From positions 1 to 30,066 of the forward strand of contig CABMCB010000085.1 in assembly GCA_902384455.1 (NCBI GenBank): 30,066 nt of DNA, in the 5' to 3' direction. The notes under the pieces were generated by a model. The model saw only the letters and a program-made list of their open reading frames with translations, did no database searches and was not told the DNA's origin. Source of the DNA: an uncultured archaeon (GTDB lineage: Archaea; Altiarchaeota; Altiarchaeia; IMC4; SCGC-AAA252-I15). Below are positions 1 to 30,066 of the stretch, piece by piece. Numbering within the stretch: position 1 is the first letter of the stretch; each line of letters starts with the position of its first letter. A program made the translations under genes and the position numbers.

Positions 1-2
1 AC

Positions 3-269
3 ATACAAAACATGCTCATCAACGGCACACCCGTCTACATAATAGAACAAGGATGGACATACGACCCCGCAATGAAAGACCCCCAAACAGGCCGCATAGT
101 ACAACAACCCTGGAGCCAGCTACTGCAAGCAAACTTCATCCTCACCCCAATAGGCACATGGCTCGACGAAGACTGGCACAGAGACACCGTGGAATTCGCC
201 CTATACAACAGCACAGACTACAAAATAACAATGCGCCCACCCCAAACACAAACAAACCAAAATGCTTGA
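3..269 (+). CDS. Hypothetical protein, C-terminal fragment (probably starts upstream of the window)
   Basis: Frame is open from the window edge. A/C-rich codon usage matches the next gene, and its 3' end overlaps the methyltransferase start by 8 nt. Confidence 0.6.
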   Translation: MQNMLINGTPVYIIEQGWTYDPAMKDPQTGRIVQQPWSQLLQANFILTPIGTWLDEDWHRDTVEFALYNSTDYKITMRPPQTQTNQNA

Positions 270-840
270 CGGCCTAACAGCCCCAATACGCGAACACGTA
301 CACCTCGGCCGCTACCGTATAGTCGCAGACTGGATTAAAGACGAAGGAAAAACAGTCCTCGACATAGGATGCGGCCGACCCTGCCCCACAATGCATGAAG
401 GCGCATTCTTGGACACATTAGGATACGGATTCGGCCTCGACTTAAAACGCTACAAAATAAACCACCCGCTAACGCAGGGCTCAATGACCGCGCTGCCTTA
501 CGCCGACAATTCTTTCGACGCCGTCGTCGCCATGGAAGTGATAGAGCACGTCAAAGACTACCCAACCGCCCTCAAGGAAGTAAAGCGCGTACTTAGGCCG
601 GGCGGAGTCTTTGTTATGACGACGCCCGAAAACACATTCATCGAGACCGCATTCTGGGCGCTTTGGGAAAAAACCGCAGGAGAAATGTGGCACGGAGAAC
701 ACGTAACAAACCTCACCCAACAACAATGGAAGACGGAACTCTCAAAATACTTCAACATAGAAGAATTCAGAAGATACCGCAGAGGACTAAGCCAATTCTA
801 CAAACTACGAAAAGACAATATGGCGGGAGCAAAGAACTGA
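262..840 (+). CDS. Class I SAM-dependent methyltransferase (Methyltransf_11-like)
   Basis: Motif I VLDIGCG, then LPYADNSFDAVVAMEVIEHV and EVKRVLRPGG. Confidence 0.9.
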   Translation: MLDGLTAPIREHVHLGRYRIVADWIKDEGKTVLDIGCGRPCPTMHEGAFLDTLGYGFGLDLKRYKINHPLTQGSMTALPYADNSFDAVVAMEVIEHVKDYPTALKEVKRVLRPGGVFVMTTPENTFIETAFWALWEKTAGEMWHGEHVTNLTQQQWKTELSKYFNIEEFRRYRRGLSQFYKLRKDNMAGAKN

Positions 841-864
841 TTATTCGGGATTGAAGTTCGGGCT

Positions 865-1107
865 TTACTTACTCCTCATCTTAGTTTTCATGTCAAATAT
901 CGCGAGAATCACGCCGACCCCCATCAGACTATAACCCAATAATCTGTCGTCTCCGAAAATGATTCCTGCCAACATAAATCCGAAAGCGAGGCCTGCTAAT
1001 GGGGTGAGCTTTTTGCGTTTTGTGTTTTTCTTTGCGAGAAAAAAAAGTGCGGCGATAACGGCTAAGACAACAATAGATGCGGCGATATATATTTGCGACG
1101 GATTCAC
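865..1107 (-). CDS. Small membrane protein (about 80 aa, three hydrophobic segments)
   Basis: The track ORF 865..1260 overlaps endoQ. GTG at 1107 is preceded by SD-like AGGTGG and gives MNPSQIYIAASIVVLAVIAALFFL-KKNTKRKK-LTPLAGLAFGFMLAGIIFG-DDR-LLGYSLMGVGVILAIFD. Confidence 0.65.
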   Translation of the reverse strand: MNPSQIYIAASIVVLAVIAALFFLAKKNTKRKKLTPLAGLAFGFMLAGIIFGDDRLLGYSLMGVGVILAIFDMKTKMRSK

Positions 1108-1182
1108 GATGCCACCTAAGTTCATTATGCTCCCTAAGTAATTAACGCTAACTTTTACATTCCAATTCTCACCTTCTACTAC

Positions 1183-2418
1183 ATGGTCCTCATCAACGCC
1201 GACTTGCATCTTCACAGCCGCTTCAGCGGAGGAACGAGCGCCGACATGGACGCCTCTCATCTGGCGTCTTGGGGCGAAAAAAAAGGTCTTGATTTAGTCG
1301 GAACCGGCGATTGCACTCACCCGGTTTACCGGCGGATGCTCAAGGAGGAACTGAAGGAAGAAAACGAAGGCATCTACCGGCACGCTCAAAGCGGAAGCCG
1401 CCTCATATACACCACAGAAGTCGAAGACGCACACAGAGTCCACCACGTCATACTACTACCTTCCGCCGACGCAGCAGACGAATTCTCAGAACAACTCGCA
1501 AAACACGCCGACTTATCCATAGACGGCCGCCCCCACGTGAAACTGGAGGCGGCGGAAGTTGTTGACGCAGTCGAATCAGTCGGCGGTTTGATTGGGCCTT
1601 CTCACGCGTTCACTCCCTGGACTAGCATATACAAGGAACACGGCAGCCTACTTGACTGCTACGGAACCGCAAAACGCCACATATCCTTCGTAGAACTTGG
1701 TTTGTCTTCCGACACAGACCTCGCCGACAGAATAGAAGAATTAACTCACTTTTCGTTTCTGACGGCAAGCGACAGCCACAGCCCCCAACCCCACCGCCTC
1801 GGCCGCGAATTCACCCAATTCGAAGTCAAAGAAGTATCCTTTCCAGAGTTAGCCAAAGCCTTCAAACGCGAAGGAGGACGGAAAATAACACTCAACGCCG
1901 GCCTAAACCCCCGCGAAGGAAAATACCACCTTACGGCCTGCACACGCTGCTACAAAAAATACCGGCTACCCGACGCCGCAACACTCAAATACCGCTGCCC
2001 AATATGCAAAGGCCTAATAAAAAAAGGAGTCCTAGACCGAATCAACGAGCTTGCGTCGTGGGATACGCCACACCACCCCCAATGGAGGCCGCCTTACAAG
2101 CACATTCTGCCTCTGCACGAGGCCATAGCTTTGGCTAAGGGAATTAGGAATGCGGCAAGCAAGAAGGTAGGGGACGAGTGGGTGCGTCTCACAGGCAAGT
2201 TGGGGTCGGAAATCAACGTGCTACTGTATGTTCCGCTGGACGACATCCGCGTTTTATCTCCTGACGTAGCCTCAGTGATACAACGGCTGAGGAACGACTC
2301 CCTGCAGTACGTCGCAGGCGGAGGAGGGCAATACGGCCGTCCGACGCTTACGGGAGAAAGAGATGATTTCTACGGTTTGGGGCAGAAGAGTCTGCTTGAA
2401 TATAACGAGACGATTTAA
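1183..2418 (+). CDS. endoQ: Endonuclease Q family PHP-domain nuclease with C4 zinc finger (TIGR00375-like)
   Basis: ADLHLHSRFS, GTGDCTHP, HAFTPW, ELGLSSD, SDSHS, GKYH followed by CTRC...CPIC, and C-terminal GGGGQYG. Confidence 0.85.
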   Translation: MVLINADLHLHSRFSGGTSADMDASHLASWGEKKGLDLVGTGDCTHPVYRRMLKEELKEENEGIYRHAQSGSRLIYTTEVEDAHRVHHVILLPSADAADEFSEQLAKHADLSIDGRPHVKLEAAEVVDAVESVGGLIGPSHAFTPWTSIYKEHGSLLDCYGTAKRHISFVELGLSSDTDLADRIEELTHFSFLTASDSHSPQPHRLGREFTQFEVKEVSFPELAKAFKREGGRKITLNAGLNPREGKYHLTACTRCYKKYRLPDAATLKYRCPICKGLIKKGVLDRINELASWDTPHHPQWRPPYKHILPLHEAIALAKGIRNAASKKVGDEWVRLTGKLGSEINVLLYVPLDDIRVLSPDVASVIQRLRNDSLQYVAGGGGQYGRPTLTGERDDFYGLGQKSLLEYNETI

Positions 2419-2487
2419 TCGTCTTTTATATTCTTCCGCCAAATACTCATCCATAGGGGCTTGGACGCCTCTATTGGTGAATTAGAA

Positions 2488-2685
2488 ATGGAAAAACACG
2501 CAGCCAAAGAATGCTGCCACGGGGAAGAAAAGGGGTTCGCCCTATACATCTGGGCTGTGACACTCATTACTTTAGGATTCTGGATGGTTGTCCGCGAGGT
2601 TTGGCCTCAGCTTCCGTTCGGCACCGTGTTCCTCGCTTTAGGTGTTATCCTAATGTACGAGTTGCACGCCCACAATAACAAATAG
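2488..2685 (+). CDS. Small two-TM membrane protein
   Basis: ATG at 2488 is preceded by GGTGA. Two hydrophobic segments (FALYIWAVTLITLGFWMVV and FGTVFLALGVILMY). Confidence 0.55.
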   Translation: MEKHAAKECCHGEEKGFALYIWAVTLITLGFWMVVREVWPQLPFGTVFLALGVILMYELHAHNNK

Positions 2686-2701
2686 GGCGCTAAACAACAA
2701 G

Positions 2702-2758
2702 TTTATTAAGGGGTTCGTCCTAGTCTACCTAAAGTAGGTTATTCTAGGACATCGTCCT
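2702..2758 (+). promoter_or_regulatory. Putative TATA box and inverted repeat upstream of psmB
   Basis: TTTATTAA at 2702-2709, then GTCCTAG(2717-2723)...CTAGGAC(2744-2750) enclosing ACCTA-AAG-TAGGT. Confidence 0.4.
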
Positions 2759-2784
2759 TAGTTAACGTATTCGAGGGGATTCTT

Positions 2785-3411
2785 TTGGAAGAAAAGATAC
2801 TTAAGGGGACTACCACAATAGGGCTTGTATGCAGTGACGGAGTGGTTTTGGCCACTGACCGCCGGGCAAGCTACGGTCATTTTATCGCAAGCAAGACTGC
2901 TAAGAAGGCGTTCAACATAAACAACAAGGTGGCGGCTACTGTTGCAGGAAGTGTCGGCGACGCAGAATCCCTTATGCGCCTTATACAGGCGGAAGCGGCG
3001 CTCTACGAAATAAACAACGGAGAGTCAATGCAGGCCAGAAGCGTGTCTTCTCTTCTTTCCAACATACTTCAGGGAAGCAGAGTGTTCCCCTACCTAGTCC
3101 AGCTGATAATCGCCGGTCAAGACGGCAAAAAATACGCGTTATTCACATTAGACCCCATCGGCGGCTTAATAGAAGAAACATACGCAAGCACGGGCAGCGG
3201 CAGCCCCATGGCGTACGGCATCCTTGAACGCGACTTTAAGGAGAATACGCCGGTGGAAAAAAACCTCGTCATAGCTTTGCACGCGTTGGCGGCGGCTCTT
3301 GCCCGCGACAGCGGCACAGGCGACGGAATGGACTTGTACTCCATCACCGAAGCCGGATTCAAGCAGTACTCCGACGAGGAAGTAAAGAAGATACTGGACG
3401 CCGCAAAGTAA
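2785..3411 (+). CDS. psmB: 20S proteasome beta subunit
   Basis: Short propeptide, then G|TTTIG with the catalytic Thr; DGVVLATDRRAS, AGSVGDA, TGSGSPMAYG, RDSGTGDG. TTG start preceded by GAGGGG. Confidence 0.95.
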   Translation: MEEKILKGTTTIGLVCSDGVVLATDRRASYGHFIASKTAKKAFNINNKVAATVAGSVGDAESLMRLIQAEAALYEINNGESMQARSVSSLLSNILQGSRVFPYLVQLIIAGQDGKKYALFTLDPIGGLIEETYASTGSGSPMAYGILERDFKENTPVEKNLVIALHALAAALARDSGTGDGMDLYSITEAGFKQYSDEEVKKILDAAK

Positions 3412-3494
3412 GACTGCTCTGACGCCTACATTACGGCGTAAGGGTTTGCTAAATATCTAATTAGTGATTCACCTAAAGGCAGAAAAACTCAGCC

Positions 3495-5378
3495 ATGGAA
3501 CTTAAAGAAATAAAACAGCTTCTTGAGGCAAACGGCCCTAAAGACAAGATAACCAAGGTGGACTTGGAGGGGCCTAAAGTCATCGTTTACACCGACGACA
3601 TGCCTTACTTCGTCGATAACCACAATGTCGTGCGGGAGTTGGCAAGCGTCCTGAAGAAGCGCATAATCATCCGTTCGTCACCTGACTCGCGCATGAGCCA
3701 GCCTGAAGCTGAAAAACTCATCCGCGGAATTATTCCTGCCGAAGCGGAGATTGACGAAGTAGTGTTCGACGAAACGTTCGGCGAAGTCCGCATTGAAGCC
3801 GAGAAACTTGGTTTGGTCATAGGGAAGCGGGGCAGCACTCTCGAGGACATAACAAAGCAGACTCGGTGGGTGCCTAAGCTTTTGAGGAAACCGCCGATTC
3901 AGTCCGACATCGTCCGAAGCATGAGGAAAACGCTCCTTGAGAACTCCGAGGAACGCCAGAAGATACTCAAGAGTGTGGGAAAGAAAATCTACCGCAAACC
4001 AGAGCACGAGTGCGACTGGCTAAGGCTAACTCCCCTTGGCGGCGCAGGCCAAGTCGGCAGAAGCTGCTTCCTACTTCAGACTCCTGAAAGCAACGTATTC
4101 TTGGACTGCGGAATCAACGTCGCAGCCCAAGGCACAGACAAATTCCCAGACCTAAGAGCCGCAAACATCGCGCTTACTGAGCTTGATGCGGTCGTTTTAA
4201 GTCACGCTCACATAGACCACTGCGGATTCATACCTTACCTATACCACTACGGCTACGAAGGCCCTGTGTACTGCACTGAGCCCACAAGGGACATAGCAAG
4301 CCTCCTGTTGTTGGATGCTGTGGAGATTGGCGAGTGGGAGAATGAGCAGCTCCCCTACACTCACGTGGACGTGAGGACTTTCATCAAACACTGCATTACA
4401 TTAGATTACGGCGAAGTCGCAGACATAACCCCAGACATACACCTCACGTTCTACAACGCAGGCCACATACTGGGGTCCGCCATAAGCCATCTGCACATAG
4501 GCGAAGGACTACACAACCTCGTCTACACCGGAGACCTCAAGTTCGGAGACACAAGGCTTCTAGAACCAGCAGACTACAACTTCCCCCGCGTAGAAACACT
4601 ACTAATAGAATGCACATACGGAGGCCGACACGACATCGCGCCCAAACGCTTTGAGGCGGAAAAAGCATTCGTAGACATAATCACAAAAACCCTCGGCCGA
4701 GGCGGAAAAGTCATCATACCCGTTTTCAGCGTAGGCCGCAGTCAGGAAGTAATGATGGTTTTGGAGAACGCGGCCCGCTACGACAACTTCAACGTCCCAA
4801 TTTACTTGGACGGAATGATTTGGGAGGCAACCGCTATCCACACGATTTATCCTGAGTTTTTGAAGCGCCCAATTAAGCATCGCGTGTTCAACGGGCAGAA
4901 TCCCTTCCTCATGGACGCGTTCACCAAAGTGAACCCCAAACAGCGCAGCGAAATAATCAACGGTCCGCCGTGCATAATTCTTGCCACAAGCGGAATGATG
5001 ACTGGCGGTCCGTCCGTGGAATACTTCAAGCAGTTCGCTCCGGACGAGAAAAACAGCCTGATATTCGTCGGATACCAGTCGGAAGGAAGCCTGGGGCGCC
5101 GCCTCCAAAATGGGATGCGCGAGTATCTCACGCACGAGAACGGCCGCACCAAGTCTATTCCCGTGAACATGGAGGTTAATACTATCGAAGGGTTTTCAGG
5201 TCACGCGGACCGTAGGCAGCTTTTGGGTTATAAGAAGAAGATTCATCCTAAGCCGAACAGAGTGTTGCTTGTGCACGGCGAGCAGACGAAGCTTCAGCAG
5301 TACAGTCAGGCGGTAAGGGAAATGTTCCGCATAGAGACGACTGCGCCAAGGAACCTCGACACAATGAGGCTTGTTTAA
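3495..5378 (+). CDS. fttA: aCPSF1 / FttA beta-CASP ribonuclease with N-terminal KH domains (transcription termination factor)
   Basis: KH motif GLVIGKRG, GGAGQVGRSC, MBL motif SHAHIDH, AGHILGSA, FSVGRSQE, GFSGHAD, VHGE. Conserved archaeal synteny with psmB. Confidence 0.93.
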   Translation: MELKEIKQLLEANGPKDKITKVDLEGPKVIVYTDDMPYFVDNHNVVRELASVLKKRIIIRSSPDSRMSQPEAEKLIRGIIPAEAEIDEVVFDETFGEVRIEAEKLGLVIGKRGSTLEDITKQTRWVPKLLRKPPIQSDIVRSMRKTLLENSEERQKILKSVGKKIYRKPEHECDWLRLTPLGGAGQVGRSCFLLQTPESNVFLDCGINVAAQGTDKFPDLRAANIALTELDAVVLSHAHIDHCGFIPYLYHYGYEGPVYCTEPTRDIASLLLLDAVEIGEWENEQLPYTHVDVRTFIKHCITLDYGEVADITPDIHLTFYNAGHILGSAISHLHIGEGLHNLVYTGDLKFGDTRLLEPADYNFPRVETLLIECTYGGRHDIAPKRFEAEKAFVDIITKTLGRGGKVIIPVFSVGRSQEVMMVLENAARYDNFNVPIYLDGMIWEATAIHTIYPEFLKRPIKHRVFNGQNPFLMDAFTKVNPKQRSEIINGPPCIILATSGMMTGGPSVEYFKQFAPDEKNSLIFVGYQSEGSLGRRLQNGMREYLTHENGRTKSIPVNMEVNTIEGFSGHADRRQLLGYKKKIHPKPNRVLLVHGEQTKLQQYSQAVREMFRIETTAPRNLDTMRLV

Positions 5379-5471
5379 GGCGCAATCTAATGTTTGCCTT
5401 AAAGCTTCCTTATTCTTTGGGCCCCTTCTATGGATAGTTGTCGCCAAGTAATTTCTTGGCGGCCTATCTTT

Positions 5472-6827
5472 CTAGCAGACTTTGGGCAGTTTTTTGAGTG
5501 ACTCTTTTATTTTTTCTTTGGGGTACTCGTAGTCTGTCAGTTTGCCTTCGAAGTATCTGTCGTAGCTTCCTAGGTCTATTAGGCCGTGTCCGCTTAGGTT
5601 GAATAGGATCGTTTTTTCCTCTTTCTTTTTCTTGCATTCCAGCGCGTGGTCGATTACGCTTTTTATTGCGTGCGCTGACTCTGGCGCGGGAATTATGCCT
5701 TCGGTTCTTGCGAACTTGACTGCCGCGTCAAATACTTCAAGCTGGTTGTAGGATTCCGCATTCATTACTCCCAGCTCGGTTAGGTGGGATACGAGCGGCG
5801 CCATCCCGTGGTAACGCAGGCCTCCTGCGTGTATTCCCGGCGGCATGAAGTCGTGGCCTAAAGTGAACATCTTCAAAAGCGGCGTGAGTCCTACCGTGTC
5901 GCCGAAGTCGTATGCGAATTCTCCTTTAGTGAGGCTTGGGCAGCTTTTGGGTTCGACTCCTATGAAATCGATGTCGTGGCCGTCCAGTTTGTCTTTGACG
6001 AACGGGAACGAGATTCCGGCGTAGTTGCTTCCTCCTCCCACGCATCCGATAACTATGTCGGGGTGTCCTTCGCCCGCCATCTGAAGCTGTTTTTTCGCTT
6101 CAAGGCCGATGACTGTCTGGTGGAGCAATACGTGGTTTAAGACGCTTCCCAATGAGTATTTGGCGTCGTCGTGTGTGGCGGCGTCTTCAACCGCCTCGGA
6201 AATCGCTATCCCCAAGCTTCCTTGGCTGTTGGGGTCTTTGGCGAGTATGGTTCGGCCTGCGTTCGTCTTGTTTGTGGGGCTTGGGAATACCTCGGCGCCC
6301 CAAGTCTGCATCATGCTTTTTCTGTACGGCTTTTGTTCGTAGCTGACTTTGACCATGTAGACTGTGCATTTGAGTCCGAAGAATGCGCATGAGAATGCGA
6401 GTGCGCTTCCCCATTGGCCTGCGCCTGTTTCAGTCGTGATTCGTGTGGTGCCAGCTTTCATGTTGTAGTATGCTTGGGCGACTGCTGTGTTTGGTTTGTG
6501 GCTGCCTGGCGGGCTTACTCCTTCGTATTTGTAGTAGATTTTCGCGGGAGTCTTAAGTAGTTTTTCGAGGCGGTGTGCGCGGTATAACGGTGAGGGTCTC
6601 CATAGGCGAAGTATGTCTCTGACTTCTTCGGGTATGTCTATCCAGCGTTCTGTGGAGACTTCTTGTTTGATGAGCTCCATGGGGAATATTGGTGCTAGGT
6701 CTTGTGGTCCTGCTGGTTTGCCTGTGGCCGGGTTCAGCGGCGGAGCAAGCGGCTTAGGCAGGTCTGCTTGGATGTTGTACCATTTTTTAGGCAGGTCGTT
6801 TTCGTCAAGAAGAATTTTTGTTTGCAT
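5472..6827 (-). CDS. trpB2: Tryptophan synthase beta chain type 2 (TrpB2)
   Basis: GSHKPNTA (PLP Lys), [40 protein letters not shown]-terminus [13 protein letters not shown] is typical of TrpB2. Confidence 0.95.
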
Positions 6828-7013
6828 GATATCACCTATGCCCTCCTATTGCTCGCCAACCTTTTTATACATAAATGACGGATTTTCGACAATCGGTTTG
6901 TTGCCTGCCCCCAGTCGGTCCACATGCGTTCGGTCGCATCGAAAGCCGACAATGTGCATGAACGCCCACGAAACCCATATTTAGTCAGAATCTTCCCAAA
7001 ATACATCCACTCA

Positions 7014-10000
7014 ATGACGACAGAAGAGGTTCACCGAAGGCGAAGGCAATATGCGCCCAGTCCGGCGGTAGACGACATGATCCGCGCAGGCGACCCCATG
7101 CGGTTTGAGTTGGGGCCGGTGCCATATATACCAGAGAACAAATTCGAATACGTCACCTTAGACCAAATCGACGAAAGATTCCATTGCAAAGCCGCATTAA
7201 TCAGAGACCTACGGGCGGCCGGATTCCAAAAACCCCAGGCGCTGCGCTACCAAATAGAGGAGGGCGTCATAAGCAAGACTAGCCGCGGGATTGCCGCCAT
7301 CAACGTCTACACAGACCAAGACATGGTGACGACTGAACACCGGACAATGCGGGAGCCCGTCATCATCAACATGGCGGCCCGCTACCTAGTGAAGCAGCCA
7401 ATCGAAGGCGAAGTTACCGTCCAAAAATGGGCGGCAAGCCGCGACATGGCCCCCCTCCTGCTATCCTCTGGCAGTAACGAGTCTGACGGAGAATTTCTAA
7501 TCGAAAGTTACGAACGATACAAATCGGGACTCGTAGACTCCGGCAAAACCCTCACAATGGCTCAAGCCGAGGAATTCGGAAAAACCCTCGGAAGACATGT
7601 GGCCACTATGGTAGACAAAGGAACTCTATACGACTTCGGAAGAAGGCCCTTCACCCACACGCGGGTGAATCCTCTTCAGGACGGCACTACTGAAGTGCAC
7701 CTCATCGACTGGGGGAACGCAATACGACTTCAGGGGCGCCAGCAAGCAGACGTTGATGCACTCCTCCTTCACCAGTTTCGGGACATAGCCATAATGTGCC
7801 GGATGACGAGTTATGTGACGGGCCCCAGAGTTTGGCAGGCGTTCACTTCCGAATTCGTTTCTCATGTTTCACCTGCAGGTAGGGGTGATGCTCGTACTTG
7901 GGAGACGGCTCGCGTGAGAGGTCATAGGGAGCGGTTGTGGGCTCAGGAGCTTGTTCAAGGCACAGTCGACTCCCTTTTGAGCGTCGAAGACGCCCGCGCG
8001 CGCAGGAGCTGGTCGGCATTCTTCCAGCGGGCATCCGGTCAGCGGGCTCTAGCCTCCCGCGAGCTGCGTCCTCAGGAGCGTGAGGAAGTCGCCCTCTCAG
8101 AGTTAGTTCACGAGCGGCTTAGGGATCAAGCTGAAGGGCTTGATAGGAGCGCGACTGAAATCACGCGGGACGCTTATGCGAGGATTCGAGCGTTCAATGA
8201 AGAGGCAGCTGATGAAGACCGCCTCAACCCACTAAGAATGGGCGTCCGCGCCCAAAGGGTGAACTTTGAGGGCAAGGATGTAATTGAGGTTACTGTGAAT
8301 CGGCCCGAGCCCCGCAACACCACCTTCCTCACGTACTACGTGTTCACGGGCGCAGACGTGCAAAGAAAGCTTATCACAGTAACAGAGGGTGTCGGCAGGA
8401 AAATCGTCTATGCAGACGACGCTAAGACCCAGCTAGTGATGCGCAAGCAGTACGAGCCTATAAGTGTTTTCAGAGACGCGCCTGCGCATGTCGCTGAGGA
8501 ATTAGGTGAAGGAATCGCAGTCTTACTTGCGCGCGCCGCAAGAAGGGGCTTCACGTTAAGGCAACACTATGAGAACGACCTCCTTGTTAACCCAGAGGGC
8601 GGGTGGGAAGTAAAAGCGAGGAACCTCGAGGCTAATTCAATGTACGATCCCGACGCAATCACAGAGCAGGTGAAAGCAGCAGCCAGCCTTTGCCGGTCAA
8701 TGTCGTTGGGCCTTGTTGCGTGGAAGACCTTCTCTTTGACGCTTCCCCCCAGCGCAACCACTGTTGCAGAGGAGGCGATATACCGGGAGGCTCTTGGTAG
8801 AGCCGAGCACGACCTTTGCTTAAGCAGCAGTGGATGGAAGCAGTTTTTTGACGATGCGCGGGTGGTTATGTGGGATAACCCTGAAGTATCTAACCGTCAC
8901 CGTCAGTTCCTCGAATACAAGGAAGAGCAAGACCCCCTCGTCTTGTACGACCCCAGCAATCTCAGTCTTCTTATGGCGACCGAGCCCGTCGCAGCGCAGG
9001 TGATAGAAACATTCAGGCGCATGGGGATGGTTGATTGTCCCTGGCGTTCCATTCCCCACTTCCACGTAGGCATTCCGATAAGGGAAGAGCCTCACGAGAA
9101 TCTTTTAGCCGACGCCAGGATGGGGAAGGTAGATTTCACCCAAGATTACTCTTTCCTCATTGAGGTGGGCAGGTACGAGTGGCGGACGAGGCTCAGGAAC
9201 GAGAGTGTTTCTGATACGCGGTACCTTATCCCCGTGCGGGACGGAAGGGTTCAGACGCCAATACCCCTTTCAGCCAAAGACACAATCGAGGATAAGGGAT
9301 ACATCTTTCCGGCAGACTTCGATGCGTACCTGGTTCCGTCAGGCGAAGGCATGAGCTACTCCTTCTCGTGGGACGAACGAGCGTTCGCCGGCATGCCACC
9401 CGCGCTTGAGGACCTATCCCGCGCACTCGGCACCCGCCAAAGCTCAGCGCTAACAGAAGGGGAACGCGACCGCTACTTGCCGCTCCTAAGAAGGATCACC
9501 CACGAGCAGAGACTCTCCGCCACATGGGAAACAGTCGAGCAGACCGCGCTCTCTGAGTACACCGGATCATGGCGACCTATGCTCGCGGCGTGCAGGCGGA
9601 CAGTCGACGGAATGGAAGACTTCGACGACCGCTACAGATTCTTGGTGGGCGTAGACATTCCCCCGAGAGTAGCAGACGAAATAGGTCAGGGGCTTGTCGC
9701 GGCGTTGGATCCTCAGAGCCCAAAGCTTCTGGCGAAAACGAGGGAGGAACGGGGCGAAGTGGATTATTTCCAGCTATACCGAGAAATTCCGGAGGCTCTA
9801 GACGCAACGATAGCGCAAAGCTACCCCCTCTTCAGGGAGAATATTGAGCTTTTACTCACCTCACAGAAAGCATTACCCAAAGTCCGCAATAAGGAGCGAG
9901 AGCTGGGGCGGCATCTAACTCCCGCGGAATACGTCGAGCTTGTGGAGGGCGAGCAGCGCGTCATCCTGAAAGGTGACCGGCCTTCAGAGTACATAAGACG

Positions 10001-11063
10001 CATACGGTATATGCAGAACTTGAGCAGATACGTCCTCTACATGTCGTTCAACGTGGTGGGTGAACGTGACCCCCATGAGGTCGTAGTAAAGAGGGATAAC
10101 CTCGCAAGTGACCTTGTAATATCAAGCGTCTGCGAAGTTTTGGGCCACAAAACGTCCCGTTCTCTCCCAGTGACTTTACACTGGGGGCTTGAAGAATTCG
10201 CCAGAGGGCAGACGCCTGTTGAAAATCCGGCAGCGCTACTCTCGGACCCGGTGAAGGCAGACCGCGTAGTGAGGACGGCCGGCGAGTACGCCGCGACAAT
10301 CATTAGCATCCCCGTCCATCCCCACGCAGGCAATTTCATCCTCGACGAGAGGGCTCAGGCTACGCTCATAGACCTGGAAGTGGAGAACGTAGGCCAACAT
10401 AGGCATGATCTTTATCCAGACCTAGGCTACCATATAGGATGGGGCGTTATGCCTCTTCTTGAGTTGCACCCTGAATGGAATCCGCAGGCGAATCCAGACG
10501 GCTCCAAGAAAGTGTGGCGGCTGTTCAAAGAAGGGCTTGAGGTCGGCCACAAGAGATACCTGCAGGAGCGGGAGCATGTGCAGCAGCTCATCCACGAAGG
10601 CGTGGTATCCGGCGCCCTAAGGGTGAGTGAAGAAGGCGTTATGACGCGCCTTGACATCCCCCCCGCAAGTCGCCTGAAAGATACAGTACTCTACGTCGTA
10701 GAGGCCTTTGCGGCCGGCGTGGACTTCTCACGGAGCGATTCATTAGAGACTTTCTGGGATAATTTGCCGCCCTTCTGGAAATGGGCGGCTGAGGATGCGG
10801 GTGTCAGGTCATTTGATGTCAGGTGGCAGGAGGTTGTTGACGACACCACAATCGGAAGGGAGATACTTCAGCAGCAGCCAGACCACATTGCCCTCAGGGG
10901 GGCTGGACGGCTTGAGGACTGGGAGAGGGCAGCCCGGGAAGCAGAACGGGCTCAAAGTGTATGGCTCAGACCCCAACTTCGGGAGGGTGAAGAGCGTAGG
11001 GGGATAGCGATCTTCGACAAAAAGACGGGTAAATTCCTTCGGTACGCATACGAAGGGGACTAA
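7014..11063 (+). CDS. Large hypothetical protein (~1350 aa) with three degenerate protein-kinase-like modules
   Basis: Long uninterrupted ORF; ATG 7014 preferred, ATG 6924 possible. Motifs LVK...FLIESY...HVATMVDKG...VHLIDWG, an internal repeat of this unit, and VVVK...GLEEF...HPHAGNFIL...LIDLE. Confidence 0.75.
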   Translation: MTTEEVHRRRRQYAPSPAVDDMIRAGDPMRFELGPVPYIPENKFEYVTLDQIDERFHCKAALIRDLRAAGFQKPQALRYQIEEGVISKTSRGIAAINVYTDQDMVTTEHRTMREPVIINMAARYLVKQPIEGEVTVQKWAASRDMAPLLLSSGSNESDGEFLIESYERYKSGLVDSGKTLTMAQAEEFGKTLGRHVATMVDKGTLYDFGRRPFTHTRVNPLQDGTTEVHLIDWGNAIRLQGRQQADVDALLLHQFRDIAIMCRMTSYVTGPRVWQAFTSEFVSHVSPAGRGDARTWETARVRGHRERLWAQELVQGTVDSLLSVEDARARRSWSAFFQRASGQRALASRELRPQEREEVALSELVHERLRDQAEGLDRSATEITRDAYARIRAFNEEAADEDRLNPLRMGVRAQRVNFEGKDVIEVTVNRPEPRNTTFLTYYVFTGADVQRKLITVTEGVGRKIVYADDAKTQLVMRKQYEPISVFRDAPAHVAEELGEGIAVLLARAARRGFTLRQHYENDLLVNPEGGWEVKARNLEANSMYDPDAITEQVKAAASLCRSMSLGLVAWKTFSLTLPPSATTVAEEAIYREALGRAEHDLCLSSSGWKQFFDDARVVMWDNPEVSNRHRQFLEYKEEQDPLVLYDPSNLSLLMATEPVAAQVIETFRRMGMVDCPWRSIPHFHVGIPIREEPHENLLADARMGKVDFTQDYSFLIEVGRYEWRTRLRNESVSDTRYLIPVRDGRVQTPIPLSAKDTIEDKGYIFPADFDAYLVPSGEGMSYSFSWDERAFAGMPPALEDLSRALGTRQSSALTEGERDRYLPLLRRITHEQRLSATWETVEQTALSEYTGSWRPMLAACRRTVDGMEDFDDRYRFLVGVDIPPRVADEIGQGLVAALDPQSPKLLAKTREERGEVDYFQLYREIPEALDATIAQSYPLFRENIELLLTSQKALPKVRNKERELGRHLTPAEYVELVEGEQRVILKGDRPSEYIRRIRYMQNLSRYVLYMSFNVVGERDPHEVVVKRDNLASDLVISSVCEVLGHKTSRSLPVTLHWGLEEFARGQTPVENPAALLSDPVKADRVVRTAGEYAATIISIPVHPHAGNFILDERAQATLIDLEVENVGQHRHDLYPDLGYHIGWGVMPLLELHPEWNPQANPDGSKKVWRLFKEGLEVGHKRYLQEREHVQQLIHEGVVSGALRVSEEGVMTRLDIPPASRLKDTVLYVVEAFAAGVDFSRSDSLETFWDNLPPFWKWAAEDAGVRSFDVRWQEVVDDTTIGREILQQQPDHIALRGAGRLEDWERAAREAERAQSVWLRPQLREGEERRGIAIFDKKTGKFLRYAYEGD

Positions 11064-11434
11064 TGATGGACGAAAAAGTTGATCAGACGGTGAAGACGGC
11101 GACACTTAAGGCAGTGATGGACGCGACTGACGCCCACAAGGAACTCATCCTTACCCACATCAACAGAGGCATCTTCTCCACGGCGATGCTGCTCCTTCCG
11201 TACGACCGAGAAATCGAGCTGGACGACAACCTGAAAGAGAAGCTCAAGTTCACCTCTTTGCGCAGGAACATGAGGAACCACGTATACTCACTCGACCTAA
11301 ACGAACTTTGGTTACATCTTTCCCGCGATGAAATCGAGTCCTTCTTCAGGGAAGTCTTTGACCAGACGAAGCAGGCGAGGGTGCTCATCGGCGACAGGCA
11401 AATCTCCTACATCTCGCGCTCCCTCTTCCTCTGA
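11063..11434 (+). CDS. Hypothetical protein (123 aa), translationally coupled to the giant ORF
   Basis: TAATG stop/start overlap at 11061-11065, purine-rich AAGGGG upstream, coding-like codon usage. Confidence 0.7.
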   Translation: MMDEKVDQTVKTATLKAVMDATDAHKELILTHINRGIFSTAMLLLPYDREIELDDNLKEKLKFTSLRRNMRNHVYSLDLNELWLHLSRDEIESFFREVFDQTKQARVLIGDRQISYISRSLFL

Positions 11435-11490
11435 CTAATTAATGCGTGTTATAAACTTCACCGCGGATAAAGTGATGTAGTGTTTATGCT

Positions 11491-12003
11491 ATGAAAGTCC
11501 TTTTTGTCGTCGCTCCTGAAGGATTCAGGGACGAGGAGCTACTTGTGCCCAAAAGCAAACTGGAGGCGGCCGGCCACCAAGTTAAGGTTGCCGGCACCAA
11601 GCATGGTTTTGCGGTTGGCATGCTGGGCGCCAGGGTTGAAATCGACGTTAGACTCATTGACGTCAAGAAGGATGATTACGGCGCGCTCGTCATAGTCGGA
11701 GGCGGCGGAAGCCCAGTTTTCCTTTGGAACAATCTCGCGCTTCAAGACTTAATCCGCGCGTTCGAGCTGGCGGGAAAACCCCTTGCTGCAATATGCTTGT
11801 CTCCTCCGATCCTTGCTAAAGTCGGCGTCCTGTTCGGGAAGAAAGCGACGACATTCCCGGACGAAAAAGCAATATCGCTGCTTAAGGAAAACGGCGCAAT
11901 CTACGTGGACACGCCAGTCGTAACATCCGGAAACATAGTCACCGCGAAAGGGCCTGAAGCCGCGGAAGCGTTCGGCGACGAAATAGTCCGGGTACTATCC
12001 TGA
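11491..12003 (+). CDS. DJ-1/PfpI family protein (class I glutamine amidotransferase-like; deglycase/glyoxalase/protease)
   Basis: FRDEEL (conserved Glu), VGGGG, nucleophile elbow AAICLSP, and VVTSGNIVTAKGP. Confidence 0.9.
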   Translation: MKVLFVVAPEGFRDEELLVPKSKLEAAGHQVKVAGTKHGFAVGMLGARVEIDVRLIDVKKDDYGALVIVGGGGSPVFLWNNLALQDLIRAFELAGKPLAAICLSPPILAKVGVLFGKKATTFPDEKAISLLKENGAIYVDTPVVTSGNIVTAKGPEAAEAFGDEIVRVLS

Positions 12004-12007
12004 AAAG

Positions 12008-12280
12008 TTACTTCTCAATTTTCCTTTTTCCCAAGTATCCTGCGTCCCACAGTTCAATCGAGGCCGCTTCTAGGAATCTTTTGTCTGTGGGTTGTATCGT
12101 GTATGGTCCTGTTTCTCCTGTCGGTTTGATTGTGAGTGGGCGGGTGAGTAGTTGCGTTAATTGCCGGTCGTCTGATTCTACGACGACGCCTTTGCCTTCC
12201 TCAAAGCGGGCTGTGCCGGCAGGTTCTACTACCGGCTCTTTCGCAGTTCCCTTCACCCTGTAAAACTCGTATGAACTCAT
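12008..12280 (-). CDS. Hypothetical protein (90 aa), coupled to the upstream metallopeptidase gene
   Basis: ATGA overlap at 12277-12280 with the upstream stop; SD-like GGGGTGA a few nt before the ATG. Confidence 0.7.
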   Translation of the reverse strand: MSSYEFYRVKGTAKEPVVEPAGTARFEEGKGVVVESDDRQLTQLLTRPLTIKPTGETGPYTIQPTDKRFLEAASIELWDAGYLGKRKIEK

Positions 12281-13725
12281 TTTGTCACCCCCGAATCCAA
12301 AGCTTTTCCTAAATCCTTTCCTACCGCAGATAAGTCAACGTGACCCTCTAATTCTCTATCCCGCGCATCCAAAACTTTTTCTATTAATGCGTTAACGTCT
12401 CCCTGCGGATTAGCCTGCATAACTCCATTGAAATCATACGTGTAAGTAACGCCTGCCGCAGGGTCAGTGAAAACATTATCCATCATCCACCTAACCTTCT
12501 CCATCAGCACAGGATCACCCATCCTCTCCCGAGTTCTCGCTCTATGCAACAGAGGCCTGCAGTCACCCGTATACTCCCCATAAAGAGTGGCGAAATCCTC
12601 AACCGGATTCTTAATGCCGTACTCCCTCGCAACCGAAGTCGCAGGAGGCCTGACCCATCGTTCATCCGGCATCAGTTCAATGGTGTCATAATCCCTTATG
12701 TCCCTTTCACTACCTCCTTCCGTCTGTACTCTCCATCCTCCTAGACTTGCAAATTCTGCAAACTTCTCGTTACCCAAAAAATGGTGATGTACCCCGTGCG
12801 CGGTCTCATGGTGTCCAATTTCAGAAGTAAAAATGTTTGGTGAAACAGAGCGGATTCTCCTTAAACCATAATCATAATCCCCTCCTACGCCGCCCCATTC
12901 ACTGTTTCTCTCATCAGATTCCTTATACGTGTCTCTAAACACTCCCCTAACCAAAAGCCTGTTTTGCCTAAGATGGGGCGGAGTATTCTCAAGAAAATTT
13001 CTTACCTGATCAACTTCCTCCTCAGTGAACCTAACAGGCCCATCTATGACCGAAACACCAAACTCCTAAAGTATCGCCACCCTCTTTTCACCCCCTGGCA
13101 TAGCAAGAAGATGAGGTTTAGCAGCCTCTCTGAAAGTTTCCTCAACAACCTGAATCCTCTCAGGAGTAACTACGCCAGGCATTCTAGGCGAACCCGGACT
13201 AACACCCTCAGCTGACACGGCCGTAAGAAGTAAAAGTCCGTCTCCCATTGCTCCCACACCCACGGCCAAGTCTGCCATTTGTTGGTCTATGTCTCTGCGA
13301 GCTTCTGGAGTCAAAACAGTGTTCTCGTTTAGTTCTCTGCGAAGACGGTCTAAGCCGCCGAATTGGTTTTGTATCCCCCTTGTGAGGTAGTCCAAGTCTA
13401 TGGTACCCCCAGCAAGACGGCTAAAATCAAATTCATACTGTTCTAAGTCGATTACTCGAGACGGTGCGGCAACTCTTCCTGTGCGAACTGCTGGTGTTAA
13501 AGCGCTTCCGGCATTTCGTGCGGAACCAGTAATCGTAGATTCTGCTGTCTGAACGGGAGGTGACAGGTTATTTACTCCTAACCTAAGCGGTTCAGGGAGG
13601 TTAGGGTGAGAAGTAGGCGTCTGACCTAACGGAAGCAACTCAGGAAGCTGGAGTTCCGCCTGAGCCAGGTCCGGAGGCACAACAGCCTGCTGCTTTTTGA
13701 CGACTACCTCATTCGGATTGCCCAT
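12277..13725 (-). pseudogene. Zincin (HExxH) metallopeptidase gene of 482 codons interrupted by one in-frame TAG at 13066-13068 (nonsense allele or readthrough)
   Basis: Track ORFs 13066..13725 and 12277..12954 are in the same frame, and the intervening codons are open: KRVAIL*EFGVSVIDGPVRFTEEEVDQVRNFLENTPPHLRQNRLLVRG. HETAH at 12796-12810, and YGIKNPVEDFA carries a likely third-ligand Glu. Confidence 0.7.
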
Positions 13726-13760
13726 CCCATATAAAATGGGGGAACACTAGGCCTTATATC

Positions 13761-14978
13761 TCACTTTCGCCCGTGCTTCCTCGCCCACATCCTAAGCCTA
13801 AGCGCATTCAAGCGGATGAACCCCACGGCGTCCAACTGGTTATACGCTCCGTGAACGTCCATGCTCGCCACACCCGAATCATACAAACTGTCTTTGGACT
13901 CGCGACCTATCACAATGCAGTTCCCTTTGTACACGCTTACTGTGACTTTCCCGGAAACGTACTCCTGGCTTTTCTCTATCGCAGCCATCAAAAAATCCAT
14001 TTCAGGGGCGAACCAGAAACCATTGTACATCAATTCGCTGACTTTAGGCGTCAACATATCCCTGATATGGCAGACCTCGCGGTCCATAGTCAACCCCTCA
14101 ATGTCCAAATGAGCAACCCTCAAAACAGTGTAACCCGGAGTCTCATACACCCCGCGGGATTTCATACCCACAAAACGATTCTCAACCAAATCAATGCGGC
14201 CGACCGCGTTTTCTCCGGCCACTTTGTTTAGGTAGGTGATTATTTCAAGCGGCTTAGTTTTGACTGTCTTGTCCTCAAGATTCTCCACTTTAACCGGAAC
14301 TCCCTTCTCAAAGGTGATTGCAATCCTAGTCTCCTTATCCGGCGCCTCCTGAGGAGAAACAGTAATCTCAAACATGTCTTCATTAGGCCTGAAGTTCGGG
14401 TCTTCAAGCACTCCTGCTTCGTAGCTTATGTGCATTATGTTTGGGTCGCTGCTGTACGGCTTCTTGGCTGTCGCCTTGATTGGGATGTTGTTTTTCTGCG
14501 CGTAAGCTATCATGTCGCTTCTACCCTGAAACTGCTTAAGGAACTCCTCATCCTTCCAAGGAGCAATAATTGTCGCCTCCGGCATAAGCGTAAGATAAGT
14601 CAACTCAAAACGAACCTGGTCGTTCCCTTTGCCTGTGGCCCCGTGAGCAAGGCCTGTTGCGCCTTCCTTCTTGGCGATTTCAACCTGGCGTTTAGCAATT
14701 AGGGGTCTGGCGATTGATGTCCCCAAAAGGTATTTGCCTTCGTATATGGCGTTCGCCTTTAGCGCCTTAAACATGAAGTCCTTGACGAACTCTTCCTTCA
14801 AGTCCTCGACATAAACTTTCTTTGCGCCGACAGCCAACGCCTTCTTCCGAACGACCTCAAGGTCTTCGTTTTGGCCGAGGTCTGCAACGTACGCGATGAC
14901 TTCGTGGCCTTTGTCTATAAGATACTTTAAAATTACGCTTGTGTCCAATCCCCCCGAGTAAGCAAGAACGACTTTCAT
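13761..14978 (-). CDS. argG: Argininosuccinate synthase
   Basis: [48 protein letters not shown]. Confidence 0.97.
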
Positions 14979-15074
14979 CTTAGTTCCCGTAACAATTGGG
15001 AGATGACTTATTTAAGGCTGCGTGATAAGGCCCGAAAACTCAAACTATTATTAGACGCTTCAAATACAATCTCT

Positions 15075-15815
15075 ATGCCAAAACAAACAGGCGCTCTTAC
15101 GCGTAAAACATTAGTTCTTGCTTTCACATGCCTTCTGCTGGCTTTAACGTCCTCATATGCCTCAGCTTTGGCTAACTGCGCAGAAGCCGCTTTCTCAACC
15201 GCATGCCAAAAATGCAGCTTCGACCCGTACGGCAAAATAGACGGCCCCTGCATGGACACGCACCAAAACGCGGGTCAGGCCTGTTTGGCCTCAAGTTACC
15301 CTATAGCTTCGGCGAAATACGGGCTGGGAATGTGCCCTGCGGTTGATGCGTGCATTGAAGCGTTGAAGGCCTGCAAGAGTGCTCGCTGCCCCGGCCCGGA
15401 CAAAGCAGACTGCAGTAACCCCTCCTGTATCTCATGCTACCAGGAAGGCGACAGGTGTGTCGCCCGCGCCGACTCAGACTGCGACAGTAAAGCCACGTGC
15501 GGCGACAAAAAATGCGAGCAAGGCAAAGGGGAAACACAAGAAACATGCTGCTTGGACTGCAACTGCGCAGGCGAGCTCGTATGCAAAGACAACAAATGTA
15601 TGGAGCCTCAGGCAGCCCAGGAAACGTCTCAGAATAATTCCTCAAACCAAAACCAGCCATCCACTCCAGAGCCGACAGGCCCGCCCCAAGGACTGGGCTT
15701 TTTGTGGCTGTTCATGAGCGAACTCGTCAATGGAGTCTGCGGGGGCGCTCCGGCATTAATGACCGTTTCAATAGGGCTCATACTTGCGACTGAAAGAAGA
15801 CAAAAAAGAAACTAG
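15075..15815 (+). CDS. Secreted/surface Cys-rich protein with Q/N/S/P linker and C-terminal hydrophobic+basic anchor
   Basis: Signal peptide from ATG 15075 (RKTLVLAFTCLLLALTSSYASA). 22 Cys in the ectodomain, including CGDxxCExxxGETxxTCCxDC. Tail VCGGAPALMTVSIGLILATERRQKRN. Confidence 0.8.
   Translation: MPKQTGALTRKTLVLAFTCLLLALTSSYASALANCAEAAFSTACQKCSFDPYGKIDGPCMDTHQNAGQACLASSYPIASAKYGLGMCPAVDACIEALKACKSARCPGPDKADCSNPSCISCYQEGDRCVARADSDCDSKATCGDKKCEQGKGETQETCCLDCNCAGELVCKDNKCMEPQAAQETSQNNSSNQNQPSTPEPTGPPQGLGFLWLFMSELVNGVCGGAPALMTVSIGLILATERRQKRN
15745..15794 (+). repeat. Copy 1 of a diverged ~50-bp direct repeat (3' end of the Cys-rich gene)
   Basis: 15747-15794 versus 18440-18487: 38/48 nt identical by manual alignment, encoding APALMTVSIGLILATE. 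Confidence 0.8.
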
Positions 15816-15869
15816 GTGCTTTATAAGGCTGTTTGACGGTTTTAAACTTCCCCCTTTATAAATCTCATC

Positions 15870-18365
15870 ATGAACCTTCCTAAGGTTACCCTTATTCTTG
15901 TCATACTTTTTTTGTCTAGCCCCTTCGGATTGGCACAAAACCCCTGTGATAATTTCCCGAATGAAGACTTACACATCTTAACCGATGAAACAGTTATCAA
16001 CGTTACCCCAGTCAACTACCTCCAAGGGTCGTATCTCCCTACTGGTTGGGAGATTCTCTCTCAAGGGCTTGTCGACGAAAAAATATTTGAAGATTCTGTA
16101 CGTAAAGACGGCATTGTTGCAACCACAGATTTTCTACCTCAAAAATTTACTGGCGCCTACTCCCAAGTGCTATACACCGGAACTGATAAACTCTACGTCC
16201 TCATAGAATCATTTACCTCTGAAGAATATGCAAACAACGTCCTTAACAAATACTACCCTGCATACAGAGAAGCGGGCAATATCCACAACTTCGATTCAAT
16301 CCAAGAAATAGGCCGCAGAGCGTTTATCTGCCAGTTTGAAGGCACCCACGGAACGTGGGTAATGAAATTCATAGATAAGAAAAATCGATTAATCGAAATA
16401 GACGGATCCAAAAAAGAGGACCTAGAATCCATTGGTCAAGCATACGACACAATTAGTTCCTCAGTTTCTACCACGTCCACACACAAATGGGAGGCCTATG
16501 TTTGTAAACCAAATACTGACGCATGCACCCAGCATATCTACTTCAGTCCAATCTACGAGGATGTTGAGTTGACTGAATGTAGGACATATAAGAATAACGA
16601 CACAATCACTTGCCCAGATAGAAGAATAGAGAAATACGCAAGTAGCATAACAGTTCCTTTTCCGTCATGCGAGAAAGGCGACATTCTCTCATTGAGTTAT
16701 ACCAAAGATACTCAATTTCCGATTAAAGGGCGCATATGGAGTCCAACAGACTTCTATCTCCAGGACGAGTATCCCTCTCAAAATATAGTGTTGGACGTGA
16801 TTGTCCCAAAGTCAATGAATCTCCAGTACGATAGTGCGATTTCCCCTCAAATAACTAATGAAGGCGAGCAAACAACGTACAGGTGGGCTGTACATAATGT
16901 AGGTCCGTTAAAAACTGAACCATATATGCCAAAAATAAATGAAGTTGTACCTACCGTAACTTTTTCTTCGGTCGCCTTATGGAGCGAAGTAAAGGAGTGG
17001 GCTACTCCCCTATTCAACGAGAGCATTGATAGTGATGCAGTAAAAAGTATCCTCCCCCCTGTAGTCAGTCCTTCAGATAGCAAAAATGACAAAATAACTA
17101 AGATATACGAGTGGGTCCGGGATCAAGTTCGCTATGAGGAGTCAGAGATAGGTTTCCTCACTGGATACAAGCCACATCAAACTAAAGAGATTCTCAACTA
17201 CCGTTTTGGTGACTGTAAAGATAAAACGGTTCTACTCGCTTCAATGCTTAAGGCAAATGACATACCTGCGTATCCGGTAATTGTCAGTCGCAGCGATATA
17301 AACAAAAAGGTGCCAACGCCGTATGCTTTCTACCACGCCATTATAGCCATTTCAAATGGCACTAATTACATATGGCTTGATCCCACATGCTCTTTCTGTC
17401 CAGCTGGCTATTTGCCCCCCAGCGAACAAGACGTTGATGTTCTAATTCTTGCTGACCATCAGCCTGAATTTATAAAAACACCTGTATTGGCTGATGATGA
17501 ATACGCTCAAACAGAGAACAACTACTCTATTGAAGTCCATGAGGACGGAAGAGCAGACATCTTTCTAACCTCAAAGTCGGCAGGATACTCTGCATTGATA
17601 CTGCGAAAACAACTTAATGAGCGTACAAACAAAGAGCTAGAAGAATTACTTGTGGATATGGTAACTCCCTACTGTTCTAACTTCCAGTCCTCCTCCCATA
17701 GGATATTAGACTCCGATTCCCTTCTTAGTCTAACTTTAGAAGTGCGAGGTACATGCAAGAAATTTGCAGATGTATCCGGCGAGAAACTTATTTATAACAT
17801 GCCTCATGAGAATTTGTATACCTCTGTCGCTACAGAAAGGAGAGTCTTCCCGATTCAAATTGACAAAGACACTACAGAAAAAACAAAAGTTCTGATAGCA
17901 ATCCCTGCAAATTACGCAGTCGAGGTTATACCCCAAAATTACGCCGAAAAAACGTCATTCGGAAATTATGAGTTCAACTGCAAGAATACGGACAAACTCA
18001 TTGAGTGCGACCGCTTTTTCCATATGAACAAAACTACCTTGGCGGCAGGGGATTTCACAAGCTTTAACGAATTTTTCAAGGGAATAAACACCCGCGACAA
18101 AGCGGTGATACTGTCCCATTCAAGCAGCAGTAGTAGCTATACACCTAGCACTACTTCTACTGCGATTACTCAGACCACTGAACATACTTTACAAAGCACG
18201 ACACAATCAAATAGCTCATCTCCACCAGCAGACAAAAATGAAGTTACTACTGCTCCCAGCAACTTATCAAAATACGCTGTATTCTGTATTGCGGCTATCA
18301 TTATTCTAGCACCCATACTCAAACTATCACTAAATCACAAAAAACATAAGCCCAAAAAAAAGTAA
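15870..18365 (+). CDS. Membrane-anchored transglutaminase-like protein (DUF3857/Transglut_core/DUF3858-type architecture)
   Basis: Signal peptide; catalytic triad motifs GDCKDK, FYHAI and WLDPT; Ser/Thr linker, C-terminal TM and basic tail. Visibly more AT-rich than its neighbours. Confidence 0.85.
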   Translation: MNLPKVTLILVILFLSSPFGLAQNPCDNFPNEDLHILTDETVINVTPVNYLQGSYLPTGWEILSQGLVDEKIFEDSVRKDGIVATTDFLPQKFTGAYSQVLYTGTDKLYVLIESFTSEEYANNVLNKYYPAYREAGNIHNFDSIQEIGRRAFICQFEGTHGTWVMKFIDKKNRLIEIDGSKKEDLESIGQAYDTISSSVSTTSTHKWEAYVCKPNTDACTQHIYFSPIYEDVELTECRTYKNNDTITCPDRRIEKYASSITVPFPSCEKGDILSLSYTKDTQFPIKGRIWSPTDFYLQDEYPSQNIVLDVIVPKSMNLQYDSAISPQITNEGEQTTYRWAVHNVGPLKTEPYMPKINEVVPTVTFSSVALWSEVKEWATPLFNESIDSDAVKSILPPVVSPSDSKNDKITKIYEWVRDQVRYEESEIGFLTGYKPHQTKEILNYRFGDCKDKTVLLASMLKANDIPAYPVIVSRSDINKKVPTPYAFYHAIIAISNGTNYIWLDPTCSFCPAGYLPPSEQDVDVLILADHQPEFIKTPVLADDEYAQTENNYSIEVHEDGRADIFLTSKSAGYSALILRKQLNERTNKELEELLVDMVTPYCSNFQSSSHRILDSDSLLSLTLEVRGTCKKFADVSGEKLIYNMPHENLYTSVATERRVFPIQIDKDTTEKTKVLIAIPANYAVEVIPQNYAEKTSFGNYEFNCKNTDKLIECDRFFHMNKTTLAAGDFTSFNEFFKGINTRDKAVILSHSSSSSSYTPSTTSTAITQTTEHTLQSTTQSNSSSPPADKNEVTTAPSNLSKYAVFCIAAIIILAPILKLSLNHKKHKPKKK

Positions 18366-18520
18366 TGTCGGTGCCTATATCTTCAACGACTTCACTTTGC
18401 CTGCAAGCACCTGATTCTCCAACTTCTGAGTCTTATCGCGCTCCAGCCCTAATGTCCGTCTCAGTCGGGTTGATACTTGCGGCTGAACTAAAGCAGAAAC
18501 CGCAGAAACCCCTACTTTGA
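18365..18520 (+). CDS. Cryptic 51-aa ORF carrying a copy of the Cys-rich protein's C-terminal anchor
   Basis: TAATG overlap with the transglutaminase stop. MSVPISSTTSLCLQAPDSPTSESYRAPALMSVSVGLILAAELKQKPQKPLL*. Shorter than anything listed in the ORF track. Confidence 0.4.
   Translation: MSVPISSTTSLCLQAPDSPTSESYRAPALMSVSVGLILAAELKQKPQKPLL
18438..18487 (+). repeat. Copy 2 of the diverged direct repeat
   Basis: Encodes APALMSVSVGLILAAE, 13/16 aa identical to copy 1. Confidence 0.8.
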
Positions 18521-18527
18521 AGAACGC

Positions 18528-20003
18528 TTAAATTGAGGAAGGCTGCAGTTGAGCCGGCCTTTTGGGCATCACCACCATCATGTAGACGTCCATGACGTTG
18601 GTGCCTGTTGGCTCGCACAGAATAGACACCCCCAGTCTGTCAAGCGGCGGGTAACTGTCGCCATACACTACTCTGTCGTCCAAAGGCATACCCAAATCTT
18701 GAATTTCCAGTATGGTGTTTCCGTCAACCATTGCGCCACCATGCCCCGCATAAAAATCTACTCCGTCAGTGCCGAAAGTCATAAATGCTCGGTCACTCCT
18801 ACCTTCCATCCTCTGCGCCATGCACAAAGCAAGAGTGCTGCCGCGACCTCCGGCTCCCGTGGAATCCTTATTCACCGCAACAGTTACTTCGCCGCCGGCC
18901 AAAATGACGGTCGGCTTAGTTATTGTTTGGGAAAGAGCGTCTGCTTTCTGGGTCAGAGTATTGGCGAATTCGTTCACGTCTCCGCTTACGGGTTCAGGAA
19001 TCAGTTCGACGCCGAAACCGTTTCCTTCCAGATTCTGTTTTGCGGCGTCCAACGCCATCCTGTTGTTGCCCACAAGCACGTTCTGGTTCCTTCCGAATAT
19101 GGGGTCTCCTTCTTTAGGCGTGTCGGGTATTTCTGCGCGCGCTCCTTTCTCAATGTGCTCGCGTATGGACGCTGGAACGAAACCGCCCTTCGCCTCCATC
19201 TCGTCGATGATGGCTTTAGCTTCCGTGAAGCTAGATTCGTCCGGCACAGTGGGGCCTGACGCTATGATTGATAGGGGGTCGTCTTTTACGTCGGATAGAA
19301 TCAGTGTGGCGGAGTCTGCAGGACTTATTTCGCGGGCCAGCTGTCCTCCTTTGACTACGTCGACGTGTTTTCTGACGCAGTTGACTTTCTTTATGTCCCC
19401 TATAATCCCCTTGAGGTCTTTTATGAATTTGGCGTAAACGTTTACGTCAGGTTCAACAGGCGAAAGAAAAGTGTCTGAGCCTCCGCCTGACACGACAAAC
19501 AGAAACAGGTCGCCTTCGCCGGCTTTCTTTGCGAGATCCAGAATCTCCTTGGAACCATCAACTCCCGCCTGATCCGGCGCCTGATGAGCGACCTCATTAA
19601 TCTTAATCCTCGAAAGCTCTATCCCGCGGGTGCTGCCGTAGCTGGTGTTCACCACACCCTCAGTTATCCCGTCCCCCAAAATGTCTTCAAGAGCCTTCGC
19701 CATCTGCACAGACGCCTTCCCTATGCCCCCAACATAAACATGCTCGTACCTGCTAAGGTCGTATTCCCTGCCGCCAACATGAAGCACCTCATCCTCCAAT
19801 CTCACATGATTCTTAACTGCATTCCCAGGATCAACGGCGGCAAGAGCCGCCTCCCGAGCGCCCTCAAAAACACCTTTGACGGCAGGATGATGAACAGAAA
19901 GCGGATTAGCTTCCGCGCACAACCCGACAAGAACCTCAGCCAAAGGAACAACAACCGGATCAGGAAGACCAGCACCACGCTCCCCAGTAACATCCCTAAA
20001 CAT
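18528..20003 (-). CDS. Glycerate 2-kinase / MOFRL family protein (DUF4147 + MOFRL), diverged
   Basis: GIGKAS, SGGGS, VRKH..VKGG, ILSDV, IASGPT, AGGEVTV, GTDG, TGTNV. ATG 20003 preferred over TTG 20030. Confidence 0.85.
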   Translation of the reverse strand: MFRDVTGERGAGLPDPVVVPLAEVLVGLCAEANPLSVHHPAVKGVFEGAREAALAAVDPGNAVKNHVRLEDEVLHVGGREYDLSRYEHVYVGGIGKASVQMAKALEDILGDGITEGVVNTSYGSTRGIELSRIKINEVAHQAPDQAGVDGSKEILDLAKKAGEGDLFLFVVSGGGSDTFLSPVEPDVNVYAKFIKDLKGIIGDIKKVNCVRKHVDVVKGGQLAREISPADSATLILSDVKDDPLSIIASGPTVPDESSFTEAKAIIDEMEAKGGFVPASIREHIEKGARAEIPDTPKEGDPIFGRNQNVLVGNNRMALDAAKQNLEGNGFGVELIPEPVSGDVNEFANTLTQKADALSQTITKPTVILAGGEVTVAVNKDSTGAGGRGSTLALCMAQRMEGRSDRAFMTFGTDGVDFYAGHGGAMVDGNTILEIQDLGMPLDDRVVYGDSYPPLDRLGVSILCEPTGTNVMDVYMMVVMPKRPAQLQPSSI

Positions 20004-20064
20004 AACAAACACCCATACGCAAAACAACAATATTAACTTCGCATCAGAAAGTCGCAGTCAAAAA

Positions 20065-21570
20065 CTATATCCTAAGAGACTTCACCGGCTTACCCAGCAA
20101 AACCTGGTCAACAAGCTTCTGCGTCTTACCGCGCGAAGAAGCAATATGCAAACGCTCCTTCTTAATGCGCCCCTCATGCTTCTTGAGCTTACTCCTGAAG
20201 TCGTCGGCCATCTTTTTGACTGCGGTGGGGCTTGTGGATCCTTCGCTTCTGTAGGCTTCGACTACGTTTCTTGGGTCAAGTAGGTGGCGTAGGACGTCGA
20301 AGGGTATGTTGACTCCGCTTTTGGATAGGTGCTTTTCTATGTCGTCGAAGCTGCTGAAGTCCTTCTTTTCTGAAATGAGTTTTAAGATTAATCCGCCGAC
20401 AATGTGGTGGCTGTCGCGGAAGCTGACTTTCTTTTCCCAAACCAGGTAGTTGGCGAGTTCCGTCGCCGCGGTGAAGTTTGCGCCGGCCAATTCCATCATT
20501 CGGGCTTCGTTGAATGTGACTGTCTGCATCATCCCGTTCATGACGGATAAGGTTGCTTCCACTGTGTTTAATGCGTTCCACAAAGGAGGTTTGTCTTCCT
20601 GCAAATCGCGGTTGTATCCCATGGGGATGCCTTTGAGCGTAGTCAAAATCTGCACTAAATCTCCGTATACTGCGCCGGTGCGTCCGCGCGCTAGTTCTGC
20701 CACGCAAGGGTTCTTTTTCTGCGGCATAATGCTGCTTCCTGCGGTGTAGCTGTCGTCCAATGTGATGAGGTTGAATTCATATGTGCTCCAGTACACGAGC
20801 TCCTCTGCGAGTTTGCTTAGGTGGCTCATGTGGATGGCAAGAGCCGAAAGAGGCTCAGATATGAAGTCTCTGCTGCTTATGGCGTCCAAACTGTGAGCGT
20901 GCATGCTGTTAAACCCAAGTAGTTTAGTTGTCAGGCGGCGGTCTATGGGGAATGTCGTGCCTGCAAGTGCGCAGCTTCCCAGAGGATTTGTGTTCACTAA
21001 CCTGTAAGAATGTTCAACGCGTTCTATGTCGCGCAGAAATATGCTTACGTAAGCCGTTGCCCAGTAGGCGAGTGTAATAGGTTGAGCGTCTTGGGTGTGC
21101 GTGTACCCTGGCATTGGTGTTGTCAGATGCGAGTCAGCTATAGCAAGGAACGTCTTTGATAGCTCTATAACCTGCTCTTGAATCGTAAGGAGGCGGTTGC
21201 GTATGTATAGGCGGGCGTCGGTTACTACCTGGTCGTTTCTGCTTCTGGCGGTGTGGAGTTTGCCTCCGTATTCGCTTCCTGCGCCGTCTATTATGTACTT
21301 TTCGACGTTCATGTGGACGTCTTCAAGGTCTGTTTTTAGGATGAATTTGCCGCGCTTATAGTCCTTTTGGGCTTTCATAAGCCATTCTAGGATGCGCTGT
21401 AGGTCGTCGTCGGTTATTATGCCTTGGCGGGCGAGCATGATTGCGTGGGCGCAGCTGCCCCAAATGTCTTCCTCAATCATTTCGGCGTCGACGCTCAGGC
21501 TTTCAGTGTAGAAAAGCGCGTTTTTAGCGAGGTCCTTTTGGAAACGACCGCTCCAGAGTGTTTTAGGCAT
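20065..21570 (-). CDS. argH: Argininosuccinate lyase
   Basis: LWSGRF, EDVH, LHTARSRNDQV, PGYTH, GSSIMPQKKNP, YNRDLQEDK. Confidence 0.97.
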   Translation of the reverse strand: MPKTLWSGRFQKDLAKNALFYTESLSVDAEMIEEDIWGSCAHAIMLARQGIITDDDLQRILEWLMKAQKDYKRGKFILKTDLEDVHMNVEKYIIDGAGSEYGGKLHTARSRNDQVVTDARLYIRNRLLTIQEQVIELSKTFLAIADSHLTTPMPGYTHTQDAQPITLAYWATAYVSIFLRDIERVEHSYRLVNTNPLGSCALAGTTFPIDRRLTTKLLGFNSMHAHSLDAISSRDFISEPLSALAIHMSHLSKLAEELVYWSTYEFNLITLDDSYTAGSSIMPQKKNPCVAELARGRTGAVYGDLVQILTTLKGIPMGYNRDLQEDKPPLWNALNTVEATLSVMNGMMQTVTFNEARMMELAGANFTAATELANYLVWEKKVSFRDSHHIVGGLILKLISEKKDFSSFDDIEKHLSKSGVNIPFDVLRHLLDPRNVVEAYRSEGSTSPTAVKKMADDFRSKLKKHEGRIKKERLHIASSRGKTQKLVDQVLLGKPVKSLRI

Positions 21571-21774
21571 TTTATCGGAATAATATGCTTCTTTATTGTA
21601 TCATTAATGTTTTGAAACTATCTGCTAAACATATTAAGCTAACATATATATGTTTTTGATTTATAAATAACTATATTGTATCAGATATAAAAATTATCAA
21701 TAAATTAAACAAAAACATCGATTTATATACATATAAAAAAATATCTTATTAAAATAACAAAAAACGTCCGCTAA
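21571..21774. promoter_or_regulatory. Very AT-rich divergent promoter region between argH and the ACT-regulator/pyrR cluster
   Basis: Only 12 G+C in 21661-21760. Direct repeat TATTGTATCA at 21594-21603 and 21674-21683, palindrome AACATATATATGTT at 21641-21654, and several TATA-like boxes. Confidence 0.65.
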
Positions 21775-22413
21775 ATGAAAAAAATAACAGATGCAGTAAC
21801 AAACATAATACAAACAGACCCCCGAATACTCGACGCCTTAAACATGGGGATAATCAACTACAAAGCACTAGCCCGCCTAATAAAACCCGAAGTAGAAGAA
21901 CTCGCAGCCAAACCGGCATCAATAGAAGCAATAGCCATAGCCGCCCAACGACTCACCACAAAAATAACGACAAACAAAAGCACACAACCCTCCTACTCCC
22001 ACATACTCGCAAAAACCCAAATACAACTAAGAGACGACGTACACGTATTCTACCTAAAAGAACTACCCCAACTACCCACAATAGACAGAGGATTCCTAGT
22101 CGCAATAAAAGGAATAGACTCCGCCACAATACTAGTAGACGACAACCACTTCCACAAACTCAGAATACCCGAACACGAAGTAGTATCAGACAAAAGAAAA
22201 CTCTCCGCCATCATCCTACAAAGCCCGCCCGAAATATCAGAAACACCCGGAGTAATAGCGCACCTACTTCGCGCCCTAGCAGGAGCCCAAGTAAACGTCG
22301 TAGAAATAATCAGCAGCTACGACACAACATACTTCCTAGTCGAACAAACAGACAGCCTACGCGCCCTCGAAGCCCTAAGATTCATAATACGCCCACTCCA
22401 AACACGAATTTAA
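21775..22413 (+). CDS. Archaeal putative regulator: N-terminal helical/HTH-like region plus C-terminal ACT domain
   Basis: N-terminal GIINYKALARLI. C-terminal PGVIAHLLRALAGAQVNVVEIISSYDTTYFLV fits an aspartokinase/ACT_7-type ACT domain. Confidence 0.75.
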   Translation: MKKITDAVTNIIQTDPRILDALNMGIINYKALARLIKPEVEELAAKPASIEAIAIAAQRLTTKITTNKSTQPSYSHILAKTQIQLRDDVHVFYLKELPQLPTIDRGFLVAIKGIDSATILVDDNHFHKLRIPEHEVVSDKRKLSAIILQSPPEISETPGVIAHLLRALAGAQVNVVEIISSYDTTYFLVEQTDSLRALEALRFIIRPLQTRI

Positions 22414-22439
22414 TACCACAACAACTAAACCTAAACACT

Positions 22440-22985
22440 ATGCCAGAAACAAACACAAAAGCAGTGCTAGAAGCAGAAGAAATAAACGAAATACTCGACC
22501 GCATAGCAACAGAAATAATAGAAAGAAGCCGCGAGAGAAAAAACTTCATGCTAGTAGGCGTATACCAAAGAGGCACACCCATAGCCCAACGCCTCGCCAA
22601 AAAAATAAAGAAAATCACAGGCAACGAAACACAAGTAGGATCACTCGACGTAAGACCATACCGCGACGACCTAAAAGGAAAAACACCCGAAGGACCAACA
22701 GAAACAAACCTACCCGCACCAGTCGCAGGACGACACGTAATACTAGTAGACGACGTAGTAGAAAGCGGCCGAACCACCCGCGCAGCAATGGACGCGCTGG
22801 TTTCACTTGGCCGCCCTAAGAGTATTCAGCTTGTGGCTTTGGTGGATAGGGGTCATAGGGATTTTCCTATTCAGCCTGATTATGTCGGGCGTAGGATTCC
22901 TACTGCGAGTCGTGAGCGTGTTTTTGTGCGGCTTGTTGAGACTGACGGCAAGGATGCTGTTACTGTGGAGACTGCTGAAACGTAA
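22440..22985 (+). CDS. pyrR: PyrR-family phosphoribosyltransferase (uracil PRTase / pyr regulator homolog)
   Basis: RIATEIIER, YRDDL, VILVDDV, GRTTRAAMDAL, GRP, LVDRGHR, DYVG; collinear with Bacillus PyrR. Confidence 0.92.
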   Translation: MPETNTKAVLEAEEINEILDRIATEIIERSRERKNFMLVGVYQRGTPIAQRLAKKIKKITGNETQVGSLDVRPYRDDLKGKTPEGPTETNLPAPVAGRHVILVDDVVESGRTTRAAMDALVSLGRPKSIQLVALVDRGHRDFPIQPDYVGRRIPTASRERVFVRLVETDGKDAVTVETAET

Positions 22986-23032
22986 ATCTGATTGGGGGCT
23001 TTTAAGGTTTCACACTCAATAAATATCCCGAT

Positions 23033-24292
23033 ATGGTGGGTGGGGAAAAGAAGGCTGATTTAGTCGTACGTAACGCCGCCACAACTTACTCTTCTTCTAA
23101 GGTCGACGTCGCCGTAAAAGACGGCGTCGTAATCAAAGTAGGCGCAGTCAAGGAAAAAGGCGGGTTGGAATACGACGCTAATGGTCGCCTTGTTTTGCCT
23201 GGTTTCATCAACATTCACACTCACTTGGATAAGGCGGCTCTTTTGAGTAAGATGCGGCCTGATGAGTTTGGTTTGTCTCTTGAGCAGAATAGGGAGCTTC
23301 TTAAGTCTTTCAAGAAGAATTACCGGACTGATGAGATTAAGGCGCGCGCAAGAGGGGTTCTTGTGCAGATGGCGCAGAACGGGTGCACTGCGGTTAGGAC
23401 TCAGGTGGACGTGGATACTACGTGCGGCCTTAAGGCGGTTGAGGCTTTGATTGAGCTTAAGGCTGAAGTGTCTAAGTGGATGACTCTTGAACTTTGTGTG
23501 TTTCCTCAGCAGGGTCTTGTTGGTGATGAAGCGTACGGTCTTTGTGATAAGGCGTTGTCTCTTGGCTGTGATTTGATGGGCGGGCTGCCTCTCGTAGAGA
23601 AAAATTGGGATGATAGGCGCAGGCATGTTGACGCTGTTTTTGAGCTTGCTAAAAAGCATGGCGTAAAAGTTGACGCGCAGCTGGACGAAAGCAACGACCC
23701 CCGTGAATTCATTCTGCCCTACTTCGCAGAAAAAACAATCGAAGCAGGATACGAAGGAAAAGTCACGGCAACTCACTGCATAAGCCTTGCTGCAGTCGAC
23801 GACAAAATAGCGCAGGAAACAATTAGGCTTATGAAGCATGCTGGGATCTCCGTCAATGTAACTCCGTCGGCGAATCTTCTCACCCTCCATGTAGTAGAAA
23901 ACGGACTTTACGTCCGCCCTCACAACAGCATCACTCGCGTGATAGAACTCATTGACGCCGGCATCCCGGTGTCGCTGGGAACGGACAACATACGCGACGT
24001 ATTCTACCCTCTTGGCAACTGCAGCATCATAAGGGAACTTCACGTGCTTGCGTCCGCAGTGAGGATGACTCAATCAGACGACCCCACGCGCCTGCTTCAC
24101 ATGGCCTCTGAAGAGGGGGCAAAATCATTGGGGTTAAATTATGGCATCAAAGCCGGCTGCGCAGCAGACTTCATAATCCTTGACGCGCATAATCCGCGCG
24201 ACGTAATAAACGGAGTTCCGTATGTTCCCGCAGTATTTAAGGGCGGAAAGCTGATTTCAGAAACTGAATTCGTTGAGAAGGTGAAGCCATGA
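23033..24292 (+). CDS. Cytosine deaminase-like amidohydrolase (CodA family)
   Basis: PGFINIHTHLDKA, FPQQG, DAQLDE, TATHC, LGTDN..D..YP.G, and G..ADFIIL. Confidence 0.8.
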   Translation: MVGGEKKADLVVRNAATTYSSSKVDVAVKDGVVIKVGAVKEKGGLEYDANGRLVLPGFINIHTHLDKAALLSKMRPDEFGLSLEQNRELLKSFKKNYRTDEIKARARGVLVQMAQNGCTAVRTQVDVDTTCGLKAVEALIELKAEVSKWMTLELCVFPQQGLVGDEAYGLCDKALSLGCDLMGGLPLVEKNWDDRRRHVDAVFELAKKHGVKVDAQLDESNDPREFILPYFAEKTIEAGYEGKVTATHCISLAAVDDKIAQETIRLMKHAGISVNVTPSANLLTLHVVENGLYVRPHNSITRVIELIDAGIPVSLGTDNIRDVFYPLGNCSIIRELHVLASAVRMTQSDDPTRLLHMASEEGAKSLGLNYGIKAGCAADFIILDAHNPRDVINGVPYVPAVFKGGKLISETEFVEKVKP

Positions 24293-25230
24293 GTCTGGGG
24301 CAGAAAAAAATAGAGGAAATCGTTTCGGAAAGCATAGATTTGCACGTGCACGTGGGGCCTGACGTTCTACCGCGCAAGTACACCATAGAGCAGCTTGTCG
24401 CCGAAGAAGAAGGGCATCTAGCAGGATTCTGCCCCAAAACCCATAGTTTCCCACCCGCAGCCTACGTAGCCGAATACCTCACCACCCACACAACAAAGAT
24501 GAAGATCATGGGCAGCGTAACACTAAACTACTTCATCGGCGGATTCAACTCAAGCGCAGTATACGCCGCCTCACAGATAACCAAAGGCCCTGTGATGGTA
24601 TGGTTCCCCACAGTCCACGCCGAAAACCACCTCAAGCGAAGCAAAAGCGAATTCGAAATTCCTCCAGACTGGGTGAAAGACCCCAACTTCATCCCCCGCA
24701 AAAAGACGGAACTGAAAAGCATCCGAGTCACCGACTGGAACAACCGCATATTCGAAAAATGCGACCGCGTACTCTCAATGATGGAGCGGATGGGATGCAT
24801 ACTCGCGACCGGCCACCTATCCGCCGAAGAAGGCGAAGTCCTAATCCTTGAAGCCCTAAGGCGAGGCATACCAAGCATATACACCCACGTAATACAACGC
24901 GACGTAGTCCTGCCCGTAGAACAACAAAAAAAGATCGCAGCAGCAGGCGCAATAATAGAACACAGCTACATAGTCTGGCGAGACAGAGACAACCCCGGCG
25001 ACTACCCATTCGAAGAACAAGTCCGCCAAATACACGAAGTAGGCCCCAAACACTGCATACTAAGCTCAGACTGCGGACAAAAACACAACCCCCCACCAAG
25101 CCAATGCCTAGCCGAATACATAGAACACCTAACAGACCACGGCCTAAAGGAGGAAGACGTCCGCACTATGCTCATAGACAATCCCCGCCGCATAATGGAA
25201 CGCAAATGGGAGATACCGCGCAGACATTAA
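24289..25230 (+). CDS. Amidohydrolase-superfamily TIM-barrel protein (DUF6282-like)
   Basis: IDLHVHVGPD, PKTH, VWFPT, LATGHLS, ILSSDCGQ, NPRR. ATGA overlap with the deaminase gene. Confidence 0.75.
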   Translation: MSLGQKKIEEIVSESIDLHVHVGPDVLPRKYTIEQLVAEEEGHLAGFCPKTHSFPPAAYVAEYLTTHTTKMKIMGSVTLNYFIGGFNSSAVYAASQITKGPVMVWFPTVHAENHLKRSKSEFEIPPDWVKDPNFIPRKKTELKSIRVTDWNNRIFEKCDRVLSMMERMGCILATGHLSAEEGEVLILEALRRGIPSIYTHVIQRDVVLPVEQQKKIAAAGAIIEHSYIVWRDRDNPGDYPFEEQVRQIHEVGPKHCILSSDCGQKHNPPPSQCLAEYIEHLTDHGLKEEDVRTMLIDNPRRIMERKWEIPRRH

Positions 25231-25260
25231 AGAGAAAAACAGTCAATTAGACGTCGGCTT

Positions 25261-26064
25261 TTACTGCGGCCATTTGAGTGTTTCTCTGTATTGCCGTGCC
25301 TTGGTTTTGATGTCGTCGGCGTATATGATTCCTCTTCCTACGTTGATTAGTACGTCGCCGCCTAGTATGGAGAGGACTTTTTGCGCGTCTCCTCCTTGTG
25401 CGCCTACTCCTGGGACGAGGTATGCGATTTTGTTTTGTCCTAGTTCGCGGGCTTTCGCAAGGTCTGCTTCGCCTATGTGGTCTGTTGAGCCTATCACTAC
25501 GCCGTCTCCGCCGCAGTCTGCGACTTTCCTTATTACCGCTTCCCAGAGGGGTATTCCTCCGTGTTTTGCCTCCTTTTGAGTCCAGACTGACTGGGGGTTG
25601 CTCATCAACGCGAGGGTGAATACGGCGATGCCTCTGAGGTGCGCGGATTCTACTGTTTCTGCGATGTTGCCTGCGTAAGGCGAGAAAGTTATTGCGTCCA
25701 CTTTAGCTTCCTGTAGTGCGGCTAGCGCGGTGTCGTTTGTGGAGCCGATGTCCGCAAGCTTGTGGTCCGCTACGACAAGAAGATGCTTCTTGTGCGCCGC
25801 CTTAGTGATTTCAGTTATCCCCGTAAGTCCTGCGTGGAACAGTATGTATTGGCTGTTGGGTTTGACTGCGATTGCGTCGTCTCCTGCTTTGTCTATTATG
25901 TCTAGGCAGAAGTTGGTGAGCGCTTCTCCCTTTGTTGCTGCCTCCAAATATTTTTCTGGGATGCAGTTTTTCTGGCGTGCGCCCGGGAGCGCAGGGTCCA
26001 ATCCTATGCAGAGCACCGTCTCCTTTTTGTCTCTAAGTTGCCGCAGATTCTCTAGGAAGTTCAT
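25261..26064 (-). CDS. pyrF: Orotidine 5'-phosphate decarboxylase
   Basis: LCIGLDP, AVKPN, DHKLADIGST, LVPGVGAQGG, NVGRGIIYA. Start at ATG 26064 forms an ATGA overlap with pyrE. Confidence 0.92.
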   Translation of the reverse strand: MNFLENLRQLRDKKETVLCIGLDPALPGARQKNCIPEKYLEAATKGEALTNFCLDIIDKAGDDAIAVKPNSQYILFHAGLTGITEITKAAHKKHLLVVADHKLADIGSTNDTALAALQEAKVDAITFSPYAGNIAETVESAHLRGIAVFTLALMSNPQSVWTQKEAKHGGIPLWEAVIRKVADCGGDGVVIGSTDHIGEADLAKARELGQNKIAYLVPGVGAQGGDAQKVLSILGGDVLINVGRGIIYADDIKTKARQYRETLKWPQ

Positions 26065-26705
26065 TTTTTGGTTGAATCCCACGTGTGGGGGTCGCGCTGC
26101 CAAAGGCGGGCAATACTTGCCTCATCCTGTTTCAAGTGGCCTGCTTTTTGAGCGGCGTCTATTGTCGCCTGGAAGTCTGTTAGTGGATGTAACTTTACAT
26201 TTGCGTTCTTGAATGCTTCCTCCGCTTCAGGCATGCGGTAAGTGTATATTGACACGACGTCGTCTACTATACCTCCTGCCTCCCTTATTACGTTGACCGT
26301 ATCAAGGCAGCTTCCTCCCGTAGACACCAAGTCTTCAATGACGACTACGCGGTCGCCTTTGTTTAAGACGCCTTCCACCTTACTCTCCGTTCCGTGGTCC
26401 TTCTGTTTCGGCCTTACGTAGAGCATGGGGAGTTCAAGCTGCTGGGCTACCCACGCAGTGTGAGGTATTCCGGCGGTTGCGGTTCCCCCAAGTCGGGCTA
26501 TAGACTCCACTCTCAATTCCTCTGCTATGACGTCCGCAAGAGCGTCAACCACAACCTGCCTTTCAGTAGGATAAGACATGAGCAGGCGGCAGTCCGTGTA
26601 AACCGGCGACTTGATTCCGCTTTTGTAGGTAAAAGGCGGGTCAAGCCGGAATTTAACCGCTTTTATGCCAACCAGTATTTCAGCCACAAGTTTGCTGTTC
26701 TCCAT
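26061..26705 (-). CDS. pyrE: Orotate phosphoribosyltransferase
   Basis: FTYKSGIKSPVYTDCR, ATAGIP, YVRPKQKDHG, VVIEDLVSTGGS. Confidence 0.95.
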   Translation of the reverse strand: MENSKLVAEILVGIKAVKFRLDPPFTYKSGIKSPVYTDCRLLMSYPTERQVVVDALADVIAEELRVESIARLGGTATAGIPHTAWVAQQLELPMLYVRPKQKDHGTESKVEGVLNKGDRVVVIEDLVSTGGSCLDTVNVIREAGGIVDDVVSIYTYRMPEAEEAFKNANVKLHPLTDFQATIDAAQKAGHLKQDEASIARLWQRDPHTWDSTKK

Positions 26706-26706
26706 T

Positions 26707-27516
26707 CTACTTCCTCCTAAAGTAATGTTTTACTCCCGTTTTATCCCTATGGTATACGCCAAATTCGGTGCCCACCAAATCATTGGCATCAAACACAGGC
26801 CCATCAGCGCACACCCTAAGGCCGCTGGGGTCGAGTGTGCATTGTCCGCAGAATCCTGTTGCGCATGTCATGATGCGTTCGAGAGATAGTTGTGTTGGGA
26901 TGTTCATTGAGAGTCCTATGTCCATTATTGCGTTCATCATTGGTTCTGGTCCGCATGCGGCGATGTTTTTCGCCTTGGTTTTTGTGAGTGTTTCTTCGAG
27001 TATCAGGTGGGGGAAGGTTTTGGTTCCTTCGCTTCCGTCGTCTGTTGTTATGATGATGTTGGCGTGTTTTTTGAGTTCCTTTTTGAAGCAGAGTTCCTTG
27101 GATGTTTTGGCGCCCAATATGACGGTTACGTCTCCTTTCCACGCTTTGGTAAGCGGCAGAAGTGGGGTTACTCCTATTCCTCCCGCGACAAAAACGGCAG
27201 GCCCCCGTCCGATTTTAAACCCTTTTCCGTATGGCCCCCGTACTCCGACCAAGTCGCCTTTCTTTAACGCAAAAAGTTTTTTGGTGTATTCTCCGCCGTA
27301 AGACTTCACTGTGAAAGAGACATCCCCTTTGACGTTGCTAAAGCTCATTGGGCGTTCGTCAACTGCTGGAACAAGAAGCATTCCGAACTGGCCGGGCTGC
27401 GCTTTCATCTGGCAGTCCAGGATGAACGTCTTTACGTTGGCGCACTCGTTGACGACTTTTTTTATTGTGACCGGACGGGTTTCTGCAACGCCGTAAGGGC
27501 GACTGAACTCCTTCAT
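26707..27516 (-). CDS. pyrK: Dihydroorotate dehydrogenase electron transfer subunit
   Basis: PGQF, RPMS, GPYGKGF, AGGIGVTP, ACGPEPMM, and 2Fe-2S motif CATGFCGQC...VCADGPVF. Confidence 0.93.
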   Translation of the reverse strand: MKEFSRPYGVAETRPVTIKKVVNECANVKTFILDCQMKAQPGQFGMLLVPAVDERPMSFSNVKGDVSFTVKSYGGEYTKKLFALKKGDLVGVRGPYGKGFKIGRGPAVFVAGGIGVTPLLPLTKAWKGDVTVILGAKTSKELCFKKELKKHANIIITTDDGSEGTKTFPHLILEETLTKTKAKNIAACGPEPMMNAIMDIGLSMNIPTQLSLERIMTCATGFCGQCTLDPSGLRVCADGPVFDANDLVGTEFGVYHRDKTGVKHYFRRK

Positions 27517-28442
27517 TTCTTCCCTCCGTGAGCGGCGCCAGTAAGCTCCTTAACTTTAGAGTACCCGTTTTCCTTCATAAACGACGTAAGCTCCTTAGAA
27601 ATCAATTTAAAGCAGTCTACCCCCCGAAGATAAACAGCCGTCCCAACTCCGACAGCGCTTGCGCCAGCCATAAGCATCTCCACCGCATCAAGCCCCGGCG
27701 TTACGCCGCCAGTTCCTATAATCGGTATTGAAACCGACTCATAGACATCCCACACGCACCTTACCGCAACCGGCTTAAGCGCAGGACCAGACAACCCCCC
27801 AGGCCCATAACCCAACACAGGCCTCTTAAGAACAGGGTCAATGCGCAGCCCCGGACCCAAAGTGTTTCCCATGTTTATCGCGTCGGCGCCCGCATCCTGC
27901 GCGGCCTTCGCCACCTTACCCAGTTCCTGGGTGTTAGGCGAGAGTTTCACTATTAGCGGTAGTTTGACGGCGTCCCTCACTTTGGACGTGATTTCATGCG
28001 TGGCCTCTGGAGTGGAGTGTCCCGCAAGAAGTCCGTATCCTGGCGTGTGAGGGCACGACAGCACAACCTCTACTGCAGAAAATCCGAGGCCGCTCATCTT
28101 TTTCGCAAGGTAGGCGAAGTCTTTAGCGTCAGTGCCGACGACGTTTGCGATAACAGGCACGGAAACCCTCTTGCCCACATCAGCATACTCTTCGACTGCG
28201 GCTTCGACTCCCATGTTGCTGTATCCTACTGCGTTAAGCAGCCCGTCGCCTACGTCCGCGACTATGGGGTTGGGGTGGCCTTTGCGGGGGTTTTTTGTGA
28301 TGCTCTTTATTGTGACTGCGCCTGCTCCTCCTTTTTCGGCGCGGGAAAGTGCGGCGACGTTTACTCCCATAATGCCGGAGGCGAGCACGGTAGGGTTGTT
28401 GAGCTTAAGACCCAAGAAGTCAGTTTCTAACTTAACCCCCAT
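27513..28442 (-). CDS. pyrD: Dihydroorotate dehydrogenase catalytic subunit (family 1B)
   Basis: NPTVLASG, LLNAVG, SCPH, VKLSPN, GGLSGPALKP, IIGTGGV. ATGA overlap with pyrK. Confidence 0.95.
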   Translation of the reverse strand: MGVKLETDFLGLKLNNPTVLASGIMGVNVAALSRAEKGGAGAVTIKSITKNPRKGHPNPIVADVGDGLLNAVGYSNMGVEAAVEEYADVGKRVSVPVIANVVGTDAKDFAYLAKKMSGLGFSAVEVVLSCPHTPGYGLLAGHSTPEATHEITSKVRDAVKLPLIVKLSPNTQELGKVAKAAQDAGADAINMGNTLGPGLRIDPVLKRPVLGYGPGGLSGPALKPVAVRCVWDVYESVSIPIIGTGGVTPGLDAVEMLMAGASAVGVGTAVYLRGVDCFKLISKELTSFMKENGYSKVKELTGAAHGGKK

Positions 28443-28535
28443 AGTGATGAAACTTGGGGGCGCATCTTAAAAAAAGGACTTAGAAACATGCGCAATCCAG
28501 TTGTCAACCACTTATAATACTGCCTCCAATAAGAT

Positions 28536-28904
28536 ATGGAAATTCAGGCAGTCTGTCTAAAAACAATGAAAATAAACGACTTGATTAAGCAGGGGACTCC
28601 TGACTTTGCGCGGTCGGAAAAAGTTCCTCCGGCGCGAAGAATCACTATAAACGAAGACTTCACTCATACCGCGGAAAACAGGATAATCGCACGCATCCTG
28701 CGCAGACTATCATACGACGACCAGATAACATTAACCGCGCTCACAAACGAAAACAACTCCAAGAAAACAGCGGAATTCCTGACAACAAAAATCCCGGACA
28801 CAGACTCAATAGTAAACCAAGAAGTAAACCTGCTTCGCCAAGAAACAGACCTGTCAGTCCAAATAACAGAAAAACAAAAAAAGGAATTCACCGAAGGTCC
28901 ATAA
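28536..28904 (+). CDS. Hypothetical protein (122 aa)
   Basis: ORF follows TATA-like TTATAA; stop lies 3 nt before the next ATG. No recognisable motif. Confidence 0.55.
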   Translation: MEIQAVCLKTMKINDLIKQGTPDFARSEKVPPARRITINEDFTHTAENRIIARILRRLSYDDQITLTALTNENNSKKTAEFLTTKIPDTDSIVNQEVNLLRQETDLSVQITEKQKKEFTEGP

Positions 28905-28907
28905 ACA

Positions 28908-30066
28908 ATGTCTTCTGACTTAGGCATTCCCGGAATCCCATCAACTTCGGCCGCCACCTTACCTCCTCAAGGTAAAGTTCCCTCTTCCGCAGACGCAAAT
29001 CAACCAGAAACTTGGCACAAAATAATCAGGCTCGAACGCCAAATGGACGACGGAAGCCTCGTGGAACTCATACGGTTCCCCGCGAAAAAAACCGATGAAC
29101 CAGACGTTTTCGAATACCGGTTCAAGGAAAACAAAAGCCCGACCGCCACAGTATACGCGGCAGTAGATACGCCGGAAGGCCCCAAGTACGCGTCAATGTG
29201 GGACGCCAAGACGTTCATGTTCATCTTGCTGCCTCAATACGCGTCTCAAGCCAAGCGGATACTTGATTCCATATCCGCATTCAAGAGAAACGAAGGCAGA
29301 CTGATGCGCGTCGAAGGAATTCCAGCGCCAGGTGAGGCCAAAAGGTGCGTCGTATTCATCCCCCAAAAAGAGGGGAAAATCAAAAACGTCTCATTTTTTG
29401 CGGTGGAACGGCACGTAAACAGCCATGAACTGGCCAGATTACGCTGCCTATACACCGACCTGGACGTTTCTCCCGGAAGCACAATGGGCGACGAACTGGC
29501 AAAAATAAAAAACGCCACAATAGCAGCAACCGCCGAAGAAGACTACTGGGACGCCTACAAACTTCACATCAGCGCGCGAATCCAAGAGCACCTTGTGGAA
29601 TGCCTCATGGACGACATAGACATTCAATCAAACGACGCTCAATCAAGGGTCATAGAACGACTGCTGCACGAAACAACGGAGGAAGCCGCAGTACAATTAG
29701 CCACTGAAGAAGAGAACAAAGAAATCAAGAAAGACGTAGAAACAGCAATCCGAAAATGGCTAAACACGATAGAAATAAAAGCATCAACCCCAACGCGGAC
29801 CCAGCCAGAAGCAAAATCCTCTAACCTCTCAATACAAATCCAAAAGGAAAAAACCACAGCCCTAACGCAAAAAATCCCGCCGCAGCAACAACCCACATAC
29901 CTCCCGATAGCCTCAATACTGGCCACAGCGACAACCAAAGAACCAGAAACACCTCCTGCGCCGCCAGTAGTCATCCAAACCGCGAAAAAGCCCGAAGAAC
30001 CACCCTCAACTCCAACACCACCGCCTGCTCCCGAAAAACAAATTCCTACGCCAGCGCAAACAATCG
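28908..30066 (+). CDS. Hypothetical protein, 3'-truncated by the window edge, with Pro/Thr-rich low-complexity region
   Basis: Frame is open from ATG 28908 (MSSDLGIPGIPSTS...WHKIIRLERQMDDG...) to the end (...EPETPPAPP...STPTPPPAPEKQIPTPAQT). Absent from the ORF track, presumably because it has no stop in the window. Confidence 0.75.
   Translation, partial: MSSDLGIPGIPSTSAATLPPQGKVPSSADANQPETWHKIIRLERQMDDGSLVELIRFPAKKTDEPDVFEYRFKENKSPTATVYAAVDTPEGPKYASMWDAKTFMFILLPQYASQAKRILDSISAFKRNEGRLMRVEGIPAPGEAKRCVVFIPQKEGKIKNVSFFAVERHVNSHELARLRCLYTDLDVSPGSTMGDELAKIKNATIAATAEEDYWDAYKLHISARIQEHLVECLMDDIDIQSNDAQSRVIERLLHETTEEAAVQLATEEENKEIKKDVETAIRKWLNTIEIKASTPTRTQPEAKSSNLSIQIQKEKTTALTQKIPPQQQPTYLPIASILATATTKEPETPPAPPVVIQTAKKPEEPPSTPTPPPAPEKQIPTPAQTI

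What the first reader, a model, noticed from the sequence alone, without database searches (positions are those of the whole stretch)
7014..11434. Giant triple (pseudo)kinase protein with a coupled small partner: candidate archaeal effector/toxin-immunity pair
Seen: module 1 (~7371-8033) has YLVK (beta3 Lys), E...A....AP, FLIESY, G..LGRHVATMVDKG..YD and VHLIDWG, the order of a Bud32/Kdo/RIO-like kinase but without a canonical HxDxxxxN loop. Module 2 is a degenerate copy. Module 3 (~10071-10379) has VVVK, GLEEF, HPHAGNFIL and LIDLE, resembling the PI3/PI4-kinase/HipA-type DxHxxN...D motif with the catalytic Asp replaced by His. A 123-aa ORF is coupled by TAATG. Established: degenerate kinase folds can catalyse other chemistry (SelO AMPylation, SidJ glutamylation), and toxin-immunity pairs show this layout. 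Inference: a multi-kinase-fold host-interaction or conflict protein that I cannot assign to a named family.
Basis: partly seen in the sequence, partly recalled or inferred. Interest (0 to 1): 0.75.

Follow-up and report, generated by a model that had tools for sequence, protein, structure and literature searches.

The report
Triple kinase-fold archaeal protein, small partner
An uncultured Altiarchaeota archaeon encodes a roughly 1,350-residue protein made of three kinase-like domains, always followed by a tiny overlapping partner gene; the pair belongs to a rare, fast-evolving, unnamed family whose cellular job is still unknown.

Summary
One ORF (6924/7014..11063, +) and a 123-aa ORF (11063..11434) share TAATG. 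No Pfam, NCBIfam, PADLOC or PHROGs model matches either protein.

AlphaFold2 models (pLDDT 85.8 and 82.2) show three kinase folds. Modules 1 and 2 best match Bud32 (Z 13.2; 12.2), then MTR kinase, WaaP and RIO. Module 3 best matches PI4KIIIbeta and Vps34 (Z 15.4; 14.0).

Module 2 is a true duplicate of module 1 (hhalign 99.5%, E 7e-23). In this copy it has lost its Lys, His and Asp motifs. Module 3 reads HPHAGN where relatives read GDxHxxN, so the catalytic Asp is His.

The family is rare: 61 hits among 1.84 billion representative proteins, and 7 of 21 genomes of one Altiarchaeota family. It diverges fast (38% identity where FttA keeps 68-72%). A congener carries a clean 4.16-kb deletion of it.

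The small gene follows all 6 module-3-bearing copies whose downstream DNA is available. A co-fold with the C-terminal half gave weak support (0.56; best control 0.00).

The neighbours are housekeeping genes and codon usage is native. The toxin-immunity or effector reading is therefore not supported, though a conflict role is not excluded. I read it as a new accessory multi-kinase-fold complex of unknown substrate.

The parts
6862..6870 (+). TATA-like TTTTTATAC upstream of the operon. A second AT-rich box, ATATTTAG, lies at about 6977-6984, some 30 nt before the 7014 ATG. Both are putative archaeal promoter elements.
   Evidence: Read directly from the sequence. No experimental or statistical support; this is inference only.
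7014..11063 (+). Large gene: 1349 aa from M31, or 1379 aa if read from the ATG at 6924. The database model starts at 7077 (1328 aa).
   Evidence: The homologue's N-terminus aligns to M31.
7143..7985 (+). Module 1 (aa 74-354): Bud32/RIO/WaaP-like kinase fold. It keeps K157, E163, D237, H245 (in the Asn position) and D262 (IDWG).
   Evidence: AF2 model. VIA match to 4ww5_A: Z 13.2, 207 aligned, rmsd 4.2. Motif table. Register against Bud32 and Rio1.
7986..8252 (+). Helical linker between modules 1 and 2 (aa 355-443).
   Evidence: AF2 secondary structure.
8253..8831 (+). Module 2 (aa 444-636): a duplicate of module 1 with a kinase fold. It is degenerate here: no beta3 Lys (YYVFT), no His, and the DW segment is deleted.
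   Evidence: hhalign of module 1 against module 2: 99.5%, E 6.7e-23, 181 columns. VIA matches 3en9_A Z 12.2 and 8k20_B Z 11.8. Motif table.
8841..9710 (+). Middle region (aa 640-929): helices, a confidently modelled alpha/beta domain (about aa 700-830, PWRSIPHFHV) and a helical stretch. The fold is unassigned. Part of it (aa about 674-834) also occurs in TPR-bearing giant proteins of a sister family.
   Evidence: AF2 model. The fold search barely tested this part. Profile matches.
9711..10748 (+). Module 3 (aa 930-1275): PI3K/PI4K-like kinase domain. It keeps K1056, N1137 and D1150 (LIDLE).
   Evidence: VIA matches: 8q6f_A Z 15.4 (279 aligned, rmsd 5.4), 2x6f_A Z 14.0, 8so9_A 12.7, 8oxm_A 12.1. 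Foldseek top hits are PI3Ks at E 4e-6 and giant-virus PI3K/PI4K.
10317..10334 (+). Catalytic-loop hexapeptide HPHAGN (aa 1132-1137). His1132 occupies the Asp position of the GDxHxxN motif seen in relatives.
10749..11060 (+). C-terminal tail (aa 1276-1379). It is partly low-confidence and ends in a small conserved beta-sheet (RG..I.DK.TGK..R..Y.GD).
11063..11434 (+). Small partner gene (123 aa). Its start overlaps the large gene's stop (TAATG). GC3 is 0.758.
   Evidence: Co-fold with the C-terminal half: weak support.

Best explanation
This is a two-gene operon for a cytoplasmic, non-essential multi-kinase-fold complex. It is specific to one family of Altiarchaeota and evolves quickly.

Shown or strongly supported:
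- The large protein strings together a Bud32/RIO-like kinase module with a full nucleotide-binding set (K157, E163, D237, H245, D262), a degenerate duplicate of that module (a pseudokinase), a helical and alpha/beta middle region, and a PI3K/PI4K-like kinase domain.
- In the PI3K/PI4K-like domain the catalytic-loop Asp is His (HPHAGN), while the Lys, Asn and metal-binding Asp remain.
- The 123-aa gene is an obligate companion of the module-3-bearing forms and is tightly coupled to them.

Inferred:
- Module 1 is the ATP-binding engine or sensor.
- Module 2 is a scaffold or regulatory pseudokinase, as in JAK-type tandems.
- Module 3 is the output domain. In this clade it is either catalytically silent or uses non-canonical chemistry.
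- The small protein is a subunit bound to the C-terminal half.
- The N-terminal tandem behaves as a portable cassette, because relatives join it to other output enzymes (GlnE/GlnD-type nucleotidyltransferase, HD, enolase).
- The whole is most likely an ATP-dependent regulatory or signalling device. Its evolutionary pattern suggests a response or conflict system rather than core metabolism. The substrate is unknown.
For: Folds: AF2 gave pLDDT 85.8, pTM 0.72 for aa 31-700 with 42 sequences, and pLDDT 82.2, pTM 0.73 for aa 640-1379 with 17 sequences. All 50 rows listed for the N-half are kinase-fold proteins, led by Bud32. For the C-half, PI4K/PI3K/PIKK entries lead by about 3-4 Z units over other kinase folds. 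Foldseek agrees.

Duplication.

Motifs: K, E, H and DW of module 1 are conserved across most of the 46 aligned relatives. Module 2 lacks them in P0001, P0004, P0015 and P0017. In module 3, D of DxHxxN is present in 8 of the 17 rows (16 distinct proteins; P0003 duplicates the window's). It is H in three proteins (P0001, P0004, P0017), I in one, E in one, and the loop is otherwise rearranged in three.

Weak sequence links in the same register: Rio1 E 0.11; own Bud32; Kdo E 3.8e-4, PI3_PI4_kinase E 3.7e-3 and DUF4135 29.4 bits in relatives.

Partner: it lies downstream of the large gene in the window, G007, G013 (two loci), G014 and G009 (split over two contig ends). That is 6 of 6 module-3 copies with downstream DNA available. 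The start overlaps the stop in 3 of 5 complete junctions and lies 3-6 nt away in 2. Divergence is parallel: partner 39/21/18/17% against large protein 38/21/20...%. Co-fold: 0.56 (runs 0.56, 0.61, 0.55), best control 0.00, partner pLDDT at least 75, runs sharing at least 45% of contacts, verdict 'weak support'.

Accessory nature: present in 7 of 21 family genomes and 12 of 61 in the phylum, the 5 outside the family being partial matches. Two paralogues in G013. A 4160-bp deletion in G019.

Cassette behaviour.

Native codon usage: GC3 0.62, against 0.59-0.64 for the adjacent core genes.
Against: - No activity, ligand or substrate is shown. Everything on function is inference from fold, motifs and distribution.
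- The models rest on shallow alignments (42 and 17 sequences).
- The fold of the middle region and that of the small protein are unassigned.
- The co-fold pass is weak (0.56 lies in the band where passes are often wrong), and only the C-terminal half was tested.
- Module 1 lacks a canonical HxDxxxxN loop, and D237 is conserved only in part of the family, so even module 1 may not transfer phosphate.
- In three genomes the pair sits beside sugar-nucleotide genes, which could point to a metabolic role instead.
- The G019 deletion comes from a 57%-complete MAG and could be an assembly or population variant.
Confidence: 0.45

Rival explanations
1. Toxin-immunity or toxin-antitoxin pair, or secreted effector. 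The large kinase-fold protein would modify a target in a competitor or in the cell itself, and the 123-aa protein would neutralise it.
For: - The layout fits: a small gene immediately downstream and overlapping.
- The pair diverges fast (38% identity against 68-72% for FttA).
- Presence is patchy, with paralogues.
- The pair is dispensable.
- Degenerate kinase folds can perform other chemistry (general knowledge, recalled).
Against: - No secretion or trafficking domain, toxin domain, HTH antitoxin or defence family was found.
- HipA is only a Z 8.3 match, against 15.4 for PI4K.
- The partner lies downstream, not upstream as HipB does.
- The neighbours are housekeeping genes with no mobile-element genes.
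- Codon usage is native.
- Altiarchaeota are, by recalled knowledge, hosts rather than symbionts.
- In G019 the deletion removed the large gene and also truncated the partner, rather than leaving an intact orphan immunity gene.
Confidence: 0.12
2. Anti-virus or anti-symbiont defence system. The N-terminal tandem would sense an infection cue (nucleotide-dependent) and switch a C-terminal effector. In relatives the effectors are swapped (NTase, HD, enolase-like, or an adjacent TPD nuclease-like gene).
For: - The N-terminal cassette is joined to variable C-terminal domains.
- The G020 relative lacks module 3 and is followed by a TPD-domain gene.
- The family diverges fast, has paralogues and is patchily distributed.
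- A natural deletion exists in a congener.
Against: - No PADLOC model matched at E<=0.1.
- No neighbouring defence genes were seen.
- The position is conserved beside UDP-glucose dehydrogenase in three genera, which suggests long vertical residence rather than a defence island.
- The domain fusions are seen only in distant relatives of unknown organisms.
Confidence: 0.2
3. Small-molecule, glycan or lipid kinase of the cell envelope. An example would be phosphorylation of a sugar, a lipid-linked glycan or an inositol lipid, as WaaP/Kdo kinases and PI kinases do.
For: - The fold neighbours include WaaP (Z 10.1), MTR kinase (Z 12.1), APH and choline kinases, and PI4K/PI3K lipid kinases.
- In G007/G019, G013 and G014 the pair lies next to UDP-glucose dehydrogenase. 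In G007/G019 and G013 it is also near NTP-transferase and epimerase genes.
Against: - In the window the neighbours are unrelated: a TrpB-like gene and DJ-1/PfpI.
- This copy lacks the catalytic Asp in module 3.
- The protein is absent from 14 of 21 family genomes, as far as their assemblies show.
- No membrane-binding segment was tested.
Confidence: 0.15
4. Housekeeping paralogue of Bud32 or RIO, working in tRNA t6A synthesis or ribosome maturation.
For: The best fold match is Bud32. There is weak profile similarity to the genome's own Bud32 and RIO-type kinase.
Against: - A canonical Bud32 scoring 173 bits against a cut-off of 125 lies elsewhere, at C9:18560-19132.
- The window protein matches no NCBIfam model at E<=1.
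- Presence is patchy and a natural deletion exists.
- The protein is 1349 aa with extra domains.
Confidence: 0.03

Closest known systems
Bud32 (KEOPS atypical kinase/ATPase) and RIO kinases
   Same: Modules 1 and 2 share the compact kinase fold (4ww5_A: Z 13.2, 207 of 236 residues aligned; 3en9_A: Z 12.2; Rio2 9.7; Rio1 9.2). The beta3 Lys, alphaC Glu and an IDWG metal-binding motif are present, as in the genome's own Bud32.
   Different: They are not orthologues: there is no TIGR03724, Pfam RIO1 or Kdo match. The catalytic-loop Asn is replaced by a conserved His (the TH motif) and the loop is longer. The module occurs in tandem inside a 1349-aa protein. Module 2 is degenerate in this copy.
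PI3K/PI4K catalytic domain (PI4KIIIbeta, Vps34, p110, PIKKs)
   Same: Module 3 has the same fold, including the helical lead-in (Z 15.4, 14.0, 12.7, 12.1). Relatives carry GDxHxxN and a downstream Asp in the PI3K/PI4K register. The beta3 segment K-x-D-N-L-x-x-D resembles the PI3K K-x-x-D-D-L-x-x-D motif; that comparison is recalled, not tested.
   Different: PF00454 does not match this protein at E<=1. The catalytic Asp is His here, and the DFG reads D-L-E. No C2, RBD or ABD domains were recognised. The organism is an archaeon. Lipid-kinase activity is untested.
Pseudokinase-kinase tandems (JAK/TYK2 JH2-JH1) and the Vps15-Vps34 complex
   Same: An inactive kinase fold sits beside kinase folds in one assembly. 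TYK2 JH2-JH1 appears among the Foldseek hits (4oli, E 1.2e-4). By recalled knowledge, a protein-kinase-like subunit regulates a PI3K-type domain in Vps15-Vps34.
   Different: No sequence relationship was shown. The order and number of modules differ. The analogy is architectural only.
HipA-type toxin kinases (HipBA)
   Same: HipA has a DxHxxN-type catalytic loop and a kinase-like fold. It appears in the match list (5k98_A, Z 8.3).
   Different: The match is far weaker than for PI4K. No HipA Pfam model matched. There is no upstream HTH antitoxin. The large protein is three times HipA's size.
LanM/class II and III lanthipeptide synthetase kinase-like domains (DUF4135)
   Same: LicM2 scores Z 10.9, CylM Z 8.6 and CurKC Z 9.4. 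One distant relative, P0059, reaches 29.4 bits on DUF4135 against a cut-off of 29.
   Different: No lanthipeptide cyclase domain or precursor genes are present. The window protein itself has no DUF4135 match.

Membership tests
Protein-kinase-like (PKL) fold superfamily | Bilobal kinase fold | tested here: met
   All three modules have it. Z 13.2, 12.2 and 15.4, on models with pLDDT 85.8 and 82.2.
Protein-kinase-like (PKL) fold superfamily | beta3 Lys and alphaC acidic residue | tested here: met
   Module 1 has K157 and E163. Module 3 has K1056 with the conserved D1063. Module 2 of this copy lacks the Lys.
Protein-kinase-like (PKL) fold superfamily | Catalytic-loop Asp with Asn five residues later (D-x4-N) | tested here: not met
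   Module 1 reads YDF....TH, with His in the Asn position. Module 2 has lost the motif. Module 3 reads H-P-H-A-G-N: the Asn is kept and the Asp is replaced by His. Fold membership stands, but canonical catalysis is doubtful.
Protein-kinase-like (PKL) fold superfamily | Metal-binding Asp (DFG equivalent) | tested here: met
   D262 (IDWG) in module 1 and D1150 (IDLE) in module 3. The segment is deleted in module 2.
Bud32 (KEOPS) | Match to the Bud32 equivalog model TIGR03724 | tested here: not met
   No NCBIfam match at E<=1. The genome's Bud32 is at C9:18560-19132 and scores 173 bits.
Bud32 (KEOPS) | Association with Kae1 and Cgi121 | not tested
   No Kae1 or Cgi121 gene is visible among the window's Pfam-annotated neighbours. 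No binding test was done.
PI3K/PI4K catalytic domain (PF00454) | Profile match to PF00454 | tested here: not met
   Zero families at E<=1 for the window protein. Only the distant relative P0059 gives a sub-threshold 17.6 bits against a cut-off of 27.1.
PI3K/PI4K catalytic domain (PF00454) | Fold of the catalytic domain | tested here: met
   8q6f_A: Z 15.4, 279 aligned, rmsd 5.4. 2x6f_A: Z 14.0. Foldseek E 4e-6.
PI3K/PI4K catalytic domain (PF00454) | Catalytic loop GDRHxxN and DFG Asp | tested here: not met
   This copy reads VHPHAGN, with Asp replaced by His. Eight relatives have GDxHxxN. The downstream Asp is kept.
HipA/HipB toxin-antitoxin | HipA_C profile match and an upstream HTH antitoxin | tested here: not met
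   No Pfam match. The partner is downstream and has no HTH match. The fold match is only Z 8.3.
Polymorphic toxin-immunity pair | N-terminal secretion or trafficking domain and a C-terminal toxin domain | tested here: inconclusive
   No such family was found in Pfam, NCBIfam or PADLOC. Absence of a profile match does not exclude a novel domain.
Polymorphic toxin-immunity pair | Cognate small gene immediately downstream | tested here: met
   The layout is met. The same layout equally fits a structural subunit.

The most novel reading that the evidence does not exclude
The pair is an archaeal, single-polypeptide counterpart of a regulated PI-kinase assembly. Protein-kinase-like modules (one live, one dead) would control a PI3K/PI4K-type domain with the help of a small subunit, acting on an inositol lipid or a protein of the unusual Altiarchaeota envelope. 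This would be a prokaryotic analogue, or distant relative, of the Vps15-Vps34 logic. The HPH variant of the catalytic loop would carry out non-canonical chemistry instead of being dead.
Probability: 0.06. Interest if true: 0.9.

Novelty: new variant of a known kind. Interest (0 to 1): 0.62.

Why it matters
The three folds are known, but the combination matches no curated family in Pfam, NCBIfam, PADLOC or PHROGs. That combination is a tandem Bud32/RIO-like pair, a PI3K/PI4K-like domain and an obligate 123-aa partner.

The PI3K/PI4K-type fold is recognisable here only by structure. If active, it would add a deep-branching archaeal lineage to a kinase class mostly discussed in eukaryotes.

The N-terminal tandem recurs in other unnamed proteins with nucleotidyltransferase, HD or enolase domains. 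It may therefore define a new portable sensor or regulator cassette.

The clade-specific Asp-to-His change offers a natural test of what the DxHxxN loop needs. The natural deletion allele in a congener offers a ready-made comparison for function.

Tried and rejected
- Profile libraries: Pfam and NCBIfam at E<=1, PADLOC at E<=0.1 and PHROGs at E<=0.01 gave nothing for either window protein. Pfam on 8 close relatives and 3 partner homologues gave only sub-threshold noise.
- PDB by sequence: nothing for the single protein. With profiles, only non-significant rows appeared: Rio1 E 0.11, a protein kinase E 0.22, Tel1 E 0.55.
- The search for homologous proteins found only one homologue of the large protein and none of the small one. 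The small one's relatives came from scanning loci.
- The search for related loci: alignment A2 had no conserved stretch (an error). A1 in genome contigs found only the G007 record. Two metagenome scans found nothing. Genomic context for the 50-odd metagenomic relatives is therefore unknown.
- ESM Atlas: no usable hit for the small protein (its own model has pLDDT 0.50), and no Atlas model for the large one.
Their folds remain unassigned.
- The PEP-utiliser-like 970-aa divergent neighbour in G007/G019 does not co-occur with the family, so that link is rejected.
- Sequencing runs: only one DNA holder with a 0.06 share of words, and no RNA holder listed.
- tblastn of module 3 against 50,697 phage records found no match.
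- hhalign of module 3 against modules 1 and 2 was not significant (probability 1-3%).
- Literature: three searches (listings and abstracts only) showed no description of such a protein. One query was rejected for syntax.
- The listing of cluster members showed that the 10 relatives examined are singletons or doubletons from metagenomes, named 'hypothetical protein' or not named at all.

Full report
**What is there.** The window is a whole 30,066-bp contig (G000:C85) of a 2.4-Mb archaeal MAG that is 91.9% complete. Its FttA/aCPSF1 is 62-69% identical to proteins labelled Candidatus Altiarchaeota or Altiarchaeales, so I take the organism to be an Altiarchaeota archaeon. The closest homologue's record is labelled only 'Methanobacteriota archaeon'.

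An ORF runs from 6924 to 11063 (+, 1379 aa). A 123-aa ORF runs from 11063 to 11434, and the two share the A of TAATG. All the quoted motifs are present.

The neighbours are ordinary: proteasome beta, FttA, a TrpB-like PLP enzyme, DJ-1/PfpI, ArgG, ArgH and pyrimidine genes. The large gene's GC3 (0.62) is like that of the adjacent core genes (0.59-0.64). The small ORF's GC3 is 0.758.

**No named family.** Neither protein matches Pfam or NCBIfam at E<=1, PADLOC at E<=0.1 or PHROGs at E<=0.01. Neither matches PDB sequences.

**Relatives.**
- The word-indexed search found one homologue (P0004, 1358 aa, 37-39% identity, full length).
- Whole-genome searches found matches in 7 of 21 genomes of the same family, and in 12 of 61 genomes of the class, which equals the phylum as held. 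The 5 hits outside the family are partial matches.
- G013 and G009 each hold two copies.
- A profile of nine family members, scanned against 1.84 billion representative proteins, found only 61 proteins at E<=1e-3 and 30 at E<=1e-30.
- The ten I looked up are metagenomic singletons or doubletons, either unnamed or called 'hypothetical protein'.

**Folds.** I folded aa 31-700 with a 42-row alignment (pLDDT 85.8, pTM 0.72) and aa 640-1379 with 17 rows (pLDDT 82.2, pTM 0.73).

In an all-against-representatives structural search of the N-half:
- Module 1 (aa 74-354) best matches Bud32 (4ww5_A: Z 13.2, 207 aligned, rmsd 4.2).
- Module 2 (aa 444-636) also best matches Bud32 (3en9_A Z 12.2; 8k20_B Z 11.8).
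- Next come MTR kinase, PsiK, WaaP, Rio1/2 and APH.
- All 50 listed rows are kinase folds.

For the C-half:
- Module 3 (aa 930-1275) best matches PI4KIIIbeta (8q6f_A: Z 15.4, 279 aligned, rmsd 5.4).
- It then matches Vps34 (14.0), PI3Kgamma (12.7), ATM (12.1) and PI4KIIIalpha (12.0).
- Further down are actin-fragmin kinase (11.4) and LicM2 (10.9). Bud32 (9.7) and HipA (8.3) rank lower.

Foldseek agrees. PI3Ks lead at E 4e-6, with 284 hits at E<=1e-3. Giant-virus PI3K/PI4K proteins lead the viral library. For the N-half, PI3K, the TYK2 tandem and RNase L come at about E 1e-4.

The region aa 640-929 holds a confidently modelled alpha/beta domain and helices, but the fold search barely tested it. 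I could not fold it alone.

**Duplication and decay.** Profile-profile comparison of module 1 and module 2 sub-alignments gives 99.5% probability, E 6.7e-23 over 181 columns. Module 3 is not detectably similar in sequence to either of them.

Across relatives, module 1 keeps the beta3 Lys, the alphaC Glu, a TH motif and DW. Weak alignments to Rio1 (E 0.11) and to the genome's own Bud32 put the conserved His where kinases have the catalytic-loop Asn. They put D237 where kinases have the catalytic Asp, but D237 is conserved only in part of the family.

In the window protein and its three closest relatives (P0004, P0015, P0017), module 2 has lost the Lys and the His, and the DW segment is deleted. 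Many more distant relatives keep them.

In module 3 the Lys (K1056), Asn (N1137) and Asp (D1150, in IDLE) are nearly invariant. Of the 17 rows at the catalytic loop (16 distinct proteins, since P0003 duplicates the window's), the loop reads:
- GDxHxxN in eight;
- GEGHxxN in one;
- HPHxxN in P0001, P0004 and P0017;
- IPHxxN in P0015;
- otherwise rearranged in three.

The position varies (H or I) within that clade while the following Pro-His is invariant. This suggests that the canonical base has been given up.

**The partner.** Scanning all loci with a profile of the small protein finds it directly downstream of the large gene in the window, G007, G013:C14, G013:C25 and G014. In G009 it is split between a contig end and a contig start. 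That is 6 of 6 module-3-bearing copies whose downstream DNA is available.

The G020 relative (1016 aa) lacks module 3 and is followed by a TPD-domain gene instead. Two further copies are cut by contig ends.

The junctions are TAATG, ATGA and ATGA, then 3-nt and 6-nt spacers. The partner diverges in step with the large protein (39/21/18/17% against 38/21/20...%).

A co-fold of the C-terminal half with the partner gave 0.56 (runs 0.56, 0.61, 0.55) against a best control of 0.00. The partner's pLDDT was at least 75 and at least 45% of contacts were shared between runs. The tool's verdict is 'weak support'. The N-terminal half was not tested.

**Accessory and fast-evolving.** FttA is 66-72% identical between G000 and G007, G013 and G014. 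The large protein is 38%, 21% and 25% identical. Even so, the G007, G013:C14 and G014 copies sit at the same place, beside UDP-glucose dehydrogenase.

In G019, a congener of G007, the locus is collinear at 92-95% identity. However, 4160 bp are missing, from codon 5 of the large gene into codon 31 of the partner. The junction reads MHKK|GIFDTAV. This is a natural loss of the gene, with the caveat that G019 is a 57%-complete MAG.

**Architecture in relatives.** The tandem of modules 1 and 2 recurs at the N-terminus of roughly 1250-aa proteins that end in GlnD_UR_UTase or GlnE domains (7 proteins). It also recurs with HD, enolase and WD40 domains. A piece of the middle region recurs in TPR-rich giants of the sister family. 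This makes the tandem look like a portable module attached to varied outputs.

**Interpretation.** What is shown is a rare, unnamed family of three-kinase-fold proteins with an obligate small companion. The family is non-essential and diverges quickly.

I infer an ATP-dependent regulatory complex. Module 1 would be the working nucleotide site and module 2 a pseudokinase scaffold. Module 3 would be an output domain that, in this clade, is silent or non-canonical. The small protein would be a subunit on the C-terminal half.

The toxin-immunity or effector idea is not supported by any domain, context or composition signal, though the evolutionary pattern leaves a conflict role open. An envelope sugar- or lipid-kinase role is suggested by context in three genera but not in the window. 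A housekeeping Bud32 or RIO role is unlikely, because the genome has its own Bud32 elsewhere.

**Novelty.** Three literature searches (listings and abstracts only) showed no description of such a protein. I rate it a new variant of a known kind: the folds are known, while the architecture and the partner are new and the function is unknown.

Noticed in passing
L034 (G019:C55) about 5676-6105, compared with L016 6064-10223: A congener of the closest homologue's genome carries a clean 4160-bp deletion. It removes the large gene from codon 5 onward and the first 30 or so codons of the partner. The remaining chimeric ORF begins MHKK-GIFDTAV. The flanks are 92-95% identical.
   Followed up: yes
L014 (G005:C33) 2711-4015 (-); proteins P0041, P0054, P0056: A full enolase gene lies divergently next to the G005 family member. 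Three distant relatives carry the module-1/2 domain fused to enolase domains. This may be a functional link or a coincidence.
   Followed up: partly
L013 (G020:C127) 535-1284 (-): The 1016-aa relative that lacks the PI3K/PI4K-like module is followed by a TPD-domain protein (PF14811, E 1e-40) instead of the small partner.
   Followed up: partly
G050:C5, G038:C46, G033:C55 (loci L033, L031, L030): The sister family holds giant open frames (8729, 2655 and 2480 aa) with TPR repeats. These share a roughly 150-residue stretch with the middle region of the window protein (aa about 674-834).
   Followed up: no
window 12277-12954 (-), with 12008-12280 (-) and 13066-13725 (-): A 225-aa ORF with no Pfam match contains an HExxH motif (GHHETAHGVHH), which suggests a metalloprotease. 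Its stop overlaps the start of a 90-aa ORF, and another orphan 219-aa ORF lies upstream.
   Followed up: no
window 15870-18365 (+): An 831-aa transglutaminase-like protein with DUF3857 has a GC content of 41.6% (GC3 0.41), well below the contig mean of about 50%. It may be foreign DNA.
   Followed up: no
G009:C48 start and G009:C103 start: The small partner of G009 is split between the end of one contig and the start of another, so these two contigs adjoin in the genome.
   Followed up: partly
G000:C9:18560-19132 (L035): The genome's canonical Bud32 uses IDWG as its metal-binding motif, the same tetrapeptide as module 1 of the large protein.
   Followed up: partly
BFVD hit L7TJZ0 (row 15): A haloarchaeal tailed virus (HSTV-2) protein annotated as a PI3K/PI4K catalytic domain is a weak structural match (E 3.2e-3). 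PI3K/PI4K-type domains therefore also circulate in archaeal viruses.
   Followed up: no
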